DNA of 63,637 nucleotides, counting the filler, from Craspedostauros australis (taxonomy: Eukaryota), in NCBI GenBank assembly GCA_030167865.1. It is 12 parts of 12 records of this genome, joined end to end, with 100 filler letters (N's around TTAATTAATTAA, not from the genome) between each part and the next. Parts side by side here need not be neighbours in the genome. Positions count along the whole stretch, not along the records: positions 33,124 to 55,785 come from JALAGF010005815.1; 11 more parts are not named here. One strand, written 5' to 3'. The notes beneath the pieces were generated by a model. It did no database searches. It was not told where the DNA came from and saw only the letters and a program-made list of their open reading frames with translations. Positions within the stretch are counted from its first letter, which is position 1, and each line of letters begins with the position of its first letter. Shown here piece after piece: positions 1 through 63,637 of this stretch. A program made the position numbers and the translations under genes.

Positions 1-206
1 TCAGTGCAGTGCAGATATAGGCCGGTTTGACCCACAGTGGCGTTCGACGATCGGTGTCATCGTGTGTACGAGGAACATGAAGGTGTCAACCCCTTACGAA
101 AGTAAAGAAAGCGTACAAACCCACGGAATATGCCGATGGAAAGGCCTTGGATGGGTCCCAATCGGTTGCATGCCTTCGGACTGGTCATTCCCATGCATGA
201 CCAAAT

Positions 207-3200
207 TGGACCGGAGTGACCCCTAAATATACATTGGCGACCTATAACCACTCGGAGCGTGCCCATCGGGGACCATACTATGGCCCACTATTGTTGGTTT
301 GCTCGCGCATTGATCATTCCTATGTACATCTGGCCAGAACACGATATTCAGTGGCGCTGAATATTCACTGTCATATGAATCACCAAATTTGACCGGAGGC
401 ACGCTTAAATATGCATTGGCGACCTATAACCAGTCGGAACGCACCCATGGGGGACCATACCATGGCCCACCATCGTTGGTTTGCTCGCGCATTGATCATT
501 CCTATGTACATCTGGCCAGAACACGATATTCAGTGGCGCTGAATATTCTACTTCATGTGTGTGACGCAATTTGACCGGAGGATCCCTTAAATATGCAATG
601 ACAGCCTATAACCACTCGGAACGCACCCATGGGGGACCATACCATGGCCCACCATCGTTGGTTTGCCCGCGCATTGACCATTCCTATGCACTTCTGTCCA
701 GAACACGATATTCAGTGGTGCTGAATATTCTACTTCATGTGTGTGACGCAATTTGACCGGAGGATCCCTTAAATATGCAATGACAGCCTATAACAACTTG
801 GAACGCACCCATTGGGGACCATACCATGGCCTACCATCGTTGGTTTGCTCGCGCATTGATCATTCCTATGCACTTCTGTCCAGAACACGATATTCAGTGG
901 CGCTGAATATTCTACTTCATATGTATCACCAAATTTGACGGAGAGACCCTTAAATATGCAATGACGGCCTATAACCACTTGGAACGCACCCAACAGGGGC
1001 CATACCACGGCCCACCATCGTTGGTTTGCTTGCGCATTGACCATTCCTATGCACTTCTGGCCAGAACACGATATTCAGTGTTGCTGAATATTCACTGTCA
1101 TATGAATCACCAAAATTGACCGCAGAACCCCTTAAATATGCAATGACGGCCTATAACAACTCGGAACGCACCCATTGGGGACCATACCATGGCCCACCAT
1201 CGTTGGTTTGCTCGCGCATTGACCATTCCTATGTACATCTATCCAGAACACGATATTCAGTGGCGCTGAATATTCTACTTCATGTGTGTGACGCAATTTG
1301 ACCGCAGAACCCCTAAATACGTAATGGCGGTCTATAACCACTCGGAACGCACCCATCGGGGACCATAACATGGCCCACCATCGTTGGTTTGCTCGCGCAT
1401 TGATCATTCCTATGCACTTCTGTCCAGAACACGATATTCAGTGGCGCTGAATATTCACTGTCATATGTATCACCAAATTTGACCGGAGGATCCTGTATTA
1501 CGTAATTACGACCTATAACCACTCGGAACGCACCCATCGGGAACCATACCATGGCCCACCATCGTTGGTTTGCTCGCGCATTGATCATTTGTATGTATAT
1601 CTGTCCAGAACACGATATTCAGTGGTGCTGAATATTCAACTTCGAGTGTATCACCAAATATGACCGGAAGATCCTATAAATACGTAATAATGACCTATAA
1701 TCACTTGGAACGCACCCATTGGGGACCATACCATCGTCCCCCGTTGTTGGTTTGCTCGCGCATTGATCATTTGTATGTATATCTGTCCAGAACACGATAT
1801 TCAGTGTTGCTGAATATTCACTGTCATATGTATCACCAAATATGACCGGAGGACCCCTTAAATATGCAATGACGGTCTATAACAACTTGGAACGCACCCA
1901 TTGGAGACCATACCATCGTCCTCCATCGTTGGTTTGCTCGCGCATTGGTCATTCCTATGCACTTCTAGCCAGAACACGATATACATTGCCTCTGAATATT
2001 CACTGTCATATGAATCACGAAATTTGACCGGAGGATCCTATAAATACGTAANNNNNNNNNNNNNNNNNNNNNNNNNNNNNNNNNNNNNNNNNNNNNNNNN
2101 NNNNNNNNNNNNNNNNNNNNNNNNNNNNNNNNNNNNNNNNNNNNNNNNNNNNNNNNNNNNNNNNNNNNNNNNNNNNNNNNNNNNNNNNNNNNNNNNNNNN
2201 NNNNNNNNNNNNNNNNNNNNNNNNNNNNNNNNNNNNNNNNNNNNNNNNNNNNNNNNNNNNNNNNNNNNNNNNNNNNNNNNNNNNNNNNNNNNNNNNNNGG
2301 ACCATACCATCGTCCCCCGTTGTTGGTTTGCTCGCGCATTGACTATTCCTATGCACTTCTGTCCAGAACACGATATTCAGTGTTGCTGAATATTCAACTT
2401 CATATGAATCACGAAATTCGACCGGAGGATCCTATAAATACGTAATTACGACCTATAACCACTTGGAACGCACCCATGGGGGACCATACCATGGCCCACC
2501 ATCNNNNNNNNNNNNNNNNNNNNNNNNNNNNNNNNNNNNNNNNNNNNNNNNNNCCATCGTTGGTTTGCTCGCGCATTGACCATTCCTATGCACTTCTAGC
2601 CAGAACACGATATACATTGCCTCTGAATATTCACTGTTATATGAAACACCAAATTCGACCGGAAGATCCTATAAATACGTAATGATGACCTATAACAACT
2701 CGGAACGCACCCATTGGGGACCATACCATGGCCCACCATCGTTGGTTTGCTCGCGCATTGACCATTCCTATGCACTTCTGTCCAGAACACGATATTCAGT
2801 GGTGCTGAATATTCAACTTCATATGAATCACGAAATTGGACGGAGTGACTCCTAAATATGCAATTACGGTCTATAACAACTTGGAACGCACCCATGGGGG
2901 ACCATACCATGGCGCACTATCGTTGGTTTGCTCGCGCATTGACTATTCCTATGTACATCTGGCCAGAACACGATATACATTGCCTCTGAATATTCACTCT
3001 CATATGAATCACCAAATTTGACCGGAGTGACCCCTAAATATGCAATGACGGCCTATAACCACTCGGAACGCACCCATCGGGGACCATACCATGGCCCACC
3101 ATCGTTGGTTTGCTCGCGCATTGATCATTCCTATGCACTTCTGTCCAGAACACGATATTCAGTGGCGCTGAATATTCACTGTCATAGCAGCAAGTTCAGT

Positions 3201-3902
3201 CAGCCCACCCGGACGGCTAACGGCGACATGGCCACCTGCACAGTGGAGCAAGCATACATATACAAACAGCAACGTAGATTCCGTGCTCTCTTCCCGCCCG
3301 GCGGGAAGGTTAAAGGAGGCGGAGAAAAGCGCCTACGGCGCAGATGCCACAGTGGTAATCTAATCCTTGCGTTATTTATTTATTTATTTATTTATTTATT
3401 CACTGTCATATGTATCACCAAATTCGACCGGAGGATCCTGTATTACGTAATTACGACCTATAACCACTCGGAACGCACCCATCGGGGACCATACCATGGC
3501 CCACCATCGTTGGTTTGCTCGCGCATTGGTCATTCCTATGTACATCTGGCCAGAACACGATATTGAGTGGTGCTGAATATTCAACTTCATATGTATCACC
3601 AAATTNGACGGAGTGACCCCTAAATACGTAATGGCAACCTATAACCACTTGGAACGCACCCATNGGGGACCATACCATGGCCCACCATCGTTGGTTTGCT
3701 CGCGCATTGACCATTCCTATGCACTTCTAGCCAGAACACGATATTCAGTGCTGCTGAATATTCACAGTCATATGAATCACCAAATTCGACCGGAGGATCC
3801 TATAAATATGTAATTACAACCTATAACCACTTGGAACGCACCCATGGGGGACCATACCATGGCCCACCATCGTTGGTTTGCTCGCGCATTGATCATTTGT
3901 AT
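207..3902. repeat. Tandem satellite array, 181-182 bp unit, about 19 copies including gap-spanned ones
   Basis: Unit (…TGACCGGAG…CTATAACCACTCGGAACGCACCCATGGGGGACCATACCATGGCCCACCATCGTTGGTTTGCTCGCGCATTGA…CCAGAACACGATATTCAGTGGCGCTGAATATTC…) recurs with equivalent positions at 389, 571, 753, 1116, 1660, 1842, 2836 and 3018; the array runs into the scaffold end. Confidence 0.97.
3187..3396 (+). mobile_element. 5'-truncated non-LTR retroelement (LINE 3' end or SINE) inserted in the satellite
   Basis: A 210-bp non-satellite sequence ends in a (TTAT)n tail from 3372 and is flanked by a perfect 14-bp direct repeat TATTCACTGTCATA (3173-3186 and 3397-3410). Confidence 0.8.
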
Positions 3903-3946
3903 NNNNNNNNNNNNNNNNNNNNNNNNNNNNNNNNNNNNNNNNNNNN

Positions 3947-3958
3947 TTAATTAATTAA
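3947..3958. other. Artificial scaffold linker TTAATTAATTAA within N runs (first of 11)
   Basis: The same 12-mer, with stops in all six frames and N flanks, occurs at 3947, 5882, 9514, 16466, 20565, 23720, 29117, 33068, 55830, 59485 and 62451. Confidence 0.97.
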
Positions 3959-4095
3959 NNNNNNNNNNNNNNNNNNNNNNNNNNNNNNNNNNNNNNNNNN
4001 NNGGCTCTTCCACAGTTGATGACGTACGTAGGACCAGTATGAAAATTCTCATGTAGAACCTGTAGAATCAGTACTACAACAAAAAAATTGACAAT

Positions 4096-5837
4096 GATGC
4101 GCACAGGCGCACAAAATGGCTCTGGCAAAGTCAACCAGAGCGCTTGATCGACGCCGACCATGGCACAAGGATGTCCAGGACAAGGAGGCCAAAGTGGCAA
4201 GCGACTCTCCAGGCAAAAAGATGCCAAAACAACCCACTGAAAACAAGAACCATTGGACTTGGAGTCATCAGCACGAGAGAAGTTGGGGTGACAACCTCCG
4301 CAAGAGGAACCTGATGACATGGGGCTTGGAACCTGTCCAAGCTGCATCTGGGGAAGAGGGCACATTTGACGAGCCCATTGACTTTGTAAAGGAGATGAGG
4401 GACGATCTCGCGGACGGAGTATCCTTTGAACAGTGGAAGCAGCTGTTCAGCAACGCGGACGACAACAAACTAACCACAGAATCCAACCTGCTGATGTTGC
4501 AAATCATGGTGCAACTGTTGGCAACATCCAACATCTTCTCCTCTTCAATGTGGAAATTGGACAGATCCTATCCACACATGTGACAGCTGCATGGATTGCA
4601 GCAAGGACGGTATTCATGGAGGTCAAGGGCACCCATCTTGACAAAATGAAGATGAAGAAGCTCCACAGGCCAACTCTCCAAACCCCACATCCAAAAAGAA
4701 GTTGTGCAAGCCAGAAAAACAAANNNNNNNNNNNNNNNNNNNNNNNNNNNNNNNNNNNNNNNNNNNNNNNNNNCAACAAACTAACCACAGAATCCAACCT
4801 GCTGATGTTGCAAATCATGGTGCAACTGTTGGCAACATCCAACATCTTCTCCTCTTCAATGTGGAAATTGGACAGATCCTATCCACACATGTGACAGCTG
4901 CATGGATTGCAGCAAGGACGGTATTCATGGAGGTCAAGGGCACCCATCTTGACAAAATGAAGATGAAGAAGCTCCACAGGCCAACTCTCCAAACCCCACA
5001 TCCAAAAAGAAGTTGTGCAAGCCAGAAAAACAAAGTAATGGTGTACCCAAGGAAGAACCCACAAGCTTGAGAACTGGTGAGCATCAATGATGTCCTCAGC
5101 AACATTCACAAGAGCTTCTTTGATGTGTGTCTGCCAATGTCAAGGGAGGGCAGTGATACTCTGTTGGTGCAAGTCATCGCAGGATTGAATGTGTTACGCG
5201 CATTCATTTTCCGCACTGACTCCAAGGCGAAAATCCTGGTATGACGGAAAAGCAAAAAGCTATGACCCTGGATGGCCGCGGACGTTGCATGGACCAGCTG
5301 TGAGATGCTGAAGCAATTCGTTGAGAGTCTCTATGCAAGAACAGGATTCATAACCTACATGTGCATTTGGGTTGGCCACAAACAGGACCTTGACACTTTT
5401 GAGGATGATGGAACACTAGTAACAGCTGCGATGGCTTTCAGGAAGTCTGACATGCAGAAAAACAACATTGTGGCAGCAGGTTGGCTGTTCGGCAGCCACA
5501 GCACCATGAATATGGAGGATTTGGCAGAAGTAATCAATGAGCATGAGGTTGTGAAGAACCAATGCATAGTTCAACTTCACATCCATAAGATTCAACTGGT
5601 GAAGAAGAGAGGACAACAATCAGAATTGGATGGCTACCACAACTGGCCAAGGGCCACCCACATCATGTGCAGCAAGTCAAAGCCCAGATCCTGCCATGTC
5701 GTGATGAAAGACATGGTCAACAACTGTGCAGACACGGTACTCCTTCTCGGAAAACAGATGAGGTTCATGCTGGACGCTCTTGACCAACAGTTCTATCACC
5801 CACGCTTGGAACTCGCGAACTTGAGTTTGATGGTAGC
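4096..5837 (+). pseudogene. Decayed ORF, possibly transposon-derived (non-LTR ORF1-like)
   Basis: Protein-like segments in shifting frames, broken by stops (4116-4583; 5272-5837 '…MQKNNIVAAGWLFGSH…'); TG/CA-rich. The family assignment is only a resemblance. Confidence 0.3.
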
Positions 5838-5937
5838 NNNNNNNNNNNNNNNNNNNNNNNNNNNNNNNNNNNNNNNNNNNNTTAATTAATTAANNNNNNN
5901 NNNNNNNNNNNNNNNNNNNNNNNNNNNNNNNNNNNNN

Positions 5938-6913
5938 GCCTTATGGCGTTCTCTATCTGACCTGTATGTGCTCCCCAAGATCGCCCATCTCTTGAATTGC
6001 CGATTGATCGTTTCATGGCGCGCACGAGCATTGGACTTAGCTCGTTTGTTTGACTTCGACACATAGCTGGTTGGCTTCAGCACATGGGGCCCACCATACC
6101 CCCCATCGGCCTCAACACATTCTCCCTCCATCAGTCGCTTCGCGAGGAAGGCATTGAATATCTTTTGATCCAACCACCTGCCACAGGGAAAAGGTCCGAC
6201 TGCCCAAACAATGTGGCCTGTTTGGATCGAGATCGCAACTTCATATCTCAGCCCCGATGTCTTGAACTTGTGACTGTACCATTTTGAGCTGAATGGTGTG
6301 GGCTCACGGATGCGGAAGTCAGTTCCATCCACAGTAACATGGCAAGTTCGAGGTTTAGACGAATTTAAGCGGTTGCGCCATTTGATCTGGAAGGAAAGGT
6401 GAGAAGATGTTGAATGCAATACAGGCATTGAACACATTGCGGAAGGCAGAACGAGCACAGCACAAAATCACTTACCACTTCTTTGTAGCATTGCTGAATG
6501 CAGGCAATCATTTGCCAGATCCACTTTCGAAGTGTGTGTGGATCTGCTCCNAAAGTTGCCTTCAATACNTCGTAGGTGGGGTAGTTCTTGAGAAAGTGGA
6601 GAGCCCAGAATAGATGTTTTGGCTTTGCTTTGGCAGGCAGAACGCATCGATCCCAGACCTCCTTGCAGAGCTTGGGCGTGACGCCGAACCATGCAACGAA
6701 TGCTCTTTTTGATGTTTCTGATCCCCCATTCTTGGGGGGCAGGCTCCCCATGAGAAAGAAACCGATGGATTCGAAGTCAGCCGAAGAATGCTTGGAGCGA
6801 AGCAACTGTTGTTGTTGCCTTGTCATCCTCATGGTCTCATTCTTGTCCTTCAGCCTTGATCTTCCATTTCTTGGCTTGCCGGCCTTGCTGGCGGAGATGC
6901 TGTTGCAGGTCAT
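5938..6913 (-). CDS. PIF/Harbinger-superfamily (DDE_Tnp_4/HARBI1-like) transposase, 3' end lost in gap
   Basis: Exon 1 (start 6913 or 6832, to 6476) has the HTH-like 'KPKHLFWALHFLKNYPT…TLRKWIW'. A phase-0 GT-AG intron spans 6475-6387. Exon 2 has 'VTVDGTDFRIREP…WYSHKF…GLRYEVAISIQTGHIVW…EADGGY…RARHETIN'. Confidence 0.85.
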
Positions 6914-7015
6914 GGTGATGGCGATGGACGACGAACCAGCCAATGGGCATTGTTATCAAGACCGTGTGCGTTGGATGGAGCAGCACGTCTCTGATCGATT
7001 GCGGATGCTGATGGT

Positions 7016-7051
7016 TGTGTGTGTGTTGTGTGTGTGTGTGTGTGTGTGTGT
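7016..7051. repeat. (TG)n microsatellite
   Basis: TG run upstream of the transposase; a shorter, interrupted version lies in the second copy at ~7744-7776. Confidence 0.9.
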
Positions 7052-7325
7052 ATATGCGTGTGAACTGGTGGTGATGCCTCGGTTGATTGCCTTGGTGTTG
7101 CGAAGGTGCGGCGCTTGGTGATCATGCCATTTTGGTTTGATGGCAATGGAGGAAATTGAAATTGTGAGCAGACTGTTGTCGTCGATGGTGGTGCATGAGT
7201 GTGACACACTGCCAACTGATGTCATGATTCGCGATACAGTTTTTTCACGTTGTACTGCGAAGTGCAGCGAGTGAANNNNNNNNNNNNNNNNNNNNNNNNN
7301 NNNNNNNNNNNNNNNNNNNNNNNNN

Positions 7326-7990
7326 GAGAGCCCAGAATAGATGTTTCGGCTTTGCCTTGGCAGGCAGAACGCAACGATCCCAGACCTCCTTGCAGAGCTT
7401 GGGCGTGACACCGAACCATGCAATGAATGCTCTTTTTGATGTTTCTGATCCCCCATTCTTGGGGGGCAGGCTCCCCATGAGAAAGAAACCGATGGATTCG
7501 AAGTCAACCGAAGAATGCTTGGACCGAAGCAACTGTTGTTGTTGCCTGGTCATCCTCATGGTCTCATTCTTGTCCTTCAGCCTTGATCTTTGATTGCTTG
7601 ACTTGCCAGCCTTGCTGGCGGAGATGCTGTTGCAGGTCATGGTGATGGCGATGGACGACGAACCAGCCAATGGGCATTGTTCTCAAGACCGTGTGCTTTG
7701 GATGGAGCAGCACGTCTCTGATCAATTGCGGATGTTGATGGTTGTGCGTGTGTGTGTGCGTGTGTGTATGCGTGTGAACTGGTGGTGATGCCTCGGTTGA
7801 TTGCCTTGGTGTTGCGAAGGTGTGGCGCTTGGTGATCATGCCATTTTGATTTGATGGCAATGGAGGAAATTGAAATTGTGAGCAGAGTGTTGTCGTCGAT
7901 GGTGTTGCATGGGTGTGACGCACTGCCAACTGATGTCATGATTCGCGATACAGTTTTTTCACGTTGCACTGCAAAGTGCAGCGAGTGAAA
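7326..7990 (-). mobile_element. Second, slightly diverged copy of the Harbinger-like transposase 5' region
   Basis: Near-identical to ~6600-7275 with scattered substitutions; could be a tandem copy or a second haplotype. Confidence 0.8.
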
Positions 7991-8536
7991 CGACTCGCAT
8001 CAGTTCTCACGCGCCAATACAACGTGTGGAGAGTCCTTGTGCTGTCGCTTCTTTGGCTTGTTGTCAACCATCGGTCAGCAACCTCACCAAATCACAGTCT
8101 TCCCTCTTGCTCTTGAGCGTTCAAGCCTGGAGCTTGCCCTGCTGACTCGGCTTGGCAGATACATTTTCACGCCAGCACATATTCGCAACTACGGCGACGA
8201 AGCTATTGTATCTATGTTTCTGTAGTATGGCAGGCGCATGCATCATTCAAATGCAGTATTGTACATGGAAACAAATGACGTTGATGTGTGTGGTTAAATT
8301 GTTTCGAACGCTGCAATCAACGGTTGTCTCATGCGCTCTGCTATATTAAATTAGTACGACTGCTTCGTATGAACCAGATTAGTTGCTCATGTCCGGTGCG
8401 CGGTATTGTCTTTGGTGCAACGCCTGTTCTCTCACAACGGAATTAGTGGATGTTTGGTACGTCTATGTTCGTGTGTCCAGGCGTTATACAATGTGACAGA
8501 GACCGTTACTTGTCATGACCGGTTCGATGACACAAT

Positions 8537-8888
8537 CGTGAGGGAAAAAAACGCTGTTGTGGGGGAAAAACGGGGTCCGTAGGGGAAATAAACAACACCA
8601 TCAGGGAAATAACTGCATCGTGGGGGAAATTTGTGCATTGTAAGGGAGTTTTGGGGAATAAAATTCCCTTGCAATTTCCCTCACGAATATGTCGTTGGCC
8701 TCGTACATTTACGTGTGATTGTTGACATCATCATATTATTGCAGTTACAGAATTTCCCCTACAACTCCAAAATTTCCCTTGCGATGCTGTAATTTCCCTT
8801 GCATTCTCATAATTTCCCCCACGACCCCCAATCTTTCCCCTTGCAATCTAGACAATTTCCCCTACGACACTGGGAATTCCCTTGCAAC
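8537..8888. repeat. Phased, oppositely oriented array of a short motif (TCGTRGGGGAAAT / ATTTCCCYTRCGA)
   Basis: About 6 copies on + at ~20-21 bp spacing (8537-8650), then reverse-complement copies at ~8662, 8674, 8751, 8771, 8791, 8811, 8832, 8854 and 8875. Confidence 0.75.
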
Positions 8889-9208
8889 AATGCTTCCTGC
8901 CAACCATGTACTGTGCCCTGGATAGNNNNNNNNNNNNNNNNNNNNNNNNNNNNNNNNNNNNNNNNNNNNNNNNNNCTGGATAGTGCTACACTTCTGATGT
9001 TAGTTAATCAATGCCTGCTCAGTTCTCACCTGGGTTTGCTCAACTTGGTGGGGATGGTTGCTTCTGAAGTGCCANNNNNNNNNNNNNNNNNNNNNNNNNN
9101 NNNNNNNNNNNNTGCAAGTTGCTTGACTTGTTGCGATTCTTCCCGTTCATACGCTGCTTTCTCATGCTTGGTTTGTGGTGTGAGGGATGGTCTCACAACA
9201 CAACAACA

Positions 9209-9469
9209 ATGACACCTCGCAACAACAACAACAACAAGCCAACTCGGCATAAAACACATCCCATCTTCAACAAATCCGGTTTCCGCAAATGGTACCGAGA
9301 TTCTGACGACGCCGTTTACATCATCAAAGGTCTCATCAACAACTCCATCCCACAGACCTTCAGCGAGTTCATCAAGACACACACGGACTGGGTTGATCCA
9401 AAGGGCAAGAACTACCTCCGCCGCAACCTCGCAAACAACTTCAAAAGCTGTGTCAATCGCTTCAACAAG
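9209..9469 (+). CDS. Hypothetical protein, N-terminal part (truncated by scaffold end)
   Basis: ATG follows a CAACAACA leader; open to the gap (MTPRNNNNNKPTRHK…NLANNFKSCVNRFNK). No domain recognised. Confidence 0.4.
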
Positions 9470-9608
9470 NNNNNNNNNNNNNNNNNNNNNNNNNNNNNNN
9501 NNNNNNNNNNNNNTTAATTAATTAANNNNNNNNNNNNNNNNNNNNNNNNNNNNNNNNNNNNNNNNNNNNTCATCAGCCCCGAAAGGTGATAAATTGAACG
9601 GAGGGTGC

Positions 9609-10890
9609 TTAGAGAGCGGTGTTGCACACCTCAACGAGCAATGCCTCGTAGTCTCCGCCGGTCTCGCTTCTGACGGTGTCCTGGACGGTCTTGCCCTCCT
9701 TCTCGATGTAGGCCTCCATGACGTCCTTCAGGATATTCTGGTAACGGATGAGTGTGCAGGTGAGCATCAACTCGTTGGTTCCGAATCCCTTGCATGCCTT
9801 GGTGATGAGGTCGGCCACAGCTTCGTATGGCTGGAGCTTCATGGCGAGCATGAAGACAGCAGCATCCTCCAATTGTCCACCGAGCTCCTTCTTCAGGACC
9901 TTGAGGAGGGTGTAGCCGTGCTCCTCGGCGTACGAAGTGTTCAGTGCCTTGAGGTACTCTGGCGGGCATTTGCAGAGAGTCTTGAAGAGGCCAGCCTCGT
10001 CGGTTCCCCACTTGCCCTGTCCTGCGTCGTACAGGATCTCGATATCCTCCTTCATCTTGTCCTCGCTGCCGTGGAACTCCTCGTCGTATTCCTCCTCGCA
10101 AGCCTGCATGCAGTTCACGATGAGCTTTTCAAAATCGCCGCCCAATTCCTCGTCGAGAATGCGTCCGAGGTCCTCGTCGTACATGTCGAAGTATGTCTTC
10201 TTCAGGATCTGCATGTCCTCGTTGCTGCGTCCGCAGATGATGGGGTAAAGGACCTCCTCCTTGGATCCCATTCCCTTGCATGCCTTCTGGATCATGTCGC
10301 ACTCGGCTTGGACTGGCGTCACGGCCAAGAACTTTAGCGCGGTTCCGAAGTCTCCGTTTCCGCACTCGCTCTTCACGACGTCTCTCAGCTCCTTGTCGAA
10401 CATCTCCTTGAACTTGATTGGAATTTGGCATCTTTGTTCCGGTGTGGTTGCCGCAAGAGCCTTGACAAGGCGCTTCTCATCGGTGCCCCATCCCTTGCAG
10501 GCCTCGTTGATTTCCTGCCATTCGTTTGCGTAACAGCAGGGTTTGAAAGTTATCAGATGGAAGGAGGGAAGTGGTGCCAACGTTGATGAAGAGGCAAAGG
10601 GCAATCATGCGAACGAATTGAAGGGAAGCAGGTGTTGGACAGAGATGAAGGAGAAAGAGACGCAGAAGTGAGAATTCGTCCAAAGTGATTCGTTGGGATT
10701 CAGACGCCGTTCCTCCAGTCCGTGTTGCCATTGTCGCAAGGGACACGATTTGATCAAGGCAATGCCATCTCGCCGTCGCACTCGTGCGAACGCATCATCG
10801 TACCTCGCAGATGCCTTCAATCTCCTCTCCGACAGCGTCTGGGGAAAGATCGCCGTCGTAGATCATCTGTGGGTAGATTCCGAGACTCAT
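9609..10890 (-). CDS. ANX: Annexin (four repeats), ~330 aa; join(10804-10890, 9609-10514)
   Basis: Four endonexin-type motifs KGWGTDE, KGMGSKE, GKWGTDE and KGFGTNE, with 'SETGGDYE'-type repeat ends; phase-0 GT-AG intron 10803-10515. Confidence 0.93.
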
Positions 10891-11749
10891 GGTTGCAGTT
10901 GGGGTGGGTGTCGGGTGTGCTTGTGGTGCTTGTGGCGGTGGTGGTGACGAGGTTGCTTCGTTGGCGAAGTTTTGCAAATTTATGTCAGAGAGAGGAGGCA
11001 GTTGGATCTTTCCGCATGTGTCGTCGTGTGTTGTGGTGTGTTGTGGTGTGTCGTGGTTCTGTGTTGCTGGTTTGCTCACAAGGGACGGATGTGCGCAACA
11101 TGCGACGGGCACGAACCATGTGGTGTCATGCGCAACACACACTGCGACGTTTCGCCCTACATTTTCAACGACAAGATTCGGAAGAAGAACAGCGAAGCAA
11201 GGAGGAGAAGAATCCTTTTTGCTGTTGAGAAAGTCCATTCGTGTATAATCCGGGATTGCTCTGTCGATGGTTGCCAAATCGCACATTCGGTTCGCATGTT
11301 TATTTGGGGGCGAAAACAAACAAAAGAGCAATTGATCAGTCTGTCTACCCATCCGTGCGATGGATCATTTCGCATCCCCAAAATCGCGCATCAGAAGACC
11401 CGTCTGAGCGAAAATGTTGGGAGAATTCACTACCCAGGTCTTTTTTGAGGTCCAAGTCCACTAACCAGGTCGTTTTGGTGCCTGACCAATCACAATGGGC
11501 TGGCTCTTGACAGGCGCGTCCTTGCGACAACGACGAATTAATTTAGCCGCGAAATACACACGTCAACTGTTTCCCAACAGAGCAGAGTATAGTAGACGAG
11601 ACAAGTATAAATGTTCGTGACGAATCTTGTTCTGTGGAATACAAGTAGAGGGTTAAACCAACTATGTTGCATACTGACATCAGCCATGGACATGTACCCA
11701 CCTTGGGATGGTCCAGACCCAACTGCGAGGAGTTTCAGAATACATGTAG

Positions 11750-13105
11750 TCCATTCCTATTAGCGTAGCACTATATTATCTATAAATAAGTGACACCCGT
11801 CGACCAATCAGAAAATTCTCTATTTCTCCGTTTCTCCGTTTCCACAAGAATCTTGATGCGACATGACGTCATGTCATTCGTGTATTGCATTTTGCGTCGC
11901 CTAAATTGTTTTCCCTCCATTCGCGATTTTTGGGATGGCATGAAATCAATTTCATGCCCTTCCTGAATTCCGAGAAGGTAAATCCATCCAATCAGGACAG
12001 GCTCTGGTATTGGTCCAATAAATGTGAAACGGACCCTGACCTTCTCAAATGGAAGACGATCAATCATGTGATTGTACAACTGTCAACATCGTGAGGAGTT
12101 GCCCTCTACAACACGGCATATCGCGGTGTTTGTTTTTCTGACTTTTGCTAAGAGCCCATTCAGTCACAAACCAGCGAGTCACGGGGGGAGACATTTTTTG
12201 GCCAGTTGGTCCGTCCTTCCGAGGCTCTCGCAGTGCGCCGTGTTGTAGCAATGCTCCGTCGGTCCAACTTTTTGACGAGAACCGTCAATCTTCCGTCAAT
12301 GCCGGTTCAATAAAAACGGGTCCCAGCAAGACTTTGTGTTGATGGAGTTGCATGGTCCACACAGCACTTCCCCCCATTTGGGCCATGTTTTTGTTGTTCT
12401 CGTTCGGCATGTCGCGGAGTTGTGTTTGTGCAAACAGGCATGCTCGTCTTGGTGAGAACCATCACCATTGTTAGAACATAATCAAAGATGGGTAGGGTAC
12501 CACACCGAAAACGCAGAGAGATCAATTCGTAGTTGTTGGTGAGGATGATTGTTTGAATAGTGTGTTATTCGTATGAGTAGATGAAGACCGTCAAGCTCCA
12601 AAGATTGAGATCTTGGAACTGTGAGCATGAGAGGCAACTTGCAGGTCTCATGCAATTGCAGATGGAATATAACACAGAGACAACACGACATATGTGCATG
12701 TTACTGTGTGGGTTCAGATTTGCAAAAGTCAGAAGCAAACACCGCGATACGCTGTGTTGTAGGGTGCAACTCCTCATGATGTTGTGAGTAGAACAATCAC
12801 ATGATTGATCGTATTCACTTGAGAAGGTTGGGGACAGTTCCATATTTATCAGACCCAAGACCGAAGTCTGTTCTGATTGGGCAGAGTGGTTCATCTTGGC
12901 AAGAAATTCATTTCCGCGACATTTTGAAATCTGTGATTGACAGGATAACGGTTCTTGCAACGCGAAAGGTGACACAAATTTGACACAACGGATTTTCGAC
13001 CAAAATTTCCGTTCGGCACGGAAAAGGTAAGAAATGTGAAGATTTATGATTGGTCAACAGGTGTCGCTATTGTTAGGAATATAGCGTTGCGCTAATGGCA
13101 AGGAA
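11750..13105. mobile_element. Non-autonomous long-TIR (foldback/Mutator-like) element
   Basis: About 11750-12140 is a degenerate reverse complement of about 12725-13105, e.g. GATCAATCATGTGATTG vs CAATCACATGATTGATC, and GTGACACCCGTCGACCAATC vs GATTGGTCAACAGGTGTCGC. No transposase inside; no TSD identified. Confidence 0.7.
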
Positions 13106-14803
13106 CTGTTCATGCCATCTACTGCTGAGAAGCTGTTGCCTCCATTGGATATGGATGGTAAGCAGGACGCTCTGCCACCGACAACAGACAAGGTCTTGCT
13201 TCCTGTGCTCAAAGGCATGACCTTCAAACATGAATGCGACGTTGAGATCCTGACCAACGACGAACAGAATCGCACACTCCAACAAAAAAGCAACCACCAC
13301 AACGAACACAACGAACACAACAATTACCCAACCACCTACGAACACAAACAATACTGATGCAGAGATTGTGCCTCCACAACTGCCAACAGCAGAAGAGGAG
13401 GAAATCGCACTGCACCAAGAAGAAAACACAACATCGGAGCGAATTGCATGTGAGACACAAACAATGGAGGAACATACGGAATCTCCTGAGATGGTGGAAC
13501 AAAAGGTGAGGACACAATTGCGGCAAAGAGCCAGAGCCGCAATGCGGAGACTAAATAAATAGGTTTAGCCTGAAATTGGCGTCGACAATCCTTGTTTTGG
13601 CGATACCAGCAAAGGCACCAAGACACCGAATCTGGCCGTAATGCGCTAGTCGTGTCTAGATGAGCACAAAATCGATGGGTCCATAAAAATTAAAATAAGA
13701 CATTAAAGCAAAATCTACGTCCACCATGCATCTTATATTTTATCTAGTTTTTGAATATGTGAGTGTTTTGGTCGAAAGCTCCGTTAGTTGCCACCCTTCC
13801 AGGACGGACTGCAGGTCCCGTCACTCGGGGGGCTCATAAATCAAATCGCTACACATATGAAAACCTGTGAAGTGGTGGCAAAGCCATAAAGGCTCAGATT
13901 ATGGATGTTATTAGGTTGTGTGGGCCCACCGTACCTTCCGTTGTGTGTTGCCATTAGGCGACGTCCATGCCTGCACGGGAACGCCGTTTTAACCGTTTCA
14001 AATAAATCTGTGCTTGCTCAAACAGACAGTTCCAACAACCACTCCAAACATACAGACATAGACAGACAGAAAAAACAGAGAGACTGACGGGCTTGAACAA
14101 GCTACTGTTTGATTCATGCGACTCAGATGAGTCCAACGAACAACGCAGAAATCGATGTTGTTCTGTGCGCGACAACAAAGACAAACGGTGTGAGAAAGAG
14201 TGAAGGCGGATTTGCGAATGGCGAAGAAAACCACACACCAAGCGCCACCATTTGTCGATTGTTGCTTACCCGGCTTGATCGGAGTTGAAGAACAAATGAG
14301 AGTGACGACATCCATCGATCATTCATCGAACATCCATCAGACATCCATCAGACATCCATCGAGCATCCATCCACCCATCCTCACGCGAACATCCACAATC
14401 GCCAGCGCCAACAAGGGAGGGGTATCTGTGTTGGTATCTTTCGGGGATGGTCTTCACGTGACGCTTCCTCGTCGCACACGCATGAAGATGCATCATCCAC
14501 AAACGTGGACAAGCGTTTTCTCCTCTCAAAGCATGCAACATCATGCGACTCCACTTCGAAAGGATTCATGGGATGCGCCTCAATGATGCTGTCTGTCCTC
14601 GCAAGCAGGTGCTTCATCCGCATCCTTGATGTGAGCAATACTGCTTCATCAGATGTGTCCATCTCTGCATCATCTCATAATCTGAAACATCGCATCAATT
14701 CAACCAACAGCAACAAACCAAACTAGCATTCGATTACCCAACACAACAACAATCAACGACCAACAACCAACGACCAACGACCAACGACAATCAAGCATTC
14801 AAC

Positions 14804-16225
14804 ATGACATCCACCAACGACACCAACACCAACACCAACAAAAATGGCGACATCGAAGTCGGAGCGACCACTTCCAACAAGATCACCGACATTGTGCCAT
14901 CCAAGACGCAATCTCCTCTCATGGAGTCCTCCGTCTTCAAGTTCCGCGATGTCAACTTCGTCGTCGGCAGCGGCGACAAGAAGAAGCACATCCTCGAGAA
15001 TGTCAGCGGCAAGGTCAAGCACGGTCGTGTGCTGGCCATCATGGGACCATCCGGAGCAGGAAAGACCACGCTGATCAACGCATTGACGTTGGATGCCTTC
15101 TACGGCGAGCCGTCGGGATCCGTCACCCTCAATGGCGTGCCGCTGTCTGGCAAGATCTTCAAGAAACATTGCTTCGGTAAGTGCATGAATGATTTGCAGC
15201 GACACAGTACCATGCCTTCCTGCAACTCGATTCCTCTCACTCTTGTTCTAATTCTGCATTTTTCTATTCTGTCGACCGTGTTTGCCACGCCGCACCCAAT
15301 CGGCCAACCAATAAATGAATCAATAAATTGCCTGCAGTCGTCAAGCAGCATGACAAGCACTGGCCGTACCTCACGGCGCGCGAGAGCCTGATCTACGCCG
15401 CCGGATTGTACGATGTCGGCACGCCGCAGACGATCCCCGATATCGTCGATCGCATCATCGAAAAGATGGGTCTCAACATCTGCGCCGACACGCGTTGCGC
15501 GCGCCTCAGTGGCGGACAGAAGAGACGTCTGAGCATCGCCGTCGCGCTCCTCAAGCAACCAACCCTCCTCTTCCTTGATGAACCGACCAGCGGATTGGAT
15601 GCCGCCGCTGCATCCAACATCATGCAAGAGATCTCTCGCGTTGCCAAGGATGAGAACCTCATCATCGTGTGCACCATCCATCAGCCATCCACCAAGGTGT
15701 ACAATGGATTCGATCAGGTCATGATCATGAGCCGTGGTCGCCAGGCCTTTTCCGGTGATGCCCATGAGGCCACACCGTACTTCGACCGCATCGGATACCC
15801 TCTTCCGGATGCCACCAACCCGGCCGAGCATTTCCTTGACCTGGTTAACTCCGATTTCTCCGGCGAGGAAGATGTGGAGAACATCCTCAACTTGTGGGAT
15901 CAGCACAAGTCCAAGAATGCGTCGTCTCACGGCGGATCCACGCATGGAACCGAACGTCTCGACGATGATGATGATGACGCTGACGAAGCCGTGGGCATCG
16001 AGAAGACCAAGGGCACCAGTTTCTCATCCGAATTGAGCATCATGTTCAAGCGCCACTTCTCGCTCATCACCCGCGACCCAATCCTCTACCTCGGACGCTG
16101 CTTGATCTTCCTCGTCATGTGCATGGTCTTTGGCTTCGTGTACTGGAACGCCCGTGACAACGAATTCGATCAGCTGTACAGCAAGATGTGGGTCCAGGTC
16201 TGGTATGCCGGCGTCCCAACGAACA
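14804..16225 (+). CDS. ABCG: ABCG (White-like) transporter, partial; exons 14804-15176 and 15338-16225, remainder lost at scaffold end
   Basis: Walker A GPSGAGKT, signature LSGGQ, Walker B LLFLDE and H-loop CTIHQP, with the NBD before the TM region; GT-AG intron 15177-15337 keeps frame; next donor GTAAGT at 16226. Confidence 0.92.
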
Positions 16226-16521
16226 GTAAGTACAGCATTGCATTTGAAGCATGGATGGATGGATGGGCATTGCGATAGCATGAAGCTTCCGAGTGAGGGG
16301 AGTTTGAAATGGAGCGGGAGATGCAACGTTTTGGGATGCTCATCAACGTGATGATACTGTTCAGATCAATTTTCTCATACCTGCACCCTTGAAATTACGA
16401 TTGCCTCCTGTCCAACACCAANNNNNNNNNNNNNNNNNNNNNNNNNNNNNNNNNNNNNNNNNNNNTTAATTAATTAANNNNNNNNNNNNNNNNNNNNNNN
16501 NNNNNNNNNNNNNNNNNNNNN

Positions 16522-16794
16522 AGTTGATGCCAATGTAGGAGAGCTGGTAGGCGAACTGGTTGGTGCCACACTGGGATTGCTGCTCGGATTGTTGGACGGT
16601 GCTCCTGTCTGTTTGTTACCCTTGAAGTTCTTTGGGATGAAACCGCCGTCGCCCTTCAGCAGTCTGGTTGCCTGCATCGCGACATGAAGTTTGTCGGTTG
16701 GGTCAACCAATCTATGGCCGCGAAGGATGGCATCGATTGTCTTGCATTCGGCGAGCAAGATCGCCGTGATGGTTGCTGCCTTGAAGTTGAGCAT
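16522..16794 (-). CDS. Putative secreted protein with Pro/Ser/Thr-rich repeats, partial
   Basis: Hydrophobic N-terminus (MLNFKAATITAILLA), an RLL motif, then APSNNPSSNPSVAPTSSPTSSPT; runs into the gap. Confidence 0.55.
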
Positions 16795-17719
16795 CTTCGG
16801 TTTCCACGTGATCTTTGCTTGGTTGTGGTTTGCTGGAATGCTGTTTCTTTCCTCTCGAATTTGGATGAGCGGTTTACTATTGCTCGTGTTTGCTTCGAGG
16901 CTCCTTCACACTCATGGCTGGATCGGTACTTTCGGTTGTGTTGATGTCGTCCCTTGCGCCTTGGCGTTCTTGCAGGAGGATCGTGCTGCACGGTTGCGCA
17001 GGATGCATACCGTACCACGTTGATCATGTGCGCACCGCATGTTATCGGAGAAGAAAAATGGAAACAGCAACAGTGGCAAGAATGTGGATTGGCTGAGCTG
17101 TGCATGCATCATTCACAGGATTGGCAGCTAAGGTGAAGACGATGTTGTGATGATTGGCGAAGCACTGTCGTCTGCGTCGTACAGATCGCCAATGCGGTTC
17201 GTCGTATTCCGAGACGATTGGATGTTGCTGGTTTCCATTGTGAGACTGGTCAACGTGGAGTGTTGTTGGCTGTCCTGGCCTGGCACATTCTGTTGTTGCT
17301 GCACACGGTCATCACGTTGTTTTGTGGAGGAAGAGCCACACGATGTCTCTTCCTCTGTTGTGACTCGTTTTCATGACGTGGAATCCGTTCCCTGTGACGT
17401 AGACGACGGATCAGCGAGAGTAAACACGAAATAGCTCTAAATATCCAATCACCGTTTCTCCCAAAAGCAAGCAAACCAGTGGCAACAAGGGGCCAAAACT
17501 CCACAACTAGTGTTATCGTGAGTGCATCAACTGCGATCTGGACCTCGTAGTCATGGATAAAACCGACGGACAGACCGCCAACAGAACACCCTGACGTTTC
17601 GAATCGAGTCCCGCGTATCCACAGTCTGTCTGCAAGCACTACTTTTGAAAAAATGTAGACGTTACATTAACGTTGCGCATGTCGGTCTGATTCCATGTTA
17701 GAAAGCGCGGCTGGCGTGT

Positions 17720-18393
17720 TTCAGAATGATTCAGAATCAGACTCCGATTCAGAACGGATTCAGACTTTCAGAACCGATTCAGAACGGAGTCAGAACTTCA
17801 GAACTTCTGACTTTTTCCATTCTGATTCTGAATCGAGAGTGTTTCTTGTTCATTGCCCAGAAACACGAATGCTCTTCTGTGTACCAACACAGACACACAG
17901 AGAGTAACAGCCAAACACTGGCTGCGACATCAACAACATGACCACGAGCCGAAGCATCTTGGCACCAGAAAAGATGTTGTAGTCAATGTGACGATGAAGG
18001 ATAACATGTTACTTTACTCAGTATTCTTTTCTTGGTTGCATGTGATGATGTCAGTCATCGAAAATCGAAGAGTGCGTACTTGCGACCTGATTTGTGAAGA
18101 TTTGCAAGCATGCAGCAACAGCAATAGTACCAGCGACAGCGATAGAGACAATGGAGTGGCTATCGATGATTTGCGTGTGGGTCCTTGGCACAAAGGAGTG
18201 GCTGTTGTGTTACCAACTCGTCTTGTTAGGAAGGCGTTAGTAGACGTTATGCGCCATGTTTCAAATGACGAAGAACTTGACTTCCATCCACAAGAGCATT
18301 CAGACTTTCAGAATGGATTCAGAACAGAGTCAGAACGGATTCAGAACTTCAGAAGTTCTGATTCTGAATTCAGAATGAGCTGTCTGATTCAGA
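17720..18393. repeat. Two clusters of (GA)TTCAGAAC-type short repeats (17720-17833 and 18298-18393)
   Basis: Each cluster has many TCAGA(A/C) units followed by inverted TCTGA units; ~465 bp of unique sequence separates them. Confidence 0.75.
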
Positions 18394-20253
18394 ACGGCAA
18401 CAGGAAGACACTGAAGTGTTCCGTGTTGTGTGGCCTGCCCTGCTCTCTAACCGTTATATATTTCTTTTAACCGTTATATAAAATATCGAAATGTGTCTCC
18501 ACAGAATTGAAACGTGAACCCACGAAACTGATGTTGAAGTAGTCTAATGAGTCGGTTACCAAATCGTCTTATTTATCCACGACTAATCCAAGTACCGGAT
18601 GGTCCAGAAAAAGTTGACATGCCTGATTACGGACTGCAGGTCCCGTCACACAACCGGGTCTTAATTGTCCTAAACACGATTGAATCGGGGACTGACCACG
18701 AACATCCGGACACCAGTTTCAGCGAAATTCCCGTGTCTTGCAGGGGAACACGGTAATTTGTCCACTCACGACTCCACGAGCTCGTGATTGAGCTGAATCG
18801 AGTCGNNNNNNNNNNNNNNNNNNNNNNNNNNNNNNNNNNNNNNNNNNNNNNNNNNNNNNNNNNNNNNNNNNNNNNNNNNNNNNNNNNNNNNNNNNNNNNN
18901 NNNNNNNNNNNNNNNNNNNNNNNNNNNNNNNNNNNNNCAAACGAGTGTCACTTTCGTGTCGTTTGGCGAACGGGCGTGATGCCGAAAACAAGCTTCAGAG
19001 TACTGCGACATGTTACATTGTTTCAATTCGGACAAATGTGTTCTTCATTTTTGGACAAGTCACGATTTCGTGTCGCATACACATAATATGCTAGCTATTT
19101 CGATTATGTTTGAAATGTCCTACCGCCAATGAAAAATATTGTGTACAAATATACGTAGAACAAGTACCAAGTTTGGCTTTGTTTGAGTTTTTGTGTCGGG
19201 GGACACAGGGGGGACATTTTGGAGCTGATCCAACGGTGAAGTTTTGTCTTGTCACGTTGCTTGGGTTTCGTTCCGCAGAAGCCATTCGTCACGCATCTGT
19301 GCGCATGGCAAACGGCAACCACGATCGTGGCGAATGAATCTGCCTGTGTTTGCAATACTTAGTGGCACAAAACTTCCGAATGTCTATGCGACATCCCATG
19401 GACACAAAGGCTTCGCATCAACTTCCAAGGCTAGTACATAATGTAGATCACCTGTATTACACAGAAAAGTACAAGCCACATCATANNNNNNNNNNNNNNN
19501 NNNNNNNNNNNNNNNNNNNNNNNNNNNNNNNNNNNGTCTTGTCACGTTGCTTGGGTTTCGTTCCGCAGAAGCCATTCGTCACGCATCTGTGCGCATGGCA
19601 AACGGCAACCACGATCGTGACGAATGAATCTGCCTGTGTTTGCAATACTTAGTGGCACAAAACGTTCGAATGTCTATGCGACATCCCATGGACACAAAGG
19701 CTTCGCATCAACTTCCAAGGCTAGTGCATAATGTAGATCACCTGTATTACACAGAAAAGTACAAGCCACATCATACATGTTTGTCATAGTCTTCACAGCA
19801 TGCATTTAATTAATCCATAAAATATAGCATCTAATGAAGGGAATAAGTGCCTGATTTAGTTGTAGATATGTGCATTATCCATCTGTTGCTCCAATTCCTT
19901 GCGTTGTGGGTCGTATTCTGACCAAACCTTCATTGGAAAGGATAAACATACTACATTATAACAAGATCAGCGCATTGAGGGCATTCCAATGGGTATAATA
20001 CCAGCTTAAAAACATCTAGATCCGTCTGGAAGAGACACTGGTATCCAAATCTGTGAATCGTGTGATACTGCATGGCATGCATCACAATGTACATTCTTCT
20101 TCATATCTGTGCATTCCACAGACCGTTTGGAGCGATCCAACCAGCCATATCACTCCAATCACACTCCAAAGAGTACATACATAGAGTGTGGAGTCCTAGA
20201 TCCNNNNNNNNNNNNNNNNNNNNNNNNNNNNNNNNNNNNNNNNNNNNNNNNNN

Positions 20254-20520
20254 CTACTCCGATGCTCTCGGTGTACGCCCGTTCTCTTGCCCGATGCTCT
20301 CGGCGCTTCAATCTGTTTCGTAGATTCAGTTCTCCGACACGACTATGAGTCGCTACGCGAGATGCTCTCTCGTCTCTCTCTCTCTCTCTCTCTCTGTATT
20401 CTCTCTCCCTCTCTCTCAACATCGTGTGCTCGTTCCACACGATACTCCGTGTTCGATGCGTACTCCGCATTCAACACTCCGTTCGTTCAGTACTGGCTCC
20501 TACTCCATGAGTACTCGCCA
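20254..20520 (-). mobile_element. Copy of an LTR-retrotransposon leader region (PBS plus 5' UTR)
   Basis: Reverse-complement match to 26725-26965, starting TGGCGAGTACTCATGGAGTAGGAGCCAGTACTGAA. Confidence 0.65.
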
Positions 20521-20686
20521 NNNNNNNNNNNNNNNNNNNNNNNNNNNNNNNNNNNNNNNNNNNNTTAATTAATTAANNNNNNNNNNNNNNNNNNNNNNNN
20601 NNNNNNNNNNNNNNNNNNNNTTGGAAGGATATGGCCGATCTTCTCCAATGTTGATGTTGGTCCTCTTGTTGCTGCTGTGTTTGTGT

Positions 20687-21217
20687 TCATTCTTTTTGCC
20701 TCTTGCGCTTCAACTGCTGTCCCAACTGTTCTTGTGGTTGTTCATTTCCTTGTTCGTTTTGCTGTAAGCGCTGCTGCAGTTGTTGCAGTTGTGGGTGAGC
20801 TGAAGGCGAAAGTCCTCTGATGAGGGACTCCATACACTCCAGGTGGCCACGCATGCATGCCCAACGAAGGGGAGTGTGACCATCGTTGTTTTGGCAGTTG
20901 ATGTTCGCCTCACATGATTCGATGAGGTACTTCACACACTCCAGCCGGCCACGCATGCATGCCCAATGAAGGGGAGTCCAACCACGGTTGTCTTTGCAGT
21001 TGATGTTCGCCTCACATGATTCGATGAGGTACTTCACACACTCCAGGCGGCCATAGAAGCATGCCAAATGAAGGGGAGTCCAACCACGGCTGTCTGTAAC
21101 CTTGTTGACATCAACTCCTTCATTCTGCGTCTTGTTCTGCTTCTTCCATTCCTTCAACACCGACAAGTCACCTTCCATGGCAGCATCAATGAGTTGTTTG
21201 TTCGTAACATTCGGCAT
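20687..21217 (-). CDS. Ankyrin-repeat protein, copy A (176 aa)
   Basis: Three GxTPL(H/R)xACxxGxLEC repeats (34-aa period) after an N-cap, followed by a Gln-rich tail ending LKRKRQKE. Confidence 0.88.
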   Translation of the reverse strand: MPNVTNKQLIDAAMEGDLSVLKEWKKQNKTQNEGVDVNKVTDSRGWTPLHLACFYGRLECVKYLIESCEANINCKDNRGWTPLHWACMRGRLECVKYLIESCEANINCQNNDGHTPLRWACMRGHLECMESLIRGLSPSAHPQLQQLQQRLQQNEQGNEQPQEQLGQQLKRKRQKE

Positions 21218-21530
21218 TTTGGGAGGATGGTCGATGGTTGCTGGACGATTGACGTTGAACGTTGAACGATTGGCGTTGGATTGACTGTCGAGGAAGTGTG
21301 GAGTTCGAGCTACCCACGACATGTGTGTTGTTGATGTGCTCGATTGTGGGGTTGAGCAGTGTGTGCGGTTGCCTCGTTTCAATGTTCTCCCGTTTCTCTC
21401 CTCGTTTCTCTGTTTGTCTACTTCTTGATCGCACCCTGGTTTGGGAGAGGGCACCAGCGCTGTCCGGAGAGTGCGGATCCNNNNNNNNNNNNNNNNNNNN
21501 NNNNNNNNNNNNNNNNNNNNNNNNNNNNNN

Positions 21531-21868
21531 AGTTGTTGCAGTTGTGGGTGAGCTGAAGGCGAAAGTCCTCTGATGAGGGACTCGATACACTCCAGTTGGC
21601 CCTTGCGGCATGCCAAATGAAGGGGAGTCCAACCATTGTAGTTTCGGCAATTGATGTTTGCCCCACATGATTCGATGAGGTACTCGATACACTCCAGCTT
21701 GCCTCTGTAGCATGCCCCATGAAGGGGAGTCCAACCATACCTGTCTGTAACCTTGTTGGCATCAACTCCTTCATTCTGTGTCTTGTTCTGTTTCTTCCAT
21801 TCCTTCAACACCGACAAGTCACCTGTCCTGGCAGCACCAATGAGTTGTTGGTTCGTAACATACTGCAT
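21531..21868 (-). CDS. Ankyrin-repeat protein, copy B (one repeat fewer; 3' end in gap)
   Basis: Tandem paralog of copy A with near-identical upstream sequence; two GWTPLHxACxxG repeats. Confidence 0.8.
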
Positions 21869-22926
21869 TTCGAGAGGATGGTCGATGGTTGCTGGACGAT
21901 AGACGTTGGACGTTGGACGTTGGACGTTGGACGTTGAGGTTGGATTGACTGTCGAGGAAGTGTGGAGTTCGAGCAACCCATGACATGTGTGTTGTTGATG
22001 TGCTCGATTGTGGGGTTGAGCAGTGTGTGCGGTTGCCTCGTTTCAATGTTCTCCCGTTTCTCTCCTCGTTTCTCTGTTTGTCTACTTCTTGATCGCACCC
22101 TGGTTTGGGAGAGGGCACCAGCGCTGTCCGGAGAGTGCGGATCCTTCCTTTTGCTGACTACGAACTGGCGCACACAACAACGAGAAGAAGGAACAGAACA
22201 CGACACACGCCCCACAAGATCGCCGTTGCGAACACGAGAACACCACAAATGGGAATCGTGGATTCTCGCTTCACCACTTTTGCGCGTGCTGAGATGTTCC
22301 CAATTTCACGAATTCTGTGTGTCAATGAAGTACTTTATTAGCTTCTTTCATGAGAAGGACACGTCAGAAAGGCGTTCAAATGAGATCTCTGATCGTCAAC
22401 TCGAAACAACCACGAAAGTGATGATGACGCCAACAGCGATGATGTGATGGAGGGAGCACCAAGATGATCACAATCTCAATTGCAACCATCGCACGTCACG
22501 ATGTACGCGTATCCCCCAAGGAGTCCAATCGGCAACATGGTTGCCTGAGAACCGCACATGGGATATGCGCGATGTGTTGTACTACTACGAGTACGCATGA
22601 AGGCGGTGGATTGAACGATCGTGTTCCCAACAGGTTTGACCAGCAAGTCATTGGTGCTCCTTGTCAAAGTGCACAAGTNNNNNNNNNNNNNNNNNNNNNN
22701 NNNNNNNNNNNNNNNNNNNNNNNNNNNNCCCAACAGGTTTGACCAGCAAGTCATTGGTGCTCCTTGTCAAAGTGCACAAGTAACTACTGTAGACGTATTG
22801 GCCCATTGTTGCATGCCCTGGTCGGAGCTCTTGTTCTTTTATTGTGAGTTGTCCGAAGACAAACCCCCGACCAGTATTTGTGACTAATATGATTAGTAAA
22901 GAGGTAAGAAGGTACAGAGAAAGTTG

Positions 22927-23675
22927 TCACGCCCCTTGATCTTGAGGTAGACCCGGATAGAAGAGAGCGGTGACAAGAAGTGTTAGTTGCGGCCTCGCCA
23001 ATGCCTTGGTGAGCATATCAGCGAAGTTGTGGACCGATGGGACNTGTACTGGAACCAGTATCCCGGCGCNGACGGCCTCACGGACTCGATGGAATGAGAT
23101 GGCCACATGCTTCTTTTGCAGCAGGCTGTCTGCGATGGTCGTGTTCGAGATTACCGCATTGTTGTCACAGAATGTGACCGTGGGTGATTTGATGCGTACT
23201 CCCAGCGATCCGAGCGCGTATCGTAGTGCAATGATTTCCTCCGTCACTGATCGCATAGTGTTGAATTCCGCGCCGTACATTGACGTGGTAACCAATGTTT
23301 GCCTCTTGCTCGTGAAGTACACAGGGGTCCTGCCAAGGAATAGTATGATCCCAGTGTTGGATCGCCATGTGACGAGATTGTGTGCGTGGTCCGCATCGAC
23401 GAATGCATACATAGGCAGTTCCNNNNNNNNNNNNNNNNNNNNNNNNNNNNNNNNNNNNNNNNNNNNNNNNNNNNNNNNNNNNNNNNNNNNNNNNNNNNNN
23501 NNNNNNNNNNNNNNNNNNNNNNNNNNNNNNNNNNNNNNNNNNNNNNNNNNNNNNACTTGCGTTCTGAGTGTGGACTTTCCTTTGAGGTAGCCCCAGATCT
23601 TGAGTGCTCGCACAAGATGTCCTTTTCGTGGTGATGCAGTGAAGCGAGAAAGTGAAGAAGTTGCAAAGGCGACGT
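22927..23675 (-). mobile_element. Ty1/copia (CoDi-like) pol C-terminus: end of RT plus RNase H
   Basis: 'FVDADHAHNLVTWRSNTG…SKRQTLV.TSMYGAEF…FCDN…NFADMLTKAL'. A purine-rich AAGGGG lies just before TGACAAC at 22929, a possible PPT/LTR start. Confidence 0.9.
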
Positions 23676-25683
23676 NNNNNNNNNNNNNNNNNNNNNNNNN
23701 NNNNNNNNNNNNNNNNNNNTTAATTAATTAANNNNNNNNNNNNNNNNNNNNNNNNNNNNNNNNNNNNNNNNNNNNCTGCTTTTGTTGTTGCTAGTGATGA
23801 TGTTGTCAACAGCGTTGATGCTGATGCTGGTGGCTTTCTTCATGCTGCTTCGGAGGCCATTGTTGGCGTTGCCATCACCGTCATTCTCCTTGTTGCTATC
23901 GTTGGCATCCACGCTGGCATCCACGCTGACATCATAGTCGGCATAGCCATGTCTGGCAGATGGCAACGGAAGGTCGGATGGTGGATCGAGAGGACGTCTC
24001 TTGGATGATGTCGGCGACTTCCTGCCATTCTTTGGGATAACGGAGACAGTTGAATGCTCAGAACGGCCAGAGTCCGAGTCGGCGATGGCGATCGCAAGTG
24101 CAAGTGAGAGCGATATGGGACGTGCTTGGTGTTGGTGAGAATCGTTGCGAACCATCTTTGCGTTGTTGTTGTTGTCGTGCGATCTGGAGTTGTTGTTAGA
24201 ACGTTGTGTGTTACTGTGTGGTTGTTGTGATTCGGTTGATCCTGTTAAAATTGTGAGAGATAGATGAGGCGAAGCTCCGACTGTCGGTTGTTGTTGGAGG
24301 TATCCTTCAAGTATTTGAAGGTATGTGTTGATTAGCGCTGAGTATTGCTACGTATTGGTATGTACGCTCTCTCTGTCTGTCTGCATTGTGTCGTGCAAAG
24401 TATTGGCAGAGGGTGGCTATTCATGCACAACGACCAGCGGGATGTCACTTCGTTGGGTCACGCACACCTACGTCAGGCGAAAAGCAATGCTAGCGCCAAC
24501 GACAACAAGAACAACATCAACGAACGTCCCTGGTTTCTCATGGGGATCCAAGTTTCTCTTCTTGTTTCGCTCTTCTCTGTCGTCTTGTCGGCCACCCAAG
24601 CCAATGCTCGTAACACCGCCAGGCCAACAACTGTAGTTTCACGGACAGGGAAAACCATGACAACGACAACAAAAACGAAAACGACCACAGCAGCACAAGT
24701 TACATGGCTCGTAAGACCACTCCACGCTGATGAACACTCGTACGTACTTACGCTCTCGCCCACACCAAGGACGAACAACTCACGCGACAGCGATCACGAC
24801 AACAACAACAGCAACAACAACAACAACACGGAAAAGAAAGTGAGACTGGATTGCCTGCGTACAGAACACGGAGGTTCCAAGACAATCCAAAACAATCCAG
24901 ACACAAGCAGAAAATATCTCCATTCCACCGACGCTTCGTTCTGTTTGCTACTGAAAACCATGTCGCATTCTCTTTGCATTTCTCCGTCTTTGAGTGACAC
25001 CTTGGACGCATCTTGTTTGAATCCAATACCCATGCCTCAAGCATAAATACTATCAGAGGGGCTTGTCATTCCAAACGTCACGACACCATGATCACTCACT
25101 ACGACATGTTTGACAGGTCACAATAATTATGCTTCAGAGCCTTCTATTCGTACTCGTAACCCACGTTCTTCGCGTGACGAGAACGGACTATCCGCTGTGA
25201 CATTTAAAACACCGAGCAAACAACACGGATCGAGAGACAGCACAACTTTGAAAGTAGCGGTAGAATATACATAAAGACACGAAACAGAGAAAGCGAACAC
25301 GAGAGTGAATGAACAAAACGGACAGCGAAAACACAAATACGAACAACTCTACATACACGTCTCAATGGCACATCAACCCAAACGTGCCATGCCAACACCA
25401 CAAACAAACCAACAACCGGACTTCAGCAAATGAAGATGTCCCAGCGACCCATTGGTGAATGCATTGAAGATCCTCCACCGTTGGATAGACAATTACAGTT
25501 ACATTTTACATTTACAGTACCATTGACATCGGAACATTAATCTGCGACTGTTGCGTCTGCACTTCCGATTGAACACTTGCAATGCAATGCAATGCAATGG
25601 ACTAGCTCGCACTCTACGAGCTATCGCGGCCTCGCTTCCGCTTCCGTTCCCACTCCCACGCTCAATATTTACTCCAACGTGCT

Positions 25684-25830
25684 CTACTTAGCGACGTTCG
25701 CAGGGGTGATTCGTTTCCTTCGGTAGAAGAGGACGTACGCCATTTCGGACACGACGTGCCGCGGAGGTATGGGCTCGACGAGGTCATCATCGAACTGGAG
25801 CCAGAGCGGGTTGGAGAACGTTATTCCTGC
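25684..25830 (-). pseudogene. C-terminal fragment of a ubiquitin-specific protease (USP/C19)
   Basis: 'WLQFDDDLVEPIPPRHVVSEMAYVLFYRR' matches the USP terminal WxxFDD…AYxLFY pattern; no Cys-box or His-box exon is visible upstream. Confidence 0.6.
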
Positions 25831-26575
25831 TCTCAGCGATGAAGAGACAATGGAATGCAATTCATCTTCGTCCATGTTTGGCAGGGCAAACATAACTGGT
25901 TGGAGCAGAGTCCTTGGATGCTGAAAAATGGCTGCGAGGCTCGAGCTTCATTCCATTGCTCTGCAATCTTTGATCCGCCATGGGCATGATGGGCATGCTC
26001 ATCATAGCTTTGTCCAGTTCACCGTTTACTTCCATGCAACAAGCTAGAATCGCAATATGATGTGTGGCCAATGAAATAGTGGAGCGAGTCACACATACAA
26101 AGCTGCTGGCTTCTATGCAAGTGTGCTGTGCACATGGTATCAACGTGATCTGACCATTCTGGCACTCTTGACATCATCATGGAGCTTGAGGCCAATGTGC
26201 TAGTAGCTTTCTATGATACCTTTGGGTGAGGACCATCCCTCCATCCATGAGTGTCGAGATGTACATGTGAGTATATGTCGAGATGTACGTGTATATGTGC
26301 ATCGTTCACCTGTTATTCTCTCATACGCACTTGGANNNNNNNNNNNNNNNNNNNNNNNNNNNNNNNNNNNNNNNNNNNNNNNNNNNNNNNNNNNNNNNNN
26401 NNNNNNNNNNNNNNNNNNNNNNNNNNNNNNNNNNNNNNNNNNNNNNNNNNNNNNNNNNNNNNNNNNNNNNNNNNNNNNNNNNNNNNNNNNNNNNNNNNNN
26501 NNNNNNNNNNNNNNNNNNNNNNNNNNNNNNNNNNNNNNNNNNNNNNNNNNNNNNNNNNNNNNNNNNNNNNNNNNN

Positions 26576-27000
26576 TGACATCTGGAGAGCAGAAGGACGC
26601 CTACTGACGTCAACAGGATGTCATCATGTCACCACGTCGACATCTGTCTCCAAGTCAGAACAGGAGGCAAAGATCCGATGACCGAAGGACATCAGCATCA
26701 TGGATACAGAAGGTGAACTTCAAATGGCGAGTACTCATGGAGTAGGAGCCAGTACTGAATGAACGGAGTGTCGAATACGGAGTACGTATNGAACACGGAG
26801 TATCGTGTGCGACGAGCACACGATGTTGAGAGAGAGAGAATACAGAAGAGGAGCGAGAGAGCATCTCGCGTACCAACTCATAGTCGGAGACCGAATCTAC
26901 GAAACAGATTAAAGCGCCGAGAGCATCGGGCGAGAGAACGGCGTACACCGAGAGCATCGGAGTAGTCAAGTAATGAAATAGCAAAGAGACGACTATCAAC
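26576..27000 (+). mobile_element. Candidate 5' LTR end, primer-binding site and leader
   Basis: …GAACTTCA (ends 26722), AA, then TGGCGAGTAC (TGG is complementary to tRNA CCA); the leader is repeated at 20254-20520. Confidence 0.5.
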
Positions 27001-27041
27001 CAACACCATCTTCCACGATCGTAGGTTTCCGTGAGCGGAAC

Positions 27042-29072
27042 TTGCCAACACAGGCGCACCTACCGAGACAACTGCGCGGCAAACTATGGGCAGAGGCGGC
27101 AAGGAACGCAACGCAGATCGAGAACATCATCGAAACTAAGTCGAGAGATCCTGCATGCCTGCTACTCAATGGACAGACCCCAACCTACGCGAAAGGATTG
27201 CGTATCTTCGGGGAGATCGGAATGGTCTACATCGGCAGTCGCGCAATCAAAGCGAAACTGGATGACAGGTCCAAGCCAGCCATGTTCGTCGGGTACGGAC
27301 TGTCTCATGCGAATGGTGTATACCGCATGATGAACCTGGCAACCACGAGAATCCTAATCACCAGAGACGTGACATGGATGAACCAGTCGTACGGGCAATT
27401 CAAAGGTATTGAGAATGCCAACAGAACACAAATGGTGGATCTGGAAGACGACGACTTTGATGCCGGAGCAGCACTCCGCAATACGAAGGTGACTTGGGAG
27501 CGTGATACGAGTATCGCAAGAGAAGCGAAGGCCGTATCAACTGATCGAAGCAGAGAGCCCGGAACAGACTACGAAGATACCACAGGCTACGCATCGAAGC
27601 AAGATGAACTGCTACCTGCCCAAGGGGACGAACCATCAGACGATGAAGACGACGATGAATTCGTAAGGGACGACACACGAGTGACTCGAAGACAAGCCGC
27701 CGAAGGCAGAGAGATCGAGCAACCCCCAGCGAGACCTGTGGCAAAGATGTCAAGGATGCTACGAGGTTTGGTCCCATACAACAATCCGCCAGAATATGAA
27801 TCCGACTCAGAATCAAGCAGTGGAGGCGATGAATCAGCTGAGGCAGCTGAAGCGATCCCTGCAACTACGGGCGAACGAGACTTCCATTCGAACATATCCA
27901 TGTTCAATCGAGATGTGGCGAGTCTAATGATCGATACCACAGAAGGGAGAATGAGGCTGGATGAGTTCATCGCAGCAAGCCAACGAGTCGAAAGAGGGGA
28001 TTGGAACGAAACGTCCGAGCATGCATACACGGCTATGATGCTGGACCCTACCACCTTCGAGGAATGCTGGGATCATGCAGATCCAGAGAAGCGAAGGAAG
28101 TGGCGGGAAGCCATCAATAAGGAGTTCTACGATATGACGAGACGAGGAGTCTGGCAGAAGATCAAGAAGAACAAGATGCCGAGGGATCGGCGATGTGTGA
28201 AGACGAAATGGGTCTTCAAGGAGAAGAGGAATGGAGTCTTCCGCGCCAGGTTGGTTGCATGTGGATACTCACAGATTGCTGGAGTGGATTTTTCCGCTCA
28301 TCATGCACCAGTGATCCATGATGCAACGTACCGAGTGATGCTGACTATGAAGATGCTGTTGAAGACAGACAGTATCATCATCGACTTCGAAACAGCCTTC
28401 CTGCATGGAGATCTCGAGGAAGAGATCTACATGCAATGCCCCAAAGGAATGGAGCATGAACCGGACGAATGCCTGCTGCTGAAGAAGACCATCTACGGGC
28501 TGGTTCAGAGCGCAAGGCAGTGGAATAAGAAGCTTGTGGACATCCTAATCAAGCTTGGCTTCCGGCAGAGCAAGGTGGACCCATACCTGCTAATTCGGAA
28601 TCGGGAAGGGAACCTCGTCCTTATCGGGACGTACGTCGATGATTGTCTGTGCATCGGAAGCACCCTCGAACTGAAGCGACTGGTGAAGGACATCAAACGC
28701 GAACGATTCGGAATCAAGATCGAGGATGGACTCGAAGACTACTTGAGTTGTCGGATCGAATTCAACGAGAGCGAAACCAACTGCTGGGTGAACCAGCCAC
28801 ACATCATCAAGAACATCACGGATACATTCAAGGGCGACGTGATGAAGCTTCAACGATACGGTACACCAGGGACGCCAGGACAAGGCATCCAGAGAGAGAG
28901 TGACTCACCAAAGGTCGACAAGCAGCGACATAGCAACTACCGAAGCGGAGTGGGGATGCTGCTATACCTGGTGAAACACTCACGACCTGACATCGCCAAT
29001 GCAGTGCGAGAACTGACCAAGGTGTTGGATGGACCAACGGCCGCAGCATACAAGGAGATGCTGAGAGTCATG
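27042..29072 (+). mobile_element. Ty1/copia pol: integrase C-terminal region plus reverse transcriptase
   Basis: LWAEA…, AMFVGY, KWVFKEK…RARLVACGYSQ, DFETAFLHG, LKKTIYGLVQSARQW, YVDD, YRSGVGMLLYL…RPDIA; IN precedes RT. Confidence 0.95.
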
Positions 29073-29172
29073 NNNNNNNNNNNNNNNNNNNNNNNNNNNN
29101 NNNNNNNNNNNNNNNNTTAATTAATTAANNNNNNNNNNNNNNNNNNNNNNNNNNNNNNNNNNNNNNNNNNNN

Positions 29173-32100
29173 GGTACCACTGGGAAGTGCAACCGAGAGT
29201 GTCCTTGATCCGACGAGCAGGGATCCAGCCGAAGTGTGGACGCAGTGCCTCATAGTTGATGGGCGAGTTGCGAACACGAACGGAACCGGAATTGCCTGCG
29301 GACCCGGAATGAGGGACTGTCCCGCGGGCCTCATCCGTCGATGCCGCATACACATGCAGGCGATCGAGGTCGGCGAGCGCGGAACCATCATCATCATCGT
29401 CCGCGAGGGCGCGGACATCATCAAGACCGAACTCCTGATCGAGGATGGAAGGGTCCCAGACNNNNNNNNNNNNNNNNNNNNNNNNNNNNNNNNGATCCAT
29501 CTCAGCAGGGGTCGGTGGGCGCATATCCATGTAGGACAGGCCAGCACGAATGGACAGCGGGATGACGTGCCCCTCAGGTGTGACGACAGTTTGCCGACCA
29601 CCAGGGAGTCCACGCGGGCGTTCATTCACATCCATACCGAACGCAGATAGCTGGTTGGTAGAGTGGATGGACTTGCCCTTCCCGTATAGAGCGTACTGGT
29701 GGAACTTGGCGATGATCGGGCCACTGCTCGTATGAAGCAGGGCCGCGACCGTACCAATATCCAGACTTGCAATGGTGGAATCACCAATGCCGCTCACNTC
29801 TGCCGTGGTACCCGTCTTGCACAGGACCAGAACGTCGTCGCCAGCAAGGCCGCCATTGGCGCCACTGTCGACGAGTGCACCCGTCTTCGCCGCCACCGAG
29901 GTCTCGAAGTTGTAGCGGACCACGGTGGAGTTGACACGTCGCCATGCGCCACCCTCAGAATCGACGAAGTCAGCGTTCGATTGACTGGACTGACGCGCCT
30001 GGGCGAGCATGCGGTTGATGGCAGATCCCGGGGGACCGCCCTTGGGTTCCGCAGTGCCCCNNNNNNNNNNNNNNNNNNNNNNNNNNNNNNNNNNNNNNNN
30101 NNNNNNNNNNGGCGATGATCGGGCCACTGCTCGTATGAAGCAGGGCCGCGACCGTACCAATATCCAGACTTGCAATGGTGGAATCACCAATGCCACTCAC
30201 GTCTGCCGTGGTACCTGTCTTGCATAGAACCAGAACGTCGTCGCCAGCGAGACCGCCATTGGCGCCACTGTCGACGAGTGCACCCGTCTTTGCCGCCACC
30301 GAGGTCTCGAAGTTGTATCGGACCACGGTAGAGTTGACACGTCTCCACGCCCCGCCCTCAGAATCGACGAAGTCAGAAGTCGATTGACTGGACTGACGCG
30401 CCTGGGCGAGCATGCGGTTGATGGCGGATCCCGGGGACCCGCCCTTGGGTTCCGCAGTGCCCCCGGAACCTGACGGCGTGGAGGACCCTGGTACCGTGTC
30501 TGACGAAGAGTTCCCAGAGGACTTGGCTTTATTGGCAGCACGTGAAGTGTCTCCCTTGCCAGCACCACGGGATGAGTTGTTGTGCATGTAGTCCTTCTTC
30601 TGGGCCCAAGACATCGTTGCCCACTCCTCATTCGGAATGCGGGTACGCTCGTCGTTGGTGTAAGTCTTGCCATTGCCTTTGGCAGGAGACTTGCCCGAAG
30701 AACCACCCTTTCCCTTGCCGGTCGTAGCGTTGTTGACATTACGCTTCTGAACCTGACGAGGATGAGAGGAATCGAGGCGCTGAGCATGGATCCGAACCGA
30801 ATTGAGATGGTGATCGAATCCAGCCGCCTTGATCTCGAAACCGGAGGGCATGGCCGCGAGCATCTCGTCACGGACGTAGGATGTGCTCGTGAGAGCATTG
30901 AGGAGATCCTTGTCCGGAGCAATCGAGTTATGCAGCCACGTCTTCTTCGTGTTGTCCGGCAGAGCGTCATCTTCCATATCTTCGATATCAGAGATGATTC
31001 CCTGCCAGGTGTCCACGAAGTTCTCACGGTTCTTCTTCCAGCTGTTATCCAAGGTGAAGGAGGCAATGCGAGCACGAAGTGCCATTGCCGCGCTCTCACC
31101 GTTGACACCATTGGTGTAAGTCTCGATGAGACTCTGATAGACAGCTCGANNNNNNNNNNNNNNNNNNNNNNNNNNNNNNNNNNNNNNNNNNNNNNNNNNN
31201 NNNNNNNNNNNNNNNNNNNNNNNNNNNNNNNNNNNNNNNNNNNNNNNNNNNNNNNNNNNNNNNNNNNNNNNNNNNNNNNNNNNNNNNNNNNNNNNNNNNN
31301 NNNNNNNNNNNNNNNNNNNNNNNNNNNNNNNNNNNNNNNNNNNNNNNNNNNNNNNNNNNNNNNNNNNNNNNNNNNCTCACGCTTGACACCACGGCTGAAC
31401 TCCTTGGTGAACGACTCTGGGAGAGCGCTCGACGGAGCGAATGCAACACTTGGCACAGGGGCACCAGCGATTGGAGTTTCCGCGGGTGCAACGTGTGCCG
31501 AAGGTTCGGTCACCGGAGTAGCAAATCTGGTCCGATCAGGAGGGGACACAGATTCGATGTCCTCATCGTCATCCACAGTACGGCGAGTGCGAGAACTGGG
31601 AGGAACNNNNNNNNNNNNNNNNNNNNNNNNNNNNNNNNNNNNNNNNNNNNNNNNNNNNNNNNNNNNNNNNNNNNNNNNNNNNNNNNNNNNNNNNNNNNNN
31701 NNNNNNNNNNNNNNNNNNNNNNNNNNNNNNNNNNNNNNNNNNNNNNNNNNNNNNGCGAGGATCTTGTTGACAACAAGCACATTCATGGGACGGAATGTGT
31801 TGTCGTCGTCGTCGGTCACCTCGATTGCCAAGAGGGCAGGCTTATCGAGATGAATTAGATCCATTGCGTTGGCGATGCCGGCCTCGTTGAGAGCGCGACG
31901 TTGCCAAGAATGGGCCTGAATGCCAATGACAGACAAGACGTGGTTGAGTNNNNNNNNNNNNNNNNNNNNNNNNNNNNNNNNNNNNNNNNNNNNNNNNNNC
32001 AGGAGGGGACACAGATTCGATGTCCTCATCGTCATCCACAGTACGGCGAGTGCGAGAACTGGGAGGAACGATGCCGACACCTCTTCGGGGTCGGTAGCTG

Positions 32101-32456
32101 GCCGGGGTCCGGGGACCCGCGGCCCCGATGACGGATGGGTGCGAGATGTCGTACATGTCGACACTCATCCATTCATCGGGAGTCAATCGTGGTTGGAGAT
32201 TGATCCAGCGTACCAAAGCGAGGATCTTGTTGACAACAAGCACATTCATGGGACGAAATGTGTTGTCGTCGTCGTCGGTCACCTCGATTGCCAAGAGGGC
32301 AGGCTTATCAAGATGAATCAGATCCATTGCGTTGGCGATGCCGGCCTCATTGAGAGCGCGACGTTGCCAAGAATGGGCCTGAATGCCAATGACAGACAAG
32401 ACGTGGTTGAGTATGGTGTACTCGTTGATGTCGGTGACGTTGGTGTTGGTAGCCAT
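29173..32456 (-). mobile_element. CoDi-type Ty1/copia gag-protease-integrase start (fragmented, collapsed copies)
   Basis: Gag-like ORF from ATG 32456, protease ALVDSGANGGLAG, then YEALRPHFGWIP, which is shared with the pol at 55886-59440. Confidence 0.85.
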
Positions 32457-33123
32457 GGTAGAAAGCGTTCGGTGATGGGTGATGGGTTTTGGGTGATGGT
32501 TGATGTGATGTGATGTAGATTGTTTGCGTTGTGTTGTGTTTTGTTGTAGTTGGCGGAGTATTTGTTTGTTATGTTATTTCTGGTTTCTCGCGTAGATCGC
32601 TGTGGGCGATGTTGTTGTACGATTCAAGAAATAGAGCAGGAAAGCACACTTGATCAATCGTCTGTGACGAGATGTTTCGATTCAAGAGAGGATTGGCGTG
32701 TGGAGCAGTTTGGAAAGAGAGAGTGTACACACTTGGACTGTGATGTCTGGAGTGTGGTGAGCGCGCGAGGGCCGAAGCCGAGTGGAGCTGAACGGTGGAG
32801 TCCGAACAGAAGAGTGTGTCTGCACAGAGAACTGGGCAGAGAGTGTCACGTCGTCACGTGGGGTAGCTGAGGATGCTTGAAGCAGAGGAAGTGGATATTC
32901 ACTCGATCAACACAGGTGTGGAGCGAGTGCGACTGTTAATCTGATAGAACGATAATGAAAACGAGGGTAACTTACTGTACGCCGAAGGGTGATCAATCCG
33001 TGGTAGTGCAGTAGGTTGGTGAGNNNNNNNNNNNNNNNNNNNNNNNNNNNNNNNNNNNNNNNNNNNNTTAATTAATTAANNNNNNNNNNNNNNNNNNNNN
33101 NNNNNNNNNNNNNNNNNNNNNNN

Positions 33124-33340
33124 CGCCGCCCCGTCTCCTGCCGTTGACGTCCAGTGACGCTTAGCGTAACATGCATGCTCTAACTACACCTACACTATCT
33201 AATGCACACTATATAATGCGCACAATCGAATACACCACAAGGACAGCAGCTTCCCCAACATCATCCGTTCCTGCCGGATGACTCATGCAGAAAAACGAGG
33301 CGTCACAAAGCGCCTACGGCGCATAGTTAAAGACTATAAT
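33124..33340 (+). mobile_element. Possible 3' end of a non-LTR element related to the satellite insertion
   Basis: Shares the 17-mer AAAGCGCCTACGGCGCA (33307-33323 vs 3326-3342) and is also preceded by a stem-loop (TCATCCG…CGGATGA). Confidence 0.35.
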
Positions 33341-36300
33341 CTATGTGGTAAACAACAACTACGACTTCTCCAAAACATGTCTCGACATGTGTGNNNNNNN
33401 NNNNNNNNNNNNNNNNNNNNNNNNNNNNNNNNNNNNNNNNNNNNNNNNNNNNNNNNNNNNNNNNNNNNNNNNNNNNNNNNNNNNNNTAGTCTAGGAAAGA
33501 AACAAGGCAATTCAAGAACAATGAAGATGCGAACCGAAGAAACATGTACGCTTATGATTGGATAAAAAATTGTCAATTCAGTTTGCTTCCGCGTGGAGTT
33601 CGTATTTGGCGGGACTCTTCAAATTACATGGCATGTCAAACGAAACTTTCGTTTGACATGCCATGTAATTTGAAGAAGCGAAATTCTCATCCACCCCCCA
33701 AAATAAATGTCTCTATCAGGTTATTTTGGACCCTGGGACTCATCANNNNNNNNNNNNNNNNNNNNNNNNNNNNNNNNNNNNNNNNNNNNNNNNNNACTAC
33801 GACTTCTCCAAAACATGTCTCGACATGTGTGGAATTGGTTGCCTGAGGACAAAGCCTGCGAAAAGGCAAGGATCAGCTTCGTGCATGCTGCAACATGGCT
33901 GACTCGAACCGTTCACATCAACGATAGTCTAGGAAAGAAACAAGGCAATTCAAGAACAATGAAGATGCGAACCGAAGAAACATGNNNNNNNNNNNNNNNN
34001 NNNNNNNNNNNNNNNNNNNNNNNNNNNNNNNNNNNNNNNNNNNNNNNNNNNNNNNNNNNNNNNNNNNNNNNNNNNNNNNNNNNNNNNNNNNNNNNNNNNC
34101 ATGTAATTTGAAGAAGCGAAATTCTCATCCACCCCCCAAAATAAATGTCTCTATCAGGTTATTTTGGACCCTGGGACTCATCAAATTACATGCGATATCT
34201 CCCTATTGCGTGGGGAAGACGATGTCGTTGCAACATCCGACCAAAGTCGTACCTCCGTCGGATCATGTCATCCCAACAGCCAACCTACGTCATCTGATGT
34301 CCGATCAATGTTTGACCAATGTCAGACCAATGTTACCGCAAAGTATGACATTGCGGTGACAGGTTTTTTCCACGTTTCGAAGGCACAACTTGCCACCCCC
34401 CTCTGCGGTCACTTAGTATGATTAGTTCACAACTAGACACATAGAATAACCAAAGGAGGCCTCTCCTATCACGTAGTGGCATTTTTGTTCCCATTAATAT
34501 TATAGTTATCTCTACAGAGGGTGTCTAAATTGGTGTGATTAGCCTTACTCCTCGCAAAAATGTCAATAACGGTTGTCACATGTCAGACATACATCATACT
34601 GATGTATGATGTTTGTCGGCTGATTGCATACTGACGTCGGATGTTGATCAGCTTGCTGTGCATGCTGGTCNGACCAACGTCGTACGACGTCGACTGGACC
34701 TCATAGCGACGTGACTGTTTGCCACAACAACGCGCTTGTGTCTGTCTTGTGCGGAAACATGCCTACATACACAACATCAACGAAGCAGCGATGTTCATCA
34801 TCCTCGCGGTAGCAAACGAGTTGTTCTTGCGTGAGACATGTCCGTTCTGTTCCACACCAAGCAAGCACAACAATTAACCATTCACATCTCGCCATCACCG
34901 CAGCGGAGGATTCGCCACTCACAAGGTCGAGCAGAAACTGGCATTCTCTTGCGGTTTGACATNNNNNNNNNNNNNNNNNNNNNNNNNNNNNNNNNNNNNN
35001 NNNNNNNNNNNNACATACATCATACTGATGTATGATGTTTGTCGGCTGATTGCATACTGACGTCGGATGTTGATCAGCTTGCTGTGCATGCTGGTCTGAC
35101 CAACGTCGTACGACGTCGACTGGACCTCATAGCGACGTGACTGTTTGCCACAACAACGCGCTTGTGTCTGTCTTGTGCGGAAACATGCCTACATACACAA
35201 CATCAACGAAGCAGCGATGTTCATCATCCTCGCGGTAGCAAACGAGTTGTTCTTGCGTGAGACATGTCCGTTCTGTTCCACACCAAGCAAGCACAACAAT
35301 TAANCATTCACATCTCGCCATCACCGCAGCGGAGGATTCGCCACTCACAAGGTCGAGCAGAAACTGGCATTCTCTTGCGGTTTGACATTCGACAGCAGTC
35401 ACGGCAAACCAACAGAAGAAAAAGTGCTTTATCTTTACGACCAAGTAGTTTGCATTGTTTTCTGTCAATAGTCATAGGTCTGCAGTGGTGGGCGATCACG
35501 ATTTGCGCATGTCATTTGGGCGTGGAACGGGGGCAGCCCAGGAAGGGCTGAACTGCGCACGTTTCTATGTACTGGGCGCTATCAAACCAACACCAGAAAT
35601 GGGATTCGTGCAACATCTATCATCCACGACATCACAAGCAACATCGATTTCCAGACAGATGTATCACCAGGCAACTACATGTACAGCACGACTGCGAACG
35701 ACCACGAGCGGCACTCCTCTCTCCAACAATGCTGTACTCTAGACGCGATTAATAGTATTCTGTGGAAATGATAGTACCGGATGACACTCATGCTACGAGA
35801 CACCGCGATGGACACGGCAGCGGGCTGGTTCCTTCGCAACCCCTGTTGTGTGTTTTGCAGTCCTCAGTCGCACAAGATGTTCCGCCCGCAGGTGTCGTTG
35901 TTGCCTGTTTACATTGACAACTGCGCTTCCGCAGATGATAGTGCCATGACAGTCACAGTGACATTCCCCCAACCACTGATGCAATGGCTGCTGTGTGGTT
36001 CACTCAAACATGATACAAGTATTGTGCGGGTACGGTTTGACTTGACATTTCCTCAGTGTTGTGTCAAGACATTTTTGGTCCGGCAAAACCACGGTCCGAT
36101 TGTATGACGTTTTGTGTTTCACTTGATTTGCTTGTGCTCGATTGATTCTAGCATAGCATTATTCTGCACAACCATTGGCGTGGCGGTGATGTGCGTTCCC
36201 TCAAACATGGTGTGGTTGGCCACACAGAGAACTCCTATCAATCAACACATCGGATGATGATGGTGCTGTTGATGTTGTGGCGGAAATCATGAAGCACATC

Positions 36301-36944
36301 CTACTTTGGTCAGCAGTTCGAAACCGAGGATCTCCTCTCGAACAGATATTCATCGACCGTACTAACGGACACAATGTAGGACCAACATTGGATGACGCCG
36401 AAATACACGATGTCCGACATGCGCCCAACTGCTAACTGAAGTACGATCAAAGTGAATCCAAAATCGAACAATGCGGCATAATGTCCGATAAAATGTCTAA
36501 TATCGCAACTGTTGTGCGTCCTCCCAGTCTTGTTTGTTGAAACATGCGATAGATATTGTGTGTATGTCTGAATTTTGGTATGTGTCGTACCTCTTTGATA
36601 TGCAAAACATAAGATACCTTTCTGCTCCCGTCTGTGCATTGGCGCACGTTGAACTGAAAAGATCTGCACACGACAACTCTGCAATTGCGCGATGGCGAAG
36701 GAAGAACACATGCGTTCAGCGGAAATGGCCACCGCAATCGCCGTTGACATCGTCGTTGTTTCACAAGCGCTGGTTGTGTGATGTGGGAGGAGGATGTGAG
36801 GGTGTGTAGGTACAGCATGTGTTTGTGAGCTGGTTGGGTGGGTGATGACCCGAAACAACCTCTTGCAACGACGACCGAGGTTCCCATGGCAATTTCATCC
36901 CCTCACCCACACAAACACACCCGCACCAACAAACCGACTTGACC

Positions 36945-38275
36945 ATGAAGCTCGCTCTTGCTGCCACCCTCGTCTCCGGCGTCGCCGCCTTCACTTCCCA
37001 GAGTGCCTCCCGTGCCTCTACTTCCCTCAACGATGCCATGGCTGACTTGAAGGAGGTTGCCGAGAAGTCCAACCCAGTCTTGAAGGTCAGTCGAATGATC
37101 GGAGGTTGTGATCATTGGGAAGCACCGCCTCCTCACTGCACGACAGAAACACCACGCGCTCCTGCATCACACCCAGGAAGGACGGCCAATCCGCCTGATG
37201 GTAGACGAATGAAGGATGGCCATCGATGCTGTGTCGGATTTGAAGCGACTTTGGCGAGCCTCCGATGCTCATTGGCTTCATCCATTCCCGACAGTTTTCG
37301 TGACTCCACAGGAATCGGCTTGGCAACCTCAGGTTCCAGGTCTCTTCCCACGGAGCGCATCAACTTATGCGATTGTGAAGCTGAGATAGCGTGCACTCGG
37401 AGCATGCAACCAGCTTCAAGCCACAGAGCGACGCTAGGGATGGCTATGGATACAACTCAATCTTCTTGTGTGTCAACAAGAGAATTCGCAAACTCCCATC
37501 CATTGCGTCGCTAACCCATTCTTCTTTGCGCTCACTTGAATCGATTCACCACGTTGCGTACGAATGCACACGCATCAACTCTCCTCTACGGCACGTTGGC
37601 ATGCACCCTGACATCGATGATGACAACAACCGGCCATTCCAAAACACAAATTTCACGCCACCACCTTGCTTTACTCGACTCGAATCACAGTACTATGATC
37701 CACTCGAGCTTGCCTCCACCACCATCTTCGGCGAGAGCAACGAGGCCACCATCGGATTCCTCCGTCACTCCGAGATCAAGCACGGACGCGTCGCCATGGC
37801 CGCCTTCGTCGGATACTGCGTGCAGTCCAACGGAATCCACTGGCCATGGCCAATGACCTCCGACGGCACCCCATTCCCATTCGCCGCCGGATCCCCACCG
37901 GAACAGTGGGATGCCCTCCCAGATGCCGCCAAGTGGCAGATCATCATCTTCGTTGGATTCCTCGAGCAGTTCTCTGAGGCCAACGGAACCCACTACATGC
38001 GCGGAGGTAAGCCAGGTGCATTCCCAAAGTTCTCTGACCACCCAGAGGGCATCCCACACCCAGTCCCATTCAACCTCTTCGATCCATTTGGTCTGTCCAA
38101 GAACCGCTCCGAGGAGGCCAAGGCTAAGGGCCTCATCGCGGAGATCAACAACGGACGTCTGGCAATGATCGGAATCATCGGCTTCCTGTCCGAGCAAAAG
38201 CTCGCTGGATCCGTCCCGCTCCTCGAGGGAGTTGTCCCACCATACGCCGGTGAGCCAATGGCTCCATTCGGTTAA
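36945..38275 (+). CDS. LHC: Fucoxanthin-chlorophyll a/c light-harvesting protein (probably Lhcq-like), 241 aa; join(36945-37085, 37691-38275)
   Basis: Signal peptide with AA|F cleavage motif; EIKHGRVAM and EINNGRLAM chlorophyll-binding helices; YDPL/FDPFG motifs; phase-0 605-bp GT-AG intron. Confidence 0.95.
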
Positions 38276-40357
38276 ACCCGCTTCCATTCGGGCCTTCCTT
38301 CGTTGGGACTGACGCTGAATTCGAACCGGGATTCCAGTGCAAACACATAGTACAAGCTGGCGGCAATAGGTCTCCACTTCCGAACAAGGTCCGGGCTGAA
38401 GCACAATCTGCGTTATTGCTTTGCGCAGATTGATTGGATGGATGGATTTGATAAGACATGCGCACCATCCGGTAGTGTACAACCAATGCAAATATAGAAA
38501 GGAAGTCACTGTCACTCGCGTCTCACTTTTCATGTTTCGTCGCGGACTCGGAAATAGCAGAGCGGAGTAGCACATCACGCGGTACTGGGTGTAAGCGTGG
38601 AAAGCACTGCCAAATCCATGCGCTGAGGAACAATGATGTAAATGGTGGGATCCTGTATGGACACGAGGAGAATAGTTGTTGCATGCATTGTAATAGAATA
38701 CAAGGTACGAGTATGATAGGGTACCTGCTACACGCACCGCCGAGGAATGGAACCAATCGTGGCGGCCGTATTCGTCCACCAAGGCCCCGCCTCCTGTTTC
38801 GAACAGAAAAAGCCTTCACATTCGCTTGGATCATGGACGCGCGCTATACTTGTTGTGCAGATGCTATTACATGTTGCAGTTCATTCGTACCCATGGTTCT
38901 TCACGCCTGTGCGCAAATAGCCATGTTCCGCAATCCTTCCAAGACCTTTGGGGTTGCGCCTTTGACGCGGTTTGTGATTCATCCGTCTCGTTTCAAGGTG
39001 GAAGATGACCTGTCAGAGACGTTTACTCTTGCTCTGGGTACGATTATCACCGTTGGGGACTTCTTGAGGTTGCAGAGCACGTCCTTTATATTTCTGCGGA
39101 GAGAGAGAGAAGAGAAAACACAACACAACACAGCACTCCACTGAATTGTGATGTCCGCGTACCACAGCTCGTATACTCGCGATACCATGCACACGATCCA
39201 CTCGTATTGTATGTACGAGTGCCAAGAGAGCGAGAAAGAATGCGCCGATGGCATGAGCTTGTACGCTCCGACGTCGTCATGAGGTTCATCGCCCAAGCCT
39301 GTCGACGTGTTCCGCTCTGCCGATCTGGTTCAACTTGGTTGATGGGAGAACGATCCAAGGAGAGTCACAGACGAAGGATGCAAGTATGGCATAGCTCGTA
39401 ATAGGTATTATATTGTATTCTATAATATTATATTAGACTATACCAAAATGCACGTGTAATCCACCCTGCTTTCTTGGAAAGAACCCTGAAGTACAACGGC
39501 GGCAGTCTTGGGGGTTCACAAGTACTCGCACTTTGCTCTTACATGCATCGTGATCCCTCCATGTCTGCCGGCTTCTTCATGATGGCTGGTAGCGATTTCT
39601 GTTGCTCCTTGGTTTCTCTTGTGCCGATACGAGCGACATTGTGAAGCATCCGCTGTCGCATTCGCGCTGTGGCGGACTGCCGCCACAACCAAACAAAAAC
39701 GGGAAGGGGGGATGGGAGGTGTCTGGATCTGTGACGCCGAAAGGTAGCGGTTGCCTTGGGCACGTGACCCGTGCGGCCTCCTCCCATGGATTCCTTTCAT
39801 GGAATACGCGTACCTACTCCGACAGTATTCGGTCTGATGTGAGTCTCCCAGGGGATACAAGGTTCAGCGCGTTTGCATTGCCGTTTCTGCAACTTGATTC
39901 ATTGTTGCTGCTCCTGCTCCTGTTGTTGCCATCGTCGTTGGTGCTCTTGTTGTTCCTGTGGTAGTAGCAACGTCGGTGATGTTATTGCGCCCTCCCGATC
40001 ATTCGACTTCAACTTCTCCCTCCCCACGGGCCTTCTTTCCTAGTCGCCCGTGCGTTAGTATGACGTTCACAATCATGGGTGTTGGCGCTTTTGTTTGGCC
40101 ATGAACTGTGTCTTCCACCGAATGATACCATCCTGCGCAGACATACTATATCTGTGCATAGCATATGTAGAACTGAATGCCCGAGTAGGGTGATCTGGTC
40201 GAACATGGGGCTTGGCATTTATCGGGCATGCATGCACGCATGCATACATGGATGCGTTTGCAGGTACAGACTGGTACAAGCGCACCGGCCTGTGGACGCA
40301 GATGGAAGCTCAACGATCATTCCTGCGTGAGATACTCGCCGTCACCGCTACTCCTGA

Positions 40358-41198
40358 TCACATGCCAAGGCAGAAGAGGAACCAGAACGGCGCATCTGCG
40401 AAGAATTCGATGGGCACCGGGTGTGCGTGCCTCGTGTCGTTCACCTTGACCTTGGCATCGCGAGGCAAAGTAGGCGGGGCCATGAATTGCTGTCGGCAGC
40501 ATGGACAGCTTTCATCTCGCAGGAGCCATTCCACGATGCAATCTGCGTGGAAGGCGTGCTGACATCTCGGGTTCGTTGATCGGCAGACGGGGCCCATCCA
40601 GTTGCTGTTGTCGTTGCTTCTGTCGTTGTTTTTCCCCAGGTCACCACCGTTGACTGTGACGGTTCTGCCGTCCTCCTCCTCATCGAGGTTTTCCAGGCAG
40701 ATGGGACACCGTTCGCAGCAATGCAATGCGCCCACTCGATGCTTCGGTTTGGTGCTGGTGTCACCATGAGTTCTTGTTGGCACCTGCGCAAGATTCATTG
40801 ATGGTGAACATGTGGGCGTCGGCAGTATCGTCGGTGGATGTCAGCGCAGGTGGTGGCACAGTCGTCAATCGCACAAGAAGGGATGGAGATGAGAAGTGTG
40901 TTGGGAATCCGCAGAGCATGACGCCTCGTCTCTCTCCTCGGCAAGACCACACGCAACAAACAAAAACGGCGAACAGGGCCCACCCCCGAATGAATCCATC
41001 AACCTGCGCACGTACCTGCTCACGCAGCAATTTCTCCTTGAGTAATCTCCTTCTGGTCGCTGTGTCGAGTGTTGCTGTGTTATGCTGTTGTGTCCAGGAT
41101 TCACCGCGCGAGCCTTCGTTGGGACACAGCCGGTATGCCATGATAATGATGGCCAGGAGTGTGCTGTTCACCAGGACGTAACCGATTCCCAGAATCAT
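40358..41198 (-). CDS. Membrane-anchored RING-H2 E3 ligase-like protein; proposed join(41016-41198, 40358-40783)
   Basis: CPIC…CQHAFHADC…WL…CPCCR is a RING-H2 motif; hydrophobic N-terminal segment; proposed phase-0 intron 41015-40784. Confidence 0.75.
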
Positions 41199-43009
41199 GG
41201 CGAAAGTGATGATGCTGCGGACAATGAAGGAGGTAAGGAGGGAGGAAAGTGTGCAAGTGACGATGATGGCGATGCCGTGGTGAGATGGTGAGAACAGAAA
41301 GAACAGAGCGAGGAGGGATAAGGAGAGAGCTCGCATCGTCCACCATCCACCCTGGTGGACCACGCGTATTGCCATGGGGCCTGTTTCGCAACAGTCCATC
41401 ATTGGAAGTTAGCGCACGAAGGTCCGCACATGATGGCCAGCCAAGAGAGCAGCAGATCGACGAGCAGTTCCACGTACCAGCACCATGACAGGATAGATAT
41501 GTTCAACAGATGGAATGTCATATTTGCGCGTTATTTTGGTGATGTGCTGTGTTGTGCTGTCTTGTACTGGAGCTGAGTGGCGTCAATGATGTTGTCGGGA
41601 GGTGTTGGCGTTGATGTAAACGTTGATGTTGCACGGGCGTGGTATGATGTGTTGGATTGTGAGAGTTGAAACTTGTGAGAGGAATCAGAACGTGCTGTCG
41701 AGTACTCAACTTTTCGGCATTGGTGGATGGGCGGGTTGGGGATGATGTGGTGGTTGAAGCCTGTATGGATCAATCGTGGGAGGCAGAGAGAAGCGCAGTT
41801 GCGAGGTGGTGTAGGATGCTGCAGTGTGATGCGGTGCCATGTGATGTGATGTGATGTGATGTGATGCGACGTGGTGCCAGGCGATACATCCGCAGTAGAG
41901 TGGCAGCCGGATACGATTCGAGACAGATCGAAATCCAACTTGACTTTGGTTTGAGTTGAGTTGAGTTGAGTTGATCTGGAGCCGTGGGTGGTTGTTGTGG
42001 TGGGATTCGGTGGGATTGGCCACAACCACAACCACGAACGTCGCTGTGGCTGCGACTGAAGTCGTGTGGTTGGAATTGATGAGGGGCTGCGCCTTCAGCC
42101 TTCGGTTGTGGTTGGTCATGGTGACCCACAAGAAGCCCCCCATCCCCCAGATTGACATTCGCTGTCTTGGTGTGGAGCCAAGGGCAGCTGCTCGCCACAG
42201 AACACAGAAAGAGGGCACCGCAAAAAGTACGAAGCACCATTGGGGAGCCTCGTTTACTGCCGTTCTGCCAAGGTTCAATCCCCGGTTCCCTCGCACACGT
42301 TTCTCTCTCTGCATTCGTGATGTCTGGATTCTCGGATTCACGCGATGAGAAGCCCCACGTTCGTTGATTTGCTCTCGCGCAGTCGTGAGTCATGAGCGAC
42401 TGTGGAATGAAGAATCTGCCTTTCGGCGGGAATTTGTGATCAGCCAAATCCAAACAGACACACAACGCAAAGTCGAGGACACGACGGAAACATGACACCA
42501 AGAAAAAGGTGTTCCATCTCGGTTCACAGAGGCTGTGTGGGCACAAGTCGAAACCAGCCCCAACCCAGGGAGTTTGGAGTAGGACAGGGACTGCATTGCT
42601 CTTCGTGTCCCATCCACCCTCGCGCTCGGACGTATCCATGCCCCTTGCGCACTCATTGGAAGCGCATCATGCAATCTGTGCTCGCACATCTGTTCGTATC
42701 GCGCACTCGTTCCTCGAAATGATTCTGTCGTGCGTACGAATTCATACTTGCCTCCAACATCAACATCAACCAGCGTTTCAGCCAAAGACATCACAATCGA
42801 CTTCTGACTGCATCCTGAATCACCCATCACCCATCACCCATCATCAACCATCACCCGTTGCCCGCCAGCCATCGGGCACCAGCCATTGACCATCAACCAT
42901 CATCTACGACCACCTTTCTCTGACTGCATTCTGACCATCCTTGGTCACACAACACCAGCACCCAGGGTGACAAAAATCGAGCAATCTCAAGTTGAACAAC
43001 GCCAGCCAA

Positions 43010-45499
43010 ATGAAGACAAGGGCGAGGAAGACTGAGGGCAGCTCCAGCGATCGTGGAACCGGCGACTCCAACAATGGTCCGGAAACGAAGAGGGCGAAGC
43101 GCAGCAACGGTGGCCCGACGACGCAGGCCAAGCTGTCGTCCTTCTTTGCCGCACGCAAGAAACCACCGCCGCAGCCTTCATCGCCATCGTCATCATCGCC
43201 ATCACCATCACCTTCCCGGACAACATCTGCGGGGAAGCAACCGGCAGTGGCAAGGGCGGATGCCTTGATGGCTGCGACCGCGACGAAGCCATGCACCGAT
43301 CCAGTGCTGGATGGCATCAAGGACGGCCCCATCCATCCAAAAGAGGTGCCACCCAGGCCCGACGTGCACTGGAAGTCTTACTACGACAACCACATCATCA
43401 CGCGCAAGGTCTCCAAGCAGGAGCCACGCGAAAAGGTGGCTGCTCTCGACATGGACGGGACGTTGCTTTCCTGGCTGGTGCAGTACCCATCGCAGCTGGA
43501 GCAGTACGAGCTGTGGTCCACGTCCATCATCCCCAAGCTGCGCAAGCTGCACGATGACGAGGGGTACAGATTGTGCATCTTTTCCAACCAAGGCTCCGTC
43601 CGCAGCGCGCACACCGGCAAGAAGGCGACCAGGGTCAAGCTCATCGTCGACTGGCTCGCGCACATCATCAACCGACCGCTATTCGCCATCCTGTCCACGA
43701 AGAGCCGCAAGGCGAGCAAGGATTCCTACCACAAGCCATCCTACGGATTGTGGGAGGCAGCGGAGGTTCTGCTCAACAAGAAGGTGAACTTCGACATCGG
43801 GCAAAGCTTCTTCGTCGGTGACTCTGTCATCGAGGATCCGCAGGATACCCAAGGTGGCGTAGACGAGAACTTCGCCCTGAATGTGGGCAAGGAACGCAAC
43901 GGGACTCTCAAGTTCTACACCCCGAAGCAGTACTTTGGTCCCACGGACGAGGAGCGGCGTTCCGCCTCGTCGGGCGGTTCAGGAAAGGATGCCATCCCCA
44001 AGCACGCTCTGGAGGCACGAGCAGCATTGCTCGGTGCGTACACCAAGGGGCCGATCATGCTCATGTTGTGCGGCATCCAAGGCAGTGGCAAATCAACCTT
44101 CTGCAACCACCTGATGCGGTCGCCGAAGGATGATGGGCAGCCGCAACAACCACAGCAACCGCAACAAGCAGACAACTGTCATTGGCAGTACCTGAGCCAG
44201 GACACAATCAGCAATGGCAAACCAGGGAAGAGGGAGAAGGTCGAAGAAAAGGCCAAACAGGCGCTGGAGGCTGGCCGATCCGTTATCATCGACAGGACGC
44301 ACTTGGATCCCACGCAGCGTTCGCACTTTCTGCGTGTCGCGGAGTCGGTGCAATCATCCTCACCCATCCCCGTTCATATCGTCGTCCTGGATCCACCAAA
44401 GTCGATCATCGGGAAGAGGGTCAAAGAGCGGACCAACCACCCGGGCAAGGTTCAGGGTGAGAAGGCGGCGGCATTCGCCATGCGCGCCAAGCTGATTCCT
44501 CCCACATACGACGAAGGCTTCACGTTGATTTCGAGAACCATGTCGGTAGCTGGGGCGATTGGGATTGCGAGGTTGTACGCGGCTCTCTTCGACCGTGCTG
44601 TGCCCAAGAAGATCCCCGACGATTGGTTCCAACTGCGCAATGAATCCGCAGCAAGCGTTGCGCCGCTATGTCTGGGTATGTACAAGGTGAACAAAAAGGC
44701 AGTGGGCGGTGTTATTCGGAAGGCTGCGTCGGCTGGATTCCGCTGTATCGACACAGCACCGACCTACGATAACGAAACCCAGCTGGGTGACGTCCTCCAC
44801 ACGAGCAACGCAGCATCTGTTGCGTGTATTGTCAAGGTGCCCAAAAGGGCCAAGACGCCTGAGCAGGTTCGGAAAGAAGTCGAATCCAGCCTGGCCAAAT
44901 TACAACTCCAACAAGCAGACTTCCTGCTGCTGCATTGGCCCAGCGATGTGATGGGAGCCAAAACGATGGCCGAAGTATGGAAGGCCATGGAAGACTGCGT
45001 GGAAGATGGCTTGTGCAAATCGTTGGGCGTTTGCAATTTCAACGAGGCTGCGCTGCTGGAGTTGCTGCCGTACTGCAACATCCGACCAGCCATAAACCAA
45101 GTGGAGCGCCATCTGCTGCTTCCACAATGGGAACTGCTCGATTTCTGCTGGCGCAATGACATCATCCCCCAGGCTCACTCTCCGTTGGGGTGTGCCAGTC
45201 CGATGCTGCTGGATAATGCGACAGTGAGGAAAATCGCGAACGAAATCGGCGCGTCGCCTGCACAGGTCTTGCTGCGGTGGAATTTGCAGAGCCACGTCCC
45301 CGTCGTATGCAAGTGTTCCACATCAGGCCACCAGGAGGAGGCAATCGCATCCGCGGCATCCGTTGAGTTGTCGCAGCAGCACATGGAAGACTTGAACATG
45401 GTCTCCAAAGATCCAGCATCACACAAGCGGTTCGTTGCACCACCGTTCATGTATGGCAAGGCGACATTCTGCTGGGGGCTGAAATGGAAGAGTTCCTGA
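43010..45499 (+). CDS. PNKP: PNKP-like 3'-phosphatase/5'-kinase fused to an aldo-keto reductase, 829 aa
   Basis: HAD motifs DMDGTL, FSNQG, YHKP and FFVGD; P-loop GIQGSGKST with SQD and IIDRTH; AKR motifs IDTAPTY, IVK, LLHWP, GVCNF, NQVE.H, SPLG and AQVLLRW. One uninterrupted ORF with no Ns. Confidence 0.9.
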   Translation: MKTRARKTEGSSSDRGTGDSNNGPETKRAKRSNGGPTTQAKLSSFFAARKKPPPQPSSPSSSSPSPSPSRTTSAGKQPAVARADALMAATATKPCTDPVLDGIKDGPIHPKEVPPRPDVHWKSYYDNHIITRKVSKQEPREKVAALDMDGTLLSWLVQYPSQLEQYELWSTSIIPKLRKLHDDEGYRLCIFSNQGSVRSAHTGKKATRVKLIVDWLAHIINRPLFAILSTKSRKASKDSYHKPSYGLWEAAEVLLNKKVNFDIGQSFFVGDSVIEDPQDTQGGVDENFALNVGKERNGTLKFYTPKQYFGPTDEERRSASSGGSGKDAIPKHALEARAALLGAYTKGPIMLMLCGIQGSGKSTFCNHLMRSPKDDGQPQQPQQPQQADNCHWQYLSQDTISNGKPGKREKVEEKAKQALEAGRSVIIDRTHLDPTQRSHFLRVAESVQSSSPIPVHIVVLDPPKSIIGKRVKERTNHPGKVQGEKAAAFAMRAKLIPPTYDEGFTLISRTMSVAGAIGIARLYAALFDRAVPKKIPDDWFQLRNESAASVAPLCLGMYKVNKKAVGGVIRKAASAGFRCIDTAPTYDNETQLGDVLHTSNAASVACIVKVPKRAKTPEQVRKEVESSLAKLQLQQADFLLLHWPSDVMGAKTMAEVWKAMEDCVEDGLCKSLGVCNFNEAALLELLPYCNIRPAINQVERHLLLPQWELLDFCWRNDIIPQAHSPLGCASPMLLDNATVRKIANEIGASPAQVLLRWNLQSHVPVVCKCSTSGHQEEAIASAASVELSQQHMEDLNMVSKDPASHKRFVAPPFMYGKATFCWGLKWKSS

Positions 45500-45897
45500 T
45501 TCTCTACTACACGAGAACGAATACTGGAATACTCCAATGCACTGGATGAATACATTGAACAATATGTTATTGTGCAGTACATGATAGTAGAAGAGAGCAG
45601 AGTATGCCATAGTGCTTCACTCGCAAAGAGGACTGTTCTCTGCTCCACTCCGCTCGCTTCGTTCTGGCCATCGTGTACAGATCGTGGCCAGTGGGCAGCT
45701 GGACGCCGGCTGCAAGCAATTCCGAGTTACTCATAGAGAAGCATCAAGATCAGTGCGAAGAACAGCCCAGAAGTTAGAGAAATGAATTGAACTCGTTATC
45801 GGCAGGTTTGTTTGCACTTGTACTATTCGTGCGCGTATTGTGGTCCTTGAGCATCATGCAGCATACTCGTGCGAGTGCTCGTGGGCGTGCGATAGCA

Positions 45898-47985
45898 TCA
45901 CTTGGATGGCAGCAATGTTGTTGTTGGCGTTGGCGACGTTGGTGACGGTGGACACGGGGTCGATTCGGATTGATCCTCCAAGTCCGTCATTGGGACCAGC
46001 TCCACACGAAACCTGCCAAGACCGGCCATTTCTTCCTCTCGAAACGGCAGGTAGACACCACAGCTGTACACGAAAGCCGCAATGGCCACCGCAGTGTATC
46101 CAGTCCAAACGAAGACCGAGTACTGTTCCGGTTTGGAGAACATGAGCCCAAGACAGAAGGGAAAGAATCCAAACATGCACTCCATCGAACTTTGGACGCC
46201 ACCGACACGTCCGCGGATATCGACGGGAACCTGCTCCTGCATCATCTGAACGATCGCAATGTCGAACACCCACAACCCCAGGCGGCTCGGAAGTACCCCG
46301 GCGACGAGCAGCGCAGTTGAGTCGCCGAAAAACACCGACGATGCCGAGATGCTGAGGCATGTGATTTCCCATACGATGCTCCAAAACCCCGTGAATTCCA
46401 AGCTCCAACCGCACATCTCGGTCGAAGATCGGTATGCCAAGGTGCCCAGCAAGCCGACGGCGTTGGAAACACCTCGCAGGACCCCGATCTTGTCCAGCGT
46501 CATGCCCTGCGCGATGAGGTAGGCAGTCATGAGGCCGGAAAACGTCAAGGTGTTTAAATGTAACAACGCTAAGCCGATGCCTCCGTACGTCGCTGCGCCT
46601 TGACGCAGGTAGAGCTTGATGCTTGACAGGACCGATGTGGACGCGGTCGATGATGTTGATGTTGATGCGCCTTCCTTCTGCTTCGCCAAATTACATTCCG
46701 GAGCACCTGCAACGAGTGCCTTGTTGTTGGACACGTTGGATCCATGTTTGGATGACGTTGACGCTGATGTTGATGCTGATGCCGCTTCCTCGTTTGATCC
46801 AGGTTCTGGTGTTGTGTTCGTGAGATATTCGCTTTCGAGTGCTGTGTCGGAATCGCTGTCGTCAACGTCATCAATGTCATTGTCGTTGTCACCACTCTGC
46901 TGCGGGTGGATTGGCGCTGCGAGGACTGGGATCAGCGAATGGATGCGTGCAATGCAGATCAATTCGATGACCAGCGCGGCGACATTCCATCCGCTGATCC
47001 AAAGAATGGCCGGGGATAGATCGGAGCTCCCGTGTGGCCTCTGCGCTTGCGAGTTTGCGGAGGTGGTGTCGTGCGCGGCGTCGGGAGATGGCGTGATAGT
47101 CCACATGGCCAGGAACCACCCCGCGAATGTCGGAGCCATGACTTTGCATGCCAGATCGATCTGCTTCATCTGCACGTTGGTCTTCGACAGCCACAGGCTG
47201 GATGCCTTCGGCGGTGGGCGAGAATGGGGGAGAGTCGCCGGCTGGTTGGTGACGTCGTTCGTGGATTGGGTCGGCATGATGGGGCCATCTCGAGTCGGTT
47301 CCACCACGCATGTGCTCATCGCGACGATCCAATCCTTTTCGACTGCGACCAGGAAGCTCCGATCCAGTACTTGTGCGATGGCACCGCAAATGTGAACCAC
47401 TGCGAGGCACACGATCTCTTCGAATGACCATCTCGGTGCGAAGCTGCTGCCATCTTGTTCCTCCTCGTGAGTGATGGATTGGTTATTATACCCATCACTT
47501 CCATCGTCATGGACGTCACCAACGTCGCCAACGCCGCCACCATTGGCATCATGCCTTCGCAACAGATACCAGCACCCCGCCGTTGCCAGGACGACGAACA
47601 TGTTCTCACATGAGATCCACACCTGCGCAAGCCGCAGCCGCTGTCCCTTGCGCGCGTATCCATCAATGAGAATGCCAGTGTAGGGGAGGATGGTCGTGGT
47701 TGCCAACCCCACCACGATGCCGTAGGTCGAGACCAGCAGCAGATCGTAGTTGGACAATGCCGCGAGAAGCAGGACCAGGCAGAATTGCCACGACCACTCG
47801 CTGAATTGATTCAACGCATGCGAGGCGTACATCAGCCAAAGTGCGTGGTTAAGATCATCGGGATGCACTTGTGGCGCCGCGGGAGGCAGAGCCGGAGTCG
47901 CACTCTCCGTTGAAACCGGCATTGAAGTCGAGGATGCCGACGCTGTCGTTGGAACCGATGCTGTTGTTGGATTGGGTTGGAGCAT
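45898..47985 (-). CDS. FPN: Ferroportin (SLC40/IREG family) metal exporter, 695 aa
   Basis: LMYASHAL…W.F, LVSTYG, VAVEKDWIV, MKQIDL.CK..AP, TLTFSGLMTAYL and SRLGLWVFDIAIVQMMQE.VP…RG.VGGVQ are FPN1-family motifs; multiple TM segments. Confidence 0.9.
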   Translation of the reverse strand: MLQPNPTTASVPTTASASSTSMPVSTESATPALPPAAPQVHPDDLNHALWLMYASHALNQFSEWSWQFCLVLLLAALSNYDLLLVSTYGIVVGLATTTILPYTGILIDGYARKGQRLRLAQVWISCENMFVVLATAGCWYLLRRHDANGGGVGDVGDVHDDGSDGYNNQSITHEEEQDGSSFAPRWSFEEIVCLAVVHICGAIAQVLDRSFLVAVEKDWIVAMSTCVVEPTRDGPIMPTQSTNDVTNQPATLPHSRPPPKASSLWLSKTNVQMKQIDLACKVMAPTFAGWFLAMWTITPSPDAAHDTTSANSQAQRPHGSSDLSPAILWISGWNVAALVIELICIARIHSLIPVLAAPIHPQQSGDNDNDIDDVDDSDSDTALESEYLTNTTPEPGSNEEAASASTSASTSSKHGSNVSNNKALVAGAPECNLAKQKEGASTSTSSTASTSVLSSIKLYLRQGAATYGGIGLALLHLNTLTFSGLMTAYLIAQGMTLDKIGVLRGVSNAVGLLGTLAYRSSTEMCGWSLEFTGFWSIVWEITCLSISASSVFFGDSTALLVAGVLPSRLGLWVFDIAIVQMMQEQVPVDIRGRVGGVQSSMECMFGFFPFCLGLMFSKPEQYSVFVWTGYTAVAIAAFVYSCGVYLPFREEEMAGLGRFRVELVPMTDLEDQSESTPCPPSPTSPTPTTTLLPSK

Positions 47986-48525
47986 TGCGAATCGTTCGTT
48001 TTGTGGCAGAAAGATCTGGTGCGGGTATTAGTATTATTATTATATTCTATAATATAATAGAATATTATACTCTGGAGTATTTAGTATGGTGGAGTGCCTG
48101 TGAGTATTGGTTTGATGGGGTGGAGCAATGGCAACATGAGCACGCGTGTGTTACTGTTTGTTACTATCTGTTACTGTGTGTAGTCGCATGGTGGACCACG
48201 CGTCTTGATGGGCGTGCGATTGATGCCGCATTCGTACCAATGCTCGTGGGGCGACGGGTGCTGATCTTGTCTTGGAGGATCGTTGTTGCCCGAACGGCAC
48301 AACCATGTACCTACGCTTGGCAAATGTTCTGTGGAGTGATGGCGGATGGAAGCGTGCCGGTTCGGTTGATTGGTTTTGGGTGACTTTTCGATCCGCGAAC
48401 TCGCGCATTTTCTTGGCCTATCAAGTACGTTTGCGATTGGTCGTTCAGAATTCAAGTTGAGCTAATGGCCTGTCGATAATGGCCTCTCTCTAGTTTAACT
48501 CCCCATGTTCGATTTTCTCACACCG

Positions 48526-50388
48526 CTATGCGTCGTCACAACAAGAGCACCGGACGAGATCATTCACGACGACAAAGTCAGGATCCGGCAATTCGTCGCT
48601 CTCGCTGTCATCGTTGTTGACGTTGCCTGCGCAAACGATGGGATCGAGATCACCCGTCACGAAGGTTCCATTGATATCCAGATCGTCCAACATCCTCAAG
48701 CTTGCGAATTGGATGGGGATGTCTCCGAACAGACCATTGCCAAACAAGGATATGACTTCCAAATTGGCAAGATTCCCAATCTCGGTGGGTATGGCATCGC
48801 TCAGCAGATTTCCGTCGAGCAGAATTTCTACCATTGCTGCCATCTTGCCCAACTGGGACGGCAGCGATCCTTGCAAGTGGTTCTGTCCAAGATCAAGTGT
48901 CTGGAGCGATGTGAGGTTCCCGAACTCGGTTGGGATGGATTCATTCAAGTCGTTCATGTAGAGGTCCAGTTCAACCAGTGACGTGAGCATCCCCAGCTCG
49001 GTGGCCAGCGACCCTTGCAGTTGGGTGCGCGCCATTCGCAGAGTGCGAAGTCGCCGCAGCTGCCCGATCGCAGCATCCAGCGTCCCATTGATCGGGTTCC
49101 TGCTCAGATCCAACTGCTGCAGTTCCATTAAATTGTACACGGACGGATCGAAGTTTCCCGACACGTTGTTGTTGGCAAGCCGCACAGCGATCACGCGTCC
49201 CTCTGGATCGCAAAATACCCCGTTGTCTCCGTCGCTATCGCCGTCGCTGTCATTCCAATCGCAAAGACCGACGCTTTCCGACAAGAAGTTGTGCTGATCG
49301 ATCCAGTCGGAACCGCCCAGCGACAAGTACATGCTGACGACGCTGTAGTACTCCGTCAAGAGCTGCGACTTGTTTGTGGAATTGGATAGGATTTGTGCAA
49401 CTGCCGGATTACCCGAGCTTGCCATCCAATCCACTGTCTGGTGAGGAATGCTCGTGGGATCTTCAAATGCAGATCGTTGCACCGAATTCGGGGAGTCAGA
49501 AAGGAAGGGCGCCAGCTCGTCGAGTATGGCGAAGAATTCCTCCGTTTGTTCAAGCTCTGCTGTTGGCGAAACGGACGGAATGTTGGACCCGACGGCTGCT
49601 TGAATCACGGACGGCGGAGCTGTTGGGAGCGATGTACGAGTACTTGTGGGAGCAATACTATTCGGGTCGTCGCTGCCATCGCCATTGACATCATCGCCAT
49701 CATCGTCGTTGTGATCAAAGACATTGTCTGTGTTGTTGCGATCGATAGCAACGGCACGACTATTGCCTCTACCGCTATCATCGCGGTTGGAAGCGACGGC
49801 TATCCCCAATCCGGTTCCGACAGCGATCAGGAGAATGGTGCAGAATATCAACAGCGCCACGTTCCTCTTCCGTCTTTGTTCCCTTGCGACGGTAGAGCCA
49901 TCACGCGTGTCGTGGTTCTTTTCATCGAGGTACAAAGAAGAGCTGGCACTCTTGCTGTCGTCGTTGCTGTTGCTGTTGCCGTTGCTGCCATCTTGCACTT
50001 CTCCAGTGTTGGCAGCAGTGGCAACCGGTTCTGGCTGGAGAAGCGCAGTCGTTGTAGTAACGGCATCATGCTCGGACACATCATGATCAGCTCCTGACGT
50101 GTCTGAATTCCGAGCATCATCAGCCTGCTGCGTCCCATCGACGGAATATTTTCCGGAGTTGCCTGCCTGTTCGATTGGCGTTGTTGGCTGTAGCAGCTCC
50201 TGAGCTTCAGAAGGATCAGGAGCACCAGCAGCAACACTGTCCTCTCCAACCCCATTCATACCGCTGCGGGTGTTCTGATCGTTCTCGTTGTTCTCTTCGT
50301 CGGTGCGCATACGACCATTGTCCAGTCCACCGCTGCCGTCCATGCTTTCGTTGGTGTCATTGCGTTTACGGTACATGTCCGCTTCCAT
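48526..50388 (-). CDS. Single-pass membrane leucine-rich-repeat protein
   Basis: Acidic disordered N-terminus, TM (VALLIFCTILLIAVGTGLGIAVA), Pro/Thr stalk, CDW…GVFC cap, then ~6 plant-type LRRs (LxxLDLxxNxLxGxLPxxLG). Confidence 0.88.
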   Translation of the reverse strand: MEADMYRKRNDTNESMDGSGGLDNGRMRTDEENNENDQNTRSGMNGVGEDSVAAGAPDPSEAQELLQPTTPIEQAGNSGKYSVDGTQQADDARNSDTSGADHDVSEHDAVTTTTALLQPEPVATAANTGEVQDGSNGNSNSNDDSKSASSSLYLDEKNHDTRDGSTVAREQRRKRNVALLIFCTILLIAVGTGLGIAVASNRDDSGRGNSRAVAIDRNNTDNVFDHNDDDGDDVNGDGSDDPNSIAPTSTRTSLPTAPPSVIQAAVGSNIPSVSPTAELEQTEEFFAILDELAPFLSDSPNSVQRSAFEDPTSIPHQTVDWMASSGNPAVAQILSNSTNKSQLLTEYYSVVSMYLSLGGSDWIDQHNFLSESVGLCDWNDSDGDSDGDNGVFCDPEGRVIAVRLANNNVSGNFDPSVYNLMELQQLDLSRNPINGTLDAAIGQLRRLRTLRMARTQLQGSLATELGMLTSLVELDLYMNDLNESIPTEFGNLTSLQTLDLGQNHLQGSLPSQLGKMAAMVEILLDGNLLSDAIPTEIGNLANLEVISLFGNGLFGDIPIQFASLRMLDDLDINGTFVTGDLDPIVCAGNVNNDDSESDELPDPDFVVVNDLVRCSCCDDA

Positions 50389-50435
50389 GTCGTCAAACCT
50401 ATGCTTGCGAATCGTTTGGCGTCTCACAAGTATGT

Positions 50436-50490
50436 TTGGTATGGTATGGTATGGTATGGTATGGTATGGTATGGTATGGTATGGTATGGT
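50436..50490. repeat. (TATGG)n pentanucleotide microsatellite
   Basis: About 10-11 perfect units just upstream of the LRR gene start. Confidence 0.95.
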
Positions 50491-51236
50491 GTGTCACGTA
50501 CGACCTGCGAATACGAGCACGGCTCAAAGCCTGCACCAGTGCTTCAAACCTTTGGACCGTTCGTGTTTGTCATGGCAGCTTCCTTCTTTGCACCGCGACA
50601 GACATTGCCGAAAGAGCGACAATGGCAGTGGTCGCGGGTTGTGAGAAACTGGACAGGGAAGGGAAACCTTTGCGAATTTTTATCTGTTTCCTTGATTCCT
50701 CGGAATTGTTTTTGAGTCGTGTATACTACATGTCGCAAATCTTCAATCGTGCACAAAGGGCGGCCGCGCAGACTCAAGAACCTCCTCTCCGACCACACAC
50801 TCTGCTATTACGACTATGAGTAGGTCATAGAATACATGTTATAGAATATATCATGTCGGAACACAGCAGCATCATCACCAGCAGTAGCATGTAGCTCGTA
50901 ATCTACTCGTACGCATCGAAGGCAGCAGAGAATTGCAGCTGCAGCCGATGCTGCGGACAGATACGACCTATTCGCAGAGTAGACAAAAGATCCTTGGACG
51001 GTCCATACTCGTGCCTTCTGCCAACAGCGAAGAGAGATCATCAAGTGCGAATATTTCCTCACTTTGTTCTAGCCCGTACGAGTACAATTCCCAGCAGACT
51101 CGTCTCTTACGTACACGTGGATGGAGATTGGACAAGCCCGGCCGCGGCAGCCGCGAGCCTTGCTGATGGAGAATCGCGTCTACAACGCGCGCCCCCAATC
51201 ATGTCTCTCATTGCAAAGAGGAGAGTGGTCACGAAA

Positions 51237-51866
51237 TCAGCAGCCACCGCCAACTCCTTTGATTCTGACGAGACTAAGACGGAATACGCCCGGGCCTCCC
51301 TGAGCCCAGATCTCCACGAATTGGATTTTTCTCAATACTGATGGGAGCGGTCACACGCTTGGGTCAGAGGAGCATTCACTGTCGATGCGGCCATTGGCCA
51401 AGTTCCAACCGCTGCTGAAATCCGTGAGCGGAATAGTGATCCTCCCGCCGTCGGACATGCCAGGATCGATCCTGGTGCGCCACTGATAGTGGGGAGGAGG
51501 CACCATGTTGATAAATTGGGCTTGCTCTCTGAAGGCGAGGTAACATCCATTGTACGGAACCTCGAAATGCAGCTCGATTTCGTTGGCAGCGCAGTTGGCG
51601 AGGCTTGGGAATGAATCAATGGAACGCGACTTGACGAAACCATCAGCATTAAAGATGGACGAATGCTGCACGAGTCCCTCGAAATCTGACCATACTCCTC
51701 GTCGAATGTCTCTCGCCAAGGATGATCCATACCAGAAGTCCTCGTCAGTCATGACCTCCCACTCATGGTGAGGGTTGGCGAAGTCTTCAATGGCGATGTC
51801 AGCGATCGCTGGAGATAACACGGCCATGAAGGTGCCGAAGATGGCAAAGAGCGGAGACGTCTTCAT
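51237..51866 (-). CDS. Secreted CIA30/NDUFAF1-like domain protein with an in-frame TGA (readthrough or pseudogene)
   Basis: Signal peptide, then 'IEDFANPHHEWEVMTD…FEGLV…GFVK…FPSLANC…ITIPLTDFS'. TGA at 51351-51353 is followed by 37 more in-frame codons (…EIWAQG…FRLSLVRIKGVGGGC) to a stop at 51237-51239. The family call is from recalled motifs. Confidence 0.6.
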
Positions 51867-53510
51867 GGTGATTGCGATCGCTTTGCTTGTACCTGTTGAT
51901 TGGCGATCTGACCAAGTGTTTGTTTGTAGGTCTGGTGTGAGCGGAACATTCCACTCGTCGATTTGCTGATTTAGAAATGCATGCAACTCATGGAAACAGA
52001 ACGCTCTTGGATGGAGGGCCAACTGACGGGAATTGCATCTGGGTCCCCGCGTCATAAAATAGAAGCATACTTGTAGGCATGGCGCATACCGGTGCACCAA
52101 CAGAGAGTACAGGCATGTAGCTCGCGCAAAGGCAAGTGCAGTACGTAGGTGTGCGGGTACGAGGATGGAGATGTGGGAAAATCCTCAGCTCTTCATTTGA
52201 AAGCGAAATGCATAACTCCAATTGCGGTTCGATCAGTCCGTTCGTTTACGCGGCACACTTGGTTTCGAACATGTTGTTAACGCGTTCTAGACATAAGTTA
52301 GATGTAGATATTCACTGCGAAAGCAACATGTCCACTCGAACTGATCATGCGATACTCCGGGTGATACTGAGAAACCCATCAACGCGGTGCCAACATTGTG
52401 TGTTGTGGGGGCGACAGGTTCGAGATGACCCCAAAACACGAGGAACATAAATTCTACTGTCATGACAAAAGCCTCAACAGCTGAGGATGTCACAGGCGAA
52501 AAACCCCATCTCAATGGAACAAGATGTGGCTGGGTGGTGCAAGTGCATGCGCCGTCTTTTGTGCGAGGAAAGTGAGAAACACTATTGGTCAACACAGAGA
52601 GGTCACAAGCGACGCGTTCGGCAGTCAGTTCTCGGGGACGCAGGTCCCACTCTTCTTCAACCGGCAAGCGAGTTGTTGGTTGCCGTGGAAAAGTTGCTTC
52701 TTTGGTGGCGTGCAGGTTGCAACAACAAGAGGATTACCACAACCAAGTCAAGGAGCAGTTTCACAGGTACACACCTGAGAGTGTTAAGAAGACCTTCCGT
52801 CTTTAGCCAAGGAAGGAAGAACCACAGCTTTTTCAAGCAGACCCCAACAAACATTGCACTCTGTGCTGCAGTCCCCAGCCGACACGTGTGCCGAGTGAGG
52901 CTAAGTCGATGCACGACGCTTTCTGGGTGAGGGGCGGAATTATTCTCTGTCGTTGGATTAGTGACCCGTGGCGAAAGTGCCGATGCGAGCAAACCAAACA
53001 CGTGGTGCTCGTGGGGCTTCCTCAGCCGCTCTACGACCACGAGGATTGTGTGATGACACCACGAGGCGATCCCTCCACGAATTTCAATCCCAATCTGTCT
53101 GCTTTGTGCGGTGTCACCAGATGTGATTTTTGTGAAGGAAGAATAACGAGGAAGGACAAACCATGCGACCTCGCTGGAGCGTAGATCTCCTCCCATGGGC
53201 GTTTGGAGCTCTTCAACAAAAGGATATACTGCACTCTTCGTAGCATGTTTGCGCATGTGTGGTGTGGCAAGGTAGCGGAGAAACGAGTGTCCCAACTCTC
53301 TGTTTGGTCAGGAGGATGGAGGAAGACCTGGGGTTGAAAAATGGTTGCCTGTCATCCTGTGCTCACACTTAGTATTCCGCTTTCTTCTCAGTCCTTGACT
53401 TCATCATCGATCATCGGGACACCTCCAGCGAAACCCAACCGAGCACAATCCCTCGCTCCCACCAACATCAAACAACCATCTATCCATCCCACTCATCGAA
53501 GACTCCGAAG

Positions 53511-55785
53511 ATGGCATCGAAGGGCGACTCAACGACTGACGGCAGCGCCCGCGATATTGGCGATGAACGCGACGAGATCAAGGAGCTCCAGAAGATCTCC
53601 CAAAAGGAGACAAACAGAGTCCGAACATGGCGCTTGCTTCTCTGTCTCGCTCTCTTGCTGGCTGCCATCTCTGTCACCATCGCAACCTACCAGCTACTTC
53701 GTCGACAGGAAACGCGCAACTTTGAGCAGGCAGTAAGTTTGGAACAACCTTCAAGACAAGTGACGGCTGCCTCAACACTTGACGATTCCACCGGCTCGTA
53801 CCATACTCACTCTGACACACATCTATCCTCTTGTCAATGTATACTCTTATATTACGTACTGCTCAAATTCTCACCGCCCCCGTCACGCGTGTACCGATCC
53901 ATCAGTTCACCCAATTCGCTCGCACCATCAAGAGTTCAATGCTACAGAACCAGGAAGATATCCGGCAGTCCCTGTACGGTTTGAGCAGAGTGTGTTCATC
54001 GGATGCCGAGGCTACGAACGCAACTTGGCCATTCCATGTTGTGAACAACTTCGAAGCTCATGCCAGGACGGCGAGGGACCACTCTGGCAGCGAGCTCATC
54101 TCCGTTGCCAGGCTTGTGCCACGTGAGCAAAGGGACGAATATTTGGATTTCGTTTCAGACACCTACAGACAAATGGTCATCGGCGGTCACATGCAGGACA
54201 AGGGAAACCTGGATCGACTCGTGGACAACACTGCCGACTACAACAACTACATGTCCAAGCCTGGATCTCCTAGGTTCGTCCCGCAGGATCAACTTGACTA
54301 CTACTGGCCCTTGTACGAGTTCTCGCCTCCGTACTTCTCGTATGGCGTGATCAATTGGGACCTCAGATCAATTCCAGTGTACGACGACATCCTCAAGACG
54401 ATGCTCGTGCTCAAGAATGAGACACTGAGCACGAAGGTCAGGGGATACTCGACTATCGGTATCTCTTTCACGTACGAAGAACACCAGCAGATGCACAGCC
54501 AACCCCAGAACTCGGACGAGGACTTTCCGCATAGTTTCACCTACTATCCGGTATACAATAAAACTGGAGACTCCAACTCCGGCATAGTGGGCTTGGTCGT
54601 TGCGGCAGTCGCTTGGGATGCGGCTATGCGATCCCTTCTCCCCACCGGCGTTTCTGGTATCGTCGCCATCCTGCGAAACACATGTGATCAGGCATTCACG
54701 TACAGAATCAATGGTCCGGACGCCATATTCATTGGTGAAGGCGAACTGTACAAGAACAAGTACCCCGATCTCAGGCATAGGGTTGACCTGGCAGTTCACA
54801 CTCATCCAGACTTCACCACGGCACCCGGTCACTGCATGTACTCACTGGTAAGATCTCATCTGAGGAAGTCATGGATCTGTTTGCAGCTGCGACTGGCACT
54901 GGCATGACCTGTTGTTTGCTCTACTTCATCACAATTCTCGCTCTGCTATGCGTCGTTCGCTGTTCATCCATTTCTGCGCGCTCTTACATTGGCAACGCCA
55001 TCAACATTCGTCTTTGCAACACACTCCACTCCTGCACTTACACCTGCACCTGCATCTTTATCCTCTCCTTTACTCACATTGTGGCATGAATAGGATATCT
55101 TTCCATCGAAGGAATTAGAGGATGAATACACCACGGACACACCTGTCATCTACGCCGCTGTAGTTGCCGTCACCTTCGTCGCGGTCATCCTCATCTTCTT
55201 CGTGTACGATCTCTTCGTCCAGAGACGCAACTGGAAGCTGATGGGACAAGCGGCACGATCCAACGCCATCGTCACGTCCCTCTTCCCAGGCAAGCTCCGA
55301 GACCAGATCATGGACCAAAGCCGAATGGACCAGAAGGAGTCACGAAGAGGAACGGCATCCGAAATGAAGTCCTTCCTGTCATTCGCCCTGAGCGAGGACA
55401 ACGATTTCGTCAAGTTCGAATCACGGCCCCTGGCTGAGTTCTTCCTGGAGACGACCATCATGTTCGCTGACATCACCGGCTTCACAGCATGGGCGTCCGT
55501 CCGCGAGCCAAGCCAAGTCTTCACTCTGTTGGAGACCGTGTACAGCTCCTTCGATCAGCTCGCGAAGCGCCGGCGCGTGTTCAAGGTGGAGACCGTCGGT
55601 GACTGCTACGTCGCAGTGACAGGATTGCCCGAGCCCACAGCAGATCATGCCATCTCCATGGCGAGATTCGCCCAGGACTGCCTCTGGAGCTTCAGTACCA
55701 TGGTCCATCAGCTCGAAGTCATCCTTGGTCCTGACACAGCCGACCTGAGCATCCGCATTGGGATCCACAGTGGGCCGGTGACTGC
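53511..55785 (+). CDS. Receptor-type class III adenylate/guanylate cyclase, partial; exons 53511-53732, 53906-54847 and 55094-55785+
   Basis: TM, extracellular domain, TM, then cyclase motifs TIMFADITGFT, FKVETVGDCYVAVTG and IRIGIHSGPV; two phase-0 GT-AG introns; truncated at the scaffold end. Confidence 0.9.
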
Positions 55786-55885
55786 NNNNNNNNNNNNNNN
55801 NNNNNNNNNNNNNNNNNNNNNNNNNNNNNTTAATTAATTAANNNNNNNNNNNNNNNNNNNNNNNNNNNNNNNNNNNNNNNNNNNN

Positions 55886-58800
55886 CAGCGGAGCCAACAA
55901 CGAATCTTCCATCCCAATTTCTGGACAAGAGCTCGACGTGTTCGTCACTGATGGTGAACCAACACGTGGCGAGACCTCGGACCTCTCTGGAGGCATTGAG
56001 CTCAGCTCTGCTCCTGTTGACTATGAGGCCCTTCGTCCTCATTTCGGTTGGATCCCGGCTCGCCGTGTCCGCGACACATTGCGATGCACCTCGCAGTGGT
56101 ACCGGACGGCGGAGCGCTTTTCCATGCGCAAACACTTCAGGACACGATTTCCGGCTGCCAACGTCGATCGTCTCCATGAAGTTGTGGCTATGGATACTCT
56201 CTTTTCGGACACTCCTGCACATGATNACGGCATTGCTGGACACGGCGGATGCACCATGATGCAGATCTACGTCGCTCTGCAGTCTCGATTCACAGCAGGG
56301 TTCCCCATGTCTTCCGAGAAGCAAGTTGCCAACACCTTCCTCGACTTCATCCGACACCATGGTGCGCCCGACCTTCTCATGTCGGATAACGCCAAGTCCG
56401 AGATTGGCTCCANNNNNNNNNNNNNNNNNNNNNNNNNNNNNNNNNNNNNNNNNNNNNNNNNNGTGGGATCCTTCTGCCCTCGATCAAGAGCTCGACATCT
56501 CCGATGTCAGCGGAGCCAACAACGAATCTTCCATCCCAATTTCTGGCCAAGAGCTCGACGTGTTCGTCACTGATGGTGAACCAACACGTGGCGAGACCTC
56601 GGACCACTCAGGAGGCATTGAGCTCAGCTCTGCTCCTGTCGACTATGAGGCCCTTCGTCCTCATTTCGGTTGGATCCCGGCTCGCCGTGTCCGCGACACA
56701 TTGCGATGCACCTCGCAGTGGTACCGGACGGCGGAGCGCTTTTCCATGCGCAAACACTTCAGGACACGATTTCCGGCTGCCAACGTCGATCGTCTCCATG
56801 AAGTTGTGGCTATGGATACTCTCTTTTCGGACACTCCTGCACATGATGACGGCATTGCTGGACATGGCGGATGCACCATGATGCAGATCTACGTTGCTCT
56901 GCAGTCTCGATTCACAGCAGGGTTCCCCATGTCTTCCGAGAAGCAAGTTTCCAACACCTTCCTCGACTTCATCCGACACCATGGTGCGCCCGACCTTCTC
57001 ATGTCGGATAACGCCAAGTCCGAGATTGGCTCCAAGGTTCANNNNNNNNNNNNNNNNNNNNNNNNNNNNNNNNNNNNNNNNNNNNNNNNNNNNNNNNNNN
57101 NNNNNNNNGCGGAACGGCGTATTCAAGACGTCAAGCGGACCACCAATGGGATCATGGACCGCACTGGGACACCCGCCAAGTTTTGGCTGATCTGCACCCA
57201 GTACGTCATCTCTCTGCTCAACCACATCGCGCAGCGCACGGTTGGCAGCATCACTCCTTTCCAGGCCGCATNNNNNNNNNNNNNNNNNNNNNNNNNNNNN
57301 NNNNNNNNNNNNNNNNNNNNNTATGAGGCCCTTCGTCCTCATTTCGGTTGGATCCCGGCTCGCCGTGTCCGCGACACATTGCGATGCACCTCGCAGTGGT
57401 ACCGGACGGCGGAGCGCTTTTCCATGCGCAAACACTTCAGGACACGATTTCCGGCTGCCAACGTCGATCGTCTCCATGAAGTTGTGGCTATGGATACTCT
57501 CTTTTCGGACACTCCTGCACATGATNNNNNNNNNNNNNNNNNNTCCTGCACATGATGACGGCATTGCTGGACACGGCGGATGCACCATGATGCAGATCTA
57601 CGTCGCTCTGCAGTCTCGATTCACAGCGGGGTTCCCCATGTCTTCCGAGAAGCAAGTTTCCAACACCTTCCTCGACTTCATCCGACACCATGGTGCGCCC
57701 GACCTTCTCATGTCGGATAACGCCAAGTCCGAGATTGGCTCCAAGGTTCAAGAGATCCTCCGTCAATACGCCATCAAAGACCATCAGAGTGAGCCCGAGC
57801 ATCAGCATCAGAACGGTGCGGAGCGGCGTATTCAAGACGTCAAGCGGACCACCAATGGGATCATGGACCGCACTGGGACACCCGCCAAGTTTTGGTTGAT
57901 CTGCACCCAGTACGTCATCTCTCTGCTCAACCACATCGCGCAGCGCACGGTTGGCAGCATCACTCCTTTCCAGGCCGCATACGGGCACCGACCAGATGTG
58001 AGCAAGTTCCTTGCTTACCGATGGTGGCAACCTGTATACTTCCGAGTCGACAAGCCAGGCTTCCCCAGCCATTCCAAGGAGAGGCTGGGACGGTGGGCCG
58101 GTCCATGTTTTCACAAGGGTGACGATCTCACTTTTTGGATCCTTGATGGCGCGTCGCAACGGCTTCTTCCTCGATCCACCATTCGCCCAGCGGACGATCC
58201 ATCCACCAAGAACTTGCGTGCAGACTTTCCCCTTCCCATGGTTGGGGAGGACGAGGATGCAGCGACAGAGGCATCAGACCATGGGGAGTACGAGGATGAC
58301 ATCCCTGACTCTCCTGAGGCCGATCCTGTTGTTCACACTCTCTCCGACGCCATTCTTTTCGACTCCATGAGCACTGCATCAGGAACCATGGACAAGGGAG
58401 CGGTTTCTGTCCCCAAGTTCACCCCAGAGGAGCTCATTGGTATGTCCTTCATTCACCATCAAGATGGACACAAGGTCCGTGCCGAGGTCATCCGCAAGGT
58501 CAATGATATTGACGCGGACAACCACCAACGCATCAAGATGATTCTCTCTCTCAATGATGGGGAGACCAATGATCTGATGGCCTACACTGAGCTGTCNNNN
58601 NNNNNNNNNNNNNNNNNNNNNNNNNNNNNNNNNNNNNNNNNNNNNNNNNNNNNNNNNNNNNNNNNNNNNNNNNNNNNNNNNNNNNNNNNNNNNNNNNNNN
58701 NNNNNNNNNNNNNNNNNNNNNNNNNNNNNNNNNNNNNNNNNNNNNNNNNNNNNNNNNNNNNNNNNNNNNNNNNNNNNNNNNNNNNNNNNNNNNNNNNNNN

Positions 58801-59440
58801 NNNNNNNNNNNNNNNNNNNNNNNNNNNNNNNNNNNNNNNNNNNNNNNNNNNNNNNNNNNNNNNNNNNNNNNNNNNNNNNNNNNNNNNNNNNNNNNNGTCT
58901 CGCACCTCCGGTTCGGTCCCTACCTACCAGTTCGGAGTCCAAGTGCCCAACAATCATCGTGAGGCCATGACCCTTGACCAACAGAACGGCAACACCTTCT
59001 GGGCTGACGCAGAGAGGAAAGAGATGGACCANNNNNNNNNNNNNNNNNNNNNNNNNNNNNNNGGACACCTCTCCAAGCCTCCAGATGGACACCAGAAGAT
59101 CAGACTCCAATGGGTGTATGCTGTCAAACACGACCTCCGCCACAAAGCGAGATGTGTCGCTGGAGGGCATCTAACACGACCATGCAAGGACATGTCGTAT
59201 GCAGGTGTGGTCAGCCTTCGATCACTGCGCCTCGCTCTACTGGCTGGTGAACTCAACGGTCTCACCACAATGGTGGGTGACATCGGGAACGCATATCTCG
59301 AGGCATACACGCAGGAGAAGATCTGCTTCATCGCTGGTGAGGAATTCGGAGAGCATGCCGGTAAGATGATGCGTATCGTCAAGGCACTCTACGGCCTGCG
59401 CACATCAGGCGCTCGGTTTCACGAAGCTCTTGCAGATACC
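55886..59440 (+). mobile_element. CoDi-type Ty1/copia pol (integrase to RT), with repeated/collapsed segments
   Basis: Integrase D-D-E motifs (MDTLFSD, MSDNAKSE, QNGAERRIQ); RT motifs KHDLRHKARCVAGGH, GDIGNAYLEA and KALYGLRTSG. Confidence 0.92.
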
Positions 59441-59540
59441 NNNNNNNNNNNNNNNNNNNNNNNNNNNNNNNNNNNNNNNNNNNNTTAATTAATTAANNNN
59501 NNNNNNNNNNNNNNNNNNNNNNNNNNNNNNNNNNNNNNNN

Positions 59541-60052
59541 GAAATGCCACAGTGGACTTCCCTCAATCCATCAGGCAGGGATGGGCGATCTGTCACCCAG
59601 ACAAAGCCAACTCACGAAAGAAGGACCCATCAGCATCTCCAGCAACCAAGGTACCGTCCATGTCGAAACAAGTGGCGCAGATTGTGTGCGATGCTGCGAT
59701 TGCTTGCAGGAACCCAGACACGAGGAGGAGTGCTCATGTGCTTCATGAAGAGCTGATGGCCGGGCCTTTCTTGCTTGATTGGGAGCAGAGGATCAAGGTG
59801 GACATCACATACCTCAAATGCTTCCTGGCAGCTCCTGACGGTCGAGCGGAGAGATACCTGGAGAACAATGGCTTCTTGGATGACGAGGAATGTGAAGAGC
59901 ACCTGAACGAGATGCATGAACTGCGGATCATGGCATCCAAGGAGAACACTCAAAGCGAAGAAGCGCACGAAGAGCAGGTTCTGGATGATCGCCCATACGA
60001 TGGGCAGGATGCTGATGTGATTGCTGGCAATCTGCTACCTTCCGATGATTGA
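59541..60052 (+). mobile_element. C-terminus of a probable transposase homologous to 62507-63602
   Basis: 'QGWA…RNPDTRRSAHVLHEELM…LDW…LKCFL' parallels 'QGWA…KDPKNRPSEHEAHKQLM…TDW…VKASL'. Confidence 0.45.
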
Positions 60053-60469
60053 TCCTGACGACAACCGCAAGTAAGCCAACACTACTCACATGCATTCATT
60101 GATATAGTATTAGTCTATGTAACATTGATATCATTAACTCTCATTGTGACGATATCAACTGCAGTAGCCGCATGTCCACAGGGATTCTGAGAGGAAGTTG
60201 TTGTTGGTATGTATAGAGTGGTTCTAATATTATTGGTTGCTACGATCTTGACATGCACTATGGAACCTCCATCGCCGTGCATCTACTCAATTTGCACATG
60301 TGCTTGCTATGTATGGTATGATACACGATTAGACCACGGCGTGCATCAATCCAAATCCAGTCCATTACTCGTCAGCTGACTTTTTGGCATTCTTCGACAA
60401 CGTCATGAACATGAAATCGTACGCCAGCGCAGTCATGAAGGNNNNNNNNNNNNNNNNNNNNNNNAGATC

Positions 60470-62406
60470 GTTCCCGCCCTCCACATTCTCATCGTATTAT
60501 GACAGCCATCGTTTTCCCTGAACCAGGCTCCACAGCTTCTTCACCATCTTGAGCGCATGCGCTGGGTTATCCGATCATCGTTCGTGTGAAAGCGAATAGG
60601 ATTGGTAGAAAATTTGGATCCTATTTGATGTTGTGGTACGGCGAGATCTACTTCACGAGCACCTCCAATCGGACGCGTCCGGATCCAAATTCGTCGCACA
60701 TATAGGTGCATCGTCCGAATGCAGATCTTTGACTGCTTGACGACACGGATCGAGACTGCCCAACGCACCGCGCTGAACAGTCCAGGAGCATCACAAAATC
60801 ATTCGCACCAACAATCCTCTGCCGGATCCCCGTGGATGGCCAATGTCTTGGCTTTTCATACTTCGACGAAATCAAATCCTCAGCAACTGCGATGAAGTCT
60901 TCGTGTGGTTTGGCACGCTTTTCACGCACCGCGGCCTCCAGCAAGACGATATTGCAGCAATTCAGACGGATGGTTCGAGTGGAGTCCATTATTCGGGATG
61001 AGAGTGTGTGCGTATAGTACCACAGAATGGGTGCAGTGAGTATCATACCATGCCATACCAATGAGACAATGATTCGATTGTGAGTATGATGTGAATTGAA
61101 GCAGGAATGCGAATGGAATAGAATCAAGGAATCAATGACATGTTCCCACAAGCTCTGAAAGTCGTACTCCTTCAATGCGCCTGTTTTGTGCACGCTTTCC
61201 ATTCCTGATTTTTGGATCTGCTCTTCGCCGCGCACATGCCAGGTGCAAATGCGCAAGTGTACAACACGACCATACACAGCAGCAGCAACATCAACAACAC
61301 TTGTCACTCACCTGATGCCAGCCTGGACCGAATTCTCCGCCACCGCACATGTTGGTTTCCGCGCAGACGCCGCCACATTCCAACCATGCCAGACCTGTTG
61401 CAGGTTGTAATGCGGACCGACACGACCTCAAAGGCACCATAGGCGTAGAGCAAGGTGGGTCTGCTTGTTAGTGGGGACGCCTCTTCGACATGATGATGTG
61501 CAGAGCATCAGTGCCGTCCTTGCTTTCTGCGATGCGTTGCATGACGTCCACACCTTTCGAATCGAATTGACTCGGTAGCGATTTGAGCTTGCTGCCAAGG
61601 TGGACCTCTGGATCAACCCGCTTCATCATCTTCTCGTCTTCGCCATCAAACACGGATGCATCGCCAAGCCACAGCATGGTTGGTTCTGTGTAGCTGGTGG
61701 TCGTGATCCAGAATCGATCGCTCTCATAGGGATGCGCAGATCGAACGCTGGCGGAGGCGATTCGGGGTTGCTTATCGCCTCCCACCAAACGCAGCTTGTT
61801 AGCCTCTTCCTCCAATTGATAGAACTCCAGCTTCAATCTGACGTTACCAATGAGCAAGAGGATGAGGTGGTTCTTTGTGATGGTGTAGTTTTTTCGGAGG
61901 AGGTAGTCGGAGGGTTTGAAGAGGGTATAATATATCCGATCGGCTGGTCCATACTGACGAATTTGTGCGCATTGACGTAGATGATGGATCCAGCCTTGAA
62001 TTCCTTGGCACCCTCAGGTGACCAGTTGGATTGCAAAGGGATCATGAGAACGGTGCCACCGAAATCGATATCCGAATCTTCTGGTGCAAGCCAGGGTTTG
62101 AAATCCGGCGGATCTCCTGTCTCGATTCTGGTATGTTGTCTGGGCGGCAGCATGTGCTTGTACTTGACCTTCCATATCCAGAATTCGGTGGTCTGGTGGG
62201 TGATGGCTCTCGTGCGGATTTCGTAAATGCCCCTGCCGCGCACCCTCTGATCGTCAACGTCGGCGGAGACCGCGATGTCGGATTTTTCACCTTCGAAGAC
62301 CACGAGAGCCGATGCCAGATCCGTGCCTCTGACCCACTCGCGGATCGTCCCGGAGCATCCCGCCTTTGTGAGAGACGAAGGACCAAAATCCGCTGCGGCC
62401 AGGAGG
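60470..62406 (-). pseudogene. Prolyl oligopeptidase (S9A), frameshifted
   Basis: Fragments in several frames: TSYTEPT.L…LKSLPSQFD…SKDGT, PTLLYAYGAF, RGGGEFGPGWHQ, EDFIAVAEDLI and DDRI. No intact GxSxGG nucleophile motif was found. Confidence 0.7.
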
Positions 62407-62506
62407 NNNNNNNNNNNNNNNNNNNNNNNNNNNNNNNNNNNNNNNNNNNNTTAATTAATTAANNNNNNNNNNNNNNNNNNNNNNNNNNNNNNNNNNNNNN
62501 NNNNNN

Positions 62507-63602
62507 CCTCCTTCTTCTGTTTGCGTTGTTTGGCACTGTACGCTGCAAACAGCGACGCTTTCACGCGCATGGGGTGAGCATGCAGTTGTATGTACCAGTC
62601 AGTTTTGGCCTGTTCATCGTCCATCAACTGCTTGTGTGCTTCGTGTTCGGATGGTCTGTTTTTTGGGTCCTTCGCGGACGCTTCACTGATGTCCTTCAAT
62701 TTGTCCGCGATGTAGTCTGGTAGCTTCGCTGGTTTGCGCGTTGTTTTGCTCGCCCAGCCTTGCACAGCGAGCGGTGGGTGTTCTGTTTCTGCGGTTTGGT
62801 CTTGTANNNNNNNNNNNNNNNNNNNNNNNNNNNNNNNNNNNNNNNNNNNNNNNNNNNNNNNNNNNNCCAGCCCCTTGCTCTCTGCCGCTGTGCGCCCGAG
62901 TTTTCGCGTCTTGTCCGTCTTCCTGAATGATTCGGACGTAATTGCCGGCTTGTCGGACGTGAACGTTCTGTCCTCGAGGACACCCAGCTCGTTGACAATC
63001 CAGCCATCCCATTCAGCGCTCTTGACCACAACGTCTTCCGTGATACCAGATGCAGCCACCAACCGTGCCTGGTCATCGCCGTACTTCACCTCGTGAGTCA
63101 TACGTACCTGTTGCCCGTTCGCGCGGAATCGTCTTTTTGGTGCGCCAGGAAGCGTGGTGATGTTGCCTTCGAGGGACGACGCGTTGACTAGTACCGTTGT
63201 CGTACCTGCGATGCTACCGGCTTTCAGTGCTTCGTAGAGTTGGCGGGCGGTCTTGATGTCACGTCCACTTTGCACGTATTTTCGCAGTACACGGGTGATG
63301 AAGGCGAAGTGGGTGTCCAACATGCTCTTACCGGTTTGGGCCTCNGTGTAAATCCACGCGATGATTTTNGCTGCCTTTCGTGTCGCAAGGTTCTTGTTGA
63401 GTNNNGANGTGATGAGCGCGATGTGCTCGTGACTGGCGAAGCAACACGCGTTATCGCTCTGTAGGATGATCTCAGTCACGGATGGGAGAATGTCTTTGAC
63501 CTTTTTTTTGCACAATGTCAAGAAGTCCACCAACTTGAAGAGTGTCTTGTGTTGGTCTTCCGCCGACCACAATGTCAATGAACCGATAAGTAAAAATATC
63601 AT
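62507..63602 (-). mobile_element. Putative DDE/DDD-type DNA transposase, superfamily unassigned, partial
   Basis: RNase H-fold-like acidic motifs 'IILQSDNACCF' and 'EAQTGKSMLDTHF', plus a C-terminal 'GWA' region; long ORF with N gaps. Confidence 0.55.
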
Positions 63603-63637
63603 TTTCGCACGTGATGACCATTGCCCCGAGCAGTGAC

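What the first reader, a model, noticed from the sequence alone, without database searches (positions are those of the whole stretch)
43010..45499. PNKP DNA end-healing enzyme fused to an apparently intact aldo-keto reductase
Seen: one gap-free 829-aa ORF with a HAD 3'-phosphatase (DMDGTL at 43448), a P-loop kinase (GIQGSGKST at 44072) and, from ~44650, an AKR barrel with candidates for the full Asp/Tyr/Lys/His tetrad (IDTAPTY, IVK, LLHWP). Established: animal PNKP is FHA-phosphatase-kinase and has no reductase; AP-lyase and oxidative cleavage leave aldehyde-bearing DNA ends; many diatoms make reactive polyunsaturated aldehydes. Inference: this may be a trifunctional repair enzyme that couples end-healing to NADPH-dependent reduction of aldehydes on or near broken DNA. 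I do not know how widespread the architecture is.
Basis: partly seen in the sequence, partly recalled or inferred. Interest (0 to 1): 0.85.

Follow-up and report, generated by a model that had tools for sequence, protein, structure and literature searches.

The report
Diatom DNA end-healing enzyme with reductase
A diatom gene joins the two standard enzymes that clean broken DNA ends to an intact-looking aldehyde reductase and a PCNA-docking motif, an arrangement kept across diatoms and built separately in soil bacteria, which hints at an undescribed way of mending oxidised DNA ends.

Summary
Window 43010-45499 (+) is one stop-free 829-aa ORF with PNK3P phosphatase, AAA_33 kinase and Aldo_ket_red domains.

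It is not a gene-model accident. All 120 listed homologues carry the same three domains, and the named ones are all diatoms, including three 'complete' MMETSP transcripts. The catalytic residues of all three domains, including the AKR Asp-Tyr-Lys-His tetrad, are invariant in my 32-sequence alignment.

New here:
- A canonical PIP box (QAKLSSFF, residues 39-46) after an NLS replaces the animal FHA domain. It occurs in 72 of 107 family members, against 0.135 expected.
- Sister lineages carry FHA-PNKP-AKR and FHA-PNKP-TDP1.
- The fused AKRs form one clade with a remodelled, more basic pocket.
- Myxococcota carry an independent fusion in the order AKR then PNKP-like kinase. This scan noted that bacterial form before on other DNA (e1-2293917), but not the diatom family.

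Best reading, which is an inference: a PCNA-tethered end-healing enzyme whose reductase converts a carbonyl-bearing DNA terminus, most logically nucleoside-5'-aldehyde, into the kinase's 5'-OH substrate.

No biochemistry was done, and no RNA data cover the junction in this species. Eight paper searches found no description of the fusion.

The parts
43010..45499 (+). Complete single-exon coding sequence, 829 aa plus stop (protein P0001)
   Evidence: An in-frame stop lies 15 codons upstream of the ATG. Homologue P0002 aligns over residues 20-825 in one stretch.
43010..43300 (+). Disordered N-terminal tail, residues 1-97. No FHA domain.
   Evidence: pLDDT is below 50 over residues 1-97. There is no Pfam match in this stretch.
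43088..43102 (+). Basic cluster KRAKR (residues 27-31), a likely nuclear localisation signal
   Evidence: Read directly from the sequence. A similar basic cluster precedes the PIP box in most of the 25 contexts printed. The NLS function is an inference.
43124..43147 (+). PIP-box motif QAKLSSFF (residues 39-46), a putative PCNA-docking peptide
   Evidence: The regex Q..[LIMV]..[FYW][FYW] matches the N-terminal region of 72 of 107 three-domain family proteins. Two hundred shuffles of the same regions give a mean of 0.135 and a maximum of 2. PCNA binding was not tested.
43433..43936 (+). HAD-type DNA 3'-phosphatase domain (PNK3P), residues 142-309. Key residues are D147, D149, T151, S192/N193, K242 and D271.
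   Evidence: Pfam E 2.3e-23. TIGR01664 DNA-3'-Pase E 3.1e-19, which is below its cut-off. D147, N193, G195 and K242 are invariant in 32 of 32 sequences. Residues 100-540 hit mouse PNKP 3zvl at E 7.6e-14.
44057..44491 (+). P-loop polynucleotide 5'-kinase domain (AAA_33), residues 350-494. Features are Walker A GIQGSGKST, catalytic D398, D428-R429, and R470/R474.
   Evidence: Pfam E 8.4e-15. The listed residues are invariant in 32 of 32 sequences. The domain aligns to the mouse PNKP kinase.
44129..44173 (+). Gln/Pro-rich insertion (about residues 374-388) inside the kinase domain. It is absent from homologues.
   Evidence: Compare P0001 with P0002 and the others. The pLDDT blocks covering residues 371-390 are 57 and 53.
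44585..44629 (+). Short linker (residues 526-540) between the last PNKP helix and the first AKR hairpin
   Evidence: DSSP shows helix 513-525 followed by strands at 541, 549 and 553-556. pLDDT is about 72-74 in this stretch.
44651..45484 (+). Aldo-keto reductase (alpha/beta)8 barrel, residues 548-825. The tetrad is D581, Y586, K609, H642. Cofactor-site residues include N676, Q697 and K768. Fusion-specific residues are P611, K612, R613, R700, H723 and H774.
   Evidence: Pfam E 4.4e-34. PDB sequence hits DkgA 1mzr and YvgN 3f7j at about E 1e-32. Foldseek TM-score by target 0.79-0.89. Site table.

Best explanation
The gene encodes the diatom orthologue of polynucleotide kinase/3'-phosphatase (PNKP), a nuclear DNA end-healing enzyme, extended at both ends.

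**Anatomy shown by sequence.**
- A disordered tail carries an NLS and a canonical PIP box.
- A HAD 3'-phosphatase and a P-loop 5'-kinase follow, both with complete catalytic motifs.
- After a linker of about 15 residues comes a full AKR barrel with an invariant Asp-Tyr-Lys-His tetrad.

**Mechanism inferred.**
1. The PIP box docks the enzyme on PCNA at replication or repair sites. This replaces the FHA-mediated recruitment used in animals.
2. The AKR uses NAD(P)H to reduce a carbonyl on a damaged DNA terminus.
3. The PNKP core then finishes the end.

**Favoured substrate.** The 2'-deoxynucleoside-5'-aldehyde terminus left by C5' oxidation of deoxyribose. Reduction would give 5'-CH2OH, which is exactly the kinase's substrate. 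The phosphatase would clear the 3'-phosphate on the other side of the break. The result would be a ligatable nick with no nucleotide lost and no resynthesis.

Other carbonyl termini (3'-keto-2'-deoxynucleotide, 3'-phosphoglycolaldehyde, 3'-PUA, AP/5'-dRP) are possible but chemically less tidy targets.
For: **The fusion is real and conserved.**
- 120 of 120 listed homologues carry PF08645, PF13671 and PF00248. The named ones are 12 diatom records, and three are complete MMETSP transcripts.
- The nearest Atlas cluster (98 members) has all three domains in 100% of members.

**Catalysis looks preserved in all three domains.** In 32 sequences that I chose from the hits (33-50% identical to P0001), these residues are invariant:
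- D147, N193, K242.
- G355, G358, G360, K361, D398, D428, R429.
- D581, Y586, K609, H642, N676, Q697.

**The PNKP identity points to DNA.**
- Residues 100-540 hit mouse PNKP first (3zvl, E 7.6e-14).
- The model hits 3u7e and 3zvl.
- Sister lineages carry an APLF/PNKP-type FHA: profile A2 against 5w7w gives E 1.2e-4.
- The PIP box is in 72 of 107 members against 0.135 expected.

**The AKR is specialised, not a generic passenger.**
- The 31 eukaryotic fused AKR domains form one clade (SH-aLRT 99), apart from the 29 nearest stand-alone AKRs.
- Fused and stand-alone forms differ at pocket and cofactor sites:
  - R700: 31 of 31 fused, 2 of 29 stand-alone.
  - H774: 31 of 31 fused. Stand-alone forms have R in 22 of 29.
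  - H723: 30 of 31 fused. Stand-alone forms have Y or W in 26 of 29.
  - P611: 28 of 31 fused. Stand-alone forms have W in 16 of 29.
  - Positions 612/613 are mostly K/R in the fused forms.
- Net charge of the AKR domain is modestly higher in fused forms: median +1 against -2, p 0.011.

**Rosetta-stone logic.**
- Myxococcota have a large family in the order AKR then PNKP-like kinase. 120 of 120 listed carry PF00248 and PF13671, and the named ones are Polyangiaceae, Labilithrix and 'Deltaproteobacteria'.
- The order is AKR 11-278 then AAA_33 302-398.
- The kinase part hits mouse PNKP at E 3.3e-9.
- Their AKR is a far-removed clade (branch length 2.61, support 100). The pairing therefore arose at least twice.
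- In other eukaryotic proteins (P0192, P0202) the same C-terminal position on an FHA-PNKP scaffold holds TDP1. TDP1's product is the 3'-phosphate that PNKP removes (review PMC12564780, passages).

**Chemistry and the gap in knowledge.**
- 5'-al-dN is a major C5'-oxidation product with a half-life of days. Only non-specific long-patch BER is known to remove it (PMC12564780, section 2.5 read whole). 'Reductase' occurs 0 times in that review.
- Povirk 2012 calls the resolution of 5'-aldehyde termini 'essentially unknown' (PMC3825254, passage).
Against: - No activity of any domain was measured. Everything about substrate is inference.
- No AKR is known to act on a polymeric DNA substrate. This is my recall, and searches found none.
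- The cofactor site is altered. The Arg that binds the NADPH 2'-phosphate is His in 31 of 31 fused forms. The canonical Asn (29 of 29 stand-alone) is kept in only 4 of 31 fused forms and is otherwise mostly hydrophobic. The nicotinamide-stacking Tyr/Trp is His. NAD(P)H binding could therefore be weakened or changed.
- The net-charge shift is small.
- The relative placement of the AKR and kinase active sites could not be inspected because no coordinates are returned. pTM 0.71 is only indirect.
- Centric-type long forms lack the PIP box (0 of 17), so PCNA tethering is not universal in the family.
- In the 32-row alignment the second HAD Asp is Glu in 3 rows (P0008, P0113, P0153) and Asn in 1 (P0099). 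P0153 also has a degenerate motif IV.
- That the C5' break carries a 3'-phosphate on its other side is recalled, not read. The Povirk passage describes mixed 3'-phosphate/3'-PG termini at enediyne double-strand-break ends.
- The clade labels in the tree are mine, assigned by similarity. Most sequences are unnamed.
Confidence: 0.45

Rival explanations
1. Tethered small-molecule detoxifier. The AKR reduces free reactive carbonyls inside the nucleus, such as methylglyoxal, glyoxal, base propenals, lipid or polyunsaturated aldehydes. Being fused to PNKP only places and co-regulates it where DNA is exposed. It never touches DNA itself.
For: - The nearest characterised relatives are small-molecule reductases. 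The best PDB sequence hits are DkgA 1mzr and YvgN 3f7j. NCBIfam gives DkgA at E 5e-43 and methylglyoxal reductase YdjG at E 1.8e-10.
- One JGI record names a homologue 'methylglyoxal/glyoxal reductase' (P0062).
- The tetrad is intact.
Against: - A generic detoxifier would not be expected to show a family-wide remodelled pocket: R700 in 31 of 31, W replaced by P at 611, and basic residues at 612/613.
- Nor would it be expected to be fused independently, in another order and from another AKR subfamily, to a PNKP-like kinase in Myxococcota.
- The DkgA equivalog cut-off is far from met: 147 bits against 425.
- Polyunsaturated aldehydes are a diatom speciality, but the pairing is also bacterial.
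Confidence: 0.22
2. Redox or cofactor sensor. The AKR barrel binds NAD(P)(H) and acts as a regulatory module that tunes PNKP activity or localisation to the cell's redox state. Kv-beta subunits do this for potassium channels and KidO does it in Caulobacter. Under this reading there is no physiologically relevant turnover.
For: - The cofactor site carries family-specific changes: H774 for Arg, H723 for Tyr/Trp, and loss of the canonical Asn.
- NCBIfam shows weak similarity to KidO (E 2.2e-7) and Kv_beta (E 1.1e-4), as it does for many AKRs.
- That AKR-fold regulators exist is recalled knowledge.
Against: - All four catalytic residues are invariant over 32 of 32 aligned sequences at 33-50% identity. 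They are also kept in 8 of 8 sampled bacterial fusions. A pure binding module would not need this. From recall, KidO has lost catalytic residues.
- The substrate-pocket residues are conserved too (R700 in 31 of 31), not only the cofactor-site residues.
Confidence: 0.13
3. RNA rather than DNA end-healing. The phosphatase-kinase pair heals RNA ends, as in tRNA splicing or RNA repair, and the reductase acts on an oxidised ribose terminus.
For: - PNK-type kinase and phosphatase modules also serve RNA repair in bacteria and fungi. There are weak hits to bacterial Pnkp TIGR04075 (E 4.3e-4) and to tRNA_lig_kinase in P0114 (E 6.2e-5).
Against: - The best matches are the DNA enzyme, mammalian PNKP.
- The tail carries an NLS and a PIP box, and PCNA is a DNA clamp.
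- Sister lineages carry the XRCC1/XRCC4-binding type of FHA. Another carries TDP1, a DNA-end enzyme.
Confidence: 0.05
4. Annotation or assembly artefact. Two neighbouring genes, a PNKP and an AKR, happen to lie in one frame without a stop, or the transcript is processed into two products.
For: There is no RNA evidence across the junction for this species. The only run found covers 44953-45700, which is no evidence either way.
Against: - The same continuous architecture is in 120 of 120 listed homologues from many assemblies and sources. Three are MMETSP transcript ORFs marked complete.
- The linker is only about 15 residues, with no room for a terminator, promoter and UTRs.
- The fused AKRs are a clade of their own.
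Confidence: 0.02

Closest known systems
Mammalian PNKP (bifunctional polynucleotide 3'-phosphatase/5'-kinase; PDB 3zvl, 1yj5, 3u7e)
   Same: It has a HAD DxDGT phosphatase followed by a P-loop kinase, in the same order. The catalytic motifs are the same. It is the best PDB sequence hit for residues 100-540 (E 7.6e-14), and Foldseek gives E about 2e-20.
   Different: The diatom protein has no FHA domain. It has a disordered tail with an NLS and a PIP box instead. It carries an extra C-terminal AKR barrel of about 280 aa. It scores far below the TIGR01663 equivalog cut-off: 87 bits against 502.8.
Small bacterial AKRs of the DkgA/YvgN type (2,5-diketo-D-gluconate and methylglyoxal reductases; PDB 1mzr, 3f7j)
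   Same: The full (alpha/beta)8 barrel is present (TM-score by target 0.89). The Asp-Tyr-Lys-His tetrad is the same, as are the GxxNF and NQxExH motifs. Sequence E-values are about 1e-32.
   Different: The diatom AKR is fused to PNKP. The pocket Trp is replaced by Pro, with K/R beside it. Arg is invariant in NQVERH. The nicotinamide-stacking Tyr/Trp is His, the 2'-phosphate Arg is His, and the canonical Asn is lost. The DkgA equivalog cut-off is not met: 147 bits against 425.
Myxococcota AKR / PNKP-like kinase fusion proteins (uncharacterised; e.g. P0259 and 119 further listed clusters; earlier scan note e1-2293917)
   Same: An AKR with an intact tetrad (8 of 8 sampled) is joined in one polypeptide to a kinase whose best solved relative is mammalian PNKP (E 3.3e-9). 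His occupies the nicotinamide-stacking position, as in the diatom family (8 of 8).
   Different: The domain order is opposite, AKR first. The AKR comes from a distant subfamily: it is a separate clade with branch length 2.61, and its best PDB hits are 5dan and AKR13B2. The family is bacterial.
FHA-PNKP-TDP1 fusion proteins (P0192, P0202; unnamed eukaryotic records)
   Same: They share the phosphatase-kinase core, 37-39% identical to the window protein, and are among its closest non-AKR relatives in 1.84 billion representatives. A DNA-end-processing enzyme is attached at the same C-terminal position.
   Different: The partner is tyrosyl-DNA phosphodiesterase, not an AKR. The N-terminus looks FHA-like (read by eye) rather than carrying a PIP box.
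PIP-box repair and replication factors such as DNA ligase I, FEN1 and p21 (recalled)
   Same: An N-terminal or terminal Qxx[LIM]xx[FY][FY] peptide sits in a disordered, basic context next to an NLS.
   Different: I know of no PNKP reported with a PIP box. One search returned 9 listed papers, of which I saw titles and abstract starts only, and none is about such a PNKP. Binding to PCNA is untested here.

Membership tests
Eukaryotic PNKP (polynucleotide kinase 3'-phosphatase) | HAD-superfamily 3'-phosphatase domain with DxDGT nucleophile motif, Ser/Thr motif II, Lys motif III and acidic motif IV | tested here: met
   Pfam PNK3P E 2.3e-23. The motifs DMDGTL, FSNQG, HKP and FVGDS are present. D147, N193, G195 and K242 are invariant in 32 of 32 sequences.
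Eukaryotic PNKP (polynucleotide kinase 3'-phosphatase) | P-loop polynucleotide 5'-kinase domain C-terminal to the phosphatase, with Walker A and a catalytic Asp | tested here: met
   AAA_33 E 8.4e-15. GIQGSGKST, D398 and D428-R429 are invariant. The domain aligns to mouse PNKP over both domains.
Eukaryotic PNKP (polynucleotide kinase 3'-phosphatase) | N-terminal FHA domain (animal-type PNKP) | tested here: not met
   There is no Pfam match in residues 1-141, and residues 1-97 are predicted disordered. FHA is present in a sister lineage: profile A2 against the APLF FHA gives E 1.2e-4. From recall, FHA is not universal among PNKP orthologues; fungal and plant forms lack it.
Eukaryotic PNKP (polynucleotide kinase 3'-phosphatase) | Curated equivalog score (NCBIfam TIGR01663 PNK-3'Pase) | tested here: not met
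   87.4 bits against a cut-off of 502.8. The protein is a divergent orthologue, not an equivalog by that model.
Eukaryotic PNKP (polynucleotide kinase 3'-phosphatase) | 3'-phosphatase and 5'-kinase activity on DNA ends | not testable with these tools
   This needs an enzyme assay.
Aldo-keto reductase superfamily | (alpha/beta)8 TIM-barrel fold of about 280-330 residues | tested here: met
   Foldseek TM-score by target is 0.79-0.89 to many AKR structures. pLDDT is mostly 88-98 over residues 551-800.
Aldo-keto reductase superfamily | Catalytic tetrad Asp-Tyr-Lys-His | tested here: met
   D581, Y586, K609 and H642 are invariant in 32 of 32 sequences. They align to the tetrad positions of YvgN/DkgA.
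Aldo-keto reductase superfamily | Canonical NADPH-binding residues: Ser/Asn after beta5, Gln in NQxE, stacking Tyr/Trp, and the IPKSxxxxRxxxN 2'-phosphate clamp. The roles of these residues are recalled from AKR1B1. | tested here: inconclusive
   N676, Q697 and K768 are kept. The stacking residue is His (30 of 31). The clamp Arg is His (31 of 31). The clamp Asn is variable, though it is N in 29 of 29 stand-alone relatives. Binding and NADH/NADPH preference cannot be read from sequence.
DkgA-type 2,5-didehydrogluconate reductase (NCBIfam NF008598 equivalog) | Curated equivalog score | tested here: not met
   147.2 bits against a cut-off of 425.
PIP-box PCNA clients | Motif Q-x-x-[LIM]-x-x-[FY]-[FY] in a disordered region (consensus recalled) | tested here: met
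   QAKLSSFF is at residues 39-46. The motif is in 72 of 107 family proteins, against a shuffled mean of 0.135 and a maximum of 2. The region is disordered.
PIP-box PCNA clients | Physical binding to PCNA | not tested
This needs a pull-down, ITC or a co-fold.

The most novel reading that the evidence does not exclude
A direct-reversal repair route for oxidised 5' DNA termini. The AKR domain reduces the nucleoside-5'-aldehyde left by C5' oxidation back to a 5'-hydroxyl. The adjoining kinase phosphorylates it, and the phosphatase clears the 3'-phosphate across the break. All of this happens on a PCNA-tethered enzyme, so the nick is sealed without excision or resynthesis. The same solution would have been assembled at least twice: once in chromist algae (diatoms and their FHA-bearing relatives) and once in Myxococcota.
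Probability: 0.25. Interest if true: 0.9.

Novelty: new variant of a known kind. Interest (0 to 1): 0.72.

Why it matters
**What is known.** PNKP is the central 3'-phosphatase/5'-kinase of strand-break repair. The known ways of removing aldehydic 5' blocks are excision-based.
- The 2025 review I read names only non-specific long-patch BER for 5'-aldehyde ends (PMC12564780, section 2.5).
- An older review calls their resolution 'essentially unknown' (PMC3825254, passage).

**Why the fusion is informative.** A conserved covalent pairing of PNKP with a catalytically intact, specially remodelled reductase has arisen independently in algae and in bacteria. That is a strong comparative hint that a redox step belongs to end-healing in these organisms.

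**What follows if it is true.**
- It would add a new chemistry, hydride reduction of a damaged terminus, to DNA repair.
- It would give a one-enzyme reagent for cleaning oxidised ends.
- It would explain how high-light, high-ROS phototrophs cope with sugar oxidation.

**Second point, testable on its own.** The PIP box shows that PNKP recruitment has been rewired from FHA/XRCC1-type scaffolds to the sliding clamp.

**If the AKR proves to be a tethered detoxifier or a redox sensor.** The finding remains a well-defined, widely conserved and undescribed PNKP variant.

Tried and rejected
- **RNA evidence in this species.** The look-up of sequencing runs listed one run, X1, whose kind is only guessed as RNA and which holds 0.22 of the sampled words. 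Laid on 42800-45700, its two contigs cover only 44953-45125 and 45137-45700. The kinase-AKR junction is not covered and no RNA holder is listed. This says nothing either way.
- **Whole genome.** None is held for this window. I could not ask whether a second, unfused PNKP or AKR paralogue exists in this organism.
- **Names for the unnamed lineages.** The taxa of the FHA-PNKP-AKR group (P0142, P0153, P0253, P0254), of the P0255/P0257/P0258 group and of the TDP1 fusions stay unknown. The Atlas only hints at Haptophyta for a 58-member cluster, with phylum known for 2 members.
- **Bacterial fusions by DNA scan.**
  - The search for related loci on genome contigs with A1 confirmed 8 loci out of 596 pattern matches. 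All 8 are single-domain matches and none is a fusion.
  - tblastn of the kinase+AKR part against plasmids matched 1171 records. None covers 80% or more of the query, and all are plain AKRs.
  - The bacterial family was finally reached through P0259, a weak hit.
- **HAD remnant in the bacterial form.**
  - Pfam on the C-terminal 189 aa of P0259 at E up to 10 gave 0 families.
  - hhalign against A1 gave probability 2.4% and E 0.019, aligned to HAD motif IV only.
- **Docking of the PNKP core against the AKR domain.** Complex prediction returned 'no answer', with score 0.00 in two runs, and my alignment was not used. This is no evidence for or against a fixed interface.
- **Pfam FHA on the sister-lineage N-termini.** FHA_2 scored E 0.0041 for P0153 only, below the gathering score, and nothing for P0142. 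The claim rests on the profile-to-PDB match.
- **Literature.**
  - Searches returned 0 papers.
  - Search 26 returned 8, one search returned 8, one search returned 6 and one search returned 8. I saw titles and abstract starts only, and none concerns a PNKP-AKR protein.
  - I read passages of PMC7460133; PNKP and AKR are mentioned there separately.
  - Search 72 found no PIP-box PNKP.
  - About 1.7 million PMC articles and subscription journals are outside the searched library, so 'not described' holds only for these searches.
  - No supplementary files were consulted.
- **Diatom polyunsaturated aldehydes as the driver.** Considered and set aside, because the same pairing exists in Myxococcota and in non-diatom lineages.

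Full report
**1. The observation**

One search lists an ATG-to-stop ORF at 43010..45499 on the + strand, 829 aa. One search translates it without an internal stop. An in-frame stop lies 15 codons upstream of the ATG.

Pfam finds three domains above their gathering scores:
- PNK3P, residues 142-309, E 2.3e-23.
- AAA_33, residues 350-494, E 8.4e-15.
- Aldo_ket_red, residues 560-796, E 4.4e-34.

The best solved relatives of the C-terminal part are the small bacterial AKRs DkgA (1mzr) and YvgN (3f7j), at E about 1e-32. For residues 100-540 the best solved relative is mouse PNKP (3zvl, E 7.6e-14), aligned over both the phosphatase and the kinase.

An AF2 model built on my 32-row alignment has mean pLDDT 82.6 and pTM 0.71. 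Residues 1-97 are disordered. A linker of about 15 residues (526-540) joins the last PNKP helix to the first AKR hairpin. Foldseek superposes the C-terminal part on complete AKR barrels, with TM-score by target up to 0.89, and hits mouse PNKP 3u7e and 3zvl at E about 2e-20.

**2. The fusion is real and conserved**

- The search for homologous proteins found 215 proteins at E up to 1e-3 among 7999 scored candidates. The 120 listed all carry PF08645, PF13671 and PF00248, at 39-50% identity.
- The named records are all diatoms: Epithemia, Cylindrotheca, Nitzschia, Pseudo-nitzschia, Amphora, Mayamaea, two Bacillariaceae MAGs, Thalassiosira, Skeletonema, Cyclotella and Stephanocyclus.
- Three hits are MMETSP transcript ORFs marked 'type:complete' (P0030, P0077, P0099). 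This is transcript-level support for the fused reading frame in relatives.
- The exhaustive HMMER search of 1.84 billion representatives gave 137 hits at E up to 1e-30. Its top ranks are full-length fusions or fragments of them.
- The window's species itself is not among the hits. The best identity is 52%.

**3. Catalytic residues**

I aligned 32 family members chosen from the hits. They were the named ones, the most divergent ones and a spread of the rest, at 33-50% identity to P0001 (alignment A1). Invariant in 32 of 32 are:
- The HAD nucleophile D147, plus N193, G195 and K242.
- Walker A residues G355, G358, G360 and K361.
- The kinase Asp D398, plus D428-R429, R470 and R474.
- The AKR residues D581, Y586, K609, H642, N676, Q697, E699, R700 and H701.

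The second HAD Asp (D149) is Asp in 28 rows, Glu in 3 and Asn in 1. All three active sites therefore look to be under purifying selection.

**4.

The disordered tail carries KRAKR (residues 27-31) and then QAKLSSFF (residues 39-46). The latter fits the PIP-box consensus Qxx[LIM]xx[FY][FY], which I recall rather than took from a call.

Of these, 107 matched simple regexes for the HAD, Walker A and NQ.ERH motifs in that order. The other 145 are fragments or AKR-only proteins and were not counted.
- 72 of the 107 have the PIP regex upstream of the phosphatase. Shuffling the same regions 200 times gave a mean of 0.135 and a maximum of 2.
- The motif is in 71 of 82 proteins shorter than 960 aa with an N-terminal region of at least 90 aa. 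It is in 0 of 17 of the long (960 aa or more) forms, and the named long forms are centric diatoms.
- A conserved short motif in otherwise unalignable low-complexity sequence is the signature of a functional docking peptide. The inference is PCNA tethering, which is untested.

**5. Relatives with other ends**

- Four unnamed proteins of 932-945 aa (P0142, P0153, P0253, P0254) have the same three domains. They also have a folded-looking N-terminus. A 4-row profile of it matches the APLF FHA domain (5w7w, E 1.2e-4). Pfam FHA_2 alone is sub-threshold.
- Two further unnamed proteins (P0192, P0202) are among the closest non-AKR relatives of the PNKP core, at E 1e-42 and 1e-38. They carry PNK3P, AAA_33 and Tyr-DNA_phospho (TDP1), behind an N-terminus that looks FHA-like by eye.
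- One FHA-PNKP scaffold has therefore acquired different DNA-end enzymes at its C-terminus in different lineages. TDP1's product is the 3'-phosphate that PNKP removes (PMC12564780, passages). By analogy, the AKR may also feed PNKP.

**6. Bacteria**

- The ESM Atlas pointed to Myxococcota and Acidobacteriota clusters with AKR and AAA_33.
- I reached the family through P0259. Its order is AKR 11-278 then AAA_33 302-398.
- 120 of 120 listed relatives carry both domains. The named ones are Polyangiaceae, Labilithrix (twice) and 'Deltaproteobacteria'.
- Its kinase part hits mouse PNKP at E 3.3e-9.
- A HAD remnant in its C-terminus was not demonstrable here.

**7. One origin in eukaryotes, a separate one in bacteria**

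I built a tree of 68 AKR domains with quick IQ-TREE and SH-aLRT support only. The rows were:
- 31 eukaryotic fused domains.
- 29 stand-alone AKRs. These were the ones among the 45 candidates P0208-P0252 that had a single full-length AKR domain and 240-345 aa.
- 8 of the 120 listed bacterial fusions.

The tree puts all 31 eukaryotic fused domains on one side of a branch with support 99. The 8 bacterial ones sit on a very long separate branch (length 2.61, support 100). Together with the opposite domain order, this means the AKR/PNKP-kinase pairing arose at least twice.

Caveats: the group labels are mine, assigned by similarity. Many rows deviate in composition. The root is arbitrary.

**8. The fused AKR is specialised**

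At aligned sites the tetrad is kept in all three groups. The eukaryotic fused clade differs from its nearest stand-alone relatives as follows:

| Site | Fused (of 31) | Stand-alone (of 29) |
|---|---|---|
| R700 in NQVERH | 31 | 2 |
| P611 | 28 | Trp in 16 |
| Position 612 | K/R in 27 | not basic in most |
| Position 613 | R/K in 23 | not basic in most |
| H723 | 30 | Tyr/Trp in 26 |
| H774 | 31 | Arg in 22 |
| Canonical Asn | 4 | 29 |

The bacterial fused AKRs have His at the 723 position in 8 of 8. The roles of these positions (pocket Trp, nicotinamide-stacking Tyr, 2'-phosphate clamp Arg and Asn) are recalled from AKR1B1 structures and were not computed here.

Net charge of the domain is slightly higher in fused forms: median +1 against -2, Mann-Whitney p 0.011.

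The pattern is catalysis kept, a pocket made more basic and a cofactor clamp changed. It fits a new, probably anionic substrate and possibly an altered NADH/NADPH preference. It does not prove either.

**9. Mechanism**

Shown: three catalytically complete-looking domains on one chain with a short linker, and a conserved PIP box.

Inferred: the AKR reduces a carbonyl on a DNA terminus.

Among the aldehydic or ketonic termini listed in the two reviews I read, reduction gives different outcomes:
- The nucleoside-5'-aldehyde gives a 5'-hydroxyl, which is the kinase's substrate.
- A 3'-keto-2'-deoxynucleotide could give a 3'-OH.
- 3'-PUA, 5'-dRP or AP sites would remain blocked after reduction, or become resistant to lyases. 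This is my chemical reasoning.

The 2025 review states that 5'-al-dN is a major C5'-oxidation product with a half-life of days. It names only non-specific long-patch BER as a repair route and does not contain the word 'reductase' (PMC12564780: section 2.5 read whole, other parts as passages). Povirk 2012 says the resolution of 5'-aldehyde termini is 'essentially unknown' (PMC3825254, passages only). That the other side of a C5' break bears a 3'-phosphate is recalled from the primary literature those reviews cite, which I did not read.

I put about 0.45 on 'the AKR takes part in DNA-end repair by reducing a carbonyl terminus'. Within that, I put about 0.25 on the specific 5'-aldehyde route.

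**10. Rivals**

- A tethered small-molecule aldehyde detoxifier: 0.22.
- An NAD(P)H-sensing regulatory barrel: 0.13.
- RNA end-healing: 0.05.
- A gene-model artefact: 0.02.

**11. Novelty**

The architecture sits in public databases under automatic names such as 'DNA 3'-phosphatase', 'oxidoreductase, aldo/keto reductase' and 'hypothetical protein'. Eight full-text searches (and 48 for the chemistry) found no paper describing a PNKP-AKR protein, a PIP-box PNKP or an AKR acting on DNA termini. The library excludes most subscription journals.

I class it as a new variant of a known kind: PNKP with a reductase module and clamp tethering. If the favoured mechanism holds, it would carry a categorically new repair chemistry.

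**12. Limits**

- No genome is held for the window.
- Cluster look-ups are off.
- The only sequencing run found does not reach the junction.
- The complex prediction gave no verdict.
- Model coordinates cannot be inspected.
- Most relatives are unnamed.

Noticed in passing
P0192 (1159 aa) and P0202 (1119 aa), unnamed records: These proteins join an FHA-like N-terminus, PNK3P, AAA_33 and a full Tyr-DNA_phospho (TDP1) domain in one chain (Pfam E 2e-84 and 2.4e-86). This is a PNKP-TDP1 fusion that I did not find described. Their taxon is unknown.
   Followed up: partly
P0142, P0153, P0253, P0254 (932-945 aa, unnamed, Ala/Arg-rich): A sister lineage has FHA + phosphatase + kinase + AKR and no PIP box. 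In P0153 the phosphatase motifs look degenerate (DLEHT; motif IV reads AGVRA). This echoes the 'dead phosphatase' reported for the bacterial fusion.
   Followed up: partly
window 44129-44173 (+), residues about 374-388: A Gln/Pro-rich insertion (GQPQQPQQPQQ-like) sits inside the kinase domain between Walker A and the catalytic Asp. It is absent from the homologues printed and has low confidence in the model (pLDDT 53-57).
   Followed up: no
window 45898-47985 (-): The convergent downstream neighbour is a 695-aa ORF matching Ferroportin1 (FPN1, E 1.4e-60). There is no evident functional link to the finding.
   Followed up: partly
Long family members (P0081, P0101, P0107, P0111, P0114; 1059-1167 aa; named centric diatoms): These have N-terminal extensions of 280-520 aa with no Pfam domain and no PIP box. 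By eye they contain Ser/Asp/Glu-rich clusters (SDSDSDDD or SSSSEEDDEE type) followed by basic helices. They may carry a different recruitment device.
   Followed up: no
P0126 (1833 aa) and P0156 (939 aa): These proteins are made of 7 and 4 tandem AKR domains respectively. They are unrelated to the finding but have an unusual architecture.
   Followed up: no
P0101 (Skeletonema menzelii record, 1136 aa), C-terminus after the AKR: About 230 extra residues follow the conserved AKR tail and have no Pfam match. This may be a gene-model run-on or a further domain.
   Followed up: no
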